Shown: positions 1 to 64,000 of the stretch, piece by piece
Layout of the letters: every line of letters begins with the position of its first letter
Position numbering within the stretch: position 1 is the first letter of the stretch
Origin: an uncultured bacterium
GTDB taxonomy: Bacteria; B130-G9
Assembly (NCBI GenBank): GCA_965372715.1
Contig: CBDVDH010000003.1
Span: forward strand, 34,495 to 98,494
DNA length: 64,000 nt
Reading direction: 5' to 3'
The notes under the pieces: generated by a model
The model's input: the letters and a program-made list of their open reading frames with translations, nothing else
The model's database searches: none
What the model was told of the DNA's origin: nothing
Translations under genes and position numbers: made by a program

Positions 1-2
1 CT

Positions 3-716
3 GAGGAGGGTGTTCCGCTTGGGAGCCATGTCGACATTCTGTCGTTCGAGGAGATACGCGAAGTCACCGAAACGGCGGTTAAGATGGGCATTGACAAGGT
101 GCGAATCACCGGCGGCGAGCCACTTGTCCGGCGGGGCATCGTCAGTCTCGTCTCGATGCTCGCAGACATCGATGGGGTCCGCGACCTCTCGATGACGACT
201 AACGGCACATTCTTGAGTGAATTCGCCGCGCCTCTGAAGAGGGCCGGCTTGCATCGACTGAACATAAGCCTCGACGCGCTCGACCCCTCAAGATACCATG
301 AGGTTACCCGTGGGGGTGAGGTCAGCCGGGTTCTGGAAGGCATCCGGGCCGCGGTCGATGCTGGTTTTGAGGGCACGAGGCTCAACTGTGTGGTCAAGGC
401 GTCCTCGTCCGAGCCTGACGCGGTCGCGGTCAGACGATTTGCGGAGGCAAACGGGCTTGAGGCGCGCTTCATACGGCGGATGGATATTGAAAGAGGCGAG
501 TTCTGGGTGGTCGAGGGCGGCGCGGGCGGCGACTGCAAAACCTGCAACCGACTGAGGCTCACGAGCAACGGCTTGGTCAAGCCATGCCTCTTCAGCGACG
601 TAGCTTTTTCGTGTCGGGAATTGGGCCCGGAGGAGGCGCTTAGGTGTGCCGTCCAGGCGAAGCCCGAGTCGGGTTATTCCGGGGCGGAGAACAAGTTCTA
701 CAGCATGGGAGGTTGA
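3..716 (+). CDS. moaA: GTP 3',8-cyclase MoaA (molybdenum cofactor biosynthesis protein A), 5'-truncated by the window edge
   Basis: Frame 3 is open from nt 3. The translation ...LSFEEIREVTETAVKMGIDKVRITGGEPLVRRGIVSLV...TTNGTFL...LNISLDALDP... is a typical MoaA middle/C-terminal region, including the C-terminal GG motif. It ends at TGA 714-716. Confidence 0.9.
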   Translation, partial: EEGVPLGSHVDILSFEEIREVTETAVKMGIDKVRITGGEPLVRRGIVSLVSMLADIDGVRDLSMTTNGTFLSEFAAPLKRAGLHRLNISLDALDPSRYHEVTRGGEVSRVLEGIRAAVDAGFEGTRLNCVVKASSSEPDAVAVRRFAEANGLEARFIRRMDIERGEFWVVEGGAGGDCKTCNRLRLTSNGLVKPCLFSDVAFSCRELGPEEALRCAVQAKPESGYSGAENKFYSMGG

Positions 717-717
717 T

Positions 718-1176
718 ATGGTCACCGGTTTTTCACACGTCGATGAGAAGGGCCGTGTCAGGATGGTTGACATCGGCAAGAAAACACCGCAGCTTCGCGT
801 TGCGAGAGCTTCGGGCCACATTAAACTCGCGGAGGCAACTGTCAAACTGATCGCCGACAACAACATCAAGAAAGGCGACGTGTTGACGGTGGCCGAAATC
901 GCCGGAGTGCAGGCCGCGAAATGCACGCCTCAGCTCATCCCGCTCTGTCATCCGTTACCTATCACGAAGGTCGATGTCAAGGCCACGTTGCACCCGGACG
1001 GGGTCTCGATCGAGAGCGAGGTCTCCTGCATCGCAAGGACAGGCGTCGAAATGGAGGCGCTGACGGCAGTGTCTGTCGCGCTGCTTTCGGTCTATGACAT
1101 GTGCAAGGCCGTCGATAAAAGCATGAAGATCGGTGAGATAGTCCTGCTGGAGAAAGTGAAGACGCCCATAGGTTGA
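718..1176 (+). CDS. moaC: Cyclic pyranopterin monophosphate synthase MoaC
   Basis: MVTGFSHVDEKGRVRMVDIGKK...LTVAEIAGVQAAK.T.QLIPLCHPLP...EMEALTAVSVALLSVYDMCKAV is the MoaC signature. ATG at 718 follows a GGAGG RBS (706-710) immediately after the moaA stop, so the upstream M at 646 overlapping moaA is unlikely to be the start. Confidence 0.9.
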   Translation: MVTGFSHVDEKGRVRMVDIGKKTPQLRVARASGHIKLAEATVKLIADNNIKKGDVLTVAEIAGVQAAKCTPQLIPLCHPLPITKVDVKATLHPDGVSIESEVSCIARTGVEMEALTAVSVALLSVYDMCKAVDKSMKIGEIVLLEKVKTPIG

Positions 1177-1234
1177 GGACGTCCTCAATCTGTGTTATCT
1201 GCGTAATCTGCGGATGAACAAGGGCTGACCAACA

Positions 1235-2194
1235 ATGCGTAAGACCTGTCCAACACACAAAGGGACCGTATTATCGGTCAACATCTCGACCCAAAAAGGC
1301 ACGATAAAGACACCTGTCAAGAGTGCTAATGTCACCGAGCGGGGCATCGAGGGCGATGCGCACGCTGGTCAGTCTCATCGCCAGGTTAGCCTGCTGAGTC
1401 AGGAGAGCATCGACCGCTTCTCGACCCGGGTGGGGCGTGAGTTTGCGCCGGGTGAGTTCGCCGAGAACATCACCACACGGGGCATCGACCTATCACAAGT
1501 TGCGTTACTGGACCAGCTTGGCGTCGGCGAGACTCGTCTTGAGGTGACTCAGATCGGGAAAGCCTGCCACCCGGACGGGTGCGCCATCTTCAAGCAGGTT
1601 GGACAGTGTGTCATGCCCAAGGACGGCATCTTCTGCCGGGTGCTTCACGGTGGTAGGATCGAGCCCGGCGACACCATCAGATATTACCCACGTGGTCTAA
1701 CGTCTCGGGTTATCACTCTCAGTGACCGGGCGAGCCGGGGTGAATACGAGGACAAAAGCGGGCCTCTCGTCACCGTCATTCTAAATAGTTTTTTCGGGCC
1801 CAAACGTTGGCGCCTCGAAATCGAGGGTTACGTGCTTCCCGATGACCCGGACAAGCTTAGAGACCACCTTGAGCGGGCGCGCCAGGACAAGGTCGATGTG
1901 ATCATCACGACCGGCGGGACGGGGCTAGGCCCCCACGACATCACCCCGGACGTTGTTGCGCCTCTCTGCGACAAGCTCATCCCAGGAATCATGGAGCACA
2001 TTCGGCTCAGATACGGACAAGACAAGCCGAATGCACTCTTGAGCCGCTCCATCGCTGGCGTCATGGGGCAGACGCTCATCTACACGCTCCCAGGCAGCGT
2101 CCGCGCCGTCGAGGAATACATGACCGAGATACTCAAGACGCTGGAGCATCTAATCCTGACGGTCCACGGCATCGATCCACATACGCCCGACTAA
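1235..2194 (+). CDS. MOSC-domain / MoaB-MogA (molybdopterin-binding) fusion protein
   Basis: The N-terminal ~150 aa resemble a MOSC beta-barrel (GDAHAG...QVSLLSQES...GEFAENITTRGIDL...G.T.LEVTQIGKACH). The C-terminal ~150 aa carry a MogA/MoaB fold (DVIITTGGTGLGPHDITPDVVAPL...IPGI...SRSIAGVMGQTLIYTLPGSVRAVEEY). It lies in the moaA-moaC context. Confidence 0.7.
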   Translation: MRKTCPTHKGTVLSVNISTQKGTIKTPVKSANVTERGIEGDAHAGQSHRQVSLLSQESIDRFSTRVGREFAPGEFAENITTRGIDLSQVALLDQLGVGETRLEVTQIGKACHPDGCAIFKQVGQCVMPKDGIFCRVLHGGRIEPGDTIRYYPRGLTSRVITLSDRASRGEYEDKSGPLVTVILNSFFGPKRWRLEIEGYVLPDDPDKLRDHLERARQDKVDVIITTGGTGLGPHDITPDVVAPLCDKLIPGIMEHIRLRYGQDKPNALLSRSIAGVMGQTLIYTLPGSVRAVEEYMTEILKTLEHLILTVHGIDPHTPD

Positions 2195-2575
2195 GTCGGG
2201 AAGTCGGACAAGTTCAAAGTTCAAAGTCTCAAGTTGACGTTGCCCTTCATCGCCATTCGTGCTTATTCGTGTGCATTCGTGATTCCCCTCTTCCGCTAAG
2301 AACTGTCCCAAATTGGACAACTAGGGAAACAGCGTATTGCCATATACAGCGCACAACGTCGGTGAACAGTGGGCTAATGCGCTAGATTCACGGTCGTCCG
2401 GATTCAGGGCCGGCTTAGATTGAGGGCCCGTTCTCCGCCTCATCCGACGTCACAGCCATGACACACTGGTGTGGGGCGGGCTTTCAGCCTGCCAGAGTCC
2501 GGGTTTCCCGCGGCGAGCCCCGCCCGCTTGATGGAAACCACGAATGAACACAAATAACCACGAATCAACGGGGCG

Positions 2576-2728
2576 TGTAGGGGCGGCTCAGGGAGGCTGG
2601 GTCATAAGTCGTTGCGGTTATGTAGGGGCGTGGTCTCAGCCCCGCCCTTTCGAATTGATGGTCGCATAAGATGCCTCGTATCCGCAGGGATTCATGTACG
2701 CGGGCGGGTCTGAGACACCGCCCCTACA
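2576..2728. repeat. Composite GC-rich hairpin repeat (family A: GTAGGGGCG / CGCCCCTAC arms plus GGCTGGGTCATAAGTC motif)
   Basis: Two GTAGGGGCG...CGCCCCTAC-type stem-loops. Related copies at 48362-48535, 53576-53680, 56473-56510 and 58401-58439. A partial inverted copy lies at 2835-2875 (GACTTATGACCCAGCCTCCAGGAGCCGCCC). Confidence 0.65.
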
Positions 2729-3522
2729 GGCCGATTCCGACAATCGCGTCGCGAATGAAAACTGCCGCGTTGATCTTGACAATCGGCCGTATTCCCTGTA
2801 TCGTTGTTGTGTGAATAGACAACGAAATCCTCGTCAATTGACTTATGACCCAGCCTCCAGGAGCCGCCCTCCGCAGAATCATTAGGGATTGTGCACGCAA
2901 GAATAACAGTGTCGTAACCCCGGACTTATTGGACAGCCTCTGGAACCCGGGGGCTAATACAACCGTGACCTGATGCATCGCCACTGCTTGCGCCGGGCGA
3001 TGATTTGCCAACCGCCAACTGGCAACTGCTAACTGCTAACTGGTAACCGCCCGATAGACGGCTTCGACTCGCCGAAGGACAGGCGAACTACGGCGGACTA
3101 TGTGGACAAGAAGGGAAATTGGGGACGACCTATGCCCGCCAGAAAGGTTCAATGCGGTCCCTGACGAATCCTGAAACGGCTGATCGCAAGAGGTCCTTAG
3201 CGCACCGCCTCGTTCCAGTTTGTGCCCGCTGTGAACGCGGCTGTAAACACCTTGTCCAGCAGCGATTCAAGGACACGGGCATGCGGTCGAGGCAAAACGG
3301 CTTCGGAAACTTGATGGCCTTTAGATACGTCGCAAAGTCGCAACGCCTCGATACGCGCTGGAACCAATTCAAGGAAGCGGCGTGACAATTACCCACAATC
3401 TGGACACAGACCCAGGCCAAGGGGCCGGGGGCACTGTTTGACAATTGAGCTTACACAGCCGATAGTTGCTGCTCAAACATCAGCATAGTAATTGGCAAAC
3501 TCTGAAAGGATAGGGGGTCGAG

Positions 3523-5703
3523 ATGGAACTCTGGCCGGACAGCATCTTGTCACAGAACCTACGGCTTCGGCGATGGTTCTTGGTCGGGCTGGTTCTGCTG
3601 CCGCTCATCCTGACGTTTCCGGCAATTCGAGCATATTACCAGGGCCAGGCTTGGGCGGACTTCAGACCGCAGACGTGGGCTGAGATAGGGGGTTATGTAA
3701 CCGCTGACTACGAATACTGGGAGCCAGAGTTCTATAGGCCACTGGCCAGGATACTACCAGCGCTGGAATACAAGCTTTTCGGCACGAACCCGGTTGTACC
3801 CAGAGCAGTCTTTTTTGTGGCCTATTCTGCAACCTGTCTTCTAGTGTTTCTCATTGTAGAGGCGTTGTCTGGAAGCTTCCTTACAGCTGCGGCCGCTTCT
3901 CTGATCTTCACGGTTATGCCAAGTCACGTTCTTCCTGTCTTCAAGATGTCGCCGAATATCACGGCGGTTTGGATGTGTTTGGCATTATTGACGTTCTGGC
4001 TGTTGGGACCTGGCTATCACAGGAAGCCATCCTGGCGTAAGGTTGCGATTGCCTTCGCCTCATATTTAGCTGGGATACTCTCATATCCACACGTACTACT
4101 CATCCCCGTCTTACTACTCGCTTATGAGCTACTGTGGGGGGCGCAGGATGCTCGGAGTTCTGTGAAGAGAACCTTACTCAGGCTGCATCTGCCGCTGTGG
4201 CTGATCACTGGGATGTTTTTGGCTCTGAGGTGGCGCCTTTTGAGCCGGCTGAGCGGGGAGGCAGATTGGTACCTGAACGGGGTCAAAACACTTACGATCA
4301 CCAAAGCTGCCGAGACAATGATCTGCCTGGTCTATGGAGGTATTTTCCCACTTCAGCTATCGCCGGCGCTTATTACTGCTAGCCTGCTTTTGCTTTATTT
4401 CGGTTTCCGGTCAAACTGGCGTTTCTCGCTATTCTTGCTGATATGGATAGTGATCGCCCCCTCCTTCAGCTACGCACATGCCGAGTTGTTGTGGCAGCGG
4501 CTCTACCTCTTCACATTTGGGGCTGCGGCTTTTATCAGCTATGTTCTGGTTTTCTGCCTTGGTGGGCTTCTGGACTCGAAACGGCACTCGGAGCGGCTAT
4601 CCCGGATTCTCTCTGTCCTAGATTGGGCGATTGCGATACTGATTGGTTACTGGGTGTTCGAGTTGCTGAGGATGGGTTGGGCGGATATGTTCCTTGGAGA
4701 GAGTCTGAACGGGCGTCTGAGATTCGTGGCTGCCGCCATTGTGGCAATTGCTGTTGTCCTGCGGTCTATTGTCTCCAAGAACGTAACGCCAAGATTCTCC
4801 AAGCAGCCGCTCAGATTCATCTCGGTTGGCCTCGTTGCGGTCATAATTGGTGCTTACGGCGCTGGTTTCGTGAACCAGCTGGGAATGAACGTTGCCCTAT
4901 CAGACGAGATGGAAATGGTCCCCAAAGCAATTGTCAAGGTCCAGCCGCAGGTGCCGGACAACACGCTGATCTTAGTTGTGGTAGGCGATGAGCTCTTGAG
5001 TAAGCTGGGAAGCTCTCTCGGCCAGCTGGATGACTGCCTACGCAGCGAGTATGGCAAGAACGTGAGTTCGTATATCTTTAGCGATTGGGTGAGGATGGCT
5101 CAATACCGAAAGATACCCCAACAGACTACCGTTTTAGCTTTCAGGTTTGACGGTGAGCGAGCTGTCCGGGACCAAGAGCTTGCCGCTCGGATACTTGCCA
5201 GGCAGCGCTCCTATCTTGGGCTCTCCTCGGATGTAATACATGCCCAAGTTCGCGCTCTCCCGGCTGTGGCTGGCGATTTTCGCCTCACGCCCAACGTAGA
5301 TTCGATGTTAATCGACAAGGCAGAGCTACATATCGAGGCCCCAGTGGATGAGGTTGTAGCTCGGGTTGAGTTTGGGTCGGATGGGCTGCTGCTGGGTGTC
5401 ATGGAACTCCAGGCTCACGTGGAGGGGACAAAGGCTACAATCGCTCTGGATCGGCAGCATCAATGGCAGCTGGCTGGTGTCCTAGACTGGGTCAGCATCT
5501 CCGCAGTTCCGCGGGGTAAGCCCGTGACTATTCGCCAGGCCAGCCTGCTACAAACAAGAGGCCTGATTGTTGCTGTTCTACCGCAACATAAGCCGGTTGG
5601 GGCCGTCACATTCCTGCTCGGGAGCTCAACCCAACGCCCCTTTGAAAAGGTAACCACATTCCTTATGGCGGACGAGACTGAACGGTGCATCGCGATCCCA
5701 TGA
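3523..5703 (+). CDS. Polytopic membrane protein, possibly a GT-C-fold glycosyltransferase, with a ~330-aa C-terminal extracytoplasmic domain
   Basis: AGGGGG RBS before ATG 3523. About 11 predicted TM helices in the first ~400 aa. An acidic/aromatic loop (DYEYWEPEFYRP) follows TM1, as in GT-C enzymes (ArnT/PMT-like). It sits next to WecA-like and Glf-like genes. Function is inferred from topology and context only. Confidence 0.45.
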   Translation: MELWPDSILSQNLRLRRWFLVGLVLLPLILTFPAIRAYYQGQAWADFRPQTWAEIGGYVTADYEYWEPEFYRPLARILPALEYKLFGTNPVVPRAVFFVAYSATCLLVFLIVEALSGSFLTAAAASLIFTVMPSHVLPVFKMSPNITAVWMCLALLTFWLLGPGYHRKPSWRKVAIAFASYLAGILSYPHVLLIPVLLLAYELLWGAQDARSSVKRTLLRLHLPLWLITGMFLALRWRLLSRLSGEADWYLNGVKTLTITKAAETMICLVYGGIFPLQLSPALITASLLLLYFGFRSNWRFSLFLLIWIVIAPSFSYAHAELLWQRLYLFTFGAAAFISYVLVFCLGGLLDSKRHSERLSRILSVLDWAIAILIGYWVFELLRMGWADMFLGESLNGRLRFVAAAIVAIAVVLRSIVSKNVTPRFSKQPLRFISVGLVAVIIGAYGAGFVNQLGMNVALSDEMEMVPKAIVKVQPQVPDNTLILVVVGDELLSKLGSSLGQLDDCLRSEYGKNVSSYIFSDWVRMAQYRKIPQQTTVLAFRFDGERAVRDQELAARILARQRSYLGLSSDVIHAQVRALPAVAGDFRLTPNVDSMLIDKAELHIEAPVDEVVARVEFGSDGLLLGVMELQAHVEGTKATIALDRQHQWQLAGVLDWVSISAVPRGKPVTIRQASLLQTRGLIVAVLPQHKPVGAVTFLLGSSTQRPFEKVTTFLMADETERCIAIP

Positions 5704-5872
5704 TTCAGCACCGATTCTCACGAGCGTTATCACCGTCATGATTTGGCCAAGATTCATGTGGGTTTTTGTGGTAGTTCGAGGTTCGAATTGGATGGAGATT
5801 GTCTTGTCATTGAGCCAGGGGACGGCGACTGCCAACCGCCAACTGCCAACTTGCAGCCGCTCGATAAGACGG

Positions 5873-6994
5873 CTATTGCTTCAGAGCTTCGTGGGAATCG
5901 CTGTCAGTTGAGCCGCGAGCCACCTTCGCCGCCAGGGACGCAACGTGTTTCTCAAGGTATGCGAGCGTCTTCAGCGCTAGGACGAGGCCCATTGCCAGGA
6001 TAATCAGGATAAGGAAGGTGTATTTGAACGGGATAAGGACCGTGATGAAGGCGATGACGCCGAGATATGCGGAGATGAAATAGATCAGTTTGACCGCTTG
6101 GCGCTGCGACAGCCCGAGAGCGAGCAGCCTGTGGTGCAGATGCTCCCGGTCGCCCTCAAACGGGTGCGTTCCTCGAATGAGCCTCCTCAAGAAGGCGAGC
6201 ACAGTGTCCATCAGGGGGACCGCCATCGAGGCAATTGGGACCAAAAGGGCGACCGCGACTGTGCTTTTTGAGGCGCCGAGAAGCGACATTGCGGCGAATA
6301 TGAACCCGAGGCACATGCTTCCGGTGTCGCCCATGAAGATGCTTGCGGGAGAGAAATTGTACTTGAGGAACCCCAGGACGGCGCCGGCGACCGCGAGAGA
6401 CAGGAGGCCGATCTCGTAATCACCCCGATAGACCGCCACCGACATCATCGTGAGTGAGGCGATGAAGACGATGCCTGCTGCGAGTCCGTCGAGGCCATCT
6501 ATGAGGTTTATTGAGTTGGTTAGGCCCACGACCCAGAGCACGGTCAGCATCACGCCAACTATGGCCGGAACGGCAATTGAGCCGGTTTCCGAAAGCGGCG
6601 ACGTGAATTTCTCGATATTGAAGCCATAGACAAGGAGCACGATTGCCGCAGCTATCTGCCCCGCAAGCTTGACAGTTGGCCGCGCGCCCTTGGTGTCGTC
6701 GTAGATGCCCACTCCCATCAGGATGAGGCATCCGAGGAAGATACCGGTCAGCTTGCTGCCCAGCAATTCTCCCAGGTCAGGGTGCAGGGACGTGCCCAGA
6801 AGGACCGCGGCCACAAACGCGACGATAATCGCAATGCCGCCGAGCGATGGTATCGGATGGGGGTGAATCTTCCGACGACCCGGCACGTCCATAGCGCCGA
6901 CGCGCCTCGCAAACGCTCTGACGACCGGGGTGAGAATCAAAGAAACCACCGTGCCGGCTGTGATAACGATGACGTATGTAAGCGGCAGGCTCAT
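5873..6994 (-). CDS. Polyprenyl-phosphate N-acetylhexosamine-1-phosphate transferase (WecA/TagO/MraY family, GT4 superfamily)
   Basis: Multi-TM protein with the MraY/WecA motifs NSINLIDGLDGLA and DDxxG (GIYDDTKG) and a HHRLL-type cytoplasmic loop. Confidence 0.8.
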   Translation of the reverse strand: MSLPLTYVIVITAGTVVSLILTPVVRAFARRVGAMDVPGRRKIHPHPIPSLGGIAIIVAFVAAVLLGTSLHPDLGELLGSKLTGIFLGCLILMGVGIYDDTKGARPTVKLAGQIAAAIVLLVYGFNIEKFTSPLSETGSIAVPAIVGVMLTVLWVVGLTNSINLIDGLDGLAAGIVFIASLTMMSVAVYRGDYEIGLLSLAVAGAVLGFLKYNFSPASIFMGDTGSMCLGFIFAAMSLLGASKSTVAVALLVPIASMAVPLMDTVLAFLRRLIRGTHPFEGDREHLHHRLLALGLSQRQAVKLIYFISAYLGVIAFITVLIPFKYTFLILIILAMGLVLALKTLAYLEKHVASLAAKVARGSTDSDSHEALKQ

Positions 6995-7003
6995 TCAATA
7001 GTT

Positions 7004-7156
7004 CCAAGTTTCAAGTTTCAAGTTCAAGGTCGAAGGCCCAAAGTCAGTTGTCAGTTGGCCGTATTCATCCTTCATGCTTCATCCCTCTTCTGTGTCTCTG
7101 TGTCTCTGTGGTTCACTGCAATCCGCAATCGGCAATCCGCAATCGGCAATCCGCAG
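7004..7156. repeat. Cluster of short triple-tandem motifs in the wecA-like/glf-like intergenic region
   Basis: CAAGTTTCAAGTTTCAAGTTCAAGG (7004-7029). CTGTGTCTCTGTGTCTCTGTGG (7090-7111). GCAATCCGCAATCGGCAATCCGCAATCGGCAATCCGCAG (7118-7156). Confidence 0.7.
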
Positions 7157-7158
7157 TT

Positions 7159-8511
7159 TCATGACAGTTTCGTCCAGACTCTTTCTCTCTCATCCAGAAG
7201 GAGCCTGTCAATGGCCTCTTTGCCCTGCATGAAGGAGTGGTCGGTGTTGCCGACCTCGTATCGCCAGCCGCCAAATCTGCCCCGCGAGAGAATATCATGC
7301 GCCTCAAAGAACTCGAGCATCAGCTTTAGGTTCTTGTCTCGGTCCAGCGTCGGGACGGGGTAGGAGCGCTGGACCTTGATGACCTTCGTGCTTACAACCG
7401 CGTCGAAGTCCTCCGGCGAGATAAGTCCCGCTGCGACCAGGCCGTCCAGCGTGCTTTTCACCGCGTCGGCCGCGACCCTATCGACTTCGTTCGGCTGGCA
7501 AGAGACCTCGCAAACGAGCGAGTAATGGCCCGCCTCGGGCACGTTGTTGGGCGAGTAGTTGGAGAAATAGGTAACGCGGTAGAACGGGCAGTTGCTCTCC
7601 GGGAAATACATCCAGCACTTGTCGCTGGGGCACGGCTTTTCAAAGCCCAGGCCGATCATCACGCCAGCCGTAGTTCCAAGCCCGGAGGCCGCGTCACGCA
7701 CATCATCCGGCGCGCCTCGCGTGATTGAGGCCAGTTCGTCGAGCGGGATGCTGCTCAGAAGCGCGTCGTAGGTCGTTCGCTCGCCATTTTCAAACTGGAT
7801 GGTCTTGGCTCTAGGATCGAGGGAAACGATCCGGCGCCTCAGGTGGAGATGGTCCTCGATGTGACGTCGGTAGCCCTCAAACATCGCCCCAGTGCCGCCG
7901 TTGAGCGGGAACCTGAACTTGCTGTTGGGGCCCCAGCCGACGTCGTCCCGCTCGAGGATTACGTTGCTCAGCACCCTCTCAAAATCGATGACGCTGACTC
8001 GGTCGGCAATCCAATCCTTCGAAATCCTTTCGAGCGGGAACTTCCAGACCATGTCGTTATACGGAACCATAAAGTGCTTGGAGATGCCCTTCCCGAAGAC
8101 CGCGTCAATCCACTCTCGAAAGTTGCCAACGGGCCGTTCATTCCTCGACGCCTCCAGCAAGCCGACGAGGCATTCGAGAACCACGTCGCTTCTAAGATAG
8201 CGGATGTTATTCTGAAATGGATACGGGACCCATCTGCCGTGTATCCTCACGAAACTCCGCCGCTCGTGCGCGAGGTAATCGTCGCCCAGAACGCCGTCGA
8301 TATACCTATCGAAGTAGTCGTAGTGCGAAAACAAGACGTGGCCGCCGATGTCCCACACGAAGCCCTTATCATCCGAAAAGGACGCCGCAAGCCCACCGAC
8401 GTAGTCGTTCTGCTCGTATATGTCCCAGTCCTTGTAGCCCAATTCGTTCAGCCGATACGCAGCGCCAATGCCCGTCGGCCCCGCGCCCAGGATTACAATT
8501 CTCTTTTTCAA
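7159..8511 (-). CDS. FAD/NAD(P)-binding flavoenzyme, UDP-galactopyranose mutase (Glf)-like
   Basis: N-terminal Rossmann GxGxxG (ILGAGPTGIGAAY). The region IYEQNDYVGGLAAS...WDIGGHVLFSHYDYFDRYIDG parallels Glf (D.R.HIGGN...GPHIFHT). The C-terminal GGWRYEVGNTDHSF parallels Glf GRLGTYRYLDMD. At 450 aa it is longer than canonical Glf. Confidence 0.6.
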   Translation of the reverse strand: MKKRIVILGAGPTGIGAAYRLNELGYKDWDIYEQNDYVGGLAASFSDDKGFVWDIGGHVLFSHYDYFDRYIDGVLGDDYLAHERRSFVRIHGRWVPYPFQNNIRYLRSDVVLECLVGLLEASRNERPVGNFREWIDAVFGKGISKHFMVPYNDMVWKFPLERISKDWIADRVSVIDFERVLSNVILERDDVGWGPNSKFRFPLNGGTGAMFEGYRRHIEDHLHLRRRIVSLDPRAKTIQFENGERTTYDALLSSIPLDELASITRGAPDDVRDAASGLGTTAGVMIGLGFEKPCPSDKCWMYFPESNCPFYRVTYFSNYSPNNVPEAGHYSLVCEVSCQPNEVDRVAADAVKSTLDGLVAAGLISPEDFDAVVSTKVIKVQRSYPVPTLDRDKNLKLMLEFFEAHDILSRGRFGGWRYEVGNTDHSFMQGKEAIDRLLLDERERVWTKLS

Positions 8512-8714
8512 TCAGTATCGCCTTCTGTTGCTGCCAGGCAGCCGCCTGACCTGGGTTGTGCGGCAGGCCGCGGAAACAACTCGCGCATCCTGGCCATTAT
8601 CTTAATCTTCTCGGCAAAAGGCAGCTGCCGAAGCCGCGCTCTCACCTTCTCTTTTTCCTCATTGAGCACTTGAAAGAACTGTTCTGAGTCTGTGATGTAA
8701 AGGAGTTTTTTCAT
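8508..8714 (-). CDS. Small hypothetical protein (68 aa), translationally coupled to the downstream Glf-like gene
   Basis: The ORF stop overlaps the Glf-like start (ATGA overlap at 8508-8511). No recognisable domain. Confidence 0.25.
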   Translation of the reverse strand: MKKLLYITDSEQFFQVLNEEKEKVRARLRQLPFAEKIKIMARMRELFPRPAAQPRSGGCLAATEGDTD

Positions 8715-8763
8715 CTAGATTCCTCCGCTCGATGCGAGATGCGAGTCTGTGGCCAGCCACCTT

Positions 8764-9138
8764 CTAATCATCCCCTGTCGGGCAGACCGTAGTCGCCTCT
8801 ACCATCAGAACCACGGTGCGCTCCGGAGCACGTGTCCGATGAACCACGCCTTTAGGGACTACCGTTGCCTGGCACGGCAACAACTCCATCGTCCTGTCCT
8901 CCAAATCAACCAGTAAACGGCCCTTGACAACGTAAAAGAGCTCATCCTCCCTCTCGTGCCGATGCCAGTGGAACTCTCCCTTTAGCACGCCGAGGCGCAC
9001 CACACACTCGTTGACTTGACAGAGCGTCTGATTGAACCAATCGTGCCTGCAGGTGCGCTCCAGCTCGGCCACATCAACTCGCTCCAAGGGCCCGAACTTG
9101 ACGTCGCCTCTGATCAGGTATTCCGTTTTCCTCTCCAC
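8764..9138 (-). CDS. Cupin-domain protein
   Basis: Two-histidine cupin motifs (GEFHWHRHEREDELFYVVKG ... PKGVVHRT), typical of the small RmlC-like cupin fold. Confidence 0.6.
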   Translation of the reverse strand: MERKTEYLIRGDVKFGPLERVDVAELERTCRHDWFNQTLCQVNECVVRLGVLKGEFHWHRHEREDELFYVVKGRLLVDLEDRTMELLPCQATVVPKGVVHRTRAPERTVVLMVEATTVCPTGDD

Positions 9139-9149
9139 TTTGCCTCGCC

Positions 9150-9386
9150 TTACTTGCCTATGAGCCGCAGGTCCGCCACGACCGGCAGCTCAAAGAGGTC
9201 CGTCCGCAGGAGTCGAGTGGAGAAGAATAGCACCTCGAGGTTCTCGACCTCGCCAGTATGGGGGTTGAGACGCGCTATTACTTCGTCCTTCAGCTCCTCC
9301 GACTCCTGCTCCGCGTAGGGAGGGCACTTGTCTATGTGGAGGATGTCGGCCCCCCGATCATACTTGAACCTCAGTGTCTTCTCCAT
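9150..9386 (-). CDS. DUF2283-like small protein (putative antitoxin partner)
   Basis: 78 aa. A DILHI/ILYI-type motif (ADILHIDK) is typical of DUF2283. It lies immediately downstream of a DUF4258-like ORF, and the two are commonly paired. Confidence 0.45.
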   Translation of the reverse strand: MEKTLRFKYDRGADILHIDKCPPYAEQESEELKDEVIARLNPHTGEVENLEVLFFSTRLLRTDLFELPVVADLRLIGK

Positions 9387-9414
9387 TCAATCTCTCCTTC
9401 GCTCAACTTTGTAG

Positions 9415-9699
9415 TTATGTAAGCGGTGCTTCTCCAGTGGCGCTCCATTGTGTCGGGCTCGTGACGACAACCACCACTACATGCTTGCCCCTTCGGAGGT
9501 CAGTAAACCATCGAGAGAACAGATTGGCGCTCCCGAACCGAACGCTTCTGCGGACGAGGTCCGGATCGAAAAGCGTTTCTGTCACCCGGTCCCGGTGCTC
9601 TGGCAACAAATCGGGATGGCGGTCTGCGATGTGACGCTCCCGCTCCTCAGTGAGCTCGACCTCGCCCTTCAGGTAGGGGCAAGGAAACCGGCTCATCAA
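9415..9699 (-). CDS. DUF4258-like small protein (putative toxin partner)
   Basis: 94 aa. The H..R motif region (ERERHIADRHPDL...) is typical of DUF4258. It is paired with the DUF2283-like ORF 29 nt downstream. Confidence 0.45.
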   Translation of the reverse strand: MMSRFPCPYLKGEVELTEERERHIADRHPDLLPEHRDRVTETLFDPDLVRRSVRFGSANLFSRWFTDLRRGKHVVVVVVTSPTQWSATGEAPLT

Positions 9700-9952
9700 C
9701 TCGCTCCGTCCCGGATAGGCACTTCGCTGCGTGTCCTAACGACGAAGCCAGCTGCGTCGTGAGACGCCATCGGTCTCGGCCGTTGCTTAGGCAAATACAA
9801 TCCACCACCGGCAGCATCCAGTCGCAATCTCATACGAGTTCACTCCCCACTTGTGATTATATGGTTTCCAACCGTACCCGTTTTCCGGTTATGCCCCAGA
9901 TAGTACTCCAGGGATGAGATATCACCAAGTATTTGTTGTTCAATAAACGAGC

Positions 9953-9996
9953 TTGACATTAAATCTACTATAATGGTATATTATTGGCAGAGGTGA
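9953..9996 (+). promoter_or_regulatory. Putative sigma70-type promoter and SD for the rrf2-led operon
   Basis: AT-rich island in a GC-rich genome. TTGACA (9953-9958) is followed by N18 then TATATT (9977-9982). The SD GAGGTG (9990-9996) lies just before ATG 10000. Confidence 0.4.
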
Positions 9997-9999
9997 ATA

Positions 10000-10428
10000 A
10001 TGAAACTATCAACACGGTCCAGATACGGACTCAGGGCAATGGTTTTTATAGCTCGCAATGCGGCGCGAGTCGTCTCGAGCGAGATCATCGCAGAGAATGA
10101 GGATGTCTCAAAGAAGTACCTCGACCGGATCCTGAACCAATTGAGGAGGTCCGGCCTGTTGAGAAGCGTCAAAGGGCAGGGTGGAGGATACGTTCTTTCG
10201 AGACCGGCGGACGAGATCCGAACCGATCAGATAATCGCGGCACTTGAGGGCAGTTTGTGCCTCGTTGCGTGCGTTGACGAGCCATCCCTATGCAGGAAAG
10301 CGGCAGACTGCCGCACGCGCAAAGTGTGGTCTCTTATTGCCTCGGCGGTCAGCGAGAGCTTGCGGGGTATTTCCCTTCTTGAGCTTGCGGTCGGGGAAGG
10401 AATGAAAGGGTGTCGCGGCCCACAGTAG
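10000..10428 (+). CDS. Rrf2-family transcriptional regulator (IscR/NsrR-like, putative Fe-S cluster ligands)
   Basis: N-terminal wHTH (MKLSTRSRYGLRAMVFIA...SSEIIAENEDVSKKYLDRILNQLRRSGLLRSVKGQGGGYVLSRP) is the Rrf2 signature. The Cys cluster CLVAC...C....C matches IscR-type cluster ligation spacing. Confidence 0.8.
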   Translation: MKLSTRSRYGLRAMVFIARNAARVVSSEIIAENEDVSKKYLDRILNQLRRSGLLRSVKGQGGGYVLSRPADEIRTDQIIAALEGSLCLVACVDEPSLCRKAADCRTRKVWSLIASAVSESLRGISLLELAVGEGMKGCRGPQ

Positions 10429-11297
10429 GACAACTCGGAGTCAAGAAGGAGTTTGCGCAAATCCCAACCGGCAGGGAGTTTTTGGGAAGGACTATGACGA
10501 GGCAGGGCGAAAGCACGGTTATGTTCTCTGGCGGACTCGATTCCACAACCACCGTCGTGTTGCTGTCCGAGGTCTATGAGAAGTTGCACCTTCTGACGTT
10601 TTGCAATGGCTATGGCCACTGTTTCGTGCGTTGGTCAGAGAAGCAAATGCCTAACTTCGACCGGATACTAGGGAAAGATCGCTATGTTCACATCATTCAA
10701 GACTGCTCGGACCTCTTTGAGCGACTTCTGATCGACACACTGCCCGGGGACTACCGAGCCTACAGGTCCAAGTTCATCTGGTGCATGGCCTGCAAGCTGG
10801 CGATGCACACGTGCACTATAATGTATTGTCTGGAGCACGGGATTCGGCATTCCTCGGACGGGTCATCCACTCAGACCAACTATTACGTGGAGCAGATGGA
10901 GGCGAACCTGAAGGCCATCAAAGACTACTACGGGGAGTTTGGGATAGATTTCTCGATGCCGGTTTACAGGGTTGGCAGTCGAGATGAGGAGAAGCGGATA
11001 CTTGCGCAGAAGGGAATCAAGAAGGTTGGCCTGAGCATCGCGGGCAGGAACCCAGGAACGCAGCCGCTGTGCGTGCCCGGCAACTTGATCTACCTTTTCT
11101 CGACGTTCTTCAAGATACACCCGAGATATGCCGAGCACGATGTTCTGCGATTTATCGACGAGAAGAAAAGAATTGCTGTGTCCTACATGAGAGAAAAGCT
11201 CGGCGAGAAGGGCTTGGACGTGGACCAGCTCGCTCTGAAATTGAAAGGAGGCGAGGCAGCAAGATGGCGTGCTGCGGACTTAGCGGCAAGGGCATGA
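10410..11297 (+). CDS. PP-loop ATP-pyrophosphatase superfamily protein (QueC/LarE/TtuA-like) with conserved CxxC...C; paralog 1
   Basis: PP-loop SGGLDS (MFSGGLDSTTTVVLL) with a QueC-like continuation (LHLLTFCNGYGH). Mid-protein CxxC (FIWCMACKLAMH) and a C-terminal GTQPLC. The true start is possibly the internal M at ~10494 (MTRQGESTVMFSGG). It overlaps the rrf2 stop. Confidence 0.65.
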   Translation: MSRPTVGQLGVKKEFAQIPTGREFLGRTMTRQGESTVMFSGGLDSTTTVVLLSEVYEKLHLLTFCNGYGHCFVRWSEKQMPNFDRILGKDRYVHIIQDCSDLFERLLIDTLPGDYRAYRSKFIWCMACKLAMHTCTIMYCLEHGIRHSSDGSSTQTNYYVEQMEANLKAIKDYYGEFGIDFSMPVYRVGSRDEEKRILAQKGIKKVGLSIAGRNPGTQPLCVPGNLIYLFSTFFKIHPRYAEHDVLRFIDEKKRIAVSYMREKLGEKGLDVDQLALKLKGGEAARWRAADLAARA

Positions 11298-11641
11298 CCT
11301 CAATGCTCGGGTTGCTCGTATTTGTAACTCTTTCGTTCATATTCGGAGGTCTGGGCGTTTTGTTGCTCGGCTTCCTCGGAGTGTTCTCCAAACGCTTCCG
11401 GTTCTGGGCTCGGACGCTCGTGACCGTGCTCTCGGTATCCGTGCCGCGGATGTTTCACGAGCTGCTCAACGATTCGTATTTCTGGCGGCCGGACCTCAAG
11501 TGCGTCGTTTCAGGGAAGCTCTTCGGCTACTCGCCGGCCTTCTCCGGATTTGTTTTCAAGTATTTCAATCTGTTCGTGATAGTAGGGATGTTCGGCCTAA
11601 TGGGTCTCCTGGCGGGCGCAATAGTCAAACTTGCGGGATGA
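11264..11641 (+). CDS. Small integral membrane protein (~125 aa, 3 predicted TM helices)
   Basis: AAGGAGG (11244-11250) upstream of ATG 11264. Hydrophobic segments LGLLVFVTLSFIFGGLGVLLLGFLGVF and FNLFVIVGMFGLMGLLAGAIV. It lies between PP-loop paralog 1 and the cysteine desulfurase. The alternative start is 11294. Confidence 0.4.
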   Translation: MACCGLSGKGMTSMLGLLVFVTLSFIFGGLGVLLLGFLGVFSKRFRFWARTLVTVLSVSVPRMFHELLNDSYFWRPDLKCVVSGKLFGYSPAFSGFVFKYFNLFVIVGMFGLMGLLAGAIVKLAG

Positions 11642-12866
11642 GAGCATGACTTTGGACGTTACGAGCATAAGAAAGCTCTTTCCTGCGCTCCAGGTTAAGG
11701 TCAAGAAGAAACCGGTCGTCTATCTGGACAACGCCTGCATGTCGCTGAAGCCGATTCCCGTTGTTGAGGCGATGAACGATTACTACTATTCATATCCGGG
11801 CTGTCACGGCAGAACGGCCTACTATTTCGGACGGCGCACCACGGAGGAGTATGACCGGGCTCGGGAACGGCTTGCCAGGTTGATCAACGCTCCCCAGTCC
11901 AAGGAGCTGATCTTCGTCAAGAACACCAGCGAGGGCCTGAACCTCGTCGCCAACTCGCTGCCCTTTTCGGAGGGCGATGCCGTGGTCACCACCAATGTGG
12001 AGCACAACTCCAACCTCCTGCCCTGGCAGGTGCTCAAGCGCCGGCGGAAAGTGGAGCACGTCATCGTGAAACTCAGAGAGGACCTGACGTTCGACCGCTC
12101 GGCCCTCACAGAGGCGATGTCGAGCAAGGTGAGGCTCGTCAGCGTGGCCCAAACGTCGAACCTGACGGGCGTGACGATGCCGGTCAAGGAAATCGCTGAA
12201 ATCGCCCACCGTCATGGCGCCCTGGTGATGGTCGATGGGGCACAGTCCGTGGCCCACAGCAAGGTTGACGTTCAGGACCTGGACATCGATATCCTCGTCT
12301 TTTCCGTGCACAAGATGATGGGCCCGACCGGCGTTGGCGTCCTCTGGGCAAAGGAGGAGGTGCTGAACAAGATGGAGCCGTTCATTGTGGGTGGTGAAAC
12401 TGTGCTGAACACGTTCTACGACAGCTATATCCCCGCCGGTCTGCCTGACCGATTCGAGGCGGGACTTCAGAACTACGCGGGGGCAATCGGGGCCGGAGTC
12501 GCGGCGGAATACCTGATGAATCTCGGGCCTGACGAGGTTCACGAGCACGAAGTGGCCCTCAATCGCATCATGACCGATATGCTCAAGGACATTGACGGTC
12601 TTAGCATAATCGGCCCAGACGCCCCTGAACTGCGCGGTGGGATTCTCAACGTGTCCGTCGATGGGATGAAGGCGCTGGAAGTCGCTCGCATACTCGATCA
12701 GGCCAACAACATCATGGTTCGGGCTGGCTACCTCTGCGTCCACTCGTGGTACAACGCCTGCGACTTGCCGCACTCAATCCGCGCCTCGGTCTATGTCTAT
12801 AACACGCCCGCCGAATGCGCGCTATTCGCCGACGTTCTGACCAAACTCGTCAAGCACTACCGGTAG
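11631..12866 (+). CDS. Cysteine desulfurase / class-V aminotransferase (SufS/NifS-like)
   Basis: PLP-lysine motif SVHKMMGPTGVGVL. Putative persulfide cysteine in RAGYLCVHS (compare SufS RSGHHCA). Full-length class-V fold (VYLDNACMS...TSEG.N.VA...DGAQSVAH). Confidence 0.85.
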   Translation: MRDESMTLDVTSIRKLFPALQVKVKKKPVVYLDNACMSLKPIPVVEAMNDYYYSYPGCHGRTAYYFGRRTTEEYDRARERLARLINAPQSKELIFVKNTSEGLNLVANSLPFSEGDAVVTTNVEHNSNLLPWQVLKRRRKVEHVIVKLREDLTFDRSALTEAMSSKVRLVSVAQTSNLTGVTMPVKEIAEIAHRHGALVMVDGAQSVAHSKVDVQDLDIDILVFSVHKMMGPTGVGVLWAKEEVLNKMEPFIVGGETVLNTFYDSYIPAGLPDRFEAGLQNYAGAIGAGVAAEYLMNLGPDEVHEHEVALNRIMTDMLKDIDGLSIIGPDAPELRGGILNVSVDGMKALEVARILDQANNIMVRAGYLCVHSWYNACDLPHSIRASVYVYNTPAECALFADVLTKLVKHYR

Positions 12867-12875
12867 GGGTTCTCT

Positions 12876-13691
12876 GTGTCTCAGTGTCTCTGTGGTGAGA
12901 GGATAGACGTCGTGAAGGAGAACGAACCGGAGCGGAGTGCGAGGAGGCCGGCTGTTACGTTGATGTATTCGGGCGGGTTGGATTCGACGGTCACGGCACT
13001 GACGCTTGCCGGGCAATACGACAAGGTTCATTTGCTCACTTACGCCCGGGGTTATGGTCACTGGTTCGTGGGCCGGTCAAGGGTGCGCGTCCCGGAGCTC
13101 GAAAAGCACCTCGAAAGGAGCGTTTTCACTCAGTTTAGAGCCAGCGTGAAGGGACTCTTCAAGAAGATCGTCCTCGATAGCTTCGTCGCGGATTTCAGGA
13201 AGTACAAAGCGTTGTTTATTGTCTGCGTGGGCTGCAAGATGGCGATGCACGCCCGTTCGGTGATCTACAACCTCGAACACGGAATCCCATGCGTGTCTGA
13301 TGGGTCCGCCGAGACGACGGCCTGGATGCCGGACCAGATGCCGGTCACGCTGGCCGAATACAAACGGCTTCACGAGGACTACGGGCTGACCTACTCGAAT
13401 CCTGTCTATCACTTCGGCACCCGGGAGAAGGCGCGTGAGACGCTTCGCGCGGCGGGCCTCTCGATGGGGCGCCGCATCGCGGACCGGGACTTCGGGACGC
13501 AGCCTGTCTGCCTCTTCGGCGACGTAATCACGATATTCCGCGAGTTCATGAAGGTCGGCCTCCCGCTGAAGGAGGAGAGCATCGTGGATTTCATGCGTGA
13601 GAAGCGGCCAATCCTCGACGACTACATCAAGGATTACTTTGTCCAGAACGGCCTTGATTTATACGAGCTGAAGGAGCGGGTGGCCCAGTGA
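12876..13691 (+). CDS. PP-loop ATP-pyrophosphatase superfamily protein with conserved CxxC...C; paralog 2
   Basis: LMYSGGLDSTVTALTL, VHLLTYARGYGH, FIVCVGCKMAMH, GTQPVCLFGD. Collinear with paralogs 1 and 3. Confidence 0.65.
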   Translation: MSQCLCGERIDVVKENEPERSARRPAVTLMYSGGLDSTVTALTLAGQYDKVHLLTYARGYGHWFVGRSRVRVPELEKHLERSVFTQFRASVKGLFKKIVLDSFVADFRKYKALFIVCVGCKMAMHARSVIYNLEHGIPCVSDGSAETTAWMPDQMPVTLAEYKRLHEDYGLTYSNPVYHFGTREKARETLRAAGLSMGRRIADRDFGTQPVCLFGDVITIFREFMKVGLPLKEESIVDFMREKRPILDDYIKDYFVQNGLDLYELKERVAQ

Positions 13692-13984
13692 CCGGATGAG
13701 CCTTTAGTGAGGGTGTCTTTTGCCCCTGAACCGGTCGGTTACGAAGGCTGGCTTGCGCCCGATACACGCCAACCCTTGGTGCTCGCCGCCTAACGCAGCC
13801 CAAAGGGGACAGGCGCCCTCACCCCCTCCGAGGCGCGCTATCAGACAGGTTCGGCCCCTTCAGGGCCGATCTTGGGGAGGTGGGGATGCGTTTCGATTCC
13901 GTAGGTTAGCACCTACGACTACCGGTGTGTTCCCCCGTCGGGGAGAGCTTCAGGACGGAAATCGCTGGCCACAAGGATAGATTG

Positions 13985-15454
13985 CTATCCCCCCTTCATC
14001 TGCCCCTTCAATAGCTCAAGGTTCTCCCGGACAAGTCTCGTCTTCGGATGATCGTCGCCCAGGAACTTCCTGAATATTGCAATCGCCCGCTCATAGCACT
14101 CCTTCGCGCCGTTCAGATCGCCAAGGGCCTTAAGCACCAAGCCAAGATTATTCACGCAAGTAGCAACTGTCGGATGGTCCAGGCCATAGGAATCCTCAGC
14201 TATAGAACGACCCCGCTCACAAGACTTCTTAGCGCTATTCAGATTGCCAAGGGCCTGAAGCACTATGCCAAGATTGCTGACCCGAATGGCAACGTTCGGA
14301 TGGCCCGGGCCAAAAGCCTTCTCGTCGATAGCAAGCGCTCGCTCAATACACTTCTTCGCGCCATTCAGATTACCAAGGGCCTGAAGCACTATGCCAAGAT
14401 TGCTGACCCGAATCGCAACGTTCGGATGGTCCGAGCCAAAAGCCTTCTCGTCGATAGCAAGCGCTCGCTCAATAGACTTCTTCGCGCCATTCAGATCGCC
14501 AAGGGCCTGAAGCACTATGCCAAGATTGTTCAGGTGAGTCGCAACTTCAGGATGATCAGGGCCAAAAGCCTTCTCGTCGATAGCAAGCGCTCGCTCATAA
14601 CGCTCCTTCGCGCCGTTGAGATCGCCAAGGTCGCGAAGCACCGAGCCAAGATTGTTCACGTCCCTCGCAACATCGGGGTGGTCCGGGCCATAAGAAGCCT
14701 CGTCTATCTTAAGTGCTCGCTCAAAACGCTCCTTCGCGCCGTTGAGATCGGCAAGGTCTTGAAGCACCATGCCAAGATTGTTCACGTAAGCTGCAACTGT
14801 CGGATGGTCCGGGCCATAGCAAGCCTCGTGTACGGCAAGCGCCCGCTCATAACACTCCTTCGCGCCCTTCAGGTCACCAAGGTTCTGAAGTACCGAGCCG
14901 AGATTGTTCACGTCAGTCCCAACTCGAGCATGATCGGGGCCAAGAGCCTTCTCGTCGATGGCAATCGCTCGCTCAAAAGACTCCTTCGCCCCTTTCAGGT
15001 CACCAAGGTCCTGAAGTACCGTGCCGAGATTGTTCACAATCGTCGCAACCTCGGGATGATCTGGGCTATAGACCGCCTCATAGATCGCAAGCGCCCGCTC
15101 GTAACAGTCCTTGGCCTGTGAGAAGTCAGCGCGGCCTCCCAGATACAGGCCAGCCTGATTGAGCAGGCGCCTGAGAGCATTCGAAGCCAGGCCAATCGCT
15201 TCCGCGTGGCCGGCCGCGGCGAGCGCATGCGCTATCAGCCGGGAGCATTCGGACCAGGTCGTAACGTCATGACTGTCGTCCGGAAAGGCGTCGTTCAGTA
15301 GCTCGACTGCCGCCTCGACCAAATCAGTTTTGTTCTGACCTGACAGCCTGTCTCGCGCGACAGCCTGAAGCAATCGGTGCAGGCTGGCGTGGTTTCCTTC
15401 CCGGTCGATCAACGAGTAGCGCTTCAGGTTCTGGACGGCCTTGTCGAATCGCAT
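13985..15454 (-). CDS. TPR-repeat segment (C-terminal part of an interrupted TIR-NB-ARC-TPR STAND protein)
   Basis: About 10 tandem 42-aa TPR_10/12-like units (NNLG.VLQ.LGDL.GAKE..ERALAIDEKA.GPDHP.VA). It is in the same frame as the upstream NB-ARC ORF. The sequence just after the in-frame TAG (LKRYSLIDREGNHASLHRLLQAVARDRL) is the winged-helix motif normally contiguous with NB-ARC. Confidence 0.8.
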   Translation of the reverse strand: MRFDKAVQNLKRYSLIDREGNHASLHRLLQAVARDRLSGQNKTDLVEAAVELLNDAFPDDSHDVTTWSECSRLIAHALAAAGHAEAIGLASNALRRLLNQAGLYLGGRADFSQAKDCYERALAIYEAVYSPDHPEVATIVNNLGTVLQDLGDLKGAKESFERAIAIDEKALGPDHARVGTDVNNLGSVLQNLGDLKGAKECYERALAVHEACYGPDHPTVAAYVNNLGMVLQDLADLNGAKERFERALKIDEASYGPDHPDVARDVNNLGSVLRDLGDLNGAKERYERALAIDEKAFGPDHPEVATHLNNLGIVLQALGDLNGAKKSIERALAIDEKAFGSDHPNVAIRVSNLGIVLQALGNLNGAKKCIERALAIDEKAFGPGHPNVAIRVSNLGIVLQALGNLNSAKKSCERGRSIAEDSYGLDHPTVATCVNNLGLVLKALGDLNGAKECYERAIAIFRKFLGDDHPKTRLVRENLELLKGQMKGG

Positions 15455-15502
15455 TCTGTCTTTGGCCGCGGCGGCAAGCGAACGCGGCAGAAAGCGCGCG
15501 CC

Positions 15503-16903
15503 CTAGCGGATCACGTCCAGCGGGATTCTGTCCGGCGCGAAGAAGGCGAAGAGATTCATCAATTCTGCCGCAACGGGGCGTTCCTCTTTGAACTTCTCTG
15601 ATGTGATCTCCCAGGTGGTTGCGACGGATTTCTCGTACGGGTCCAAGTTAGAGCATCGCTCCAGAAGCTCCTTCTGCCGCTTTCGAAAGAGATCGAGGTA
15701 GTCTGAGGCGGAGCAACCCGTCTCCTCCAGGTAGGCCGCCGCCTGTTCCAGCGCGAGCGGAAAGTCGCCGAGCTCCCTCGAAAGCTCGCGGAAACCCGCA
15801 TCGTCCTCTCTGCCCGTTCGTTTGCCAATGAACTCGACGGATTTGTCAGGCTCAAACTCCTTCACCTTGATCGGCTGCGCGATGCCCCTGAAGCTCGGAT
15901 TCCGAGAGGTCGCGATCACGTGGCCTTTGCCGCCCTCTGGAATCAAGTCGGCAATGTCGCTTGGCTCACAGACGTTGTCGAAGACGAGAAGCCAACCTCG
16001 CCGCCGCCCGAGCTCCCTTCTCACCGCCTCAATGGCTTCGGGCTGGTTCATGGGATCGATGCCCGGCAGCTTAAGCTCCGCGCCCAGTGAGGCATAGTCG
16101 TCCCGCAGCGTTGGGGCAAGCTCGGACCTCATCCACCAGACGATCTCGTAGTCGGCGCAGTGCCGATACACGTATTCGAGCGCAATCTGCGTCTTCCCGA
16201 TGCCGCCCAGGCCGTGCATCGCCTGTGATATGACGCCGACCTTGCCAGAACTCAATGCACTCTCCAACCTGGCAAGATGCTCCTCGCGGCCCGTGAAGTT
16301 GCGGTTCCTCGAATGCGGCACGTTCCAGACCGGGGGCAATGCACCGGGGAAACGCCGACCTGGAGGCTCTTTAGCCACATCCTCGGCAATGCCCGGAAAT
16401 TCGGGCCTGGTGGTCGCTTCGCTCGGGCCCATGAGATCGGCAAGCAGTTTTGCTCTGGCTTGGTCTTCATTCAGGGCCGCCAGATTGATGTACTTCCTGC
16501 CCGAGAGAATCCCGAGCGGCGTGTCCTTATCAATCAAGACCGGGACAAATCGTGAAGGCTGACCTTCTTCATTTGTGTAGAGAGCGGACGATATCTCGTC
16601 CCAAACAGCACGAGATGCTAACGAACGAGGGGAGAGCAGAACCATGACGCGCTCCGCCTCGAGCGAGGCGTCATACATGTGCTTGTGGATGTTCTCTCCG
16701 GTCCCGAAGTCCCTTTTGTCTCGAATATAAGTGTAATTCACGCCGTCCAACTGCCAGCAGATCCAATCGGCCCACTGCGAATCGCCATGAGAGTAGCTTA
16801 TGAAAAAGTCCTTCATCTCAAATCCAATTGTGGTGCGAACGGGCGTAATAACCGACAAGAGGAAAGAATGAGCTATTCGAGGCCCGAAATCAATGAATAT
16901 CAA
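15503..16903 (-). CDS. TIR domain + NB-ARC (STAND) ATPase segment; the ORF terminates at an in-frame TAG 16 codons before the TPR ORF
   Basis: TIR signature FFISYSHGDSQWADWICWQLD. P-loop GLGGIGKTQIALEY, Walker B LLVFDNV and a GHVIATSRN (RNBS-like) motif. The stop TAG at 15503-15505 is in frame with the 13985..15454 ORF. Confidence 0.75.
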   Translation of the reverse strand: MIFIDFGPRIAHSFLLSVITPVRTTIGFEMKDFFISYSHGDSQWADWICWQLDGVNYTYIRDKRDFGTGENIHKHMYDASLEAERVMVLLSPRSLASRAVWDEISSALYTNEEGQPSRFVPVLIDKDTPLGILSGRKYINLAALNEDQARAKLLADLMGPSEATTRPEFPGIAEDVAKEPPGRRFPGALPPVWNVPHSRNRNFTGREEHLARLESALSSGKVGVISQAMHGLGGIGKTQIALEYVYRHCADYEIVWWMRSELAPTLRDDYASLGAELKLPGIDPMNQPEAIEAVRRELGRRRGWLLVFDNVCEPSDIADLIPEGGKGHVIATSRNPSFRGIAQPIKVKEFEPDKSVEFIGKRTGREDDAGFRELSRELGDFPLALEQAAAYLEETGCSASDYLDLFRKRQKELLERCSNLDPYEKSVATTWEITSEKFKEERPVAAELMNLFAFFAPDRIPLDVIR

Positions 16904-16988
16904 GAGGAACAGATGAGAGGGCGGGGCATACCTGAAGACTATCCAAGTGCGCTCTGGGCAATATCCACAAGTTAGGAAGTTAATCAGA

Positions 16989-17039
16989 GGCGATGCCGGG
17001 TCATCGCGAGTGAAAGCGGTGCCGGGTCACCGCACTCCA
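16989..17039. repeat. Double-hairpin ~50-nt repeat element, family B copy 1
   Basis: GGCGATGCCGGGTCATCGC-GAGTGAAA-GCGGTGCCGGGTCACCGC-ACTCCA. A second copy with the same architecture lies at 53329-53379. Confidence 0.6.
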
Positions 17040-17059
17040 TACAGGCAGCCCGCTAAATC

Positions 17060-18235
17060 TCAAATCAGGTCTTCCCGCCGGAGCTCCCTCAGCATTGCGT
17101 CGAGCTTGTCGCCGAGGCGCTCGAGGCAATAGTCCTTCAGGATCGTTTTCCTGGCCTTTCTGCCCATGCTCTCACAGAGTGACCTGTCGCTCGCCAGCCG
17201 GAGCATCTTGTCGGCAAACTCACGTTCGGAGCCTGCCAGGAAGCCGTTGACGCCGTCGTTCACGAGATACGTCACGTCGCCGATCGGCGTCGCCACGGTC
17301 GCCAATTCCATCGCCATGTATTCAAATTGCTTGGTCGGGCTCTTGCTCTTTAGCCACTGAACGTTCATGTCGTCGCCCTCAAGCGGAAGGAGGCCCACGT
17401 GCGCGCAGGCCAGGAAATCGGGCACCTTGTCCGGATGGATGAACTCGCGGAACTCAATCGGTAGATGCCGGTATGTCGTTGAGAGCAGCCCTTGAACGGC
17501 TTTGCTGAGGGTGCCCCACGCCAGAAGTCGGAGCACCACATCGCGATTAGCCTCAAAGACCTTCGAGAAGCAGTTCAGGAGGAAAACCACATTGCCGAGC
17601 ATGATGCCGCCCCAGACGTTGCCGCCCCAGACGAAGACCGTCTTTTGCATCTCGGACCGTGCCTGCCGCTGAGTCCGGCTAAGCGAGAAGCGCTCCGCAT
17701 CGGCGCCGGTCGGGATGTAATATACACGCGGGTGCCTCAACTTCAGCAGCGACTCAAGCTCTTTGCTTGCCGCAACACAAGCCACAGACTCGCTCACGAG
17801 CTTCCAGGTGATCACAACTTCATCCCTGCTGCCAAAGATCAGGCCATTTAGCAATTCGTGATTCAAAAATGGCGACCTGTCGAGGTCCCAGTCGTCGTAG
17901 TCGAGGATCATCTTCGCGCCCCGGCGCTTGTGCAGAAGATGAGCCGCCAGTGCGTGCCAGTGGGCCTTTTGGAGGTATATGACCTCACCGTCTCGGTCCT
18001 TGTGGTCTTTGTATGCGGAACGAGTGATCAGCAGCTTGTGGCGATCGCCGAGATGCAGCATCTGTTCGTGGCCGAACTGCTGGCCGTATTTGTCCCTGTA
18101 GAGGACGTAGTCGCACGTGTAGCCGCGTTTTTTGAGCTGGTCTGCGAAGTTGACGCAGCGGATTCTTGTGGACGGCCTGTCATAACCCATGAGTCCCCAA
18201 AACAGGAGGCTGGGTCTGTCTTGCTTCTTTTTCAT
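17060..18235 (-). CDS. Glycosyltransferase family 1 (GT4-type, GT-B fold)
   Basis: The C-terminal half carries the GT1 motif region (VFVWGGN...E..G.LPLEGDDMN..W.KSKSP.KQFEYMAMELATVATPIGDVTYLVNDGVNGFLAG), i.e. the EX7E-like nucleotide-sugar binding region. Confidence 0.7.
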   Translation of the reverse strand: MKKKQDRPSLLFWGLMGYDRPSTRIRCVNFADQLKKRGYTCDYVLYRDKYGQQFGHEQMLHLGDRHKLLITRSAYKDHKDRDGEVIYLQKAHWHALAAHLLHKRRGAKMILDYDDWDLDRSPFLNHELLNGLIFGSRDEVVITWKLVSESVACVAASKELESLLKLRHPRVYYIPTGADAERFSLSRTQRQARSEMQKTVFVWGGNVWGGIMLGNVVFLLNCFSKVFEANRDVVLRLLAWGTLSKAVQGLLSTTYRHLPIEFREFIHPDKVPDFLACAHVGLLPLEGDDMNVQWLKSKSPTKQFEYMAMELATVATPIGDVTYLVNDGVNGFLAGSEREFADKMLRLASDRSLCESMGRKARKTILKDYCLERLGDKLDAMLRELRREDLI

Positions 18236-19041
18236 TTGTCCTTTGCCTTGGATTTCTTCGCGGGAAACTCGGCGGCTGAGATCATCCGGTTGCCCGCGAT
18301 TCTAAGTTCGGTTATGCGCACATCGATGTTTTTTGGGTTCCATCCTTCAGGTGTTTCAGAGAATCTCGTCATATTCGTCATATACTGGACTTTCTTACCT
18401 GCCCTCAGCGGAGCGTTCTTGGATACGGGATTGAGTTCCTCCTTTAGGATTATTGCGCCGTCCTCAGATATAAGGGCGGCCGAGAGCGTCAAGGCGCCAA
18501 CGTCCTTCGGCCCTAAGTTCCTTATGTCGCACTCCAGCCGGATCGAGCGGCCATAGAGCCTGTCCTCGTAGTATTCAGCCTTGACGCCCGAGAGACTAAT
18601 GAAGTTAAGGTACTCAAAGTTCTGCCGTCTCTGGTCCTCGAGCTCCTCGGTCGATATCGATTGAGAGCTGCTCACGAATCCCGGCAACAGTGAACCGTTG
18701 TCCTCTTGTGTGGCGAAGAAAGTGAATGAAAAGAAGCCGGTTAGCGTCATCGCCGTCCACAGCAGGAGCCCGACCTTCCTTGTTCCAAGCATTCTTACCG
18801 CCGCCACATATACAAGCACGAGAACGCCAGCCGCAATCGCCGATGGTGGTTCAAGGCCGGTTCTCAGGCCGATAAGGTAAGAATAAACCCGCCATGCAAT
18901 CAGTGCCACGGCGTTCGCGATAAGCGCGAGTTCCATCAAAGAGACGAGTTTTCTTGCCCTGAACGCTAGGCAGAGCGCTTGCAGTAGGAGTAGGGCGGCC
19001 ATCGAGAGCAGCAAGGCCATACTCGTCCACGTCGAGATCAT
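18232..19041 (-). CDS. Membrane protein of unknown function (4 N-terminal TM helices + extracytoplasmic domain)
   Basis: The start overlaps the GT1 stop (operon). Hydrophobic N-terminus followed by a ~150-aa soluble domain. No recognisable motif. Confidence 0.45.
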   Translation of the reverse strand: MISTWTSMALLLSMAALLLLQALCLAFRARKLVSLMELALIANAVALIAWRVYSYLIGLRTGLEPPSAIAAGVLVLVYVAAVRMLGTRKVGLLLWTAMTLTGFFSFTFFATQEDNGSLLPGFVSSSQSISTEELEDQRRQNFEYLNFISLSGVKAEYYEDRLYGRSIRLECDIRNLGPKDVGALTLSAALISEDGAIILKEELNPVSKNAPLRAGKKVQYMTNMTRFSETPEGWNPKNIDVRITELRIAGNRMISAAEFPAKKSKAKDK

Positions 19042-19370
19042 TGTCTGAGGGCCACCTTAATGAGCATCGCACCCGCTCCTATACTGCTTCTCACGCTCAA
19101 TACCGCAAATCCGCATCCCGTTGGTCGGCATCACCTGTGATTTGACAATAAAGGGGATTATGGCTACTTTCAAGTTAGATGGCAAATGATGACAACGTTG
19201 AGCATTCGAGATGCCTTCGCCCTAAACTTGCCTGAAGTGGGTGTTCTCTGCGGGCAGCCGGGTTCCTGCCGCGAGGCGTCCCGTTTCGATTGCTACGGGC
19301 CGATAGGCGGAGAGGCAGCTCAGAAGAAAGCGGATATCGCTTGATTGACGTAGAGAGGTTATGAACTGAG

Positions 19371-20570
19371 ATGAAAGCACTCATTCTTGCTGCGGGGAAA
19401 GGAGCGAATCTCTCGCCTCTTTCAGACACCAGACCCAAACCCATGATCATACTCTCCGGCCAGCCACTTCTCGAGCATTCGCTGGGGATGCTCAGGGAGA
19501 CAGGGATAACCGACGTGGTGATTGTCATCGGCCATCATTCGGAGCAGATCCGAGACCATTTCGGCCGGGGCGCTTCCTGGGGCATGAACATAGAATACGT
19601 TCAGCAAAGCGAACAGGATAGCATCGGCGACGCGCTCCTCTTGGCCCGGGATAGGTTCAAGGGACTTGACTACTTCATCCTATCTTACGGTGATACTGTT
19701 TTCTCCGAGAACATCTTCTCGAACTGCCTCGCGTCATTCAGTGAGTTCAAGAAATCGACGGCCGTGGTCGCACTCGCGCCACACACTGAGTTTTACGGCA
19801 ACGTCTATCTGGACGATACGTCGAGAATATCCAGGGTCGTCGAGAAGCCGAAGGGCCACGCAATGGGCAACTACGTGCTGGCTGGCACGTTCGTGCTGGC
19901 CTCGGAGTTCTTTGACCTGGTTGAGAAGAACGAGGCTAACGTCGCAGCGGCCTTCAACGTTCTGAGCAGCGATTATGGCTTTTATGCGACTATCTGGGAG
20001 GAAGATTGGACGGACGTGAACCTTCCCTGGGACGTGCTGCAAGCCAACCGCATCCTGATGAACGGCTGGGAGAACGCTACGATATCTCAGCTTGCCACGG
20101 TCGCGTCCAACGTCGCTTTCACGGGTCCCGTGTTTATAGACGATTACGCTAAGATAAGTGACGGAGTGGTTCTTCGAGGTCCCTGCTATATCGGCAAACA
20201 CTGCTATATCGGCAACAACTGCCTGATACGGGAGTTCACGTCGCTCGGCGACCACACCACCGTAGGTTATGGCGTTGAGCTCAAGAACTGCGTGTTCTTC
20301 GGCAGAACCAGGGTTGGACGTCTGTCTTTCATCGGCGACAGCGTAATAGGTCAGGACGCGATCATCGGCTCCGGGACCATGACTGTCAACGAGAGTCTTG
20401 AGGACAAGACCATTGAAGTGAAGATCGGCGATCGGATGGTTAATACGGGTCTTATGAAGGTTGGCGCCTTCGTTGGCGATAACGCCGTGATAGGCGCGAG
20501 CAACACGCTCCTGCCGGGGACGCTGGTGCCCCCCGGTTCCAGATTACCTCACCGTGGGACGATAGCGTGA
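19371..20570 (+). CDS. Sugar-1-phosphate nucleotidyltransferase with C-terminal left-handed beta-helix (GlmU-like / archaeal-type bifunctional NTP-transferase)
   Basis: N-terminal NTP_transferase motif (MKALILAAGKGANLSPLSDTRPKPMI). C-terminal hexapeptide repeats (IGDNAVIGASNTLLPGTLV etc.). It lies directly upstream of glmS. Confidence 0.7.
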   Translation: MKALILAAGKGANLSPLSDTRPKPMIILSGQPLLEHSLGMLRETGITDVVIVIGHHSEQIRDHFGRGASWGMNIEYVQQSEQDSIGDALLLARDRFKGLDYFILSYGDTVFSENIFSNCLASFSEFKKSTAVVALAPHTEFYGNVYLDDTSRISRVVEKPKGHAMGNYVLAGTFVLASEFFDLVEKNEANVAAAFNVLSSDYGFYATIWEEDWTDVNLPWDVLQANRILMNGWENATISQLATVASNVAFTGPVFIDDYAKISDGVVLRGPCYIGKHCYIGNNCLIREFTSLGDHTTVGYGVELKNCVFFGRTRVGRLSFIGDSVIGQDAIIGSGTMTVNESLEDKTIEVKIGDRMVNTGLMKVGAFVGDNAVIGASNTLLPGTLVPPGSRLPHRGTIA

Positions 20571-20603
20571 TTTGTCAAAGAAGGGCCCTTCAGGATTAGA
20601 TCA

Positions 20604-22415
20604 GTGTGTGGAATAAGCGGAATAGTCGGTAGCTCGGACGTCACGAAGCGATTGTACAACTGCATGTTGAACCTCGAGTATCGAGGCTACGACAGCTGCG
20701 GCATGGCTGTTCTTTCGAATGGGCAGATCGACGTAAGAAAGAATACCGGCAGAGTTGCCGAGGTCTTTGAGAAGGAAAGGTTCTCCGAGCTCCGGGGCAA
20801 TCTGGGGATAGCCCATTCCCGGTGGGCCACTCACGGCCACCCGAGCAAGCTCAACTCGCATCCTCATACAAGTCCCAATGGAAGAATAGCGCTCGTTCAC
20901 AACGGGATCATCGGGAATTACGTATCATTGAGAGAGGAGCTCATAACGAAGGGGCACGTGTTCAAGTCCGAGACCGATACTGAGGTAATACCTCACCTGC
21001 TGGAGTTCTACTACGCGGAATATGGCGATTTCGAGCGTGCGGTGAGGGCCACAGTGGAGCGCCTCGAGGGGACTTATGCGTTCGCGGCAATCGAGGCGGG
21101 CCACCCGGACCAGCTGTTCTGCGCCAGAAACAAGAGCCCCTTGATTATTGGCGCCGGCAAGAACGCCAATTACGTTGCATCTGACATTGTGGCTTTCATT
21201 GAATACACCAAGAACGTTGTCTATCTGAACGACAACGAGTATGCGATCGTGTCAAAGGACAGCTTCAAGGTAAAAAACGCGTCAACCGGTGAGCCTCAGC
21301 CCAAGGAGATAGATACGGTCACATGGGACGCGGAGCAGGCCAAAAAAGGCGGGTATCCGCACTTTTTGCTCAAGGAGATCTACGAGCAGCCCATCGCCTT
21401 GCGACATGCGCTCGAGCTAGATGACGAGAAGATCGCGGCCCTGGCGGAAATGATAGACAATGCGGACCGGACGTATCTCATCGGCTGCGGCACGACCTTC
21501 TACGCCGCGCTGCTTGCGCAGTATTACTTCAAGGAGTTCGCGGGCGAGTATGCCCCGGCAGTGAATTCCGACGAGTTCCGCAACCTCTGCGGTGTTGATG
21601 AACGCACACTTGTCCTTGCCATCTCTCAATCGGGTGAGACGTTCGACACGCTCGAGGCGCTGAGATACGCCAAGGCGAGCGGGGCCAAGACGGCGGCTAT
21701 CGTCAATGCTCTTGGTTCTAGCATGACCAGAGAGGTGGATTTCGTGATCATGCAGGGCGCAGGGCCTGAAAAAAGCGTTCTATCCACGAAGGCCATGACC
21801 TCGCAGATCGTTATTCTTACGAGGACCGCGCTTTGGCTTGCCGAGACGCGCAAGTCGCTTCCCCCAAGCGAGCTTGAGGGAATTAAGACCGGCATGGGCG
21901 AGCTGCCTAGCGTCGTGCGCAGCATTTTGGATGAAAAGCCCGGCTTCGTTAGACGTATCGCCAACCGCGTAGGGACGTTCAAGAAGTGGCTTTATATAGG
22001 CCGGAGCTATCACCTCCCGGCCGCGCTTGAGGCGGCATTGAAGCTCAAGGAGGTAACGTATATCCCGGCGGAGGGCATGGCTGGAGGCTTCATGAAGCAC
22101 GGGCCTATCTCGCTCGTTGACGAAGATATGGTCGTTGTTGTCTTGATGCCGACCCCGGACAATGAGGCGCTATACAGGTCCACGTTGAACAGCGTGTCCG
22201 AGATGAAGTCGAGGGGCGGCAGAATGATTGGTTTCCATTTCGACCAGTGGGAGAGCGTGTTCGACGAGCAAATAGTCCTGCCAAAGGTCCATAAGGCCCT
22301 GGCGCCGATACCTCAGCTGGTGGTGGGCCAGCTGCTCGCCTATTTCATAGCAGTCTTGCTTAAGCGGGACCCTGACAACCCGCGTGGGCTGGCCAAGTCG
22401 GTAACAGTCGAGTAA
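20604..22415 (+). CDS. glmS: Glutamine--fructose-6-phosphate aminotransferase (isomerising)
   Basis: GTG start. The N-terminal nucleophile Cys follows Met (MCGISGIVG), the Ntn glutaminase signature. Two SIS domains. C-terminal ...AKSVTVE is typical of GlmS. Confidence 0.95.
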   Translation: MCGISGIVGSSDVTKRLYNCMLNLEYRGYDSCGMAVLSNGQIDVRKNTGRVAEVFEKERFSELRGNLGIAHSRWATHGHPSKLNSHPHTSPNGRIALVHNGIIGNYVSLREELITKGHVFKSETDTEVIPHLLEFYYAEYGDFERAVRATVERLEGTYAFAAIEAGHPDQLFCARNKSPLIIGAGKNANYVASDIVAFIEYTKNVVYLNDNEYAIVSKDSFKVKNASTGEPQPKEIDTVTWDAEQAKKGGYPHFLLKEIYEQPIALRHALELDDEKIAALAEMIDNADRTYLIGCGTTFYAALLAQYYFKEFAGEYAPAVNSDEFRNLCGVDERTLVLAISQSGETFDTLEALRYAKASGAKTAAIVNALGSSMTREVDFVIMQGAGPEKSVLSTKAMTSQIVILTRTALWLAETRKSLPPSELEGIKTGMGELPSVVRSILDEKPGFVRRIANRVGTFKKWLYIGRSYHLPAALEAALKLKEVTYIPAEGMAGGFMKHGPISLVDEDMVVVVLMPTPDNEALYRSTLNSVSEMKSRGGRMIGFHFDQWESVFDEQIVLPKVHKALAPIPQLVVGQLLAYFIAVLLKRDPDNPRGLAKSVTVE

Positions 22416-22430
22416 GGAGAAGCAGTAAAA

Positions 22431-23372
22431 ATGAGAGCTGTCGTAACGGGTGTCGCAGGCTTTATCGGCTCGCATTTGGCCGAGCGCCTCATCAACGACG
22501 GGCACGATGTGGTTGGGGTAGACTCATTCACGCCCTACTACTCAGCCAGTATAAAGGAGAGCAATCTAGCAATCCTGAACGCTAGCTCACGGTTCAGGCT
22601 CATAAAGAGCGATCTGTTGGCCATCGACCTCGACACGCTGCTCTCGGACGTTGACCTCGTATTTCACCTGGCGGCCCAAGCGGGCGTCAGAGCCAGCTGG
22701 GGCCACCATTTCAAGGACTATACGAGGTTCAACGTCGAGGCCACACAAGAGCTGCTGGAAGCCGCAAAGGACAAGGGTCTGAGCAGATTCGTTTGCGCCT
22801 CGTCCTCGTCCGTGTATGGCGAGGTCGAGCAGCTCCCCGTCACAGAGGAACACCCGCTCAAGCCGATCTCGCCGTATGGGGTAACCAAGCTCGCGGCCGA
22901 GCACCTCTGCGGCATATACGCCAAAAACTTCGGCGTTCCGGTCGTCAGCCTGCGCTTCTTCACCGTCTATGGGCCGCGCCAGAGGCCTGATATGGCCATT
23001 CACAAGTTCATTGCGGCGGCGCTCAAGGGCCAGCCGGTTGAAGTATTCGGCGACGGCTCGCAGACCAGGGACTTCACGTTCGTGCTCGACGTTGTTGAGG
23101 CGTGTATGCTCGCCGCGACCGGTGACGCCAAGATGATTCCCTATAACATCGGCGGCGGCTCCCGGATAACCGTGAACGACCTGGTTCATCTTCTCGAAAA
23201 GATCCTGGACACATCAATCGAGGTAACGAACGTCGGCAAGCAGCGAGGCGACGTCATGCACACCCACTCCGATTGCAGCATGGCGAAGTCAGACTTCGGC
23301 TACTCGCCGAAACACACGCTCGAGGAAGGGCTCTTCGAGGAGGCCGCCTGGTTCCGCAAGGAGTTCCCCTGA
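22431..23372 (+). CDS. NAD-dependent epimerase/dehydratase (extended SDR; UDP-sugar 4-epimerase / UDP-glucuronate decarboxylase-like)
   Basis: GxxGxxG (VTGVAGFIGSHL). The catalytic S...YxxxK (SSSSVYG...YGVTKLAAE) is typical of the GalE/UXS family. Confidence 0.85.
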   Translation: MRAVVTGVAGFIGSHLAERLINDGHDVVGVDSFTPYYSASIKESNLAILNASSRFRLIKSDLLAIDLDTLLSDVDLVFHLAAQAGVRASWGHHFKDYTRFNVEATQELLEAAKDKGLSRFVCASSSSVYGEVEQLPVTEEHPLKPISPYGVTKLAAEHLCGIYAKNFGVPVVSLRFFTVYGPRQRPDMAIHKFIAAALKGQPVEVFGDGSQTRDFTFVLDVVEACMLAATGDAKMIPYNIGGGSRITVNDLVHLLEKILDTSIEVTNVGKQRGDVMHTHSDCSMAKSDFGYSPKHTLEEGLFEEAAWFRKEFP

Positions 23373-23490
23373 CCGAGAGCCTCGGCTCCCGGCGAAGATA
23401 CCCGGCTGGGCCTGCGCTTCACCGCGACCGGCGAGTTCGACATCGTGGCCGATTGATCGGAGGAATGCACACCACAGAGACACAGACGTA

Positions 23491-23573
23491 ATGTAGGGGC
23501 AGGCCCCCGCGCCTGCCCCTACGGCATGCGACCAAACGTGTATCAAGGGCGCAGCAAGCGGCGCCCCTACGGA
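23491..23573. repeat. GTAGGGGC...GCCCCTAC hairpin repeats (family A), two units
   Basis: Perfect palindrome GTAGGGGCAGGCCCCCGCGCCTGCCCCTAC (23493-23522). Then AAGGGCGCAGCAAGCGGCGCCCCTAC (23546-23571), which resembles the AAGGGCGGGGCAAGCACCGCCCCTACA units at 48560 and 48887. Confidence 0.6.
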
Positions 23574-23733
23574 TGACGATGGGCAGAGGCCTCGGTGTGA
23601 AGTATCGCCTTCTACGGGCTTGAATAACCGCGACCAGTGCGGCAGCCTTTCTGAGAAGTGGGCACGAGGTTGCGCCCGGGGGCGACTAATTCGGCAGCTG
23701 TCCTGTCTGTCTTTTGTTGAGACGTTGCTTTGA

Positions 23734-26178
23734 GTGGAGTGGGCTGATATGAGGAACCAGAAATTCACAGATAAGGCGCAGGAGGCCATCGCGCTTGCGC
23801 AGCGGACGATGGGGCAGCTGTCCCAGTCGCAGCTGGACACGGACCATCTCCTGTTTGGGCTCTTCTTTGTGGAGGACTCCATCGTCGCCCAAATAACAAG
23901 CGAGGCTGGCCTCGACCCTGATAGGTGCAAGGAGCAGGTTCGTGATGCGGTCTTTCGCGGTCAAGTGCCGTCCACGGTTGCCGAGTCGGCGGGCGGTCAG
24001 ATCTTCATGACGCCGGATTTCGATCAGGCCTTGAAGGCTGCGGAGCGTGAGGCGCAGAGATTCAATGACGAGTTCATAAGCTGTGAGCACCTTCTTATAG
24101 GCATTCTGTCCGTCGAGAACAGCCGGGGCGCGGCCATCGCGAGAGAGCTTGGCCTCAGCAAGGAGGAGATATACGTCGCGCTTCAGAAGGTTCGGGGCGC
24201 TGGACGGGTCACGGACGAGAGGCCCGAAGAGAAATATCGCTCGCTCAAGCGCTTTGGGAGCGATCTTACCGAGCTCGCGCGGGCGGGGAAGCTCTCGCCG
24301 GTGATCGGACGTGAGTCCGAGATAAGGCGCGTAATCCAAATACTGTCGCGCAAGACCAAGAACAATCCTGTGCTGATCGGCGACCCGGGCGTCGGCAAGA
24401 CCGCGATAGCAGAGGGCCTCGCCCAAAAGATCGTGAAAAGCGAGATACCAGAGACACTTCTGAATAAGAAACTGATCGCCCTCGACCTGGGCCAGCTCGT
24501 CGCTGGCGCCAAATACCGCGGCGAGTTTGAGGACAGACTCAAGGCCGTTCTGAAGGAGGTGCAAGAGGCTCGGGGAGAGATAATCCTGTTCATCGACGAG
24601 CTCCACGCCGTCGTCGGCGCCGGCGCCGCAGAGGGCGGAATGGACGCCTCGAATCTCCTAAAGCCGTCTCTCGCCCGGGGCGACTTGCAGTGCATAGGCG
24701 CCACGACGATCGACGAATATCGAAAACGCATCGAGAAGGACCCCGGGCTCGAGAGACGCTTCGCCCCGATTCTGGTCGAAGAACCCACTATCGAGGCCAC
24801 AATTGACATCATCGAAGGCTTGAAACCGTCCTACGAAAAGCATCATAGCGTGAGGATAACGGACAAGGCGATTCAGGCCGCTGCGACGCTCTCCGCAAGA
24901 TATATAACGGATCGCTTTCTGCCCGACAAGGCCATCGACTTGATAGATGAGGCGGCATCGAAAGTCCACATCGACGCGATATACGTGCCGCCCCACATAC
25001 AAAGGATGGAAGGCAAGCTGAGAGAGCTTGAGGACCAGGAAAAAGAGGCCGCGCTGAACCAGAAATACGAGCTTGCGGCCACGCTGAAGCAGAAGCGGCT
25101 CCAGCTTCAGGATGAGCTGGAACAGGTAAAGGCCGAAGACGAGAAGAAGGCAGGGAGCAAGGAGCTCGTGGTCGGCGCCGAACAAGTCGCACAGATAGTC
25201 TCGTCGTGGACTGGTATCCCGGCGAGCAACCTCCTGAAGGATGAGGCGGAGCGCCTCGAGAGGATGGAGGACCTGCTCCACGGGAGACTTGTGAACCAAG
25301 ACGACGCTGTTCGGCATGTCTCCGAGGCGATAAGGCGCAGCCGTGCGGGTCTTTCGGACCCCAAGCGCCCCATCGGTTCGTTCATATTCCTGGGCCCCAC
25401 TGGCGTCGGCAAGACCGAGCTCGCCAAGGCGCTTGCGGAGCTCTTATTCAACGACGAAGAGAAGCTCGTGAGGGTCGATATGTCGGAGTTTATGGAGCGA
25501 TTTGACGTTTCCAAGCTCATCGGCGCCCCGCCGGGATACGTTGGCTACGACGAGGGCGGCCGATTGACCGAGGCGGTTCGTCGCAAGCCGTATTCCATCG
25601 TGCTGCTGGACGAGATCGAAAAAGCACATCCTGAGGTTCAGAACGTCCTTCTACAGGTGCTCGACGACGGGCGCCTCACCGACGGCAAGGGGCGCGTCGT
25701 CAATTTCAAGAACGCCGTCATCATCATGACATCCAATATCGGCAGCGAGCTGCTGCACAACCTGCCGGAGCAGACCGGCGACGAGCGCTCCCGAGGTGAG
25801 TATGAGGCGGTCAGGAAAGACGTGCTGGCGAGGCTTAGGCAATCGTTCCGCCCTGAGTTCTTAAACCGGGTCGATGAGATAGTCTTCTTTACACCGCTCG
25901 GCAGGGACGAGGTCAGGCAGATCGTTGACCTCTTGCTGAAGGGACTTGAGCCCCGCCTCCTGGAAAACGAACTCAGCCTGGAAGTTGACAACGCTGTAAA
26001 GGACATGCTCGCCGAACGAGGCTTCGACCCCCAATACGGCGCACGTTCCCTCAAGCGCACCATGCAGCGCCTCATCGAGAATCCATTGGCGTCCAGGCTC
26101 ATCCGCGGCGACTTCGTGGGGAAATCGAAGGTATGCGTGACGCTGAAGGAGGGCGTTGTGGGGTTTGAGGGGGAGTAG
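23734..26178 (+). CDS. clpC: AAA+ chaperone ATPase of the ClpC/ClpB (Hsp100) family
   Basis: Clp_N repeats. Two AAA+ modules ([15 protein letters not shown]; [19 protein letters not shown]). The short UVR-like middle coiled coil is more ClpC-like than ClpB. Probable start MRNQKF at 23749. It terminates with TAG 26176-26178. Confidence 0.85.
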
Positions 26179-26370
26179 GGAGAGAACCGGTAGGGCCTTT
26201 CGATTAGGTCGGACCCTCCTGGATATTGAGCCCCGAGCGTTCCCAATTCTTGTTCTGAATTGTGCGCGACATGATTCTGCTATTGAGAATCCGAACTCAA
26301 TTGGGTACAACCATGCGGTAGAGGTTTATTCTCGAGCATTAGCTTAGGACGCGAAGTCAGGGAGCCAGAA

Positions 26371-26670
26371 TTGTCCAAGGATCATAAGCATGGTTCTGTT
26401 GCTTTGCAGCGCAAGCATAGACTGCCGCCCGTTTCGGAAGACGAGAGCATCAAAGCTTATAAAAGGGAGCTACCTCGGTTGCTCCTGGAGCACGAATCCG
26501 AGTTCGTTGCGTTTGCTGAAGGCGAATTGATCGGCACACATGCCGATCGTGACGAGCTCCGGAAGCTTGCCCACGATTTACATCCCGGTGAGTCTATACT
26601 AGTGACGAGAATTCAAAGGACGCCGCGGCGCCGCAGACTCTTGTCTCCCAAGGGAAGATTCAGCGGATAG
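26371..26670 (+). CDS. Small hypothetical protein (99 aa), 5' partner of the aspartyl protease ORF
   Basis: No recognisable motif. The ORF ends 10 nt before the next ORF. It is paired in one transcription unit. Confidence 0.4.
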   Translation: MSKDHKHGSVALQRKHRLPPVSEDESIKAYKRELPRLLLEHESEFVAFAEGELIGTHADRDELRKLAHDLHPGESILVTRIQRTPRRRRLLSPKGRFSG

Positions 26671-26679
26671 AGGCTAACG

Positions 26680-27057
26680 ATGCGTGCCCATTACCATCAG
26701 AATCTGGATCCGCCTGCGCCTGTCGTTGAAGTTTCCTTCGAGAATCCACTCACAAGAGAGGTCTCTTCGGTATATTGTCTTCTGGATACGGGAGCGTATG
26801 CCTGTCATCTGCCAGGTTCGGTCATCAATTCCATTGGCCAAACTGATTACGAGCCTTGCGAAATCGAGGTTGTTGGCGGTGGCATAATCGGCACACGCTC
26901 CCACTTCCTAAGCGTGACGTTCTGTGGAAAAGATATGGGAGAACTTGAGGTTGTTGAGCTGCCCGAAGGAGATGACCAACCTCTTCTCGGTCGAGACGTG
27001 CTCAACCAGTTCGTCGTAACACTGAACGGCCCGGAACTCACCTGCGAGATCACGTGA
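26680..27057 (+). CDS. Retropepsin-like (clan AA) aspartyl protease domain protein
   Basis: Catalytic D-T-G inside a hydrophobic context (VYCLLDTGAYACHLP) plus a downstream GRDVLNQF motif. The ~125-aa size fits single-domain retropepsin-like proteases that dimerise. Confidence 0.55.
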   Translation: MRAHYHQNLDPPAPVVEVSFENPLTREVSSVYCLLDTGAYACHLPGSVINSIGQTDYEPCEIEVVGGGIIGTRSHFLSVTFCGKDMGELEVVELPEGDDQPLLGRDVLNQFVVTLNGPELTCEIT

Positions 27058-27102
27058 GAGTCGACTAGGCGCGGACTGCGCTCTAATCGCCGCGCGAGGG
27101 CA

Positions 27103-27792
27103 TCAATGCTCACCCTCGGCGCTCGACTCAGCGGCGATCTTTGCCTTATGGCGAATGATGTCTCCCTCAACAAGATAGATGACATCCTCGGCGACGTTCG
27201 TGGCCAGGTCAGCGATCCTTTCCAGCTGACTTGACACGGACACGAAGTGCATCAGTCTGGCGATCTTGTGCGAGTCCTTCTTCATTTCTACTATGGCCGC
27301 CGCATAGTTCTTGCGATTCATGTCGTCTATCACGTCGTCCTCCGCGATGACAAGGCGGGCAAGGGCCTCATCTTGATGGACGAGCGCATCCAGACTCCTC
27401 TTGACCATCGATTGCACGGAACGTTTCATATCGGCAAGATTGAACGGAGGCGCGATCTTGGCCTTTGTCGTCAGGTATAGCGCCCTTTCGGATATATTGA
27501 CGGCCAAATCGCCCATTCTCTCGAGGTCGTTGTTGATCTTCATCGCCGAGGCGATGAGCCGTAGGTCTTGGGCGACGGGCTGGTGTAGCGACAGAATCTT
27601 CAGGCACTCCTCCTCAAGCAGGACCTCCATCTCGTCTATGGACGCATCCCCCTCAATCACCTTTTGAGCAGAATCCGCGTCTCTTTCGTCGATGGCGACA
27701 ACAGCGAATCTGATGGCCTGCTCCACGAGCGCTCCGACCTCTAGGATTTTGCATTTCAGCCGCTCGATCTCTCGTTGAAGCCTAAGTGTCAT
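27103..27792 (-). CDS. phoU: Phosphate signalling complex protein PhoU
   Basis: Two PhoU repeats with the conserved E..D...N.D.ER.GD motifs (NNDLERMGDLAVNI ; SSQLERIADLATNV). Confidence 0.85.
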   Translation of the reverse strand: MTLRLQREIERLKCKILEVGALVEQAIRFAVVAIDERDADSAQKVIEGDASIDEMEVLLEEECLKILSLHQPVAQDLRLIASAMKINNDLERMGDLAVNISERALYLTTKAKIAPPFNLADMKRSVQSMVKRSLDALVHQDEALARLVIAEDDVIDDMNRKNYAAAIVEMKKDSHKIARLMHFVSVSSQLERIADLATNVAEDVIYLVEGDIIRHKAKIAAESSAEGEH

Positions 27793-27803
27793 ATTGCGCC
27801 TCC

Positions 27804-28631
27804 TTAGCCGAACCGGCCCGTTATGTAGTCGTTTGTCATTTTGTCGGTTGGGTTGGTGAACAATTCCTTAGTCCGGCCAAGCTCGATCAGCTTGCCCTGG
27901 TAGAAGAAGGCGGTCCAGTCCGAGACCCTGGCCGCCTGCTGCATATTGTGCGTTACAATAACGATCGTGTATTCCTTCCTCAGGTCCCTGATGAGGTCCT
28001 CAATCTTTGAGGTGGCGGTCGGATCGAGCGCGGAAGCAGGCTCATCCATGAGGAGTATCTCGGGGCCGACTGCGAGCGCTCTGGCTATGCACAGCCGTTG
28101 CTGCTGGCCGCCGGACAGGTCAAATGCGCTAGTGTCAAGTCTGTCGTTAACCTCTTTCCACAGCCAAGCGCGTCTGAGGCTCTTCTCCACAATTTCTCTC
28201 AACTTCCTCTTGTCCCGGACACCGTGAATACGAGGTCCGTAGGCCACGTTGTCGAAAATGGACTTGGGGAACGGATTCGATTTCTGGAAGACCATTCCGA
28301 CCTTGCGCCTCAGCCCGACGACATCGCAGCTCTCGGAAAGAACCTCCTGGCCGTCGATGAGAATCGTGCCGCAAGCGCGCACGCCATCGATTTCGTCGTT
28401 CATTCGGTTGATGGTTCTGAGAAAAGTGGATTTGCCGCATCCGGACGGTCCGATGATGGCCGTTACCTTGCCGGGCGGAATATCCATCGATATGTCGAAC
28501 AGAACTTGGCTGTCCTTGTAGAAAAAGTCGAGGTCTCTGACCTTTATTCTGACGTCCCGCGGGACTAGCTCAGATTCGACTTCACCAGCGGAGCTTCTTT
28601 CTAGAACGGCTTCTGAGCACAACTGCGACAA
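27804..28631 (-). CDS. pstB: Phosphate ABC transporter ATP-binding protein PstB
   Basis: Walker [10 protein letters not shown], signature [14 protein letters not shown], Walker [13 protein letters not shown]. PstB-specific N-terminal context. Last gene before phoU. Confidence 0.9.
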
Positions 28632-29442
28632 GATTCATTCCTAATACGAGCGCAATCAGAACCAGCGCGGTCCCGTATTGCATTGTTTTGGCTTTCTCAG
28701 CGTCAGGATACTGAGTTGCCATGACAAATAGGTGGTATGGCAGCGCCATTACCTGATCAAAGATTGATTGAGGAAGCTTCGGCAAGAAGAAGGCAACGGC
28801 CGTGAACAGAAGAGGCGCTGTCTCCCCAGCCGCCCGGCCTATGCTGAGGATTGACCCAGTGAGAATCCCTGGAAGTGCGAACGGCAGGACATTGTGCCAT
28901 ATCGTCTGCCACTTGGTGGCCCCAAGGGCAAGGCTCGCGTCCCGTAGCGATTTGGGTACAGCTCTTAACGCCTCCTCTGTCGAGACGATAATGATCGGCA
29001 ATATCATCGAGGCCAGCGTCAGGCATCCGGCCGCAAGCGACGTCCCGAAGCCCAACAGTAGCACGAAGACGCCAAGCCCGAACAGGCCGAATACTATGGA
29101 TGGAACGCCCGCCAGCGTTATGATTCCAACACGGATGGCCCTCGTCAGTTTGCTGTCCTTCGCGTATTCCGAAAGGTAGATCGCGCCTCCGACGCCAATG
29201 GGGAACGCGACGAGCATTGTGCCGGCGACCAGATAGAGAGTCCCCACAATGGGAGCGAGTATGCCGCCCTCTACGCCACCACCCCGCGGCGATTCGGTTA
29301 GGAAGCTCCAGGATATGGCGCCTATGCCTCTAACGACGATGTCGAGAACGACGTAGCCTATTGCGGCCACGACAAGATAAGTTATGCCGCGCATGATGTG
29401 AAAAGACGGGTTCTTGAGTATCCGGCTTTTGCTGATTTTCAT
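28582..29442 (-). CDS. pstA: Phosphate ABC transporter permease PstA
   Basis: 6-TM permease with an EAA-like loop. It sits between pstC and pstB. Confidence 0.85.
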
Positions 29443-30320
29443 TCCGCTATTCTGCTTTTTCGGAGAACATATTGAGCAATCCAGTTTGTCCCGATTGTGA
29501 TGATGAGCAGGATGACACTTATTAGGAATAGGACATGATAATGGACGCCTCCAAAGGCCACTTCGCCCATCTCGGCAGCAATCGTCGCCGTCATTGTCCG
29601 AACGGGATCGAAGACGGACCCGGGTATCTCAATGGCATTGCCGGTCACCATTATGACCGCCATTGTCTCACCGATGACCCGCCCCATGCCCATCAGTGAG
29701 GCAGCGACTAGGCCCGATCGCGCAGCCGGAACTGTTGTCCTGAAGACTGTCTGCGCGGGCGATGCGCCCAGGGCAAGCGAGGCGTCGATGTAGTTTTTGG
29801 GCACGCTCCTTAAAGCGTCCTCCGAGATGGTGATGATTGTCGGCAGAGCCATGAAGGCCAAGAGGAGCGAGCCGGTCAGTGCACAAAGCCCACTGTCAAG
29901 CCCAAACACGCTCTTGACCAATGGAACCATGATCATCAGCCCGAAGAACCCGAGCACGACTGAGGGTATCCCAGCCAAAATCTCGACGGCAGGCTTGAGT
30001 ATCTCCCGCTCGAGCGGGCAGGCTATGTGAGAGATATAGACGGCAGCGCCCAAACCCAGCGGCACCGCGATCAGCGCAGCCAGCAGCGTAACGAATAAGG
30101 AAGATACAAAAAGCGGCGCTATGCCGAACTGCTCTTGCACAAACGATATCGGCCGCCAAATCGTGCTTGTAAAAGAGGAGAGAGGGACCTCCCAAAGAGC
30201 AGGGAGACCCTCCCTCACAAGCGAGATTAGGATCGCTGTAACTAACAGAACTGAGGCCGAGGCGCAGACCAAGAGGCCCGGTCTGACCCACCAGTCTGCG
30301 CCTTGCTTATTGGTCTTCAT
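29439..30320 (-). CDS. pstC: Phosphate ABC transporter permease PstC
   Basis: 6-TM permease with an EAA-like motif ([20 protein letters not shown]). It follows pstS. Confidence 0.85.
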   Translation of the reverse strand: MKTNKQGADWWVRPGLLVCASASVLLVTAILISLVREGLPALWEVPLSSFTSTIWRPISFVQEQFGIAPLFVSSLFVTLLAALIAVPLGLGAAVYISHIACPLEREILKPAVEILAGIPSVVLGFFGLMIMVPLVKSVFGLDSGLCALTGSLLLAFMALPTIITISEDALRSVPKNYIDASLALGASPAQTVFRTTVPAARSGLVAASLMGMGRVIGETMAVIMVTGNAIEIPGSVFDPVRTMTATIAAEMGEVAFGGVHYHVLFLISVILLIITIGTNWIAQYVLRKSRIAE

Positions 30321-31201
30321 TACTTCCCGAGGGGAACGAATCTCATCTTCTCGACGATCTTCTGCCCGTCAGGGCTCTTCACAAAAAGCAGGAACTTGCC
30401 GGCCGCGCCGGTCGGCTGACCATTAGTGTACATGAGAAGCGGTCTGGAGATGGGATAGTCCCCGTTTGCCACGGTCGCAACCGAAGGTGTTACCGCAGAA
30501 GCTTTCTCGGACTTCTTAACCTTTATCATCTTCACGTCGGACGTAAGCGCGTATCCCAACCCGATGTAGCCGATGCTAAAGCGGTCTTGTGTTACGGAGT
30601 TTGCAATGGCTGCGTTGGACGGAAGCATTCTCGCGCTGGTGGTGTAGTCGTCCTTCATCAGCACGTGCTCCTGGAAATAGAGATACGTCCCGGAGGAAGT
30701 GTCTCGTGTCAGCACGCCAATCCTCTTGTTGGGGCCGCCCACCTGACGCCAGTTAGTGTAGCTGCCGTTGAATATCCTTCGTATCTGCTCGAGTGTCAAC
30801 GCGCCCACAGGGTTCTTCTTGTTGACAACGACCGAGATGCCGTCGTAGGCAACAATGTGCTCAACCGGCGTGATGCCGAGCTGGGCCGCCCTGTCCTTCT
30901 CCTTCTGCTTCCAGCGCCTCGAGCAGTTTGCGATGTCGCAAGTACCGTTAAGCATGGCGGCAATCCCTGTGCCTGAGCCGCCGCCGGTCACCGAGATGGA
31001 GACATCAGGCCGCTGCTTCATATACTCCTCCGCCCAAGCACTGGCGAGATTGACGATTGTGTCCGAGCCCTTCACAACCACGTGCTGGCTCTGCTGCCCA
31101 ATCGCCGGCGTCGCCAACTGAGCAACCGTCAGCAGCAGCGCTAGCGCCCCGACCGTTGCGATTGTCCTGAACCTGTCGAAAACTCTGCGTTTGGCGTGCA
31201 T
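30320..31201 (-). CDS. pstS: Phosphate-binding periplasmic protein PstS
   Basis: Signal peptide. PBP-like_2 motifs (SISVTGGGSGTGIAAM ; TRDTSSGT). Confidence 0.8.
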   Translation of the reverse strand: MHAKRRVFDRFRTIATVGALALLLTVAQLATPAIGQQSQHVVVKGSDTIVNLASAWAEEYMKQRPDVSISVTGGGSGTGIAAMLNGTCDIANCSRRWKQKEKDRAAQLGITPVEHIVAYDGISVVVNKKNPVGALTLEQIRRIFNGSYTNWRQVGGPNKRIGVLTRDTSSGTYLYFQEHVLMKDDYTTSARMLPSNAAIANSVTQDRFSIGYIGLGYALTSDVKMIKVKKSEKASAVTPSVATVANGDYPISRPLLMYTNGQPTGAAGKFLLFVKSPDGQKIVEKMRFVPLGK

Positions 31202-31350
31202 TGCTCTCCTCTCAGCTTGTTAGTTAGCTTTTGCCAAACATGCCGGCCCGTTATCGGGCCTTCTCAATTCCGAAGACACAATGAGGCCCGTGATTTAACC
31301 GCGCATGACCGTTGCGCAAAGATTTGGTTAAGCCGTAAGGTTTGGAGGGT

Positions 31351-33120
31351 CTATTCTGCCGGCAGGATGATTGTGAACGTGGAGCCTTGTCCGGGCTGGC
31401 TCTCGACGGAGACGCTGCCGCCGTGTGAGGTAACGATGTGCTTGACGATGGAGAGGCCGAGGCCCGTTCCGCCGAGCTCGCGTGAGCGTGCTCTATCGAC
31501 CCGATAAAAGCGCTCGAAGATGCGCTTCTGGTGCCGCTTCTCTATCCCAATACCGTCATCTGTCACGTTGAGAATCGCCATGTTGCCCTTGAGACAAACC
31601 TCGATGGCGATATGACCGCCTTCACCGGTGTATTTGACCGCGTTATCTACGAGGTTCGCAATCGCGTGCTCTAGCAGGGACTCATTAGCCGTAACGTTGA
31701 CCGGGCGCTCGGGCGCATCGAGGCGGATTTCTATCCCCTTGCTGGAGGCGATATCCGCGAAGTTAGACCTTACGCGCTCGGCGACGGAGACAACATCAAT
31801 CAATGACACACTATTCTTATCTTGCCCCGCCTCCAACGCGGCCAGCTGCAATAAGTCATCTATCATGGCGTTCATGCGGTCTGCATGTTCTTTGACGGTC
31901 GAGAGGAACTCCGGCAGTTTCTTGGTGTCGTGCAGAGCACCATCAAGGAGCGTCTCGACGTAGCCCTTGACGAGAGTTATCGGCGTCTTCAGCTCGTGGG
32001 ACACATTCGCGACGAAGCTCTTCCTCACCTCCTCAAGTCGCCGCATTTTGGTCACGTCGCGGGCAACTATGAGGCTGCCGACTCTGTTGCCATTGCCTCC
32101 TATGAGAGGAACCGCATGGAGGCTCAGAACCCGATAACCTGCCCCGTGAAGAGCCAGCTCGGTCTCCGACGGGCCCGCTGCTGCCTGAGCTTCCTTGACG
32201 AATTGGGCAAGTTCAGCGTTGCGAACCGACTCGATGAGCGTCCTCCCCTCGACGCTCTCTCGCTCGGCCCCTATCATCTCTTTGAACGCGTCATTCGCCA
32301 GCAATACCTTCCCGGTTGTGTGGACGGTGATAACTCCCTCCTTCATACTGGCTAGAATGGCCTCTCTCTCATTCCGCTCAGCTGCGAGCGCTTGAACATT
32401 TGCCTCTAGGTTGTCCGCCATTTCGTTGAATGCTCTGGACAACATGCCGAGCTCATCATCGGTTGAGACCTGCACTCTCACGTCCAATTCGCCTCTGCCA
32501 AGCCTTCCGGCTGCACTGCCTAGCGCCTCAAGAGGTTTAGCTATCGCGCGAGCGAGAAGGCCGCTTACAACTAATGCAAGTGCTGCCGCAATCAGCGCCC
32601 CCACGCCCAGCGCAGCATAGACCGTCCACAGCTGTTCGGTGACCTCATCCTCTGGAACTGCGACTCGCACTACGCCAACCGGCTCATTCTCGGAAGGCAC
32701 AGGTATGGCAACGTAGAACGTGCGCTTCCGAAGGGTCTTGCTGAAGCGGACGTTTTTGCCCAGCCCAGTCTCGAGCGCCCCTACAACCTCGGGACGAGAG
32801 CCGTGATTGTCCATCGTCCCGGGGTCTGCAAGAGAATCGCCCAGGACAACACCGCTGCGGTTCATTATGGTGATCCTGGTTCCCGTGGTCCGGCCTATTT
32901 GTTTGCAGACTACGTCGGTCTCTATGGGCCTTCTATCTTGGGCGATCAGGAGAAATCTCTGCGAGGCGAGCTCGGCCTGAACAACGATGTCGGCCTCGAG
33001 CTTCGAGAGAAAATAGTCCCTCAGCGAGACACCCGCATATATGGCTACCGCACAAACGCAGATTACAATGACCGTCACGTATGAGACGTAGAGCGTGCTA
33101 TAAAGACGCTTCATCTTCAC
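31351..33120 (-). CDS. phoR: Phosphate regulon sensor histidine kinase PhoR-like (TM-HAMP-PAS-HisKA-HATPase_c)
   Basis: H-box SHELKTP. N, G1 and G2 boxes (NLVDNAVKY ; DDGIGI ; GGTGLGLSIV). It is translationally coupled to phoB. Confidence 0.8.
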   Translation of the reverse strand: MKMKRLYSTLYVSYVTVIVICVCAVAIYAGVSLRDYFLSKLEADIVVQAELASQRFLLIAQDRRPIETDVVCKQIGRTTGTRITIMNRSGVVLGDSLADPGTMDNHGSRPEVVGALETGLGKNVRFSKTLRKRTFYVAIPVPSENEPVGVVRVAVPEDEVTEQLWTVYAALGVGALIAAALALVVSGLLARAIAKPLEALGSAAGRLGRGELDVRVQVSTDDELGMLSRAFNEMADNLEANVQALAAERNEREAILASMKEGVITVHTTGKVLLANDAFKEMIGAERESVEGRTLIESVRNAELAQFVKEAQAAAGPSETELALHGAGYRVLSLHAVPLIGGNGNRVGSLIVARDVTKMRRLEEVRKSFVANVSHELKTPITLVKGYVETLLDGALHDTKKLPEFLSTVKEHADRMNAMIDDLLQLAALEAGQDKNSVSLIDVVSVAERVRSNFADIASSKGIEIRLDAPERPVNVTANESLLEHAIANLVDNAVKYTGEGGHIAIEVCLKGNMAILNVTDDGIGIEKRHQKRIFERFYRVDRARSRELGGTGLGLSIVKHIVTSHGGSVSVESQPGQGSTFTIILPAE

Positions 33121-33811
33121 CCGACGGATACTTGAACTTGTATCCCACGCCGCGAACTGTCTCTATCAGCGACCCGTAGGACCCCAGTTTTTTGCGAAGC
33201 GCAGCAATATGAACGTCAACCGTTCTGTCGATGACAATCACGTCTTCACCACGAACAGCATCGACGATCTTGTAGCGGTCGTACACCCTACCCCGTCCGC
33301 GCATCAGGAACTCAAGAATCTTGAACTCTGTCACCGTCAACGCCAGTACCTTGCCGTCTGCCCTCGCCTCATACCGCTCGGTGTCAACCGAGAGCCCTGA
33401 TGCCTTGAGCACCTTGCTCGAATCACCAGCAAGCGCCGCCTTCCGGCGGAGAATGGCCCTCACGCGCGAAATCAGGACCCTCGGGCTGAAAGGTTTTGTG
33501 ACGTAATCGTCCGCGCCAAGCTCCAGGCCAAGGACTACATCCGCCTCCTCTGTTCTGGCAGTAAGCATGATTATTGGTATCCCGGCAGTGGCATCAGAGG
33601 CCTTGAGCTGCTTGCACACGTCAACGCCGTCAATCCCTGGAAGCATCAGGTCCAAAATGACGAGGTCGGGCCGGCGCCTCCCTGCTGTGGAAAACGCCGC
33701 CTCCCCGTCATACTCTCGAAGAACAGTATAGCCCGCCCGCGTTAGGTTATAGTCAATGAGCTCGACAATATCCCTCTCGTCATCTACCACCAAGATCGTC
33801 TTCTTGCTCAT
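33098..33811 (-). CDS. phoB: OmpR-family response regulator, PhoB-like
   Basis: Receiver domain with D..D...K (ILVVDDE ; LVILDLMLPGIDG ; K). C-terminal winged helix (trans_reg_C: VDVHIAALRKKL). Confidence 0.85.
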   Translation of the reverse strand: MSKKTILVVDDERDIVELIDYNLTRAGYTVLREYDGEAAFSTAGRRRPDLVILDLMLPGIDGVDVCKQLKASDATAGIPIIMLTARTEEADVVLGLELGADDYVTKPFSPRVLISRVRAILRRKAALAGDSSKVLKASGLSVDTERYEARADGKVLALTVTEFKILEFLMRGRGRVYDRYKIVDAVRGEDVIVIDRTVDVHIAALRKKLGSYGSLIETVRGVGYKFKYPSGEDEASL

Positions 33812-33880
33812 AACCGTTCAACTTACCAGATCAATCGTTGCCTTCAAGGACGGTTGCTGGCCGATCACGTCTCTGACCAA

Positions 33881-35074
33881 TCAGAACTTGACCTTCAGGT
33901 CTGCTTGAATCGTGAAGTGGTCGTGACTTCTCTGCGCCTGGAGAATGTCCTTGGGCTCAGTCAGAAGGCCAGTGAGGTGCAGGGATGCCTTCTTGAACGG
34001 CTGATAGCCGATGCTCAGTTTGTGCCCTTTTCGATTGGCATGGCCGAAGTCAGAGTCGCAGAAGTCGCCTGGCACCGCATTGGCCTCAATATAGGCATAC
34101 TTGTATTTGATCTCCCAATCGTGTTTCTTCTTACACTTGCCGATATTCAGATGAGCCGCCAAAGCAGTATCTTTGCCCTCGAACTCCGACGCTCCTTTGG
34201 AATCATCGGTTGTGTTAATGGCGTAATCCAGCACAACCTTTACAGGGATGTCACCAAGTTTGGCGCCAAGCTCAGCGACTACGTCAAAGACGTTAAAATC
34301 ACCGGCCGCCAGAACTCCATCCGCATCGACTGCGTTGCCATGAGATCCTCTGAAGCTTCTCTCATACTCGTCGAAGTCATAACATGTCGCCGCAAGGGTG
34401 GCTGAGAATGAATCCCCGTTGAAGCTCACCCCTGTCTGACAGGCGAGCATCCCGGTGTCATGATCTGTATCCATTTTATTCTCATCGAGAAACATCTCCG
34501 CTAGTGTGACGAAGGAAGTAAAGGCTCCGTTGTTCCATTCGTAGCTCTGATACAGACCGTCCATGTTGACGTCGGAATCCCAGATGATGTCCGTGTGAAT
34601 AAACGGATTCTTCACCTTGCCGCCTGCCAGTCTGAGACCCGGCGCCTCTGGCGGAGTATATTCAACATATCCGAGGTCAATCCAAACCGCCTTCTTGTTG
34701 TAATGAGCCTCTAGGGTCTGATTTGTGGAAGTTGGATCATCGCTGGAGCCGCTAGCCAATCTGAATCCGACCTTCAGCCCTTCATCTTCGTGTTCCTTCG
34801 TGAAACCGAACCTCAGGCGGAATCTGCCTCTATGCCTATCATTCTCCCGTTCCTTGTCGTCGGCGTCGGTGTATTCCCACCATTCGCCCTGGTAGCGGAG
34901 ACGGAAGTCGGCCTTGAACTTCAATCCTCGAAGCCACGTGAGACCGTGATCCTTGAGCCATTGGTCCATTGCGCCATCGTCGGGCTCACCGGCCCAAACA
35001 ATACCTGAAGACAACGCAGCTCCTCCAATCAGCAAGGCAACTGCGACAACTATAAGATGTCTGCTCCTATACAT
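33881..35074 (-). CDS. Outer-membrane beta-barrel porin, probably a phosphate-selective (OprO/P-like) porin of the Pho regulon
   Basis: Signal peptide. Alternating amphipathic beta-strands and a C-terminal aromatic residue (…LKVKF). Directly upstream of the phoB-phoR-pstSCAB-phoU block. Confidence 0.5.
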   Translation of the reverse strand: MYRSRHLIVVAVALLIGGAALSSGIVWAGEPDDGAMDQWLKDHGLTWLRGLKFKADFRLRYQGEWWEYTDADDKERENDRHRGRFRLRFGFTKEHEDEGLKVGFRLASGSSDDPTSTNQTLEAHYNKKAVWIDLGYVEYTPPEAPGLRLAGGKVKNPFIHTDIIWDSDVNMDGLYQSYEWNNGAFTSFVTLAEMFLDENKMDTDHDTGMLACQTGVSFNGDSFSATLAATCYDFDEYERSFRGSHGNAVDADGVLAAGDFNVFDVVAELGAKLGDIPVKVVLDYAINTTDDSKGASEFEGKDTALAAHLNIGKCKKKHDWEIKYKYAYIEANAVPGDFCDSDFGHANRKGHKLSIGYQPFKKASLHLTGLLTEPKDILQAQRSHDHFTIQADLKVKF

Positions 35075-35328
35075 TGAGCGTCTTACTCCTTTCGATCATT
35101 AGATGTTCGTCGTGCAAATCAGCCAAACACACTCATCGCCGCCTTTACTCGCCCACTCGTTCCCTCCTCTTGAAATGTTCTGATACGTTCAACCAACCGC
35201 AGTAGGCGCATACTGATGCACACCATGGGTCAGGTATGCGAGGTGGGTATTTGCGGAACATCAAGATATGGTAAATTCGTTCGCTCGGGCGCGATGGGCT
35301 ATCGGGTCAACACAAATATGAGAATGCT

Positions 35329-36279
35329 ATGTCAGAGAATATGCTCGAGGCAGACCGACTCACGAAACACTTCTGGTTGAAGAGATCGGCGCTCTCCAGA
35401 GCGAAGCTAACTGCTGTGGATGACGTCTCGTTCTCAGTTCGGGAGGGGGAGACGTTTGCTCTCGTGGGCGAGTCTGGCTCAGGGAAGACGACGCTGGCCA
35501 TGTTGATGACCCGACTTCTTAACCCAGATGGGGGCACGGTTTGTTTCGAGGGCAAGGATGTCTTCTCCCTCGACAGGAAAGAGCTCTTAGCCTTCAGACG
35601 GTCTGTCCAGATGATATTCCAGGACCCATTCGCCTCGCTCGACCCCAGGATGAGGGTCGGGCAGATAGTCGCTGAGGGCATGCGAATACACCGACTCGGA
35701 GGCAGGGAGGAGCAGCGCAACCGCGTGGGTGAGCTATTGCACGTCGTCGGTCTTCCTACTGACGCTAAGGACAAGTTCCCACACGAGTTCTCCGGCGGTC
35801 AACGTCAGCGCATTGGCATCGCCCGAGCCCTCGCGGTTAAACCCAGATTGATCGTCGCGGACGAACCCGTCTCGGCGCTCGACGTCTCTGTTCAGGCCAA
35901 GATCCTGAATCTGTTAGTCGAGCTCAAAGCGAAGAGGCGCCTGACCTACGTAATCATCGCCCACAACATGCGAATCGTCGGCCAGATGGCGGATACGATT
36001 GCTGTCATGTATCTCGGGAGGCTTTTGGAGATTGCACCCGCACAGGAGCTCTTCGTGAGCCCGATGCACCCATACACGAAGCTTCTCCTCGCGTCGATCC
36101 CCTCGCTTGGAAGAGCTCCCACGCAGCCCGCCGCCGTCTCCCGGCGCCTACTGGATCCGGGCGGGTCAGGCTGCCAGTTCCGCGAGCGCTGTGCCGAGGC
36201 GCTGCCCCTATGCCAGAAGACCGAACCCGAACTCAAGAGCATCGGCGAAGGGCGACTCGTGGCCTGCCACCAGTTCTGA
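35329..36279 (+). CDS. ABC transporter ATP-binding protein (Opp/Dpp F-type with C-terminal oligopeptide-type extension), orphan
   Basis: Walker A GESGSGKTT, signature FSGGQRQRIGIARAL, Walker B LIVADEPVSALD. No adjacent permease genes. Confidence 0.85.
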   Translation: MSENMLEADRLTKHFWLKRSALSRAKLTAVDDVSFSVREGETFALVGESGSGKTTLAMLMTRLLNPDGGTVCFEGKDVFSLDRKELLAFRRSVQMIFQDPFASLDPRMRVGQIVAEGMRIHRLGGREEQRNRVGELLHVVGLPTDAKDKFPHEFSGGQRQRIGIARALAVKPRLIVADEPVSALDVSVQAKILNLLVELKAKRRLTYVIIAHNMRIVGQMADTIAVMYLGRLLEIAPAQELFVSPMHPYTKLLLASIPSLGRAPTQPAAVSRRLLDPGGSGCQFRERCAEALPLCQKTEPELKSIGEGRLVACHQF

Positions 36280-36470
36280 CGAGGCTGCAAGGGCCCTCAC
36301 AAGTCGCCTCGATCCCAATACTACCCGCGTAGGCCGCGTTATCCGTGACCGCAGGGGGGCATCGTGTGCCGCGTGAGGGCTTGTCCTTGGCAGCCTGCGA
36401 ACGCCGTCCCGTGTCCGTAAGTGTCCCCACTGCGGGCCAAAATCGCGCCCGAGGGTAGCTGGGCCGAATC

Positions 36471-37532
36471 CTATATGCCCAGGGTCTTTCTGTCCCTCTC
36501 GACCGTTTCTTGAGTTTCTTCTACAACCTCGAGAAAGGTCTCTCTGTCAAGCTCAAGAAAGGCGCTGGAATCGAGTTCGAGTATGTCCGCCTCGCTTTGG
36601 GGTTGCTTGTCGGGATGTGTCGAGAGGTGATAGGAAATCGCGTCCGAAACTCGAGCCAAGTGCGAAAGAATAGGCTCCTTCTTGTTGGCATTTGGGTTAT
36701 GATGGTGGAGAATCGCCTGCTCCAACACATCCGGGAAGTTCCATTTGTGGCAGAGAATCGCGCCCAGCTCGGAGTGGCTTATGCCAAGTACTCTCTGCTC
36801 AATCTCCTCGAAGGTCAGCTCGCCACTTTTCTTGAGAGCTATTAGATTGCGCACAGCTCCAGGGAGCTTGGTTTCGATGATGTTTTTTCCGATATCGTGG
36901 AGAAGGCCTACGATAAAGGCTTCTTCCACGAGTTGTTTCTTCTTTCGCTTAGCCAAGAGGCGGGCTGCGATGCCGGTTTCCACTGAATGCGCCCATAAGG
37001 TCTTGCCGGCGGCGGAGTAGCCGCGGACGCCGGACGAGTGCATACTCTTGACGGATGATGCGATGACGATCGTTTTGACTGTCGAGAAGCCCAATAGCAC
37101 GAGTGCGTCCGTCATGCTCGTTATCTGGCCGGCTCGTCCGTAAAGAGCAGAATTCGAGTACTTGAGCACCTTGGAGGCCACCGCTGAGTCCTTTAGGATC
37201 ACGTCTTCCATCTGCTTCATGGTGGTAGTCGGCAAAGCGGTGAGTTCCATGAGTTTGGTGGCAACGAATGGCAGGCTGGGAAGCTCCTTGACCTGCGTGA
37301 GCATCTTTCTTGCGTCATCCAGGCTTGCTGGGCTGCCTCCTTTTGCAGTGGCTCTGGGAGCCGCCGCGGCGGCCGTACTCACTGGTTTAATTCCGGAGGC
37401 GCCTGCGGCAGATACGCATACTAAGTGGCCTATTCTGCATTTTATGCACTTGAACTTGACTTTGGGGTTCGGAGTAATCTTGCTGGGGTCAGCTTTGAAT
37501 TCTATGCCGCAATGGTTACATTTGAAAAGCAT
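36471..37532 (-). CDS. Zinc-ribbon (MJ0042-type) + HDOD domain signalling protein
   Basis: N-terminal CxxC...CxxC (FKCNHCG...KFKCIKCR). The C-terminal HDOD domain has an HD-like motif (LLHDIGK). Confidence 0.6.
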   Translation of the reverse strand: MLFKCNHCGIEFKADPSKITPNPKVKFKCIKCRIGHLVCVSAAGASGIKPVSTAAAAAPRATAKGGSPASLDDARKMLTQVKELPSLPFVATKLMELTALPTTTMKQMEDVILKDSAVASKVLKYSNSALYGRAGQITSMTDALVLLGFSTVKTIVIASSVKSMHSSGVRGYSAAGKTLWAHSVETGIAARLLAKRKKKQLVEEAFIVGLLHDIGKNIIETKLPGAVRNLIALKKSGELTFEEIEQRVLGISHSELGAILCHKWNFPDVLEQAILHHHNPNANKKEPILSHLARVSDAISYHLSTHPDKQPQSEADILELDSSAFLELDRETFLEVVEETQETVERDRKTLGI

Positions 37533-37597
37533 TGTTTCTCCGTCCAGACTGTTTCTTGTCCATTATCAGCCGCTCGCTGAAAACACCTGAGAAGGAT

Positions 37598-38377
37598 TTA
37601 GAAGCCCTGCAACTCTGATAACAGCCCTATCTTCTCGGTCAAATCTTGTCCTAAGAGCTCGAAATGCCGATGAACGTGCCTCATCAGCGTCGGCTTCTTT
37701 TCAGCAACGTAATCCGCTATTGCCTTATCGGAAACCGGAAGCGAGACCTTAAAAAGCGACTCTCTCAGGAAAGTTAAAGCGTCTCCGTAGAAGCAGACTG
37801 GCTGCGTTCCGAGGTCCCGGCCCGCAACCTTGCGGCCCGTGCTGATACCCAGCTCCCTGAGCGCCTCGCGTTCATGCTCTCTGTCCTTGATCTTTACGAC
37901 CGGGTTAGAATAGCGAATACCAAAGGCCTCGTGCAACTGCCGATATCCCTCCAGCGTTACCGCAGCCTGGTCGGACATCCATTCGGTGGCGCCTGACGCG
38001 CCATCCGCGATGTTGGGTATCCCGTGCTCGAGACAATAAATCGCCCCTACTGTGTGCATCACGAGCTTGCAGCCAACGCAAATCACGAAGAGCCCCTTAT
38101 ACCTCAAAATGTCTCGGACGAGGGTGCGAAGGACAACCTGCCTGAAAAGCCCTTTTACAGAGATGATCGTGTGGGCGAACCTGTTCGCGTCAAGGCGGCC
38201 TTTCAGTTCCTCAAATCGCCTCGCGGTTCTCTCGATCTTGGTGTGGCCATAGCCCCTTGAAATCGAGAGAAGATGAACCTTCTCAAAGTCCTTCAAAAGA
38301 ACCGTCGCGGCAAGAGTGGAATCAAGCCCTCCCGAAAACAGAAGCACGACGGAGCTGTCTGATGCCATCTCATTCAT
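37598..38377 (-). CDS. PP-loop ATP-pyrophosphatase superfamily protein with conserved CxxC...C; paralog 3
   Basis: LLFSGGLDSTLAATVL, VHLLSISRGYGH, FVICVGCKLVMH, GTQPVCFYGD. The ATG at 38375-38377 (MNEMASD) abuts the ksgA stop (38380-38382). The longer ORF to 38419 would overlap ksgA. Confidence 0.65.
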   Translation of the reverse strand: MNEMASDSSVVLLFSGGLDSTLAATVLLKDFEKVHLLSISRGYGHTKIERTARRFEELKGRLDANRFAHTIISVKGLFRQVVLRTLVRDILRYKGLFVICVGCKLVMHTVGAIYCLEHGIPNIADGASGATEWMSDQAAVTLEGYRQLHEAFGIRYSNPVVKIKDREHEREALRELGISTGRKVAGRDLGTQPVCFYGDALTFLRESLFKVSLPVSDKAIADYVAEKKPTLMRHVHRHFELLGQDLTEKIGLLSELQGF

Positions 38378-38379
38378 TC

Positions 38380-39243
38380 TCAATGCAGCTTTTTTGCTTC
38401 GTGGTATCCAGCCATACAAGCCAGCTTCTCAAAGAGCGACACATATTCATCTACAGCAATCTCCTGAGGTCTGCAAGCGGGGGACATGCCTGATTGTCCC
38501 AGGAGCCTCTCAACGGCTTCCCTTTGATCGCGGAACGCCTCGCCCTGAGAGAGCGAATTGATAAGCGTCTTTCGCCTGTGGGCAAAGGCGGCTGTTACGA
38601 ATTCATCGAACCGTTTCAGCGTCTCTTGTGAAGTAAACGGGGGCGTTCGCGGCGTCAAAGCAACCACTGCGGAATCGACGTTTGGCCTCGGCCAAAACGC
38701 TGTTCGCGGCACCGTGAGAAGCCTCCGCACCTTCGTCCTCGCCTGTATAGTCACGGAAAGCCGGCCGTACTCCGGTGTGTTAGGCGCCGCCATGAGGCGT
38801 TCGGCCATCTCCCTCTGCCCCATAACGCGGATGTCGTCAATCCGCTCAAGCTGGCTCATCAGCGCTAGCAGGATATGAACGAACGAGCAATATGGCAGGT
38901 TGCCAACGACTCTCACCTTCTTGTTTGAGGCAAGTGAGAAGACGGCCTCAGTCAGATCGAGCTCCCTCGCGTCCCGACACACGGGGATGACGTTCGGACT
39001 GTCGCCGAATCGTTCTTTCAGCTGTTCATAGAGCCCTGCGTCCATCTCGACGGCATACACAACCTCTGCGTCATGGGCCAATAGCTCAGTCAGGCGGCCA
39101 TCACCGGCCCCGATCTCCACGACGATTCTGCCCCCAGGCTCAGCCAGTTCTGCGACCTTTTCTAGAAGATTCGGGTCGCTGAGAAAGACCTGGCCAAGCG
39201 ATTTCTTAGGTTCAAGCATCCCACAAAACTCGATAGACAACAT
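38380..39243 (-). CDS. rsmA: 16S rRNA (adenine1518/1519-N6)-dimethyltransferase RsmA/KsgA
   Basis: GQVFL..P.....V......G...VEIGAG.G.LT..L. N-terminus plus the NLPY motif (VVGNLPYCSF). Confidence 0.85.
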   Translation of the reverse strand: MLSIEFCGMLEPKKSLGQVFLSDPNLLEKVAELAEPGGRIVVEIGAGDGRLTELLAHDAEVVYAVEMDAGLYEQLKERFGDSPNVIPVCRDARELDLTEAVFSLASNKKVRVVGNLPYCSFVHILLALMSQLERIDDIRVMGQREMAERLMAAPNTPEYGRLSVTIQARTKVRRLLTVPRTAFWPRPNVDSAVVALTPRTPPFTSQETLKRFDEFVTAAFAHRRKTLINSLSQGEAFRDQREAVERLLGQSGMSPACRPQEIAVDEYVSLFEKLACMAGYHEAKKLH

Positions 39244-39376
39244 GCGTCATCCGCTTCTCCAAAGTGATTCACGTGCCGCGGTCTAATCCTGCAAAGACGG
39301 ATGATCAATGCGCTGCCTTCGCCCGATTATGCCCAGGCAGCAATGAGCAACCTCGGCGTCCACCGGCTCGCTTGAC

Positions 39377-40525
39377 TTGGCTGCCCTGCTTAGCTATTCT
39401 CCGGCCAAAACTTACCTAAGCTCGAATCTAATTCAACTGAGGCGGACAGTGCAAGCCTGGATTAACGAGAACCTACTTTGGACACAGTTCCTCGTTTGCG
39501 GCGCGGCAGTTGTTCTGGCCGGCATGAGACTCTCCCGGCTTGGCCACATAATAGGCGAAAAACTGAAGATAGGCAGCACCTGGATCGGGCTCGTGTTGCT
39601 GGCTGCCGTTACCTCCATGCCAGAGATGATCACGGGCTGCACGGCGGGCGCCATCGGGGCGCCAGACATAGCCATCGGCAATCTGTTCGGCAGCAACCTC
39701 TTCAACCTCGCGATACTGGGCATTCTCGGGCTAATGATGCCTCGGCTGGCGAAATGGAATGAGGAGGGACACAGGCACTTACTTTCGAGCGGCTTTAATC
39801 TATTCATAATCTCCGTTGCGCTTCTTGCGATCGTTATTCACAGAGTTACTCTCTCCGTGGGCGCGCCTCATAACCAGGCCAAAGTGCAATGGCCGATAGG
39901 AGTGGGCAGCGTCGTGCTGCTCGCTATTTATCTGCTCTCGATGGTCCTGATCTTCGTCCACGAAAGGAGCAACAGACCACGGGATGCTGAGGCGCTCGCC
40001 TACAAAGATGAGAAGCTCCCTGGCGTCTGCATCAAGTTCACGGTCTGCGCCGCGATAATCGTCGGCGCCGGCTGGCGAATGGTTGTCCTGGGCGACATCC
40101 TCGCGGAAATCCCCATCAACATCTTGGGGACGCGCCTCGTCCTGGGCCAGACCGTAATCGGCACGTTATTCCTTGCCGTTGCGACCTCGTTGCCCGAATT
40201 CACGGTTTGCTTCGCAGCAATCAAGATGCGCGCTGTGAATATGGCTATCGGCAACGTCTTCGGCAGCAACATCTTCAACATCGCGACCGTTTTCTTAGCC
40301 GACGTATTCTTCACAAAAGGCCCGATTCTGGCCCACATCAGCGGCATTCATCTTATCACAGGACTGATTGTCATCTTGATGAGCGTGCTCTTTATCTTGG
40401 GAAGCGCATACCGCCGCCTGTTCGTCGGGTTCAGGCAGATTCCTATCTCGATCGCCATCGTGGCCTTATGGCTTCTGGGCTGGCTCCTTATATTCATGTT
40501 CAGCGGCCAGGCCCCGCAGCCGTAG
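39377..40525 (+). CDS. Ca2+/cation antiporter (CaCA family, YrbG-like)
   Basis: Two alpha-repeat signatures (GNLFGSNLFNL and GNVFGSNIFNI) in a ~10-TM protein. The true start may be a downstream M. Confidence 0.75.
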   Translation: MAALLSYSPAKTYLSSNLIQLRRTVQAWINENLLWTQFLVCGAAVVLAGMRLSRLGHIIGEKLKIGSTWIGLVLLAAVTSMPEMITGCTAGAIGAPDIAIGNLFGSNLFNLAILGILGLMMPRLAKWNEEGHRHLLSSGFNLFIISVALLAIVIHRVTLSVGAPHNQAKVQWPIGVGSVVLLAIYLLSMVLIFVHERSNRPRDAEALAYKDEKLPGVCIKFTVCAAIIVGAGWRMVVLGDILAEIPINILGTRLVLGQTVIGTLFLAVATSLPEFTVCFAAIKMRAVNMAIGNVFGSNIFNIATVFLADVFFTKGPILAHISGIHLITGLIVILMSVLFILGSAYRRLFVGFRQIPISIAIVALWLLGWLLIFMFSGQAPQP

Positions 40526-40574
40526 CCCCGGCCGGGCGGGCTCCACCGCAAGGCTGTCCTTATCGTCGCCTGCG

Positions 40575-40748
40575 TCATCTCGACCAGGGATCAGCCACAC
40601 CGAGGTCCTTGCATATCTTGAGCACCAGCTTGTTGAGTAGTTCCGTGTGCCGAGGAATTGTCGAGGTCATCCGGTTGGCCGGGTTCCAATAGACGGAGTG
40701 CTTCTTGCCCTCGCGAAGCAGCAGGCAGCCCTGCCGACCGAGATGCAA
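40575..40748 (-). CDS. hicA: HicA-like mRNA interferase toxin (TTG start, or N-terminus frameshifted)
   Basis: The frame read immediately after the hicB stop gives ...GCLLLREGKKHSVYWNPANRMTSTIPRHTELLNKLVLKICKDLGV, a good HicA (YcfA) signature (GSHxxxxxP...T.P.H.EL....L..I.KQ.G). There is no ATG in frame. The nearest start is TTG at 40746-40748. The ATG-initiated ORF in the track (40591..40785) is in the wrong frame for this similarity. Confidence 0.4.
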   Translation of the reverse strand: MHLGRQGCLLLREGKKHSVYWNPANRMTSTIPRHTELLNKLVLKICKDLGVADPWSR

Positions 40749-40781
40749 GAGTCCAGGGAGCTCTCGGCAGAGCGCCTCGCT

Positions 40782-41003
40782 TCATCCGGAGTGAACTAAG
40801 AGCTCTTCCCGAATCACATTGCGACCCTCAGCCTCGCGACGCGCCAATTCCCGATTGGCCTCAATGACGAGCTGCACTGCCTCCTTGAGATTCTCTCGCG
40901 CCTCATCGAGCGTTCGCGCCTGTGTATTCGCCCCGGGCAGTTCCTCAACGTATCCAACCCACCACTCGCCTTCTTGCTCGAAGACCGCCGTGAAATGCTC
41001 CAT
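40782..41003 (-). CDS. hicB: HicB-like antitoxin (UPF0150/RNase H-like fold)
   Basis: 73 aa. The HicB N-terminal pattern (FTAVFEQEGEWWVGYVEELPGANTQARTLDEARENLKEAVQLVIE) is present. The stop abuts the hicA-like frame. Confidence 0.55.
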   Translation of the reverse strand: MEHFTAVFEQEGEWWVGYVEELPGANTQARTLDEARENLKEAVQLVIEANRELARREAEGRNVIREELLVHSG

Positions 41004-41217
41004 TCCTTTCTCCCATTCAGATGCCTTAAGGAATTGCCTCGACCCAGGCCCGCGCTCAAGGATACATCAACATGGCGGAACCTGCAAAAACGCCGACATC
41101 AGAGCATCTTTCGACAGTGGCCACCACCTAATGGCCCGGAACTACCGGCGAGCCCCCCGGCTAGCATTGTATTAACCCCGTTTCCAATCGGGCGAGCCTG
41201 GGAGGCTGACGCGCACC

Positions 41218-42018
41218 CTACTCAGACTTGGGTCCAATATCGCTCAGATCGACACGCAACTCCTCGCGCGATGCGCCGCACCACCTGCACAGTAGTTCAC
41301 CGCCCGCCTCCTCAAATCGGGCCAGCACTTGGTTATGATAAGTGGCCAACCAATTGTATTTCGCCAGATTGCGGCTGTCCTCTTTGTGCTTCTTGCGGTT
41401 CCTCATGATGAGCTCTCTGTGAACCACTAGGCTTTCGCGCACAAGGTCAGGGTCCATTCCAAACTCCCAGAGCTGGCCAATGTTTCCAACTAGATAGTCA
41501 ACGAAGAACTGACCATCGTCGTCTCGCCATATGTACTTCATATCCCCTAATACAACGTTGTCATGAAGCCTCTGATGCACAGCTCCATCAATCAGCACGC
41601 GCGGATATACGGCGACTTTAGACTCTAGGTGGTAGGCCCTGTTCAATGCCGGACCAAAGATCATTTTATCCTCCACGAATATTTCTCCGACCGTGATCCC
41701 TCCTCGAACAATGACACCTTCTTGAATCAAGCTGCGTTGAATATGCATGATTGCATTGAGCTCAAGAATGACTTTTAGATTGACCTCATACCTGTCGTCT
41801 TCGTCGGAGATTCTTGAAGTCCTTACTATCGAGTCCGAGAAATTGATGTAACGCATTTCAAATACCTTCGGTGGTTCGTCGGGAATGGTCGCCTCGTCAC
41901 AGACCTGTATCAAGAATCCTATTATCCTCTTGATCTCATCAGGCGTTCGGGTCTCAACTATTTCCTTAAATCCCAGAATGTCGATGAATGTTACGATAGC
42001 TTTGATGTATGCTGCCAT
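41218..42018 (-). CDS. Stand-alone class III nucleotidyl cyclase-like domain protein (266 aa)
   Basis: Motif 1 is VTFIDILGF (compare AC/GC FTDIVGFT). Motif 2 is RGGITVGEIFVEDKMIFGPALNRAYHLESKVAVYPRVLIDGAVH (compare R.GIH.G.VV.G..G......FGDTVNTASRMES.G..G.I.VS). No sensor or effector domain is fused. Confidence 0.5.
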   Translation of the reverse strand: MAAYIKAIVTFIDILGFKEIVETRTPDEIKRIIGFLIQVCDEATIPDEPPKVFEMRYINFSDSIVRTSRISDEDDRYEVNLKVILELNAIMHIQRSLIQEGVIVRGGITVGEIFVEDKMIFGPALNRAYHLESKVAVYPRVLIDGAVHQRLHDNVVLGDMKYIWRDDDGQFFVDYLVGNIGQLWEFGMDPDLVRESLVVHRELIMRNRKKHKEDSRNLAKYNWLATYHNQVLARFEEAGGELLCRWCGASREELRVDLSDIGPKSE

Positions 42019-42263
42019 TCAGATTCCCTCCATTTCCTTGTTCGACCATATCAGGGTCGTTCTGTTCTTCTGCGGAACCGAATCCGCGGGTTGACAGTCG
42101 CGGCTCTTGCCCGTGATTCATTCTATCTCCGCTCCCGCATTGTTTGCCAGCCCGTTTCCGCAATGTTCTTCCCAGCCTGCACGTCGGGGATTGTCTCGGA
42201 AACCTCTCATGCCCCGTTGTTTGACAAAGGCGGGCGGATTCACATAGGCTTTCAGCACATCAA

Positions 42264-43844
42264 ATGAGCGGTGAAAGGAGACGCATGGAAGTCGTAACAG
42301 CGGCCGAGATGAGGGCCATCGATCGGGAGGCTATTGAGGTTCTGGGCATCCCTGGGCCAGTTCTGATGGAGAACGCTGGCAGGAGCGTCGTTGAGCACCT
42401 GAAGCGGCGGTTCGGCGACCTCGAGACGAGGCAGGTGGTCATCCTGTGCGGCAAGGGCAACAATGGAGGCGATGGCTTCGTCGTAAGCCGCTGGCTCAAT
42501 GGGATGGGCGTGCCGACCAAGACCATTCTTCTGGGCATCGCAGACGAGGTCAAAGGCGACGCCAAGCTGAACCTCGACATTCTCTCCGGGCTCGGCATCC
42601 CAGTTGACACAGCGCCGGACCAGGCGGTCTTCCGTCGATTCGCGGACGTTCTTTTCTCGTGCGACATCATCGTGGATGCGATGCTCGGCACAGGGCTCAC
42701 GCGAGGCGCCTCGGGCATAATCGCGGAAGTAATCGAGATGGTGAACAGTGTGCCCGCTTACGTCGTCTCAGTCGATACGCCATCGGGGCTTTCGTCCGAC
42801 ACGCCGGAGATACTCGGGAATGTGGTCAGGGCGGCGGCCACCATAACATTCGGCCTGCCCAAGATCGGTCAGCTGCTCTATCCGGGAGCTGAGTTCGTCG
42901 GCGAGCTCGTCGTGGCCGACATCGGTATCCCACCCGAGCTCGTCGCCAAGAGCGATGTGAAGACGTTTCGCATGGACCCGGACGAGCTCGACTTGCGGAT
43001 ATTCCTGCGCAAGCCGGACGCACATAAAGGGACGTTCGGCCACGTTCTGATCGTCGGAGGTTCGACGGGCAAGACGGGCGCGGTTGCGCTTGCGTCGGCG
43101 GCCGCAATGAGGGCCGGGGCGGGCCTTTGCACAGCAGCGGTTCCCGCCTCGCTCAACGAGATCATGGAGGTCAAGATGACCGAGGCGATGACGGTGCCGC
43201 TTGCGGAGGAGCGCCCGGGCACGATTTCTGCCGCGGCGGTTGATTCGGTGTTGCGCACGATTGACGAGTTGAGGATTAGCGCCATCGCAGTCGGCCCGGG
43301 GCTTGGCACATCGCCCGGGACCGTCAAGTTCGTCCGTGAGCTTCTACCAAAAATCAGCTGCATCCCAGTTGTGCTCGACGCCGACGGGATCAACGCCCTG
43401 GCAGGAAGCGCCTCGTTACTGGACAAGCTCGAATCCCCGATTGTTCTGACGCCTCATCCGAAGGAGTTCTCACGCGTGAGCGGCGTGGCCATGCCGGAAA
43501 TCCTCAAGGACCGGCTCGGCGCAGCCCGGAGGTTCGCACAATCGACCGGTGTTTTTGTCGTGCTCAAAGGCGCAAGGACAATCGTGACCGCCCCCGACGG
43601 GACTGCGTTCATCAACATGACCGGCAATCCGGGAATGGCTAGTGGCGGGACCGGGGACGTGCTCACTGGCCTCATCGCGGCATTCGCCGGGCAAGGCGCT
43701 GCCCCACTTGAGGCGGCGAAACTCGGCGTGTATTTTCATGGTTTGGCGGGCGACATCGCAGCCAGAACCGTGGGCGAGGCGAGCCTGGTGGCGTCCGATC
43801 TTCTCGACTTCCTGCCCGAGGCAATCGCAGAAACCGTGACCTAG
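42264..43844 (+). CDS. nnr: Bifunctional NAD(P)H-hydrate repair enzyme Nnr (epimerase YjeF_N + ADP-dependent dehydratase YjeF_C)
   Basis: N-terminal domain GKGNNGGDGFV. C-terminal carbohydrate-kinase-like domain (GPGLG...VLDADG...VLTPHP.E..R...GGTGDVL.G). Likely start MEVVTAAEMR at 42285. Confidence 0.85.
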   Translation: MSGERRRMEVVTAAEMRAIDREAIEVLGIPGPVLMENAGRSVVEHLKRRFGDLETRQVVILCGKGNNGGDGFVVSRWLNGMGVPTKTILLGIADEVKGDAKLNLDILSGLGIPVDTAPDQAVFRRFADVLFSCDIIVDAMLGTGLTRGASGIIAEVIEMVNSVPAYVVSVDTPSGLSSDTPEILGNVVRAAATITFGLPKIGQLLYPGAEFVGELVVADIGIPPELVAKSDVKTFRMDPDELDLRIFLRKPDAHKGTFGHVLIVGGSTGKTGAVALASAAAMRAGAGLCTAAVPASLNEIMEVKMTEAMTVPLAEERPGTISAAAVDSVLRTIDELRISAIAVGPGLGTSPGTVKFVRELLPKISCIPVVLDADGINALAGSASLLDKLESPIVLTPHPKEFSRVSGVAMPEILKDRLGAARRFAQSTGVFVVLKGARTIVTAPDGTAFINMTGNPGMASGGTGDVLTGLIAAFAGQGAAPLEAAKLGVYFHGLAGDIAARTVGEASLVASDLLDFLPEAIAETVT

Positions 43845-43848
43845 CAAG

Positions 43849-44568
43849 GTGAAACCAATCAAGGGTCGTGGCCCGAATCCACCTGAAACGGGCAGCTCAG
43901 AGGCTTCAAGAATCTCGTCTCTAACCGTTTTCAGGGCGTCCCTATACCTGAGATGCCTCGGCGAATTGGAGAACGAGGCTAAGGAAACAGTCTCCTCAAA
44001 GGAGCTCGCGGACAAGTTCTCGATTAGCTCCGCCCTCGTTCGTAAGGACCTCGGCCTGTTCGGTGCGTTCGGAACCGCCGGCGTGGGGTACGGCGTCAAG
44101 AGCTTGAAGGACGCTCTCCTGAACGAGCTTGGCCTAAAAAGGGTCTGGAAGGTTGCGATAGTGGGCGCGGGCAGGCTCGGTCTCGCGCTGGCGAGGCACA
44201 AAGGGCTTGCACAGAGCAACTTCAAGATAGCGGCTATCTTCGACAAATACCCCGAAAAGACGATTGCCGGGAGTGATTCGGGCCTTGAGGTCCTCCGCGT
44301 GGATGATCTTCCCGAGGTCGTGAAGGAGCGAGGTATTGAGCTCGGCGTCATCGCGGTCCCGGGCGCAAGCGCGCAGGAGGCCGCGGACGCGATTGCTCGG
44401 GCGGGGATAAAGGCCATTTTGAACTTCGCGCCGACGCATATCAACGTTCCTAAAGGCATCTTCGTTCATAACGTTGATTTTACCATTTACCTCGAAAACC
44501 TCGCCTACTACGTCAATGAGGCGTATCATCAAGATGGCGATTCCGACGGTCGAGGTGGGCGAGATTGA
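43849..44568 (+). CDS. rex: Redox-sensing transcriptional repressor Rex
   Basis: N-terminal wHTH (SLYLRCLGEL...VSSKELAD...S.LVRKDL..FG.FG..GVGY.V..L). C-terminal Rossmann NADH sensor (VAIVGAGRLG). Confidence 0.8.
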   Translation: MKPIKGRGPNPPETGSSEASRISSLTVFRASLYLRCLGELENEAKETVSSKELADKFSISSALVRKDLGLFGAFGTAGVGYGVKSLKDALLNELGLKRVWKVAIVGAGRLGLALARHKGLAQSNFKIAAIFDKYPEKTIAGSDSGLEVLRVDDLPEVVKERGIELGVIAVPGASAQEAADAIARAGIKAILNFAPTHINVPKGIFVHNVDFTIYLENLAYYVNEAYHQDGDSDGRGGRD

Positions 44569-46679
44569 CGTGCGCCAGAGAGGCCAGATACTCAGGTCGA
44601 AGGCAAGCTAGGACCGAAGGGAAACGGGCCCGCAACCTCTATACGCTCGCTGCGCAGAATCTCCTGCTCCTGCTGCTTGCTGCCGTGCCGCTTGCTTTCA
44701 CGCCGCTGACGCAGGACAGATACAGCCAGATCAAATGGGCTATCCTCCAGCTTCTGATTCCGTTTCTGCTGGTGAGTGTGTTGCTTGCGTTATGGCCCAG
44801 GCTAAGGGACCTCCTCAAGGGGCCTATGATAGTGCCTGCCCTTGTTTTCGTGGCCTGTGCTTTTGTGTCCGCCTTCTTTGCGGAAAACAAGCCCTGGGCT
44901 GCAAGAACCGCCACCAACCTGTTGTATATGATGGCTCTGATGATCGCGTGCAAGGGGCTCCTGCTCCGGGGCCTCAGCGTCCGGAAGGTTCTCGTGACTG
45001 TTACCATCGTCAGCACCCTGGTCGCGTTCCTGGGGATCGTTCAATACTATGGGCTCTTCGGCCAAAGGCAGATCGCGGATTCCTACGGCGAGCTCCACAC
45101 GCCATCGACAATTGGCCACAACAACTTCGCGGCGGCATACATCATAATGGCGGTCCCCGCGGCAGTGGCCCTATTGGTCTCTGGAGGCGGGGCATGGCTT
45201 GCAGTTGGGTCCGGGCTTTGCCTCTTCATACAGCTCTACTTTCTCCTGATAACGGCGAGCAGGGGCGGCTGGGTGGGCTGCCTCGTCGGCATGGCTTTCT
45301 GGGCGGCTTGGGCCTGTCTTCTCCCGGCCTTCAGGCGCTCCGAAGCGGGCGCCCCAAGATGGCGGCACAAGGCCATCGTCGTCATCCTGCCGTTGGTGTG
45401 CGCCTTAGGCGCTTTGATAATCGTCAGCCCATCCACCAGGCTGCTCGTGACCGACAAGGCCGCATCGTTCATCGACCTAACCGACAAGCCAATACAGTTC
45501 AGGCTCCTGACGTGGAAATCGACTTTGTCAATGATAGCTGAACGTCCACTCGGCGTCGGCCTGGCCAATTATGAGATGCTCTACCCCGAGTATCGCTCCG
45601 TCCAGGAGCATCGAATCACGGGGCGCTTCAAGAAGGTCCAGCGCACGCACAACGAGTATCTCCAGACCGTGGCGGAGCTCGGGCCCCATGGACTCATAGC
45701 CTTCCTCTTTCTCGTCGTATCATTCTTCAGAGCAGGCTTGCACGCAGCCAGAACAGCGGAGACGCGAAAGACTCGACTCATGTTTCAGGCAATCGTCGTA
45801 GGGCAACTGGCGATGCTCGTCCATTCGTTTTTCAGCTTCCCGCTCCAGCTGCCCGTTACCTTGATGATGTTCTGGGTGTTCTGCGGCGTCGTTTCCGCGT
45901 CGCCGAAGGCCGTGCAAGAAGCCCAAAGGCGGCCACCTGCTGAGAATAGGGTCCCCAGTAGGACCGCCCTAGCCCTCGTGGTAGGCGCTGTCGTGGTCAC
46001 AATCCTCCAACTCTCGTCATCGGAGCTTTTCTCCGAATATCACCAATCCAAAGGGCTATCGCTCAAGGAGAAGGCGAAATACAAGCTGGCGGCGGCTCAA
46101 TTCCAGAGGGCATCGGAGTTCTGCGGGTCCAGCTTTCTCAACCACTATCTCGCCTCGGTCAGCCTCCGCAACACGGGCAAGATCGACGAGGCGATTGACG
46201 AGAGCCTGAAGAGCCTCAAATGCAACCCAAACGACCGGCATTCGATCTTCAATCTGGGGGCGCTTTACTCATACAAGGGACGGATCGACGAGGCGATCGA
46301 GCTTTGGAAGCGAGTTCTTTCCATCGATCCCGACTACGCGCAGGCCTACTTCAACATGGGCGCCGTGTATGCCCACCGGGGCGAGGACGGCCTGGCATTG
46401 AGCGCCTATGAGAATGCTCTCCGCATAGACCCCAGTTTGAGGCAGGCCTGCCACAACATGGTCGTCATTCTCGAGAAGCTCGGGAAGCTCACCGAGGCGA
46501 GAGACGCCCTGGTGCGCTGCGTGGAGAACGTCCAGGACCTTCAGCTGCACCTCGACCTTGCCCGCGTCTATGCCAGGCTCGGCGAGATCGGCAACTCGCA
46601 GCGAACGCTGATTGAGGCGAAGGAGCTCTTCGGCAAGGATGACCGCATCGACGAGCTGCTCCGCAAGCTGCCGCGATGA
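44565..46679 (+). CDS. O-antigen ligase/polymerase-like (Wzy_C) membrane protein with C-terminal TPR repeats
   Basis: About 12 TM helices with a large periplasmic loop typical of Wzy_C/WaaL. C-terminal ~200 aa of TPR units (A..YFNMGAVYAHRGEDGLALSAYENALRIDP...). Confidence 0.6.
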   Translation: MTCAREARYSGRRQARTEGKRARNLYTLAAQNLLLLLLAAVPLAFTPLTQDRYSQIKWAILQLLIPFLLVSVLLALWPRLRDLLKGPMIVPALVFVACAFVSAFFAENKPWAARTATNLLYMMALMIACKGLLLRGLSVRKVLVTVTIVSTLVAFLGIVQYYGLFGQRQIADSYGELHTPSTIGHNNFAAAYIIMAVPAAVALLVSGGGAWLAVGSGLCLFIQLYFLLITASRGGWVGCLVGMAFWAAWACLLPAFRRSEAGAPRWRHKAIVVILPLVCALGALIIVSPSTRLLVTDKAASFIDLTDKPIQFRLLTWKSTLSMIAERPLGVGLANYEMLYPEYRSVQEHRITGRFKKVQRTHNEYLQTVAELGPHGLIAFLFLVVSFFRAGLHAARTAETRKTRLMFQAIVVGQLAMLVHSFFSFPLQLPVTLMMFWVFCGVVSASPKAVQEAQRRPPAENRVPSRTALALVVGAVVVTILQLSSSELFSEYHQSKGLSLKEKAKYKLAAAQFQRASEFCGSSFLNHYLASVSLRNTGKIDEAIDESLKSLKCNPNDRHSIFNLGALYSYKGRIDEAIELWKRVLSIDPDYAQAYFNMGAVYAHRGEDGLALSAYENALRIDPSLRQACHNMVVILEKLGKLTEARDALVRCVENVQDLQLHLDLARVYARLGEIGNSQRTLIEAKELFGKDDRIDELLRKLPR

Positions 46680-47272
46680 GCTTCGGCGCACGTCTGGCTG
46701 CTGTTGCGCCCTGGATTCTATTGGCTGTTATCGTCCTGGGCCTGGCGGCGTTTCAGCTTTTTGATATTGTGCCCTGGGCCCGCCCAGAATTGCCGGCCTC
46801 GCCCGAGAATGCGCATCACTCGGCCGACAACTCTACCTGCTCCCTCAGGGAGTTCCTCAATAGCAATCCTGCAGGGAGCATTGTTGTGCTTGCGGTCAAC
46901 GGGAGACCCTCGACGCGGACCTGGCACGAGCTCTACGGCTGCATGGTCCGCGTCGGCGCGCAGCGTGAGATAATCCCTGTTCGAGGCGCCTCGTTCATTC
47001 TCGTCGGCGCGATGGACGCTCGGCTGGGTTCTGCGGTCTCGAGGATGGGTGTTCAGGAGGTCGAAATCGAGCTCGAGAAGGGCCAGGAGATCGGCTCTAG
47101 TGGTATCATGGCGCCGTGTGGGATCGTGGCCAGAAGCATCGGCGACTCGGAGGGCATTGGGAGGGCCATCATATCGGTCGGCGGCGTTTGGTGTTCGCTG
47201 AACAAGCGCGGCGTGAACGTTGCCGTGATTGACGAGAGCGGGCATTGCGTCAGCCGTGCGCATTTCAGGTGA
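46676..47272 (+). CDS. Hypothetical membrane-anchored protein (198 aa)
   Basis: N-terminal TM helix. Overlapping start-stop with the neighbouring genes (operon). No recognisable motif. Confidence 0.4.
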   Translation: MSFGARLAAVAPWILLAVIVLGLAAFQLFDIVPWARPELPASPENAHHSADNSTCSLREFLNSNPAGSIVVLAVNGRPSTRTWHELYGCMVRVGAQREIIPVRGASFILVGAMDARLGSAVSRMGVQEVEIELEKGQEIGSSGIMAPCGIVARSIGDSEGIGRAIISVGGVWCSLNKRGVNVAVIDESGHCVSRAHFR

Positions 47273-47278
47273 TGTGAT

Positions 47279-48259
47279 ATGTCGGAGATATTTGGGGCGA
47301 TAGACATCGGGACGGGTTCTGTGTTGTGCCTCGCGGTGGAAGAGTCGGCGGATGGCCTGGGCCGGGAGATCGTCAACGAGAGCGTCATAACTGCTCTTGG
47401 GGCGGGCACAGGGAGCGACCCCTCTGTGCGGCAAACGAGCATCGAGCGCACCCTCGCGCCGGTCATCGACTACGTTCAGAAGCTGCGACAGGCCGGCGCG
47501 ACGAGCATTTCAATCGTCGGCACGAGCGCGCTTCGCGAGGCGCCGAACCGGGACGAGTTCATTGAGAGGGTTGAGCGGGAGACGGGCCTCAACGTTGAGG
47601 TGATAAGCGGCGAGGAGGAGGCCCGGCTGACGTTTTGGGGCGCGGCGCACGACCTTTCGACCCACGCGGGGCCAACTGTCGTGATGGACGTGGGCGGCGG
47701 CAGCACGGAGCTCGTTTTTGGCCGTCCGGGTGGGGCAAGGACTGGCGGGGCGACTCCACCCGAGCTCGGCGCCAGTCTCGCCATCGGCTCACTTACCCTC
47801 ACGGATAGATTCGTTACGCGATATCCAATAAGCACCGTTGAGATGAAGCGATTAAGAGCCAGCATCCGCGACGCTCTGGCCGTTGAAAGCGTTGAAGAGC
47901 TCGTTGCACGGGTGAAGAGCGAGTCGGCCAGCCCGCTCTTGGTTGCCGTCGGGGGCTCGGCGACGACGCTGGTTGCGATGGAGCACGAGATTGCGCCCTA
48001 CGTGCCCGCAAGGGTCCACAAGACGCGAATCTCGCGGGAGGTCATACTCAAGCATATCGAGAGGCTCGGGAAGATGTCGCTTTATGAACGTTATGCAGTT
48101 CCGGGCCTGCCAAGCGGTCGGGCGCCCGTGATTGACGCCGGGCTATCGATACTGCACGAACTCTTGGAGCTTTTTGGCGCGGATGCCATGACGGTCTCCG
48201 ACAAGGGCCTCAGATATGGCGTCATCGTCCGTGACAGCCGGCCCCCGCACGCGTGGTGA
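47279..48259 (+). CDS. Ppx/GppA-family exopolyphosphatase / guanosine pentaphosphate phosphohydrolase
   Basis: ASKHA-fold motifs (AIDIGTGSVLCLA ; VGTSALREA.N ; E.ISGEEEARL...G ; DVGGGSTEL). Confidence 0.8.
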   Translation: MSEIFGAIDIGTGSVLCLAVEESADGLGREIVNESVITALGAGTGSDPSVRQTSIERTLAPVIDYVQKLRQAGATSISIVGTSALREAPNRDEFIERVERETGLNVEVISGEEEARLTFWGAAHDLSTHAGPTVVMDVGGGSTELVFGRPGGARTGGATPPELGASLAIGSLTLTDRFVTRYPISTVEMKRLRASIRDALAVESVEELVARVKSESASPLLVAVGGSATTLVAMEHEIAPYVPARVHKTRISREVILKHIERLGKMSLYERYAVPGLPSGRAPVIDAGLSILHELLELFGADAMTVSDKGLRYGVIVRDSRPPHAW

Positions 48260-48361
48260 GGCTCTCAAACCACAATTCGGTTGAGGGCTTGTCTCCGACC
48301 ATACCGACACCAACATCTTGTGTTGGAAATCGGGCACAGGAAGGCTGTTTAATAATTCGCT

Positions 48362-48535
48362 GTGGGCCGGTAGGGGCGCGGTCTCTGACCCGCCCGCCTA
48401 CATGAATCCCTGCGGATACGAGGCATCTTATCCCGAATAATTCAAGGCCGTGACTCTCGTCGGTGTAGGGCAGGCTTTCCGAGGCTGGGTCATAAGTCGG
48501 TGTCGGGCATCGTAGGGGCACTGCTTGCCGTGCCC
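48362..48535. repeat. Composite GC-rich hairpin repeat (family A), homologous to 2576-2728
   Basis: 48369-48430 is ~90% identical to the reverse complement of 2664-2728. 48462-48535 resembles 2576-2650 (GTAGGGCAGGCTTTCCGAGGCTGGGTCATAAGTCG...). Confidence 0.65.
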
Positions 48536-48559
48536 TTCTCTGATCTGACTGAACCCATC

Positions 48560-48586
48560 AAGGGCGGGGCAAGCACCGCCCCTACA
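48560..48586. repeat. AAGGGCGGGGCAAGCACCGCCCCTACA hairpin unit (family A)
   Basis: Identical 27-mer recurs at 48887-48913. Related unit at 23546-23571. Confidence 0.7.
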
Positions 48587-48886
48587 GACATCACTGCCCG
48601 TTGGGAGCCAAACTCCAGGCGTTTCGATCCAATAGAACACGGCCACATTGATCTTGACAATTGGCAGCATTTCTTGTATCATCTTTGTGCAAGTGAACGA
48701 AAGAACCTCCACGCGCCGACTTATGGGACAGCCTCTTCCAGCCTGCCAAAGACAGAGGCTCGCGCAACAGAGTGTTTCATGTGAGGGATACGGAGATCGC
48801 TGCAAAAGGCAGGCTGGAAAGCCCGCCCCACATCTCATCGCATCCTCAGTTTGTGAATAATACGGGTTATGCGACCATCAATTCGA

Positions 48887-48913
48887 AAGGGCGGGGCAAG
48901 CACCGCCCCTACA
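48887..48913. repeat. AAGGGCGGGGCAAGCACCGCCCCTACA hairpin unit (family A), second identical copy
   Basis: Exact 27-nt repeat of 48560-48586. Confidence 0.7.
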
Positions 48914-48986
48914 CGGCGTTTACGCACGTCACACCACAATTGGTCAGCACCTCAAAAAGAGGCAGTTATCCGTGAGTGGCATGCGC

Positions 48987-51092
48987 TCAGACGTATTGCA
49001 GCCGATACAGGTCGTAGTAGATGCCGCGCCTCGTCAGGAGTTCTCGATGGGTGCCTTCCTCGCGGAGGCGACCCTTGTGCAGGACGATGATGCGGTCGGC
49101 GTGCTCTATTGTGCTGAGGCGGTGGGCGACGATGAGGCATGTTCGGCCCTTTGTCAGGTTGATGAGGGCCTCCTGAATGAGTGACTCGGTCTCCGGGTCG
49201 ATGTTCGAGGTCGCCTCGTCCAGGACGAGTATTCTTGGGTCAAACGCCAGCACACGGGCGAACGCCAGCAATTGCTTCTCGCCGGCCGACAATGTCGCGC
49301 CTCGTTCAACAACAGGCTCCTCGAGACCTTTGGGGAGGCGGGAGATGAGGCGGTTTGCGCGAGCAATTTGGACGCTTTTTTCAACTGTCGCATCGTCGAT
49401 GCCCGCCTCATTGAGCCTGATGTTGCCTCCGACAGTGGTAGAGAAGAGGAAGACGTCCTGCTGAACCACGCCGATCATCTTCCTGAGGTTTTCGAGCGAG
49501 AGTCGGGCGATGTCGGCACCGTCGATGAGTATCTTTCCCTTTTGGAGAAGGTAGAGGCGCGACAGCAGGCTTGTCATCGTCGTCTTCCCGGCGCCGGTCG
49601 CGCCGACTATCGCGAGCGTTTCGCCGGGCCTCACCTTGAATGAGACGTCCTTCAGGACCCAGTTATCGTCGCCGTAGGCGAACCAGACGTCCTTGAACTC
49701 AACGCTCGTGTCCCTCGGCGCGGATACTTCGGGCAGCGCGGCGATTCTCGGCTCCACGTCCCTGTCCAGCAGCTGGAAGATCCGCTCGGAGGACGCCATC
49801 GCGGCCTGGATGATGTTGAACTTCTCCGTCAAGTCGTGTATCGGCCTGAAGAACATCCTCATGTAAGCGATAAACGCGACGAATATGCCCAGCGTAACCT
49901 CATTTTGGACAACTCGGCCGCCGCCATACCAGATGATGAGCGCGACCGCCGTGTTGTTCAGAATCCAGACAGTGGGTCTGAAGACGGCCATTATCATTAT
50001 CTGTTTCTTTCGCCATGAGAACACTTCGTGGTTGACGTCCTGGAACTTCTTGTCGATCCGCCCCTCCTGGCAGAACGCCTGTATCACGCTCATGCCGGAG
50101 ATAAACTCCGCGAACGACGCGTTCATCTTGGCGATCTTGACCCTTATCTTGCGGTATGCGCTTCGCGCTTTTCTTCGGAACACGATCGACACGTATATGA
50201 CTAGTGGCAGGATGGTGAACGCGACGAGGGCGAACTTCACGCTCATGTAGAGCATGACGCCGGCGATGGCCAGCAGCATCAGCACGTCCTTGATGATTGT
50301 AATGAGAATCGCGCCGAACATCTCCTCCAGCGTGGAGAAGTCGTTGGTGGTTCGGGTTACGAGTCGTCCGACCGGAGACCTGTCGAAGAACGCAAGAGGC
50401 AGCCTTTGGATGTGGTCAAACAGGGACAGCCTCAGGTCGAAAAGCGCCCGCTGGCTCGTGTATTGCATCAAATAGACGTGAGCGTAGAAGATGATGAAGT
50501 TGACGACGAGTATCGACAGGAAGATGACGCCCAGGGTCTTCAGGCCGCTCAGGTCTTTCCCACGCAGCGTGAGCAGGTCCCCGAGCGGCAGCTTGCTGAG
50601 CTTTTCGACCTCGACGTAGAAGCCACCATCGGATTCTGCGAAGGCATTCTTGCGACAGATATCCGCAACCTGCCGCCATTTGCTCGGCGGATAGTTGCTC
50701 TTCAGAATCAGATAGATGCGCTCGTCGCCGATCAGTCCTTTGTCTCCTAGAAGCTTGAGGTCGGCGGACAGCAGGTTGTTGGTCTGCGTGGTGTCGATAA
50801 GGAACTCGGTCTTCGATATGGGCACGAGCAAGTCCTTGTATTGCCGATAGAAGCGCTCACGAAGCGAGTTGTCTTCGAGCGTTATCATCTTGCTCGCGAC
50901 CGCGATGTGCCGGTCGATGGCCAGCCGCGTCAGATACGGCAGCGAGACGTCGAATCCCGCGCTTATGATGACAAGGAACGCGCAAAGCGCGATGATCGGC
51001 CAATAAGGCTTGGCATACTTGAGCAGGCGCTTCATCAGGCGCCAATCGTAAGGCCGGTCTAGAGCATCCTCGGGGTAGTAATCGTCATTCAT
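48987..51092 (-). CDS. Fused ABC exporter (TMD + NBD, MsbA/type-I exporter family), subunit 1 of a probable heterodimer
   Basis: 6-TM ABC_membrane domain with an unusually long N-terminal extracytoplasmic loop. NBD Walker A GATGAGKTT, signature LSAGEKQLLAFARV, Walker B LVLDEATSNID. Confidence 0.85.
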   Translation of the reverse strand: MNDDYYPEDALDRPYDWRLMKRLLKYAKPYWPIIALCAFLVIISAGFDVSLPYLTRLAIDRHIAVASKMITLEDNSLRERFYRQYKDLLVPISKTEFLIDTTQTNNLLSADLKLLGDKGLIGDERIYLILKSNYPPSKWRQVADICRKNAFAESDGGFYVEVEKLSKLPLGDLLTLRGKDLSGLKTLGVIFLSILVVNFIIFYAHVYLMQYTSQRALFDLRLSLFDHIQRLPLAFFDRSPVGRLVTRTTNDFSTLEEMFGAILITIIKDVLMLLAIAGVMLYMSVKFALVAFTILPLVIYVSIVFRRKARSAYRKIRVKIAKMNASFAEFISGMSVIQAFCQEGRIDKKFQDVNHEVFSWRKKQIMIMAVFRPTVWILNNTAVALIIWYGGGRVVQNEVTLGIFVAFIAYMRMFFRPIHDLTEKFNIIQAAMASSERIFQLLDRDVEPRIAALPEVSAPRDTSVEFKDVWFAYGDDNWVLKDVSFKVRPGETLAIVGATGAGKTTMTSLLSRLYLLQKGKILIDGADIARLSLENLRKMIGVVQQDVFLFSTTVGGNIRLNEAGIDDATVEKSVQIARANRLISRLPKGLEEPVVERGATLSAGEKQLLAFARVLAFDPRILVLDEATSNIDPETESLIQEALINLTKGRTCLIVAHRLSTIEHADRIIVLHKGRLREEGTHRELLTRRGIYYDLYRLQYV

Positions 51093-51113
51093 TTGCTATC
51101 CAAATAGTACGAA

Positions 51114-51211
51114 CCACAGAGACACAGAGACACAGAGAAAGAGTCGCTAGCGCGGTGCCAGTCCGACTTGTCGTCCACTCAGTCAATCTGCGTAATCTGC
51201 GTAATCTGCGG
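51114..51211. repeat. Short triple-tandem motifs between the two ABC exporter genes
   Basis: CCACAGAGACACAGAGACACAGAGAAAGAG (51114-51143) and AATCTGCGTAATCTGCGTAATCTGCGG (51185-51211). The second motif also occurs at 1187-1213. The first also occurs at 7090-7111 (reverse complement), 12869-12894 (reverse complement) and 23470-23488. Confidence 0.7.
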
Positions 51212-51221
51212 ACAGAACCTC

Positions 51222-53030
51222 TCATGAATCTCTCGCAAGCCTTTCCTCGATCTGCTGCTTGGCGAAGAGCGCCGCGTAGATGCCGCCCTCCTTGAGCAGC
51301 TTCTTGTGCGTGCCTCGTTGTTTCACCTGGCCTTCGTCGAGGACGATTATCTCGTCCGCCAGCTGCACCGCCGAGAGCCGGTGCGAGACGATTATCGTTG
51401 TGACATTCTCGATCGCATCCCTCAGGTTACCGAGTATCTGGGCCTCAGTCTCGGTATCGACGGCGGACAGGCAATCATCGAGGAGAAGGACGGGCGGGTT
51501 CTTTACTAGAGCTCTGGCAATGGCAACGCGCTGTTTCTGGCCGCCGGAGAGCATCACGCCTCGCTCGCCAACGATCGTGTCGTATCCGTTGGGGAAATCT
51601 GCAATGTCTTTGTCAATCGCCGACCTGCGCGCAAACTCCTTGACCGCAGACTCGTCAAGCTCCTCTTGGCCGAAGGCGATGTTCTCCCCGATGCTCTCTG
51701 AGAATAGGAAGGAGTCCTGCGGTACGTACCCGAAGAGCCTCCTTAAAGCGTGCGTTCTCAGCTTCCTGGCGTCCACGCCGTCAATGAAGAGCGTGCCCGG
51801 CGGCGGGTCGAATTCACGCAACAGGAGTCGGACGATCGTGCTCTTGCCCGCGCCTGTGCGGCCCACAATCGCTAACGTCTTGCCCGGCGCAACATCGAAA
51901 CTGACATTTGAGAGGACAGGCGCGACGCCATCGCCGTAAGCGAAGGTCAGGTCCCTACACTCGATACGTCCAGGGCAGCTGGGCGGCTCGAAGGGGTTCG
52001 GCTCGTCAACGATCTCGGGCCTGACGTTCATAACGCGATTGATGCGCCCCATCGAGGCGGCGCCGCGTTGGAGCAGGTTTATCAACCATCCGAGGGCGAT
52101 CATCGGCCAGGTCAGCGTCTCGAGGTACATCGAGAAGGCGAAGAAGCTGCCGACTGACATTTGGCCCAAGATGACGTCTGAGCCCCCCTTATAGAACGCT
52201 ATGGCCATTGACAGGCCAGCCAAAAGCCATATAAGCGGCATGAACGCGCCCCAAATCCTGACAAGGCGCATGTTGTCCTTGACATAGTCCCAGCTGACAT
52301 CCCTCACGCGGTCGAGCTCGCCCGCCTCCTGCCCGAACGTCTTGACGACCCTTATCCCCGCAAAGCTGTCCCTGATCTTCTCGGTCATGTCCGAGACGCG
52401 CGCCTGAACCACCTCGAAGCGAGAATGGACCATGCGTCCGAACTTGATGACGACGACCGTCAGAATCGGCAGCGGCAGCAGCGCGTAGAGCGCCAGGCCG
52501 GCGTTGATATAGATCATCATCGCAATCGCGGCAGCCGCGAAGAGAAAGCCGTCGATCATCGTGATAATCCCCATCCCGCAGGCGAGCCGGACCTTCTCCG
52601 TGTCGTTCGAGATGCGGGCCATCAGATCGCCCGTTTTGCTGTGCTGGAAGAATCGCTGCGAGAGCGTGAGTAGGTGGCTGAAGAACTTGCCGCGAATCTG
52701 CTCGGAGATACGCTCAGCGGTAACAATCAGAAAGAAGAACCAAAAGAACCGACTGATCGCCATTATTAGGCCGATGACGAACACTGCAACGGCGAAGAGC
52801 GGAATGTCCGACAGGTGGATTGTTCCCGCCGTCATGAGGTCAACGAGGCGCCGGATGATCAGCGGCGTGATGAGTTGCACTGCGTCAACGATGAGCAGGG
52901 CGACGATTCCCCACATCGTGTAGCGCCGGTACTGCCAGAAGTAGGACGCGATAGCCCGAAGCGACTCGCGCTTCTCGCGCCTCGCGCTTCTGTTCTTTAC
53001 TCGTGAGTCGTGCTTCATCGTCCTTCCCAA
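51222..53030 (-). CDS. Fused ABC exporter (TMD + NBD), subunit 2
   Basis: Walker A GRTGAGKST, signature LSGGQKQRVAIARAL, Walker B LLLDDCLSAVD. It is adjacent to and co-oriented with subunit 1. Confidence 0.85.
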   Translation of the reverse strand: MGRTMKHDSRVKNRSARREKRESLRAIASYFWQYRRYTMWGIVALLIVDAVQLITPLIIRRLVDLMTAGTIHLSDIPLFAVAVFVIGLIMAISRFFWFFFLIVTAERISEQIRGKFFSHLLTLSQRFFQHSKTGDLMARISNDTEKVRLACGMGIITMIDGFLFAAAAIAMMIYINAGLALYALLPLPILTVVVIKFGRMVHSRFEVVQARVSDMTEKIRDSFAGIRVVKTFGQEAGELDRVRDVSWDYVKDNMRLVRIWGAFMPLIWLLAGLSMAIAFYKGGSDVILGQMSVGSFFAFSMYLETLTWPMIALGWLINLLQRGAASMGRINRVMNVRPEIVDEPNPFEPPSCPGRIECRDLTFAYGDGVAPVLSNVSFDVAPGKTLAIVGRTGAGKSTIVRLLLREFDPPPGTLFIDGVDARKLRTHALRRLFGYVPQDSFLFSESIGENIAFGQEELDESAVKEFARRSAIDKDIADFPNGYDTIVGERGVMLSGGQKQRVAIARALVKNPPVLLLDDCLSAVDTETEAQILGNLRDAIENVTTIIVSHRLSAVQLADEIIVLDEGQVKQRGTHKKLLKEGGIYAALFAKQQIEERLARDS

Positions 53031-53328
53031 GACAGGCTTTACTTGTCTTGGGGCATCCTATAGCGGCATCGACCGCTTGTAAAGCGGGGCCTCTTGGCCC
53101 GAAAATCAGATTGCTATCAGTGGATGCGTCGGGTCAGACCGGCTTGGCGAGTTTAGAAGGCAATTGAGGCAGCGAGATTTGGCTGAGGAGTTGCACCAGA
53201 TGGGTGCTTTGGAGTGCGGTGGCTTGACACCGCTTTGGCTCGCCGCGGCCTGACCCGGCGCCCGCTTCGATTGATCATTCAGGGTTGCTGAAATCGTCCA
53301 TTCACCGCCAACAAAGCACTTCTGGGAA

Positions 53329-53379
53329 GGCGGTGCCAGGTCACCGCCAATGAAAGCGGCGTCAGGCCGCCGCACTCCA
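53329..53379. repeat. Double-hairpin repeat element, family B copy 2
   Basis: GGCGGTGCCAGGTCACCGCC-AATGAAA-GCGGCGTCAGGCCGCCGC-ACTCCA has the same architecture as 16989-17039. Confidence 0.6.
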
Positions 53380-53575
53380 AATGGTCCCCTCCTGTCCGTA
53401 TCAATCTGGTTATGGGGGCTTGGCCGGGTTTCACCCTGGATCGCAGGTAACTTTGGGTCGTAGCCTTGGTCCCCGCAAATCGGTACACGCTTACCGTTTA
53501 GACGGGCTCGGGCATACTTCAAACTGACGGGGCCCTTGTCGCCCGGCTTTAGCCGAGGCGACGAAAAGGCGCCGT

Positions 53576-53680
53576 TGTGTAGGGGCGATTCACAAAGCGT
53601 CAGCGCGACGGAATGTCAAGTCGCCCCTTATGTGTTCGATACGATGAGGCTAGGGCGGCTCGTGAGCCGCCCCTACATGC
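53576..53680. repeat. GTAGGGGCG-type hairpin repeats (family A), two units
   Basis: TGTGTAGGGGCGATT...AAGTCGCCCCTTATGTG is an inverted pair. CTAGGGCGGCTCGTGAGCCGCCCCTACATGC follows. Confidence 0.6.
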
Positions 53681-53758
53681 CCCGTGCATACTTATGCGCA
53701 GCATCGCTTTATCTCAAGGGATGATCCCTTTCAACGGCTGCGGGTACTTTCAGCCCCG

Positions 53759-55945
53759 TCACCCCTTCTTAATCATCAACTTCCTCGTGGCCGGAGCTGA
53801 CCAGCTACCGTCGTCGTCCTGAACCTCGAACGAGATCGTGTGTCTCCCGACGGAGAGACCGCTGGTAGTGAAGTCCGCAAGGTCGCTGAGAAACCCGTCG
53901 CGGTTGGAAGTCCACTTATAGGCAACGACGTCCCCGTCGCTGTCCGTGCCCGAACCAATGAAGTGAACCTCCTGGCCTTCTGTCGCGGGATTCGGGTCGA
54001 TCAAATCGATTTGAGCGGTCGGCGGCGTGTTCTCGCCCTCACCCGCGATGATCTCCAACGTGTCTGTGGCTGGCTCGGACCAGGCGCCGTCGTCGTCCTG
54101 AACCTCGAACGAGATGGTGTGCGTGCCTACCGTGAGCTCAATGGCCGGCTTAGAGAAATCCTCATCGGTGCTGAGGACCCCCCCCTCGAGGTTGGAAGTC
54201 CACTCATAGGCAACGACGCTCCCGTCGCTGTCCGTGCCTGAACCACTGAAGACAACCGTATGCTCGCCCTGTGTCGCCGGATTTGGCTGAATCGAATCGA
54301 TGTAAGCGGTCGGCGGCGTGTTGTCGCCCTCACCCGCGATGATCTCCAACGTGTCTGTGGCTGGCTCGGACCAGGCGCCGTCGTCGTCCTGAACCTCGAA
54401 CGAGATGGTGTGCGTGCCTACCGTGAGCTCAATGGCCGGCTTAGAGAAACTCGCCTGGGTGCTGAGGACCCCCGCCTCAAGGTTGGAAGTCCACTCATAA
54501 GCAACGATGTCCCCGTCGCTGTCCGTGCCTGAACCACTGAACACAACCGTATGCTCGCCCTGTGTCGCTGGATTCGGTGTTATCGAATCGATAACAGCAG
54601 TCGGCGGCGTGTTCTCGCCCTCGCCCCCCAGGCCCGCAACGTTGAGCAGCGGCTCCGGATTCGCGTCAGGGTCGCCCGTGAAGCCTTTCTCGCCATCTTG
54701 CGGGACGCTGTAGATATCAATCAAAGCCTGGCGAACTGCCGCAACGTCAGCCGCATTTGTGGGCTTGCCATTGACCCAAATGTTGCGATTGACCGAAATG
54801 TACAGGGCCGCGGCGCCCGCAACGTGAGGTGAGGCCATACTCGTCCCGCTTCCAGTCTCGTAGCCGTCTCCTAGATAGGTTGAGTAGATGTCAACGCCCG
54901 GGGCCGCTAGGTCGATTGCGGCGCCGGGAGAATTAACCGGATTGCCTTTGACAACACTTCGGCTGAAGTTGCTGAACGATGCGAACGTGTCATCGGCTCC
55001 GTAACTTGTTGCCTCACCACCACCGCCCGGTTGCCCGTCAGAATCAGCCATAGCCGACACAGCCGCTACTTCAGGGTAAGCCGCAGGAATAATATCGTCT
55101 CTGGTTCCGAACTTGCGATCACGACCATAGACATCTCTCCTGTCATTGCCAGCCGCCACGGCGTAGAAGACACCAGCAGCGACGCTGTTTTGGAGAGCGA
55201 GGCGGAGAGAATCAAGTTTCCCGGTCCCACTCAGGCTCATATTGGCAACGTCGATCTCGTCGGCACGCTCGGTCACCCAGTCTATCCCAGCGATGACCCA
55301 GGAAAAGTCTCCGGAGCCTGTGCTATCGAGCACTTTCACTGACCACAGCCTGGCGCCGGGGGCCACGCCAACCACGCCGATGCCATCGTCAATAGCGGCT
55401 GCGGTCCCTGCAACATGGGAGCCGTGGCCGTTGTCATCGTTGCCGTCCGGATTCTCACCTTTTGTGTTCGTGAAGTTGGCACCGCGATAACAATTGAGGT
55501 CCCGATGTGTGCTGATGCCAGTATCTATGATGGCGATATCCACATCCATGGGATCATCGTAGCCATCAATCTTGGCCGCCGGACTCGAATCAGCGTCAAT
55601 GCGATCGACGCCCGTGGGAGTCTCCTGCTGTATGGCATAGGCAATTCTATCAGGCTCAATGAATCTGACCCGGGGATCGGATTCCACGGCCCACAGCCTC
55701 TGGGCGGGAATGTGTGCGGAGAAACCCTTCAGCGCTACGCGATAGGTGTGGCCCACAATCAACCCATGCCGAGCTGATAGCTCGTGAGCCACATCTGCCG
55801 GATTAGCCACGTCATCATGTAGAACAATGATGAACTGACCGGGAACGATTTCGCTTGACTGTGGCGCGGTTCGGACTGATGAATCAGCCGCAACCACAAA
55901 GGCCAGCGTCAAGACCAGAAACGAGACCATAGCGATCTTCTTCAT
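53759..55945 (-). CDS. Secreted subtilisin-like serine protease (S8) with I9 propeptide and three tandem C-terminal PKD/Ig-like domains
   Basis: Signal peptide. Catalytic D/H/S motifs (AIIDTGI ; HGSHVAGTAAA ; GTSMASPHVAGAAAL). Three ~95-aa near-identical repeats (TPPTA.IDSI.PNPATQGEHTVVFSGSGTDSDG.VVAYEWTSNLE.GVLST...TVGTHTISFEVQDDDGAWSEPATDTLEIIAGEG). These are visible as near-identical ~285-bp DNA tandem repeats around 53990-54700. Confidence 0.85.
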   Translation of the reverse strand: MKKIAMVSFLVLTLAFVVAADSSVRTAPQSSEIVPGQFIIVLHDDVANPADVAHELSARHGLIVGHTYRVALKGFSAHIPAQRLWAVESDPRVRFIEPDRIAYAIQQETPTGVDRIDADSSPAAKIDGYDDPMDVDIAIIDTGISTHRDLNCYRGANFTNTKGENPDGNDDNGHGSHVAGTAAAIDDGIGVVGVAPGARLWSVKVLDSTGSGDFSWVIAGIDWVTERADEIDVANMSLSGTGKLDSLRLALQNSVAAGVFYAVAAGNDRRDVYGRDRKFGTRDDIIPAAYPEVAAVSAMADSDGQPGGGGEATSYGADDTFASFSNFSRSVVKGNPVNSPGAAIDLAAPGVDIYSTYLGDGYETGSGTSMASPHVAGAAALYISVNRNIWVNGKPTNAADVAAVRQALIDIYSVPQDGEKGFTGDPDANPEPLLNVAGLGGEGENTPPTAVIDSITPNPATQGEHTVVFSGSGTDSDGDIVAYEWTSNLEAGVLSTQASFSKPAIELTVGTHTISFEVQDDDGAWSEPATDTLEIIAGEGDNTPPTAYIDSIQPNPATQGEHTVVFSGSGTDSDGSVVAYEWTSNLEGGVLSTDEDFSKPAIELTVGTHTISFEVQDDDGAWSEPATDTLEIIAGEGENTPPTAQIDLIDPNPATEGQEVHFIGSGTDSDGDVVAYKWTSNRDGFLSDLADFTTSGLSVGRHTISFEVQDDDGSWSAPATRKLMIKKG

Positions 55946-56472
55946 TTGTTTTCCTCCTTCAGGAAATAAGTCTCTCTCGACTAAAAAAGCAAAGGCGGCC
56001 TGTGCATTTGCTGGAGTGGCGACGAATGAGCTCGCCGCCTCGCTATTTGCTGTTTGGTGATTAACGTCCGCTGAACTTCTACCTCAAGGCATTACCCCTT
56101 TCGCTATTCGCCTTCATTTCTGAGGCTGCTTCGCCTACAGCTTAAGAAAACTCTAAGTGGGGAGAGTTTTGGCGAGCGAATCAGCAGGAGCGACCTTCGA
56201 GAGCACTAGGAGCACGTATCACACGAGCCCGAGCTTCAGAAAGGCAACTGTGTCTGAACGCTCTTTGCTACCTGTGTTACAAAGAGCTCAACCCGCCCAA
56301 AGACTCCCACACTCACAGTTCAGCGCAGAACATCTGCCATGTCAAGGGTTTTTTCTTGGAGGAGTTCTCCGAAAGAACGGGAATCCTCCTTTTCAGCCGA
56401 CGTTGGCCGCGCGGTGAATTCCAAGTTAGGGGTGGGGATGCCCGGCAGATCGGGCGGCCAGCCCTTGACCTA

Positions 56473-56510
56473 CACGGGCGGGTCTTCAGACCACGCCCTA
56501 CATGAATTTC
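56473..56510. repeat. Family A repeat unit ACGGGCGGGTCTTCAGACCACGCCCTACATGAATTTCC
   Basis: Near-identical to 58401-58439 and to the reverse complement of 2680-2720. Both local copies are followed by a TTTTCTCCC tract. Confidence 0.65.
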
Positions 56511-56521
56511 CTTTTCTCCCC

Positions 56522-57937
56522 CTATTCGGTGAACTCCCACTCACACGAGGCGATGTTGCTGGCGAAGTCCATGCTACCCGCGTGGGTCAACGCCGCATGC
56601 CAGCGATATGTGCCAGCCGGTAAGTCTGGCAGCGTCAAGCTGAACGGCTCGTAGTGCAGGTATGTGTCCGCCGGTATGTCAACGTTGGACACGAACGGCG
56701 TCATCGACGTCCCAAACGACGGGTAGAAGAGCAGACTGCCCGATGGGGTCTCAAGAGCGAGGTACAAGTCGATAGCCTGACCGTGGCCCGTCGACCCCAG
56801 GTCGATCAACGCTGCGATCGAATCCCCAGCCGAATAGCGCTGCTCTTTCACCGCGACGGACAGCCAAATATCAGGTGCGCCGTCCCTATGGAGCACGTAG
56901 AAGCCTTCTATAGGTGACAAGGGGCCTGTTGGCCGGGTGGCGACCCAAATGTCGTCGCGCGAATCAATCAGCAGGTCTGCGATCCAGATGAGCGCGGCAT
57001 CGAATGGAAATTTGTAGTATGACCAGTTCTGTCCGTCAAACGTAACGATCGCTCGGAACGGTTTCAAATCTCCAGCGCACACAAGCTCGCCGCTGCTTGA
57101 TATGGAAATAGGTCCATGTGCCAGAACGGGGTATCCCTCAGGTGGCCCGGCGTAAACGAACTCATCGCCCTCTAACCTCTCCACACTATGAATAGGAAGT
57201 GATGGGTAGCCAAACTCCTCGTATTCTCCCATCCATCTAGCTTGCCCGAACCAAATAGTCCCATCAGGGCCTTCGGCGAGAGTTCCCCTTCGCCCCGGAA
57301 ACGTTCTGAGGACTTCTCCCGTATCGTTGATTTCGTAGAGGCAACGGTCGGGCAGGCCCAAACTGAACCAGATATGGCCATCGCTAGAGACGAAGAGATG
57401 CCGAGGGGTCTGCCACATCCAAGGGTCATCTATCCACGGCGGAGCTAAGACTTGCTCCTTTTCTCCTGTTAGAGGATCATACGAGACAATCCCCTCAAAA
57501 ACCGAGCCCACCCAGAGGCGGCCGTCGGGACCACAATCAATGCCGCTCACCGTGTACGCGACTTCGAATCCTTTCTGCCATAGTCCGTCTTGCAGAAAAC
57601 CACAACCCTGGACGTTACAAGAGGACCAAATGGTCCCCCGAGCATCCTCACAGATACCGTATACCCCATATGGGCAGAAACGGACCCCCTCATCCCATGT
57701 AAGCAGCTCGCCGTCTATGTACTGGTTCAGCCCACAGCACGAGTGAGCGCTACAGTCCATCCCCATCCAGATCGACCCGTCTGCACTCTCATACAGACTG
57801 TGCGCGCGAAAGTGAATCAAGCCATCTTCTTCCGTGAAATTCTCCCACTCAAACCCGGCAGACGGATGGCTCAGCAGAAGCAGAGCCATCACGTTGATGA
57901 CCAAAACCAAAACAACAGCATTCCTTACTCTCATCAA
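56522..57937 (-). CDS. Secreted beta-propeller repeat protein (two-component-regulator-propeller-like / Cys-rich)
   Basis: Signal peptide. Recurrent DG.IW(F/M/V)G blades (DGSIWMG, RGTIWSS, DGRLWVGS, DGHIWFS, DGTIWFG). Many Cys residues in the N-terminal half. Confidence 0.55.
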   Translation of the reverse strand: MMRVRNAVVLVLVINVMALLLLSHPSAGFEWENFTEEDGLIHFRAHSLYESADGSIWMGMDCSAHSCCGLNQYIDGELLTWDEGVRFCPYGVYGICEDARGTIWSSCNVQGCGFLQDGLWQKGFEVAYTVSGIDCGPDGRLWVGSVFEGIVSYDPLTGEKEQVLAPPWIDDPWMWQTPRHLFVSSDGHIWFSLGLPDRCLYEINDTGEVLRTFPGRRGTLAEGPDGTIWFGQARWMGEYEEFGYPSLPIHSVERLEGDEFVYAGPPEGYPVLAHGPISISSSGELVCAGDLKPFRAIVTFDGQNWSYYKFPFDAALIWIADLLIDSRDDIWVATRPTGPLSPIEGFYVLHRDGAPDIWLSVAVKEQRYSAGDSIAALIDLGSTGHGQAIDLYLALETPSGSLLFYPSFGTSMTPFVSNVDIPADTYLHYEPFSLTLPDLPAGTYRWHAALTHAGSMDFASNIASCEWEFTE

Positions 57938-58400
57938 AACAACCTCCTTCTATTAATCATAGTTACTCCCTTTCTACTTTCGTAGGTTGTGGCCAAAACT
58001 CAAACATCATACACCGTTTGAAGTGTTTAGGAATAAGAGAAATGGCCTGCCTCTGTGACAACTACGGGTGTTCTGCCGTCTCTTCAGTGCGTGCGCCGAA
58101 CGAATACAGTGCGAGCGCGGGAATTAGGGCCTGCGAGGTCGGACGGTGAGGCGCCTCGCAAACCCGACTCAAATCGTTTTATCGAACGAGCCTATCATGA
58201 GCGCCTCCAAGAGAGTTTCCATCGGCCGGACGGACACTCCAAACGCAATCTGCGCAAAAACTAGGCATTGATAGTACCGGTGTTTTCGGGATTGTCAAGC
58301 TTTTTTTCAGTTGGAAGCCGAAGGTCAACATAGGAGGGTTGATCTTGCATTCCGCGTGGCCTCTTCGTGGTTCTTCGCGTCCTTCGTGGACCGATTCATC

Positions 58401-58439
58401 TGCGGGCGGGCCTGAGACCGCGCCCCTACATGAATTCCC
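58401..58439. repeat. Family A repeat unit TGCGGGCGGGCCTGAGACCGCGCCCCTACATGAATTCCC
   Basis: See the 56473-56510 copy. It lies upstream of the Ser/Thr kinase gene. Confidence 0.65.
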
Positions 58440-58579
58440 TTTTTCCTTTTCTCCCATTGTCCTTTTGTCCCGTTTCCCCAATGGGGGAACTCCTATCCAC
58501 CTACAGCTTGCGAGCACAGAGCAGATACACTATCTTGATATGAGGTCAATTAACAGACGGTAAGGAGTGAGGAACGCCT

Positions 58580-59974
58580 GTGACGATTCAGTGTCCCGAA
58601 TGCGGCTGCGCCAACACGGATGAGGCGACGAATTGCACCGATTGCGGCTGCCTGCTTATAACGGACGATGACGAGGACACAAAGACCGACATTGCGCTGC
58701 CGTCCTTTAAGAAGGGCGTGAAGGTTGGCGGTCGGTATGAGATAGTCTCTGAAGTTGGCAAAGGCGGCTTTGGTCGGGTCTTCCGCGCCGTTGACTTAGA
58801 GACTGAGGAGCTCGTTGCCCTGAAAGTCCTCAAACCCTCTCTCACGAGCGACGAACAAGTTCGTGCGCGGTTTTTGGGCGAGCTCAAGATGTCGAGGCGC
58901 GTGGTGCATCCAAACATAATCCGCCTCACCGACATTCTGGAGGTTTCCGGACTACTTGTCTTGGTGATGGAGTTCGTCGAGGGGATGAGCCTGAAGCAGA
59001 TGGTCCGGCGCGAGGGACCTTTCGACGTTGAGTTGGCCTACACGATAATCTCTCAGGTCTGCCTGGGGCTTGACGCGGCGCATCGCGTCGGGGTCGTTCA
59101 CCGGGACGTAAAGCCGCAGAACATCCTGATCACCAAGAATCTTGGGGTCAAGATAGTTGACCTGGGGCTTGCGCGCCACCTGGGCGGCACGTCCGTCTCA
59201 CAGACCGGGGTGATAATGGGGACGCCCGACTACATGTCTCCGGAGCAGGTTCGCGGCAAAAGCGTCGAGGCCAGATCGGACATCTACTCGCTTGGCGTGG
59301 TGATGTATGAGATGTTCACCGGCAAAGTACCGTTTTCAGGGGATTCATCGGTGGCAGTACTCCTCGCTCATTTGAGGCAGGCTCCAGAATCACCGATGAG
59401 GGTGCGACCGGATCTGCCTCCCTGGGTCAACTACATGATACTCAAAGCGATGGCGAAGAAGCCAATCCAGCGATTTAACAAGGCCACGGAGCTTCTCAAG
59501 TATTTCGAGAAGAGTATGGCTGAGGCCAAGCTGGAGGAGAAAGTCGAGAGGCGGGATGTGAAGCACATAAGGGAGAAGGCGCCTCCAGAAGTCAAGCTTC
59601 CGTTCCCGGCCCGGGGAGACTCAAAGAAGAAGCTGCGTGTCGTTTCCACCGTGTTAATAGCCTCCATCGCAGTTCTGACGATCGTCGCGGTCGTGGCGCT
59701 TCGGACGCATTTGGAGAGCTCAGAAAGGGTGCAAGCCATCATCAGCTCCGCAAAAGAGCACGAGAGGCGGCTGGATTACTACGGCGCGTGCGAGGTTTAC
59801 ATTGAGGGGACGCGGGAGATTCCGGGCTCAATTCCGCTCTATCTGCGAGCGGCGATGGCTTATGTACAATACATCTCACAGGAGCATCCTTTGCCGCTTG
59901 TGTTGTCGCTTCTGGTGGTTCTTGGCCTGCTTCTTGCCCCTCTTTTCTTGATACAGCGGAAACTCAGGCGTTGA
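58580..59974 (+). CDS. Ser/Thr protein kinase (Hanks-type) with N-terminal double zinc ribbon and C-terminal TM anchor
   Basis: GTG start. Zn ribbon CPECGCANTDEATNCTDCGC. Kinase motifs GKGGFGRVF, VALK, HRDVKPQNIL, DLGLA, TPDYMSPE. Hydrophobic helix near the C-terminus. Confidence 0.85.
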   Translation: MTIQCPECGCANTDEATNCTDCGCLLITDDDEDTKTDIALPSFKKGVKVGGRYEIVSEVGKGGFGRVFRAVDLETEELVALKVLKPSLTSDEQVRARFLGELKMSRRVVHPNIIRLTDILEVSGLLVLVMEFVEGMSLKQMVRREGPFDVELAYTIISQVCLGLDAAHRVGVVHRDVKPQNILITKNLGVKIVDLGLARHLGGTSVSQTGVIMGTPDYMSPEQVRGKSVEARSDIYSLGVVMYEMFTGKVPFSGDSSVAVLLAHLRQAPESPMRVRPDLPPWVNYMILKAMAKKPIQRFNKATELLKYFEKSMAEAKLEEKVERRDVKHIREKAPPEVKLPFPARGDSKKKLRVVSTVLIASIAVLTIVAVVALRTHLESSERVQAIISSAKEHERRLDYYGACEVYIEGTREIPGSIPLYLRAAMAYVQYISQEHPLPLVLSLLVVLGLLLAPLFLIQRKLRR

Positions 59975-59981
59975 GGCGTAA

Positions 59982-61139
59982 ATGACGCCAAGAGCCCCGG
60001 TCGCAATTGTCCGCTGTGAATCGTATGAGGCCCAGTCGCTAGGTTCTGCGATTGCCAAAGCCTGTGAACTCATCGGGTTTGAGAAGCTGGACGCCTACGT
60101 CGGCAGGAATGTGTTGGTTAAGATTAACCTTCTAAACGGGGCCAGTCCGGATGCCGCCGCCAACACGCACGTTCAGTTCACACGCAGCGTCATCAGGTAT
60201 TTGAAATCGCATGGCCTCAATCCTGTGGTCTCCGATTCTTCCGGCACGTTTGAGGATACTAAGGGCTGTTTCGAGCGATCGGGCTATGCCGCGATGTGCA
60301 GGCAAGAAGGAACATCGATACTCCCGCTTTCCCAGGACGGCTATAAGGAGATTGAGATTCTGGGCGGCAAGCAAGTCAAATCGGCCCTCGTCTCCCGGCT
60401 CTTCCTCGAAGCCGACCTTGTCATCTCGCTGCCCAAGGTCAAAACCCACGTCCAGACCGTGTTCACCGGGGCAGTCAAGAACTTCTTTGCGGTTCTACCC
60501 CCTTCGGAGCGGCGCCGGTTTCATCGGCTCAGTAGATACGAGGCCTTTAGTGAGTCGATTGTTGACCTATATTCGTCAGTCGGCAAGGGGATAGCATTGA
60601 TGGATGGGGTTGTCGGGATGCAGGGCTACGGCCCCTCGTCGGGAAGCGCTCGAAAACTCGGCCTTGTGCTTGCATCCAAAAACGCCGCCAACCTAGACGT
60701 CGTCGCCTGCGAGGCGATCGGCCTTTCGTCCGACAGAGTCCACACTGTAAAGGACACGATAGCACGCGGCATAGCCGCCCAGCTCGATCAGCTAGAAGTC
60801 TTGGGCGAGAAGCTCTCAGAGGTTGAGCGGGGATTCGATATTCCAACTCGGCTTCTGTTAAGGGCGAACCCCATAATAGAGAGGCTAACAGATATTGCCC
60901 TGGGCCTCCATAGAAGCGTGCTTGAGGTGCAGCCCGCCAAATGCACAGCCTGTGGGCACTGCCGTAACATCTGCCCCGTGGGCGCCATAACGATTGACAA
61001 ACATTGCCGAATAAACTATTCAGACTGTATAAAGTGTTATTGCTGTTTCGAGGTGTGCCCGTGCGGTGCGATCATGCGTAAACAGTCATTTGGGGGTCGT
61101 GTTCTGCGAAGGCTTAGAGGGAGAAGGCAAAAGGGCTAG
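59982..61139 (+). CDS. DUF362-family protein fused to a 2x[4Fe-4S] ferredoxin domain
   Basis: The DUF362 core is the first ~300 aa. The C-terminal end has CTACGHCRNICP and CIKCYCCFEVCP (two CxxCxxCxxxCP motifs). It starts 8 nt after the kinase stop. Confidence 0.6.
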   Translation: MTPRAPVAIVRCESYEAQSLGSAIAKACELIGFEKLDAYVGRNVLVKINLLNGASPDAAANTHVQFTRSVIRYLKSHGLNPVVSDSSGTFEDTKGCFERSGYAAMCRQEGTSILPLSQDGYKEIEILGGKQVKSALVSRLFLEADLVISLPKVKTHVQTVFTGAVKNFFAVLPPSERRRFHRLSRYEAFSESIVDLYSSVGKGIALMDGVVGMQGYGPSSGSARKLGLVLASKNAANLDVVACEAIGLSSDRVHTVKDTIARGIAAQLDQLEVLGEKLSEVERGFDIPTRLLLRANPIIERLTDIALGLHRSVLEVQPAKCTACGHCRNICPVGAITIDKHCRINYSDCIKCYCCFEVCPCGAIMRKQSFGGRVLRRLRGRRQKG

Positions 61140-61145
61140 GCGCAA

Positions 61146-61466
61146 TTGAAAGGGTCCGACCTTGTCCAGGAGATTTCGCAGCGAACGTTGCTGCCAGTTG
61201 ATCAGGCCAAGCCGATGGTCGAGGTCTTCTTGACGGCCGTCAAAGAGGCTCTTCAGAACGGGCGCAGGGTCGAGTTCAGAGGATTTGGCTCTTTCGTTGT
61301 CAGGGATTACAAGCCTTGTTCGAGAAGAGACCCTGGAACGGGTGAGACGGTTCTGGTTGGGCCGAGGCAGAAGGCGATTTTCAAGCCGAGCCGGCTCTTG
61401 ATCAATCGCCTCAACAGCGGGAGTTCTTTAAGCGGGGATGACGACAGCAATTCAGAGTCAAGATAG
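61146..61466 (+). CDS. HU/IHF-family nucleoid-associated DNA-binding protein with acidic/Ser-rich C-terminal tail
   Basis: TTG start. The core VEFRGFGSFVVRDYKPCSRRDPGTGETVLVGPRQKAIFKPSRLL matches the HU arm (G.G.F......R.GRNP.TG..I.I.A......FK.G..L). Confidence 0.75.
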   Translation: MKGSDLVQEISQRTLLPVDQAKPMVEVFLTAVKEALQNGRRVEFRGFGSFVVRDYKPCSRRDPGTGETVLVGPRQKAIFKPSRLLINRLNSGSSLSGDDDSNSESR

Positions 61467-61571
61467 TCTAGTAGTTCTACGTAGAGATTTGAGATACTAT
61501 TTGCGTCAGGCCATGAATGTTGGTGTTTGTTTCAGCACAATCCGATTGGTCTGGCTTCTTAGGAGGGTGAT

Positions 61572-62774
61572 ATGAGATTTGTAGCCGCAGCCACGGACTT
61601 TTTGAGGGGGTTGCAGGATATTCAGGGGATTGCAGGCCAGCGGAGTATCAACCCGATGCTTTCCGAGACGCTTCTTGAGACGACAGACAACGGGATTACT
61701 ATTTACGCCACGGACCTGACGGTTTCGGTTCAGGAAGCGGTAAAGGCTGACGTCGCAAGAGGTGGTTCAATCGTCGTGCAGGCCAAAAAGATCTTTGAGA
61801 TAGCAAGACAGCTTCCGGAGGAAAAGGTTACGGTCGAGACGCTCGACGGCAACTGGCTCAAGCTGTCGTCGGGCCACGCCACGTTCAAGATCGTGGGACT
61901 TCCGGCCGAGGAGTTCCCGCCGATGCCGGAGTATGACCCGTCGTGTCTATCTGAGATCAACTTCGCTGCGCTGAAGTCGGCGTTTGCAAAGATCATCTCG
62001 TCGATGTGCGAGAACGACGCCCGAAGGTACCTCAACGGTGGCCTGATGGAGCTTGGCGCGGAGGAAGGCTCAATCTTTGTCTCGACCGATAGCCATCGGC
62101 TGTCGTATAAGGTCTCAGACATAGGTTACAAGCACGAGGGTGAGAAACCCGTCCAGCTGATTATCCCGAGGAAAAGCATTGAAGAGATAATGCGGTTGTT
62201 TTCTGACGATGACGCCGTTCAGATGGGCCTCGACAGGCGCCGGCTCCTGTTCAAGAGCGATAGGCTCACGTTCCTGTCCACACTGATAGACACTGACTAT
62301 CCGGACTACCGCGCGGTGATCCCTAAGTCCTGGAACGTCAAAGCAAAAGTGTCCCGCGAAGGCCTCGACACTGTATTGAAGCGCGTCTCGGTCTGCTCAG
62401 ACCCCAGGACTCATCGGGTCCGCTTCTTCTTCAAAGAAGGGGCCATAACACTCGTCGGCGAGGACGCCGAAATCGGCGAGGCGATTGACGAGATTGAAGC
62501 GGAATATGAGGGCGAGGGCTTGGCCGAGCTCATCCAGAAGCAGAAGCAAGAGCGAGAGGCAAGCCGCGTCCCGGGCGAAGAAGCAGTGATTGAACCAGAA
62601 TACGAGGACCGTCTGGAGGTTGACTACAACGCCATGTTCTTCGAGGAAGCGCTCAAGATCATCGAGACGGACAAGGTTGTCTTTGAGCTCACGGAGCCGA
62701 CATCTGGTTGCGTTTTGAAGCCCGACGAGGATGAGCCGACCCAGCTCTGCATCGTAATGCCAATGGGCCGGTAG
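61572..62774 (+). CDS. dnaN: DNA polymerase III beta sliding clamp DnaN (with ~30-aa acidic insertion in domain III)
   Basis: AGGAGGG SD before ATG. Three-domain clamp pattern. The C-terminal ...LCIVMPMGR matches the canonical ...VVMPMRL ending. The insertion is GLAELIQKQKQEREASRVPGEEAVIEPEYEDR. Confidence 0.85.
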   Translation: MRFVAAATDFLRGLQDIQGIAGQRSINPMLSETLLETTDNGITIYATDLTVSVQEAVKADVARGGSIVVQAKKIFEIARQLPEEKVTVETLDGNWLKLSSGHATFKIVGLPAEEFPPMPEYDPSCLSEINFAALKSAFAKIISSMCENDARRYLNGGLMELGAEEGSIFVSTDSHRLSYKVSDIGYKHEGEKPVQLIIPRKSIEEIMRLFSDDDAVQMGLDRRRLLFKSDRLTFLSTLIDTDYPDYRAVIPKSWNVKAKVSREGLDTVLKRVSVCSDPRTHRVRFFFKEGAITLVGEDAEIGEAIDEIEAEYEGEGLAELIQKQKQEREASRVPGEEAVIEPEYEDRLEVDYNAMFFEEALKIIETDKVVFELTEPTSGCVLKPDEDEPTQLCIVMPMGR

Positions 62775-62828
62775 CCCAGGACAAGAGAATGCGCCTCCTT
62801 TTCAGGCGTATTGTGAAGCGTGGGGCCA

Positions 62829-64000
62829 ATGAGCACCTCTGACCAGAAAGCGCAGCACATCGCCGGCCAGCGGGTAGTAGTGCTCGATTTCGGCTCGCAA
62901 TATACTCAGCTGATAGCAAGGAGAGTTCGGGAGAGCCGCGTTTTTTCCGAAATACTCCCCTACAACGCGGACGCATCGACGGTTCTTTCAGACGGCGTCA
63001 AGGGCATAATCCTCTCCGGCGGCCCGGGGAATATCTCCTCTGACGAGGCGCTGCTCCCGGACAAGCGAGTTCTCGGTGCGCCGGTGCCGATACTCGGTAT
63101 CTGCTACGGGATGCAGCTTCTGTGTTCGCATTTCGGCGGCGAGGTCAGCCGGGCATTGCGTCGGGAATACGGCGGCGCTCAGCTGTCGATACTGCATAAG
63201 GACGATCTTTTCAAGGGGATTCCCGGGGGCGGCGGGGTTGAGACGAAGGTCTGGATGAGCCACGGCGACCGTGTTGAATCTCTCGGACCTAACCTGAAGG
63301 CAATCGCAAAGACCGCAAACTCACCCAACGCCGCTATCCGGCACACCCGAAAGCCGATATTCGGTGTTCAGTTCCATCCCGAGGTTGCCCACACGCCTGA
63401 TGGGCAGAAGATACTGCGCAATTTCTTATTCGAGATATGCAAGTGCGAACCGACCTGGACCCCAGAATCGTTCATCGAACAGGAGATCAGAAAATGCAAG
63501 GAGCTCGTCGGTGACGGAAAGGTCGTGTGCGCCACTAGCGGGGGCGTGGACTCCACCGTTGTGGCGGTGCTTCTCGCTAGGGCCATCGGCGCCAATCTCA
63601 TCGCGATATTCGTCGATAATGGTCTCTTGCGCAAAAGCGAGGCGAAGGAGGTCGCAAGGATTCTCAGAGCTGACCTCGGAATCAACCTGACAGTCGTGAG
63701 CGCACGAGAGCGTTTTCTCTCCTCGCTGCGCGGCGTTTCGGACCCACAGGAGAAGCGCAAAATAATCGGCAACCTCTTCATCGAGGTCTTTGAGGAGTCG
63801 GCCAGTCCGCTTAAGGACTGCGAGTATCTTGCTCAGGGCACGCTCTATCCCGACGTGATCGAGAGCGTCTCAGTAAGAGGCCCTTCTGCACTCATTAAAG
63901 GCCATCATAACGTGTGGGGCCTGCCCGAACGGATGAGGCTCAAGCTCATTGAGCCGCTGCGGGAGCTCTTTAAGGACGAAGTCAGGCTCATCGGCAAGGA
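62829..64000 (+). CDS. guaA: GMP synthase (glutamine-hydrolysing) GuaA, 3'-truncated by the window edge
   Basis: GATase1 domain (LDFGSQYTQLIARRVRE..V.SEILPY ; catalytic GICYGMQLL ; HPEV). PP-loop ATP-PPase domain SGGVDSTV. The frame continues to the window end. Confidence 0.9.
   Translation, partial: MSTSDQKAQHIAGQRVVVLDFGSQYTQLIARRVRESRVFSEILPYNADASTVLSDGVKGIILSGGPGNISSDEALLPDKRVLGAPVPILGICYGMQLLCSHFGGEVSRALRREYGGAQLSILHKDDLFKGIPGGGGVETKVWMSHGDRVESLGPNLKAIAKTANSPNAAIRHTRKPIFGVQFHPEVAHTPDGQKILRNFLFEICKCEPTWTPESFIEQEIRKCKELVGDGKVVCATSGGVDSTVVAVLLARAIGANLIAIFVDNGLLRKSEAKEVARILRADLGINLTVVSARERFLSSLRGVSDPQEKRKIIGNLFIEVFEESASPLKDCEYLAQGTLYPDVIESVSVRGPSALIKGHHNVWGLPERMRLKLIEPLRELFKDEVRLIGK

Follow-up and report, generated by a model that had tools for sequence, protein, structure and literature searches.

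The window, by which we mean the whole 64-kb stretch of DNA that was analysed, carries on its minus strand a long reading frame that opens with an ATG at 16814-16816 (MKDFFISY), closes with a TAG at 13985-13987 and is broken only by a TAG at 15503-15505. The features referred to below are the following.

13985..16816, minus strand: whole TIR-NB-ARC-WHD-TPR reading frame, 943 codons including the internal stop
16442..16807, minus strand: TIR domain at residues 4-125 (Pfam TIR_2 with 86 bits, cut-off 28)
16595..16597, minus strand: GAG codon of Glu74, invariant in the family alignment and aligned with the (W/F)xxxE Glu of solved TIR domains
15794..16285, minus strand: NB-ARC module at residues 178-341 (Pfam NB-ARC with 29.2 bits, cut-off 23.5)
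16190-16213, minus strand: Walker A, GLGGIGKT (residues 202-209)
15977-15991, minus strand: Walker B, LLVFD, in the NB-ARC module
15335..15592, minus strand: winged-helix domain (Pfam DUF7779, residues 409-494), containing the internal stop
15503..15505, minus strand: premature in-frame TAG at codon 438, GAG (Glu) in the syntenic orthologue
15455..15502, minus strand: 16-codon stretch from the stop to the next ATG, still encoding conserved winged-helix sequence
15452..15454, minus strand: ATG (Met455) that opens a 489-aa ORF, TTG (Leu) in the orthologue, Leu being the family consensus
15377-15379, minus strand: conserved His480 (SLHRLL), downstream of the stop and invariant in the family alignment
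13988..15106, minus strand: predicted TPR sensor array of nine units, eight of 42 aa (126 bp) and a terminal one
9768..17059, no strand assigned: 7.3-kb segment replaced in the nearest relative by 346 unrelated bp

Two ORFs, of 466 aa (15503-16903) and 489 aa (13985-15454), lie in a common frame here with the TAG and 16 sense codons between them, as a preliminary description of this DNA had stated. The shared frame alone proves nothing, since 11 of the 33 neighbouring same-strand ORF pairs of the window are likewise in frame, which is the chance level; continuity of homology decides. Pfam DUF7779 and, in the conceptual translation through the stop, NCBIfam NF040586 (residues 169-935) each matched in one stretch spanning the stop at residue 438. 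Alignment to orthologues, the check proposed in the preliminary description, found the junction continuous in 119 of 119 homologues among the matches listed (the window's own fragment left out), none of them being split there. The 16 seemingly intergenic codons read GARFLPRSLAAAAKDR here, and the orthologue counterpart reads GAKFLPRRLTAAIKDG. The ORF pair is accordingly treated as one gene, as had been claimed. Its length, given earlier as about 970 aa from an ORF starting at 16903, was revised: orthologues and the public gene call begin at 16816, and the gene therefore has 943 codons. We conclude that, judged by its sequence, the stop-interrupted locus is one ordinary bacterial NLR-like STAND gene with a predicted TIR effector, NB-ARC switch and TPR sensor. 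Public annotation, which lists separate genes of 437 aa and 489 aa, should be corrected to a single TIR-NB-ARC-TPR gene marked as interrupted.

Domains of the encoded protein

The TIR module has diverged far more than the ATPase. A profile search of solved structures with the TIR region matched TLR, MyD88, TIR-STING, AbTIR, PdTIR and Cat1 chains. The Glu of the TIR (W/F)xxxE motif is catalytic (PMC9806590), and the same role is presumed for Glu74, which takes the conserved position after beta-strand C, was found when the catalytic residue was sought as the preliminary description had advised and which is kept in 18 of the 18 family members aligned. By sequence and fold family, the domain is presumed to be a candidate NAD+ hydrolase.

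The NB-ARC motifs GLGGIGKT, LLVFDN, TSR (with the sensor-1 Arg) and GDFPLAL (GxP, G-[DL]-x-P-L-A-L) can all be recognised, and the family alignment is invariant at their core residues. A single-sequence search of the PDB found nothing, profiles being needed for matches; the NB-ARC profile search matched AfsR, Roq1, NRC1/2/3, ZAR1 and Apaf-1. On the Pfam score, the motifs and the fold alike, the NTPase belongs to the NB-ARC/AP-ATPase clade of STAND NTPases. Structure was assessed on an AF2 model of the 76%-identical orthologue region (pLDDT 82), which stands in for the window's own sequence and whose top Foldseek matches were Apaf-1, NRC1/2/3, CED-4, RPP1, Roq1 and MalT. In this model the equivalent of residue 438, Glu275, ends a confident helix, after which a third helix and a beta-hairpin wing follow. 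Together with the DUF7779 match, the model places the stop inside the predicted winged-helix domain and not at a domain boundary, in agreement with the earlier reading of the stop-spanning sequence as a normally continuous NB-ARC winged helix.

Within the TPR array, TRF delimited repeats at 14079-15112 with a 126-bp period (7.6 copies, 80% matches). The period thus stood as previously described, but the term 'near-identical' was an overstatement, since pairwise DNA identity between units is 68-86%, with one pair only at 94%. The accompanying remark that the array is prone to slippage and misassembly is backed by the unit numbers, nine here and six in the orthologue L007, and by the related contig L002, which breaks within a TPR unit into an unrelated murE-like gene.

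Genomic setting and loss of the gene in relatives

The gene is a solitary one, flanked by a glycosyltransferase operon and a sulfur-metabolism cassette; glycosyltransferase, sugar-nucleotide enzyme, clpC, SufS-like, Rrf2 and cupin genes are its neighbours. A defence-island setting was rejected, since the neighbours are housekeeping or sulfur-metabolism genes with no recognised defence system near. PADLOC returned for the TIR-NB-ARC-TPR protein only generic TPR (4e-11 class), bSEFIR and TIR-fragment matches and no system model, and none of its Avs or bNACHT models matched at E ≤ 0.01. Among the ten nearest neighbours its only matches were a marginal one to WYL and, for the desulfurase, DndA/SspA-type ones at 160 bits, which we take as resemblance at the level of the family; among ten large proteins elsewhere in the window, it gave only generic-looking kinase, histidine-kinase and subtilase similarity. 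No experiment tying this TIR-NB-ARC-TPR subfamily to phage defence was found in the literature searched. The preliminary description had called TIR-STAND proteins established antiphage effectors; the TIR and STAND domains are indeed there, but a defence role for this protein would be drawn by analogy, and both the PADLOC result and the non-defence neighbours weigh against stating it more firmly. A conserved non-coding element downstream of the gene has no Rfam family and occurs only once in the window; a scan of JGI metagenomes found it on the orthologue's own contig only.

The relatives identified are Candidatus Coatesbacteria MAGs. Protein relatives at 42-49% identity number in the hundreds, in bacterial and archaeal metagenomes. 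The glycosyltransferase and neighbours of 269/272 aa are common to the present locus and that of the syntenic orthologue. P0002 (726 aa) was rejected as closest intact orthologue because its C-terminus is a chimeric join to a murE-like gene, and L007/P0121 (821 aa) is therefore the proper reference. In the nearest relative (93-94% nucleotide identity) the gene is absent in three records, within a 7.3-kb difference; the segment missing there holds the TIR-NB-ARC-TPR gene, the Rrf2 regulator, the SufS-like desulfurase and two weak PP-loop proteins. A mobile element behind this difference was rejected, as the borders carry no repeats or remnants. Three more distant relatives also lack the gene beside the glycosyltransferase (0.5 to 6.4 kb of sequence past the glycosyltransferase). 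Absence from the nearest relative indicates that the gene is dispensable and is being lost in the lineage, which, as far as the compared sequences go, is also deleting it outright. The locus is a small example of NLR-like accessory gene turnover in an uncultured lineage: intact with six TPR units in one lineage, stop-interrupted with nine units in the present one, and lost in the nearest relative.

Origin and consequence of the premature stop

Codon 438 is GAG (Glu) in the syntenic orthologue L002/L007 of a related uncultured bacterium, and the lesion is therefore a single G>T transversion that turns a Glu codon into a stop; on the plus strand the changed base is at 15505, an A here and a C by the orthologue's codon. 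Glu is also the commonest residue at this position among the 119 listed homologues, at a site that is variable (E, S, D, A, Q, G). No second stop or frameshift was found in the rest of the frame, in which TIR E74, both Walker motifs, TSR, GxP, winged-helix His480 and the nine 42-aa TPR units are all preserved. The dN/dS ratio against the orthologue was 0.21 in the NB-ARC module, upstream of the stop, and 0.14 downstream, which indicates selection on both halves until recently. We conclude that one G>T nonsense change at codon 438 has probably, and recently, abolished the function of a dispensable accessory gene (estimated probability about 0.74). The preliminary description had named a nonsense mutation or a sequencing error as the cause, and the single-base difference from the orthologue fits that pair of explanations. 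A polymorphic stop would be a record of an immune gene, presumably a costly one, that is still being lost.

Under a sequencing or assembly error, the organism would have an intact GAG and a functional 942-aa protein, and the TAG would be a consensus artefact (a wrong base, or a minority allele chosen in assembly). The sequence comes from a metagenome scaffold, the stop is a single base apart from the orthologue's codon, the related short-read contig L002 is visibly chimeric inside the same gene, and a gene with no other defect is what an error and a very recent mutation alike would leave. We nevertheless consider an artefact unlikely: the stop is outside the repeats, in unique sequence about 400 bp upstream of them, no other broken-looking gene was seen in the 64-kb window (coding density 89%), and the identical 437-aa truncated product is recorded in NCBI, ENA and Logan. 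Logan is an independent re-assembly of public reads, but the three records probably come from the same reads, so that their agreement is a weak check. Somewhat less probable still is a functional split, in which a 437-aa TIR-NBD and a separately initiated 489-aa WHD-TPR would form a two-piece receptor, or a rare read-through of the TAG that would keep a toxic effector low. The break falls within what the model predicts to be a compact winged-helix fold rather than at a domain boundary, and none of the 119 listed relatives is divided at the junction. The downstream ORF does open with an ATG where the orthologue has TTG, Met being found there in 2 of the 119 listed homologues, but a Leu to Met change is conservative and expected by chance, and no Shine-Dalgarno-like motif lies upstream of the ATG at 15452..15454. 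Both halves are free of further damage, and anti-phage immunity is reported for an unrelated defence operon of two genes, TIR + TPR (bioRxiv 10.1101/2023.05.26.542521), although that system has no NB-ARC module. Were either the split or the read-through real, it would be a case in nature of an NLR-like bacterial protein able to tolerate, or to exploit, being broken within the winged helix.

Decoding of the TAG as pyrrolysine or another amino acid, which would leave the gene intact as written, was given almost no weight. TAG closes 20 of the 58 window ORFs, including that of clpC, as had been pointed out before, and also the interrupted gene's own end, and neither a tRNA gene of any kind nor an Rfam match was found in the 64-kb window; frequent use of TAG as an ordinary stop and the missing tRNA make recoding unlikely. 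The inspection covered 64 kb of genome only, and some protein relatives occur in Methanosarcinaceae and ANME archaea, groups that use pyrrolysine, but the relatives of the present locus are the Coatesbacteria MAGs named above. Recoding was rejected on stop usage, the missing tRNA, the variability of the site and the Glu of the orthologue.

How the protein would work, when intact and when truncated by the probable nonsense mutation, can be proposed by analogy with the solved Avs, plant TNL and Apaf-1 systems, from which both the activation mechanism and the NADase output are taken. The TPR array would hold the ATPase closed and ADP-bound until a trigger, probably a protein or peptide of phage or other foreign origin, binds and releases this hold; the freed NB-ARC module would then oligomerise and bring the TIR domains together. 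In the clustered TIR domains Glu74 would form an active NAD+-cleaving site, and cleavage would either deplete NAD+ or make a signal, by which the infected cell would be arrested. With the stop at codon 438, translation should end after Arg437. The truncated product would run from the TIR domain through the nucleotide-binding domain and helical domain 1 into two helices of the winged-helix domain, and would lack the conserved His480 and the whole sensor.

Comparison with known systems

The closest named family is that of the FxSxx-COOH TPR protein (NF040586), against which the read-through translation scored 550.9 bits (cut-off 300) and with which it has in common the TIR + AP-ATPase + TPR order; some of the relatives at 42-49% identity carry the NCBI name 'FxSxx-COOH system tetratricopeptide repeat protein'. 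Kaur et al. 2020 (PMC7159879) report conflict systems of the FxSxx-type peptide-processing, vWA-MoxR kind with an accompanying TIR-AP-ATPase gene. In contrast, the present gene is interrupted by a stop and is a lone gene between the operon and the cassette named above, and gene calls within about 10 kb, together with NCBIfam and Pfam scans of ten neighbours, yielded none for an FxSxx precursor, radical SAM/SPASM, metallopeptidase, vWA or MoxR. Membership of the FxSxx-COOH system was rejected, since the HMM matches but partner genes are absent nearby.

Avs/AVAST proteins (Gao et al. 2022) and bacterial NACHT proteins (Kibby et al. 2023) follow the same logic of effector, STAND NTPase and repeat sensor, TIR effectors occur in some Avs proteins, and the mechanism expected here, from trigger binding through oligomerisation to effector activation, would be alike. 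The present NTPase differs from theirs in belonging to the NB-ARC/AP-ATPase clade, with AfsR, Apaf-1 and plant NLRs as best profile and fold matches. Of the solved structures, AfsR, the Streptomyces SARP-NB-ARC-TPR regulator (PDB 8k60, 8jke), matches the NB-ARC module best by sequence (E = 1e-14) and, like the present protein, has a C-terminal TPR region. It carries a DNA-binding SARP domain where the present protein has the TIR, however, and is a transcription factor, whereas the present protein is a presumed NADase.

The order of TIR, NB-ARC and repeat sensor is also that of plant TNP (TIR-NBARC-TPR) proteins and of the TIR-NLRs Roq1 and RPP1. The present protein's profile matched the NB-ARC of Roq1 at E = 3.5e-11, and the conserved TIR Glu of plant TIR-NLRs is present here too. 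Sequence similarity to the plant proteins is limited to the NB-ARC module, however, and by profile the present TIR resembles the TIR domains of bacteria and of animal TLRs more closely than plant TIRs. To our knowledge, bacteria have no EDS1-type downstream pathway such as serves plant TIR-NLRs. TIR-NB-TPR architectures have been noted in bacteria and fungi (Johanndrees et al. 2022, PMC9806590); the TIR-NB-ARC-TPR architecture is already well known, and the gene itself most likely holds nothing new.

Continuity of the gene across the internal TAG

Two minus-strand ORFs, of 466 aa (15503–16903) and 489 aa (13985–15454), share a common frame, with the TAG at 15503–15505 and then 16 sense codons between them. 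The shared frame carries no significance of its own, as 11 of the 33 neighbouring pairs of same-strand ORFs in the window are in frame, as many as chance predicts; continuity of homology decides whether the two ORFs are one gene. Domains were searched in a conceptual translation from ATG 16816, read through the TAG.

Domains of the read-through translation
Residues 4–125, minus strand: TIR_2 (Pfam, 86 bits)
Residues 178–341, minus strand: NB-ARC (Pfam, 29.2 bits; cut-off 23.5)
Residues 409–494, minus strand: DUF7779 (Pfam), spanning the stop at residue 438
Eight to nine units, minus strand: TPR_10/TPR_12 (Pfam)
Residues 169–935, minus strand: NCBIfam NF040586 (551 bits; cut-off 300), one stretch across residue 438

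TIR and NB-ARC were recognised by both sequence and fold. The preliminary description had read the two ORFs as one gene, and this is borne out: DUF7779 and NF040586 span the stop, and the junction is continuous in all 119 listed of 1622 protein matches (E ≤ 1e-20, first 583 residues as query), the window's own 437-aa fragment excepted. The start codon is ATG 16814–16816 (MKDFFISY), also used by the orthologues and in the public gene call, so the gene has 943 codons rather than the ~970 previously estimated.

Residues of invariant family-alignment columns are kept in the window, namely TIR Glu74, the Walker A core (GLGGIGKT), Asp and Asn of Walker B (LLVFDN), TSR, the G-x-x-P-L-A core of GDFPLAL and winged-helix His480. 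In the TIR-profile alignments Glu74, the presumed catalytic residue for which a check had earlier been proposed, occupies the column of the conserved Glu in the motif that follows strand C; a catalytic role is ascribed to this Glu (PMC9806590). TIR-profile matches comprised animal TLR and MyD88 TIRs and bacterial AbTIR, PdTIR and Cat1. An orthologue region 76% identical to the window was modelled in place of the window sequence (pLDDT 82); Foldseek matched this model to Apaf-1, NRC1/2/3, CED-4, RPP1, Roq1, MalT and the archaeal STAND-TPR protein PH0952, and sequence-profile matches of the same region were AfsR, Roq1, NRC proteins, ZAR1 and Apaf-1.

Tandem Repeats Finder confirmed the 126-bp period of the TPR array (7.6 copies, 80% matches). 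The repeats had also been called near-identical, which did not hold: unit-by-unit identity is 68–86%, with one adjacent pair at 94%, so the array is repetitive yet mostly not near-identical. A 357-aa antisense ORF (14048–15121, plus strand), wholly within the repeats, most likely arises from the recurring codon pattern and is not a gene.

Nature and age of the stop codon

The best relative is syntenic: on L002 and L007, contigs of a related uncultured bacterium, it too comes after the 391-aa glycosyltransferase and a gene of 269/272 aa. The proposed alignment of the junction with orthologues was carried out, and both contigs are continuous there, with CGC GAG GGC versus CGC TAG GGC in the window, so the lesion is a Glu codon changed by a single G>T transversion. 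Family members have E, S, D, A, Q or G at this position, Glu most frequently. No second stop or frameshift was found in the reading frame. Compared with L007, the NB-ARC part upstream of the stop has a dN/dS of 0.21 and residues 439–600, downstream, one of 0.14, values that indicate purifying selection on both halves through nearly all their divergence, and the stop would then be either very recent or not real. Identity with the syntenic orthologue is ~39% for the TIR (residues 1–140, 16397–16816; pN 0.41), ~76% for the NB-ARC part (residues 171–437, 15506–16306; pN 0.12) and 85% for the flanking glycosyltransferase; the TIR effector module may evolve much faster than the NB-ARC switch or may have been exchanged by recombination.

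Identity between L002 and L007 is 99.4% as far as a position within a TPR unit, beyond which L002 carries a murE-like gene on the opposite strand (L002 5375–5947). On the best reading L002 is probably a short-read assembly chimeric at the repeats, so that its protein P0002 (726 aa) would have a false C-terminus and not be a true full-length orthologue. This, together with nine TPR units in the window versus six in L007, supports the earlier warning of misassembly in the array.

We take the TAG at codon 438 to be a real nonsense allele, with a probability of about three in four. A consensus error appears unlikely: the sequence around the stop is unique and well clear of the repeats, no other broken-looking gene was found in the window, and the identical truncated 437-aa product is on record in NCBI, ENA and Logan, although these records probably rest on the same reads. 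Recoding of TAG was rejected as very unlikely because TAG ends 20 of 58 ORFs (greedy ORF set, 89% of the window), including the gene's own terminus and, as previously stated, clpC, and because no tRNA gene or Rfam family was found in the window; TAG acts as a stop here.

It is also conceivable that the halves are made as two separate polypeptides that work together. The downstream ORF opens at an ATG where the orthologue has TTG (Leu), and an unrelated two-gene TIR plus TPR system has been reported. However, no ribosome-binding motif was found before that ATG, none of the 119 listed relatives is split at the junction, and the break would fall within a compact fold: in the model, the equivalent of the stop (Glu275 of the orthologue fragment) ends a confidently predicted helix of the winged-helix domain, with two further predicted helices and a beta-hairpin wing after it.

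Distribution and neighbourhood

The window comes from a metagenome scaffold of 159 kb (ENA ERZ23499000, ZORZ22-1_SAMN30647029 scaffold_14), and relatives of the adjacent glycosyltransferase are from uncultured bacteria, two labelled Candidatus Coatesbacteria. The nearest relative, GCA_964480475.1, is 93–94% identical in nucleotides on both flanks and has 346 unrelated bp in place of 7.3 kb of the window.

Contents of the 7.3-kb segment (9768–17059)
10000–10428: Rrf2 regulator
10410–11297 and 12876–13691: two proteins with weak PP-loop matches (SGGxDS, QueC-like)
11631–12866: SufS-like cysteine desulfurase
13985–16816, minus strand: TIR-NB-ARC-TPR gene
Within 9768–17059: unknown ORF

Two more contigs from other data sources have the same glycosyltransferase-to-small-gene junction as GCA_964480475.1, and the gene is absent next to the glycosyltransferase in three more distant relatives, within the 0.5 to 6.4 kb available past it. 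The L002/L007 lineage carries the gene in the same spot (flanks 82–87% identical). From this distribution, the most economical reading is that an ancestral accessory gene is disappearing, by deletion in one lineage and through the internal stop in that of the window. Neither repeats nor gene remnants were found at the segment borders.

The same segment carries an uncharacterised sulfur-transfer cassette. Beside clpC, the nearest relative (contig L004, 1–1635) has a BrxC/BrxD-like ATPase and a TerB_C/sigma70_r4 protein where the window (~26200–27100) has different small ORFs, so that the two genomes also vary in a second region here.

A non-coding stretch of ~155 nt (13790–13945, minus strand) begins ~40 nt past the gene's stop. 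Its counterpart (L007 9515–9672) is 83% identical, a higher conservation than that of the neighbouring gene (75%). Indels break frame, several hairpins are present, the stem CGUAGGU/ACCUACG has one compensatory U-A to C-G change, and the fold z-score is -2.4 (minus strand). It matched no Rfam family, occurs only once in the window, and recovered only the orthologue's own contig in a JGI metagenome scan; it may belong to the gene as a 3' UTR or small RNA.

Comparison with known systems

No recognisable defence island surrounds the gene, and the PADLOC Avs and NACHT models do not match the protein. Elsewhere in the window, a Ser/Thr kinase (58580–59974, plus strand) scores up to 310 bits against many PADLOC PD-T4-6 kinase models, and two histidine-kinase-like proteins (48987–53030, minus strand) match mad3/mad8 models, probably through generic family-level similarity and not as defence systems.

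The TIR, NB-ARC, TPR architecture is already well documented. Johanndrees et al. named the plant version TNP and noted TIR-NB-TPR proteins in bacteria and fungi (PMC9806590). In Kaur et al., a TIR-AP-ATPase gene accompanies FxSxx-type peptide-processing conflict systems (PMC7159879); the read-through translation passes the NF040586 score, and no FxSxx partner genes were found within ~10 kb. TIR effectors of Avs proteins are treated as NAD+-depleting. For the present gene, a putative role as 'antiphage NADase' would be reasonable on the grounds of its architecture. The observation and interpretation of the preliminary description were essentially right, and the gene is an ordinary member of a known family, probably inactivated recently.

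Follow-up and report, generated by a model that had tools for sequence, protein, structure and literature searches.

Among toxins with a cyclase fold, only PanT of Burkholderia phages has been validated. The products of gp8 and gp9 of phage phi52237 were validated as the type II toxin-antitoxin (TA) pair PanA-PanT, where the antitoxin PanA carries a DUF4065 domain (Kurata et al. 2022, PMC8832971). PanT poisons E. coli, an effect neutralised by PanA, which binds the toxin. PanT inhibits transcription most strongly, followed by translation and then replication; it leaves ATP unchanged, slightly lowers GTP and induces ppGpp in a RelA-dependent but non-causal manner (PMC8832971). HHpred pointed to a cyclase, and PanT is listed as a “putative nucleotide cyclase”, with no product identified (PMC8832971). 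A follow-up on its mechanism was not found in the literature.

The cyclase fold is also found in other groups. The class III cyclases (PF00211) include CyaB (3r5g), Rv1900c (1ybt) and Rv1625c (7yzi/1yk9), and the PycC cytidylate/uridylate cyclases of the Pycsar systems (7r65, 8jsz, 8jsf) are minimal, sensor-less proteins from defence contexts. In Rv1625c, K296 and D365 account for base choice, while N372 and R376 on helix alpha4 serve the transition state. The base-specifying pair of class III cyclases is Lys/Asp for ATP and of the Glu/Cys type for GTP. In the literature searched, which included DefensePredictor and a domain-centric screen, no stand-alone class III-fold defence gene is described.

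Here we analyse such a stand-alone gene from an uncultured bacterium (B130-G9). The window, i.e., the whole stretch of DNA considered, comprises 64,000 nucleotides (GenBank assembly GCA_965372715.1, contig CBDVDH010000003.1, positions 34,495 to 98,494), and the gene and its signals are located within it as follows.

41218..42018, minus strand: complete open reading frame of 266 aa plus stop with an ATG start (ORF list), coding for a stand-alone PanT-like cyclase-fold protein
42026..42031, minus strand: Shine-Dalgarno sequence GGAGGG, 7 nt 5' of the ATG, read directly from the sequence
42019..42263: upstream intergenic region of 245 bp, common to the gene and the divergent nnr, presumed promoter region
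41004..41217: spacer of 214 bp from the gene to hicB

A preceding sequence-only reading had described an orphan cyclase-like protein next to hicAB with non-coding gaps on both sides, an arrangement that holds (245 bp upstream, 214 bp downstream). The motifs it quoted are likewise in place, FIDILGF at residues 11-17 and RGGITVGEI...FGPALNRAYHLESK at residues 105-134. An exact-protein look-up revealed that a public contig (ERZ23499000 scaffold_14) encodes the identical 266-aa protein. The neighbours in the window are housekeeping genes for Rex, a Wzy/TPR protein, a Na/Ca exchanger, KsgA and an HDOD protein, with the divergent nnr/YjeF gene upstream. The cyclase-fold gene has a GC content of 0.48 and a GC3 of 0.57, compared with 0.53-0.62 and 0.64-0.76 for its neighbours, and this atypical composition makes it look horizontally acquired.

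The 245-bp upstream region contains no repeats, no small conserved ORF and no Rfam element, and in the flanks a search for RNA or repeat antitoxins and att sites yielded no Rfam match and no tandem or meaningful direct repeats. A promoter/terminator scan of the minus strand, uninformative overall, found no sigma-70 consensus site upstream of the ATG and placed a promoter-like site within the 3'-terminal part of the gene (41381-41353). The nearby Na/Ca exchanger gene holds a 46-nt direct repeat (window 39668-39713 and 40241-40286, 85% identical), which most likely reflects the internal duplication that gave this transporter family its two alpha-repeat halves.

The protein adopts a cyclase homology domain fold over residues 1-175, and its best structural matches are housekeeping adenylyl cyclases. 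By sequence, the similarity is faint. Pfam PF00211 (Guanylate_cyc) matches profile positions 9-156 of 183 with 16.4 bits (E=0.0069), which is below the gathering score of 21.9 bits, and only 5 of the 66 family members in our alignment match this profile at E<=0.1. Searching NCBIfam with the protein gave no match. In the PDB, phmmer matched class III cyclases only, at E=0.003-0.1, and a profile of the 66 sequences reached E=0.033 against PDB cyclases, no gain over the single sequence. Since all cyclase sequence profiles stay sub-threshold, the cyclase assignment rests on structure. The profile comparison with Guanylate_cyc and PycC that the sequence-only reading proposed thus remains negative by score, while the fold itself is supported structurally.

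The closest characterised relative is PanT. A tblastn search of phage genomes retrieved matches in six P2-like Burkholderia prophages, and the match in phi52237 is gp8 (YP_293707.1), within the cargo that separates the integrase from the portal gene Q. It sits 3 bp after gp9 (DUF4065) and adjoins another TA pair. BLASTP against PanT gives 33% identity over the cyclase domain (E=2e-16), and the family alignment matches PanT in hhalign with a probability of 99.8% (E=8e-28, 233 columns). The latter match spans family positions 5-250 and PanT positions 45-296, and therefore the homology takes in the C-terminal helices, too; family member P0104 aligns to PanT across 92% of its length. Both proteins combine a cyclase domain with C-terminal helices, occur on mobile DNA, share the invariant D, D, RGG, FGP, E and PR residues and lack the canonical Asn/Arg combination. 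Unlike the window protein, PanT carries a 44-aa N-terminal extension and has its cognate PanA 3 bp upstream. The window protein has no PanA and, at about 33% identity, belongs to a different PHROG: it matches phrog_23933 (function not annotated, E=9e-31), whereas PanT defines phrog_21097. A cis-inhibitory domain that would set the stand-alone proteins apart from PanT was not found.

The cargo of phi52237 harbours a second annotated TA pair (L097 8060-8666, gp6/gp7), a PF04365 RNase toxin with its antitoxin, directly before the portal gene Q. The window mirrors this arrangement, as the cyclase-fold gene adjoins an unrelated TA pair in both.

The protein is divided into the following parts, all encoded on the minus strand.

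41494..42018, minus strand: class III cyclase homology domain, residues 1-175, from beta1 to the beta-hairpin 163-173 with D168 at the hairpin turn
41221..41493, minus strand: family-specific C-terminal helical domain, residues 176-266, with the last ~12 residues disordered
41332-41361, minus strand: motif KYxWLAxYHN with the near-invariant K220, W223, Y227 and N229
41980-41982, 41833-41835 and 41704-41706, minus strand: the codons of the invariant D13, D62 and R105, respectively

The protein contains no transmembrane segment (maximal Kyte-Doolittle 19-mer mean of 1.4). Hence, the earlier description as lacking sensor and TM domains is correct, but the label “minimal” needs correcting, since the protein is more than a bare cyclase domain: a conserved helical domain (residues ~176-254) belongs to the family. 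This extra domain, the missing sensor domain and the replaced Asn, Arg and Lys positions also set the family apart from the class III cyclases.

In the alignment of 66 members, D13, L15, F60, D62, R105, G106, G122, E132, P139 and R140 are invariant. D13 provides the Asp in the F-x-D-I-x-G-F motif and coincides, in the alignments, with the canonical metal-binding Asp. D62 may be the equivalent of the second metal Asp; we only infer this equivalence, because the model puts D62 at the turn of the beta2-beta3 hairpin and the HMMER alignments are two residues off. R105 lies in the R-x-G strand, whose Arg contacts the triphosphate in class III cyclases. The metal-binding Asp pair, which had been singled out for inspection, is thus retained: D13 and D62, the latter with its equivalence deduced from the hairpin position in the model, are kept in 66 of 66 sequences, as is R105. 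The canonical catalytic positions were mapped onto the window protein via the alignment of the family profile with Rv1625c (1yk9), and present a different picture.

Position 126, transition-state Asn (Rv1625c N372): in the family (n=66) I 26, V 25 (Ile/Val 51/66), N 12
Position 130, transition-state Arg (Rv1625c R376): in the family (n=66) E 29, D 18 (Glu/Asp 47/66), R 5, H 5
Position 58, base-specifying Lys (Rv1625c K296): I/T/V, hydrophobic
Position 168, gamma-phosphate Lys at the hairpin turn: D(D/E)DG turn, D168 in 60/66

The window protein carries Asn at position 126 and His at position 130. The base-specifying residues, whose inspection had also been suggested, are lost: position 58 is I/T/V, and position 119 is variable among the six closest sequences. 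The family keeps the scaffold and the metal site but not the cyclisation machinery. The retained metal site and the new invariant residues together suggest a remodelled active site rather than simple decay. At the canonical Asn/Arg positions, PanT carries Val and Thr and is toxic nonetheless; therefore, its toxicity does not need classical cyclase chemistry.

The family is very large, and its signal lies well beyond chance. There are 808 word-indexed homologs of the window protein, and an exhaustive profile search returned 15,941 clusters at 50% identity (E<=1e-3), some of which may be distant true cyclases, and 4,292 such clusters at E<=1e-30. Almost all of the best 150 matches of this search are 240-300 aa long, and the longer homologs carry no extra fused domains. 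The family has no Pfam or NCBIfam model, and none of the databases names the protein. The top match of the exhaustive search, P0121 (475 aa), consists of two tandem whole-family domains, the second at 238-474. With both domains in one chain, the protein might form an intramolecular pseudo-dimer, a possibility relevant to whether the fold still depends on dimerisation.

Genomic contexts were compared across 80 genome loci of diverse phyla, together with eight contexts obtained by looking up exact proteins. For 85 loci, ORFs were called by our own procedure (at least 60 aa) and clustered by all-vs-all BLAST; the calls are crude, and antitoxins that are very small or consist of RNA might therefore have escaped them. 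Across these 85 loci there is no conserved neighbour, be it effector or antitoxin, and the orientation of adjacent genes is near random. The commonest neighbour clusters comprise P4-type integrases (8), serine recombinases (7), DUF499 ATPases (4), HipA (4) and IS110 transposases (3). The 119 non-redundant immediate neighbours fall into 76 Pfam families with at most two members each, and a few match PADLOC defence models (DinG, WYL, a TIR-pAgo partner, NucC and PDC candidates). Individual cases include a type I RM-pAgo-Abi_2-UvrD-DUF4238 cluster, a TIR/DUF499/RES/integrase neighbourhood and SIR2 with prophage genes. PanA, searched for by blastp and tblastn, is absent from the window locus and occurs in only one of the 85 loci. 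Family members are found on 95 plasmids and also in prophage cargo, and integrases, recombinases and IS elements recur nearby.

The gene travels solo on mobile, seemingly defence-rich DNA and has neither a conserved antitoxin nor a conserved effector; its likeliest role is therefore that of a single-gene growth-arrest module. With modest confidence, we favour the view that the window gene belongs to the PanT-type cyclase-fold toxin family as a solitary member lacking an antitoxin, and that it works as such a module in abortive infection or addiction. The enzyme would be metal-dependent, with two metal ions, and would use NTPs for a nucleotidyl transfer by a non-canonical reaction, which might yield a toxic nucleotide or nucleotidylate a macromolecule. 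By analogy with PanT, its activity would stop transcription first and translation next, without draining ATP. The growth-arrest module would serve abortive-infection-type defence or addiction and could be kept silent by tight expression, or by some trigger or inhibitor. The gene probably arrived together with hicBA in a compositionally atypical insert of ~1.7 kb between nnr and the Na/Ca exchanger gene. A counterpoint to the toxin reading is that a constitutively toxic gene without an antitoxin is hard to maintain, and toxicity has been demonstrated in one relative only, PanT, which is ~33% identical and has a dedicated antitoxin (PMC8832971).

A more far-reaching version, which we put forward tentatively and consider rather doubtful, holds that the stand-alone members together make up a very large family of anti-phage enzymes, each encoded by a single gene and acting by abortive infection, on a re-tooled class III cyclase fold. 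The Asn, Arg and Lys contributed by a partner subunit would be replaced, and the site would be completed in cis by K220, W223, Y227 and N229 of the C-terminal helix. Such enzymes would either produce a novel toxic nucleotide or modify the transcription machinery by nucleotidylation; their direct trigger would be a phage cue and not the loss of an antitoxin.

Alternatively, the protein could be a catalytically dead pseudo-cyclase, an NTP- or metal-binding regulator or sensor with no toxicity of its own, similar to the ATP-binding, class III cyclase-like domain of PDB 6yii. This explanation appears unlikely, as the metal Asp pair and the phosphate-binding Arg are invariant, and E132, P139-R140, K220, W223 and N229 were newly fixed. 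Moreover, PanT shows the same residue pattern and is strongly toxic. Sequence similarity of the family to the 6yii pseudo-cyclase or to other palm-fold relatives (GGDEF proteins, mCpol/OptS 9mnr, GTP cyclohydrolase III 2qv6) is undetectable; the family has no GGDEF-type motif, and these proteins have other domain contexts or partner genes.

The neighbouring TA pair raises the question of whether the cyclase-fold toxin, as preferred here, has a partner after all. The two genes are located downstream on the same strand.

40782-41003, minus strand: hicB (73 aa), Pfam UPF0150 E=3e-5 and HicB_lk E=9e-4, both below cut-off
40575-40748, minus strand: hicA, apparently degenerate, from an internal TTG, Pfam HicA_toxin E=3.5e-5 over profile positions 8-58, sub-threshold

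The ATG overlapping the hicB stop codon (ATGA) opens another frame with a 64-aa ORF (window 40575-40785, minus strand). The HicA domain lies in the frame of hicB and is reached only from the internal TTG, which yields 57 aa without the first ~7 profile positions, and the gene caller of the public record left hicA uncalled. It looks as though hicA bears a 1-nt frameshift (real or due to an assembly error) or codes for an N-terminally truncated toxin.

In a three-gene module, HicB or hicBA would serve as antitoxin or regulator of the cyclase-fold toxin in place of PanA. The same-strand arrangement fits this idea: the scan predicted no terminator-like site on the minus strand in the 214-bp spacer, and therefore read-through into hicBA, or co-transcription, is conceivable. 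Furthermore, hicB appears intact while hicA looks degenerate, and antitoxin swapping is documented for PanA-type networks (PMC8832971, PMC10440598). Nevertheless, we regard such a module as improbable. According to tblastn, hicA and hicB homologs are absent from all ~100 other fetched family loci, and hicAB was not found on the contig of a 65%-identical homolog. The 214-bp gap and the gene's own Shine-Dalgarno sequence suggest separate units, and the GC content differs (hicBA 0.58, cyclase-fold gene 0.48). The pair is co-resident cargo of the same presumed small insert and not a conserved partner of the cyclase-fold gene. The sequence-only reading is partly supported: the gene stands alone, a degenerate pseudo-cyclase fits poorly and a system formed with hicBA is unlikely.

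That reading had further linked the protein to the signal generators of Pycsar and CBASS-like systems, in which case a cyclic nucleotide made upon infection would activate an effector encoded elsewhere. The family resembles PycC in being a sensor-less, cyclase-fold protein from defence contexts. The PADLOC PycC profile, however, matches residues 102-166 only, a partial and non-significant hit (E=0.025, 12 bits), and PycC is structurally more distant from the window protein than the housekeeping cyclases. In agreement with the earlier remark that no cognate effector is adjacent, an effector of the cNMP-activated TM, TIR, SAVED or CARF type is found neither in the window nor, like any other neighbour, as a conserved feature of the 85 homolog loci. 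In about 75% of the members, Ile/Val and Glu/Asp stand in for the transition-state Asn and Arg, and the characterised relative, PanT, is itself the toxin. An orphan signal generator is thus disfavoured by the missing effector, the weak PycC similarity and the missing catalytic residues, and seems distinctly improbable to us.

An ordinary housekeeping cAMP or cGMP cyclase of the host can practically be dismissed: the best structural matches are of this kind and the window copy happens to carry Asn at position 126, but the protein scores below the Pfam gathering threshold, lacks a sensor or regulatory domain and has His at the Arg130 position (acidic in the family), and the family is spread patchily over many phyla on plasmids, islands and prophages, with an atypical GC content in the window copy.

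Compared with a cyclase-fold TA toxin of which one member is validated, the growth-arrest reading preferred here concerns a stand-alone, very widespread and unannotated form with a defined active-site remodelling. PanT is a small, antitoxin-paired offshoot of this far larger and mostly solitary family, which comprises more than 4,000 clusters at 50% identity. If active, the stand-alone proteins would represent a new type of effector, a single protein for growth arrest or defence, along with a new reaction on the cyclase scaffold. If inactive, they would constitute a large pseudo-enzyme family, and its persistence on mobile DNA would call for an explanation. The conservation pattern, with the metal site kept, the cyclisation residues lost and new invariant residues gained, offers concrete mutants to test.

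A few individual loci deserve mention. Paraburkholderia sediminicola (NZ_JAQQEK010000024.1, region 4657-7780; locus L033, the one with PanA) harbours PanA-paired and stand-alone forms in a single island. Its PanA homolog (5644-6231, minus strand) is 58% identical to PanA of phi52237 and is directly followed by a PanT-type paralog (4657-5634), while a divergent stand-alone member (7001-7780) lies ~770 bp from this pair. A marine metagenome contig (ERZ908097, L012 1-8789) features a dense defence island with a type I RM methylase and S subunit, a long pAgo (Piwi), Abi_2, a UvrD helicase and DUF4238, and the family member is located 22 bp downstream of these genes on the same strand. Finally, on several rhizobial plasmids, including pRtrCIAT899a of Rhizobium tropici (L098 754-1716), the family gene is the first after the record origin (~886-1700); these copies adjoin genes for a site-specific integrase and a serine recombinase, and this arrangement points to a conserved cargo site for the family gene on rhizobial plasmids.

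Follow-up and report, generated by a model that had tools for sequence, protein, structure and literature searches.

GTAG-tagged REP sequences and the head-to-head dimers that they form (REPINs) are mobilised by RAYT/RayT Y1 transposases (Di Nocera et al. 2013, PMC3733652; Bertels and Rainey 2011, PMC3116915). The former study also describes REP dimers that regularly lie inside a longer inverted repeat, such as GTAG-15 of Anabaena variabilis and CGTC-1 of H. neapolitanus. REPs are in addition the targets of insertion sequences (IS), among them IS1397, ISKpn1, IS621, ISPpu9/10 and ISPsy8, and these REP-targeting elements belong to the IS3, IS110, IS4, IS256 and IS5 families (Tobes and Pareja 2006, PMC1525189). 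Earlier work covers REPs as such, their dimers and clusters, copies inside genes, dimers within longer palindromes and ISs that target REPs, and nested small mobile repeats are ordinary bacterial "junk" DNA. New at the locus studied here are its lineage and one particular family of miniature transposons, as well as how clearly the nesting shows, the layers being unusually legible.

We analyzed a 64,000-nt stretch of DNA from an uncultured bacterium, referred to here as the window. In it, the stop codon of a ppx-like open reading frame (ORF) at 48259 and that of a convergent ABC exporter ORF at 48987 are separated by a spacer of 727 nt (48260 to 48986). We regard it as probable that non-autonomous REP dimers and miniature transposons have accumulated in this island, one nested within another, between convergent genes. 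Homologues of ppx at 75% and 70% identity bear the name Candidatus Coatesbacteria, and the source lineage is, as judged from these sequences, related to that group. Such repeats were previously undescribed in this uncultured Candidatus Coatesbacteria-related lineage, which is not among the phyla listed by the REP survey (PMC3733652).

The first-pass annotation had described the spacer as devoid of a convincing coding sequence and richer in AT in its middle segment, and both descriptions held. No gene is called between ppx and the ABC exporter in the public record (ENA ERZ23499000, scaffold_14, 159 kb). A Pfam search with the six small ORFs overlapping the spacer returned nothing above threshold and one sub-threshold zinc-finger match; a conserved protein in the internal segment, which the same annotation had named as the finding that would count against a mobile element, was looked for, with no above-threshold Pfam match in the small ORFs of the island. 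The GC content at 48600 to 48750 was 0.46 to 0.49, versus 0.57 window-wide.

Two exact plus-strand copies of a 27-mer, AAGGGCGGGGCAAGCACCGCCCCTACA, had been noted at 48560 to 48586 and 48887 to 48913. Both coordinates were verified; the copies are 327 nt apart, and no other match with up to 3 mismatches was found (0 expected by chance). On the minus strand the 27-mer reads TGTAG GGGCGG TGCTTGCC CCGCCC TT, which folds into a 6-bp stem with an 8-nt loop and an unpaired GTAG. It corresponds, in reverse complement, to a REP hairpin with a GTAG tag; the island as a whole is a cluster of REPs. We refer to such units as the GTAGGGGCGGTGCTTGCCCCGCCC type. The string GTAGGGGCR occurs at 16 sites in the window, where 0.57 would be expected; five intergenic islands account for 13 of the sites, and the stems vary in a compensatory manner among copies (GGGCGG/CCGCCC, GGGCAC/GTGCCC and GGGCGC/GCGCCC).

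We then scanned one-genome-per-species data with the pattern GTAGGGGCNNNGCTTGCNNNGCCCTT and took 114 units for pairing counts. Matches occurred in more than 112 contigs from many phyla, including Armatimonadota, Acidobacteriota, Chloroflexota, Deinococcales, Nitrospirota, Desulfuromonadales, Cellvibrio and Phycisphaerae; the proviso that the 27-mer might be present only here does not apply to its REP type. The two variable stem positions were Watson-Crick paired in 106/114 and 104/114 units, and no shuffle reached values as high. Among distinct REP units, 64 of 93 cells paired, with a shuffle maximum of 48. An inverted partner lay no more than 110 nt away for 37 of the 114 units from other genomes. 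The stem-loop with an unpaired GTAG, the many extragenic copies and the compensatory stems that define a GTAG-type REP were thus all found.

The locus resembles the described systems in several respects. An unpaired terminal GTAG, a GC-rich stem of 6 to 8 bp with compensatory changes, a position between convergent genes, head-to-head dimers 20 to 100 bp apart and several REP types per genome are features shared with GTAG REPs and REPINs (PMC3733652, PMC3116915). The inverted REP pair that folds together with its spacer as one hairpin, a feature of REPIN-RAYT systems, was also present. The suggestion of a REP/BIME array made for this locus stood with respect to the REP identity (a GTAG hairpin, in a cluster) and failed with respect to BIME, since the orientations are nested rather than alternating: + + + at 48370, 48465 and 48512, followed by - - - at 48585, 48832 and 48912. 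A BIME of the E. coli type, with regularly alternating REPs and set linkers, was accordingly rejected.

The anatomy of the island is given below, with the strand in parentheses where one was assigned. REPIN-1 and REPIN-2 denote the outer and the inner dimer, REP-C the second REP type, shell the REP-C dimer and E-core the miniature transposon.

48370 to 48431 (+): left half of REPIN-1, consisting of REP arm GTAGGGGCGCGGTCTCTGACCCGCCC and part of the spacer, as aligned to an intact dimer
48428 to 48431: TTAT, left copy of the 4-bp duplication around a 435-nt insertion
48432 to 48866: inserted block that interrupts REPIN-1, consisting of the REP-C dimer shell and its nested content, with termini CCCGAATAATTCA and TGAATAATACGGG
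48464 to 48480 (+): 5' part of the left REP-C hairpin (TGTAGGGCAGGCT plus loop TTCC)
48477 to 48480 and 48736 to 48739: left and right TTCC target duplications
48481 to 48735 (+): E-core, a 255-nt miniature inverted-repeat transposon with terminal inverted repeats (TIRs) at 48481 to 48499 (GAGGCTGGGTCATAAGTCG) and 48717 to 48735
48512 to 48585 (+): inner head-to-head REP dimer (REPIN-2), with arms at 48512 to 48537 (+) and 48560 to 48585 (-)
48560 to 48586 (-): first copy of the 27-mer, the right arm of REPIN-2, with its inverted partner at 48512 to 48537
48648 to 48682 (+): promoter-like block, TTGATC TTGACA-17 nt-TATCAT, with the -35 at 48654 to 48659 and the -10 at 48677 to 48682
48736 to 48747 (+): right TTCC followed by AGCCTGCC, which is the 3' half of the stem of the split REP-C
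48748 to 48807 (+): spacer of the shell, with conserved counterparts in L123 and L131
48808 to 48832 (-): right REP-C unit (GGCAGGCTGGAAAGCCCGCCCCACA), inverted partner of 48464 to 48480/48740 to 48747
48867 to 48870: TTAT, right copy of the 4-bp duplication
48871 to 48912 (-): right half of REPIN-1, consisting of spacer GCGACCATCAATTCGAA and REP arm
48887 to 48913 (-): second copy of the 27-mer, the right arm of REPIN-1
48914 to 48986: single-copy tail adjoining the stop codon of the ABC exporter; over 65 nt it shares 71% identity with L114 to L116

The outer dimer is a filled site with an empty counterpart in the other island. When 48370 to 48431 and 48871 to 48912 were joined, they aligned end to end with the intact REP dimer at 2615 to 2735 (reverse complement). 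The break lies exactly at ...GGCATCTTAT|GCGACC..., and TTAT flanks both sides of the 435 nt (48432 to 48866), while uninterrupted dimers read ...GGCATCTTATGCGACC... with a single TTAT. The left half is 93.5% identical to a copy in L130, the right half is 88% identical to the reverse complement of 2621 to 2669, and the rejoined dimer folds as a hairpin (z = -3.4). The TTAT duplication of the shell is one clear case; a second copy of the shell (L131) has CTA/CTA, and its terminal repeats match poorly.

The first-pass annotation had also described a composite element, said to resemble 2576 to 2728 in the island at 2440 to 2880. The similarity is real; it comes, though, in two separately oriented modules rather than as one unit. 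Positions 48370 to 48431 are about 94% identical to the reverse complement of 2666 to 2727 (a longer BLAST alignment pairs 48365 to 48455 with 2732 to 2638 at 83%), and 48463 to 48502 are 83% identical to 2575 to 2614 in direct orientation (repeat family D7).

Within the inserted block, the left REP-C hairpin is split in its loop, with the layout TGTAGGGCAGGCT-TTCC-[48481 to 48735]-TTCC-AGCCTGCC. An intact REP-C in L131, TGTGGGGCAGGCTTTCCAGCCTGCC, folds into an 8-bp stem with loop TTCC and a GTGG/GTAG tag. The right REP-C unit is tied to 48736 to 48747 by a 12-nt perfect inverted repeat (I8) and is 96% identical to the reverse complement of 2470 to 2493. An uninterrupted shell of about 177 nt that lacks the core was found at 4714 to 4890 of L131, with 82 to 84% identity, and the left end of the shell recurs in L123, L129 and L133 at 90 to 97%. 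The innermost layer, REPIN-2, starts 11 nt from the left terminal repeat of the E-core. Its arms are 85% complementary (I2) and it folds as a single long hairpin (z = -6.6); matches to the whole dimer occur in many phyla.

Both 27-mers are one REP variant, namely the right arms of the innermost and the outermost dimers, the partner of the second copy being 48370 to 48395. The first-pass annotation had instead likened the pair to the ends of a MITE. Two exact copies 327 nt apart do invite the reading of a single MITE of about 350 nt. Against it, the 27-mers are direct rather than inverted, each has its own inverted partner, and their flanks differ, with no direct repeat or target duplication around them (cccatc|..|gacatc versus attcga|..|cggcgt). 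Moreover, intact copies elsewhere put the boundaries at 48432/48866 and 48481/48735. We therefore consider a single MITE extremely improbable. The more general idea of a MITE-like element survives in that miniature transposons do exist here, with the different boundaries 48432 to 48866 and 48481 to 48735. Short repeats may be identical and lie a few hundred bases apart without being the ends of one element.

The E-core is a multi-copy family. Its TIRs are 19 bp long, with 3 mismatches in the copy at 48481 to 48735 and an exact match in the copy at 2593 to 2857. Four sites in the window carry an 18-mer of the TIR, three of them exactly and one with 3 mismatches, versus 0.03 expected. A metagenome scan with this 18-mer returned 14 contigs, 12 of which are of window-like GC and carry the E-core family; no autonomous IS with these terminal repeats was found among the 14. 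We identified seven complete copies of 255 to 304 nt, besides partial copies and solo ends, one of the latter at 2923 to 2940 of the window. Some copies measure 264, 265 and 266 nt, differences that would not keep a reading frame. The E-core thus shows the features of a MITE: terminal inverted repeats, target-site duplication and a short, non-coding, multi-copy body. The duplications at the copies were as follows.

Window 2593 to 2857 (+, canonical): CAGG / CAGG, at 2589 to 2592 and 2858 to 2861
Window 48481 to 48735: TTCC / TTCC
L131: ACCG / ACCG
L120: AGAA / GGAA (3/4 match)
L123: TTCC / TTCT (3/4 match)
L128: TGGG / GGGG (3/4 match)
L130: CAAG on the left, the other end being truncated

Beyond the duplications, all seven complete copies are flanked by complementary half-stems of a GT[AG]G REP; the canonical copy, for example, lies inside the REP GGGGCGGCT..AGCCGCCC. 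Since REP half-stems flank every complete copy, the E-core inserts into REP hairpin loops. As single-stranded DNA, the E-cores fold into the expected nested hairpins (z = -5.5 for 48481 to 48735 and z = -9.6 for 2593 to 2857). In L129, a further layer was observed: a different element of about 400 nt (6334 to 6740), with terminal repeats like ACAATTGTACGCAT / ATGCGTATAATTGT and a duplicated GTCTCAGACC on its flanks, has an E-core copy as its host and lies in one REP arm there.

Correia/NEMIS elements of Neisseria and similar MITEs are short, intergenic, bounded by TIRs and able to form a long hairpin, with a promoter-like sequence near one end. The E-core shares its shortness, TIR boundaries, hairpin folding and promoter-like sequence near one end with these elements. 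It differs from them in duplicating 4 bp of a variable REP loop rather than TA and in that no IHF site was recognised (by eye, the conserved block holds no convincing match), and it has no sequence similarity to them. Like the REP-targeting ISs (PMC1525189), the E-core always lies within a REP hairpin; unlike them, it is a non-coding element of 255 to 304 nt rather than a full IS and bears a REP dimer itself. Unlike known REPINs, the dimers of the island are nested in one another and in a TIR element. In contrast to the palindromes of Anabaena and H. neapolitanus (PMC3733652), the outer palindrome here is a separate insertion with its own target duplication.

As in REPIN-RAYT systems, RayT genes flanked by the same REP were found, here in other genomes. 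RayT-like Y1/HUH genes with or beside this REP occur in L065 (1147 to 1569; Pfam PF01797), L018 (4180 to 4815), L017 and L055. Unlike those systems, no RayT/HUH gene was detected by regular expressions or phmmer in about 73 kb of the source scaffold (the window plus an 8.8-kb extension), nor in the related contigs searched in the same way. It is thus other genomes that link this REP to RayT. When a RayT sequence that includes the REP-encoded peptide of the window served as the query, a protein family of at least 7808 members was matched; the exact arm of the window, KGGASTAPT, was absent among the best 120 of these matches.

A separate observation concerned the RayT proteins themselves. Right after the HUH motif (MPNHxHGII), family members (seen in the RayT-like ORFs above and in proteins P0075-P0194) carry an insert of the form VGAxLAxP...(K/R)GAASSAPT, present in 104 of the 110 best parsed database matches, which at the DNA level is a head-to-head dimer of the window's REP type. 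Read in the frame of this insert, the 27-mer of the window gives KGGASTAPT. Being coded within the RayT insert might explain why this REP type is near-identical across phyla. A limited literature search found no description of a REP-encoded RayT insert.

We propose that the nested accumulation arose in the following manner. GTAG REP hairpins, as head-to-head dimers, would owe their copying to a Y1/HUH transposase of the RayT type that works on hairpins of single-stranded DNA, this enzyme being one that we infer. The shell of about 180 nt, a REP-C dimer, would have landed at TTAT, within the outer dimer's spacer. The E-core would then have entered the 4-nt loop of one shell hairpin, duplicating TTCC; its mover may have been a DDE-type transposase that targets REP hairpin loops and makes staggered 4-bp cuts. 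A REP dimer of its own and a conserved σ70-like promoter block lie within the E-core. The order of these events is likewise a proposal, and effects on neighbouring mRNAs, for instance by REP hairpins acting as 3'-end stabilisers, are conceivable. The locus would thus record the layer-wise growth of a REP cluster, in which dimers and hairpin loops are landing sites for small elements.

Relatives of the source organism place these layers in context. The gene order around ppx is kept in a Coatesbacteria MAG, and the ppx-to-ABC-exporter arrangement is kept in all relatives, with spacers much shorter than the 727 nt of the window:

L135 (ppx 95% identical to that of the window in amino acids): 11 nt between the stop codons
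L119 (82%): spacer of 30 nt
L117 (75%): spacer of 53 nt
L114 (81%): spacer of 170 nt

Compared with L135, the closest relative found, positions 48243 to 48972 form a lineage-specific block (26 nt in L135 versus 730 in the window); nucleotide identity is 96.3% up to 48242 and 94.6% from 48973. A duplication of GTGAG bounding the whole island was considered and dropped, as it is inseparable from alignment ambiguity against L135. No further copies of the outer flanks (48243 to 48369 and 48914 to 48986) were found except the orthologue in L114, and the final 13 to 22 nt or so of the tail can be aligned in all relatives. The L114 spacer holds a degenerate counterpart of the right-hand 27-mer (AAGGGCAGGCAAGCACCACCTCTGCA) together with about 65 nt of the tail, and the closer relative L135 has none of this. 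The piece is therefore old and was lost elsewhere, or was gained twice, and the order and age of the layers are uncertain. The C terminus of ppx reads ..SRPPHAW* in the window (48243 to 48259) and ..SRRQLDSGESS* in L135 (1181 to 1209); it seems that the insertion or an associated indel gave ppx a new C-terminal tail and stop codon.

REP hairpins may stabilise or end convergent mRNAs. An alternative to transposition is a BIME-type regulatory array selected by the host for termination, mRNA stabilisation or nucleoid-protein binding. The position between convergent genes that have no canonical terminator is in line with such an array, as is the report of REPs being found chiefly downstream of ORFs and functioning as RNA elements (PMC3733652). 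However, an 11-nt spacer between the stop codons suffices in L135, the REP orientations are nested rather than alternating, and the layers bear target duplications. We judge a selected array, rather than a product of transposition, to be unlikely.

The promoter-like block of the E-core matches 11 of 12 consensus positions. Of nine E-core copies, 8 retain TTGACA and all 9 the 17-nt spacing, and the -10 is TATCGT, TATCCT or TATCAT. When the diverged copy at 48481 to 48735 was compared with six canonical copies, the block showed an identity of 0.82, close to that of the terminal repeats (0.90 and 0.80), whereas the remaining interior showed 0.25 to 0.52. This pattern argues for constraint on the block, whose promoter function is putative. 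Its candidate roles are expression of a small RNA, former expression of a transposase gene that is now deleted, and protein binding, and that it is an active promoter appears to us rather improbable.

A small-RNA gene in the internal segment would be compatible with a mobile element: TTGACA-17-TATCAT would fire and give a transcript of about 50 to 230 nt, which could act in trans, pair in antisense with the ABC exporter mRNA at its 3' end or be a remnant transposase regulator. In its favor are the promoter block just described, with its consensus match, its kept -35 and spacing and its conservation between two subfamilies to the degree of the terminal repeats, and a hairpin that directly follows the -10 in both subfamilies in spite of differing sequences. 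Several results speak against it. No Rfam match at the gathering score was obtained across the whole window, and a search of both islands by E-value gave just chance-level miRNA-hairpin matches at 48200 to 49000 (E = 0.1 to 2). The RNA structure of the internal segment, put forward earlier as worth checking, gave no support, the putative transcript folding no better than shuffled sequences (z = -0.6). A terminator scan found no intrinsic terminator in the island, the -10 is followed by just 50 nt or so of element sequence, and the orientation to neighbouring genes varies among copies; the block may rather have served to bind a transposase or to drive a transposase gene that has been deleted. 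Taken together, a small-RNA gene has a rather low probability.

The same evidence bears on whether the E-core is a mobile promoter/small-RNA cassette that uses REP loops as safe sites, with a selected promoter and a functional RNA, an idea to which we give a rather low probability. If it were true, two unrelated transposition systems would be nested in one another, the REP dimers of a Y1 RayT and a TIR element that duplicates 4 bp, in the order REP dimer in TIR element, in REP, in REP dimer. In either case, the E-core offers a concrete starting point for experimental work on how targets are chosen and on promoters that move.

Other repeats were observed in and around the island. A degenerate copy of the E-core terminal repeat lies at 48340 to 48360, just left of the outer dimer, and is perhaps what is left of an earlier E-core in which that dimer was contained. 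A 13-nt direct repeat at 48265/48929 (family D3) is possibly due to chance. In relatives, a REP of the GTAGGGGCGGTTCACGAACCGCCC type lies inside a called Wzy_C/TPR gene of a Coatesbacteria MAG (L117, 8637) and another at the extreme 3' end of the EPSP synthase gene of L114 (3376 of 2105 to 3379). L114 also holds a tandem array at 13126 to 13418 (48-nt period, at least 6 units, reaching the contig end), in which REP-C-like units (GGCAGGCTGGAAAGCCCGCCCTACA) alternate with CTGCCAACCGCCAACT-type spacers.

Low-complexity intergenic motifs (TGCCAACCGCCAACT, TCTGTGTCTCTGTG, AATCTGCGTAATCTGCG and runs of ATTCGTG/CACGAAT) recur across the window, at 1185 to 1214, 2255 to 2290, 2538 to 2570, 3006 to 3041, 5830 to 5851, 7089 to 7120, 12873 to 12896 and 51174 to 51212, and the TGCCAACCGCCAACT motif is also found in L114. 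Finally, two large ORFs contain tandem arrays, at 14046 to 15101 (126-nt period, 7 copies) and 53772 to 54626 (291-nt period, 3 copies). The second lies in a Peptidase_S8/PKD protein, so the arrays are probably repeated protein domains.
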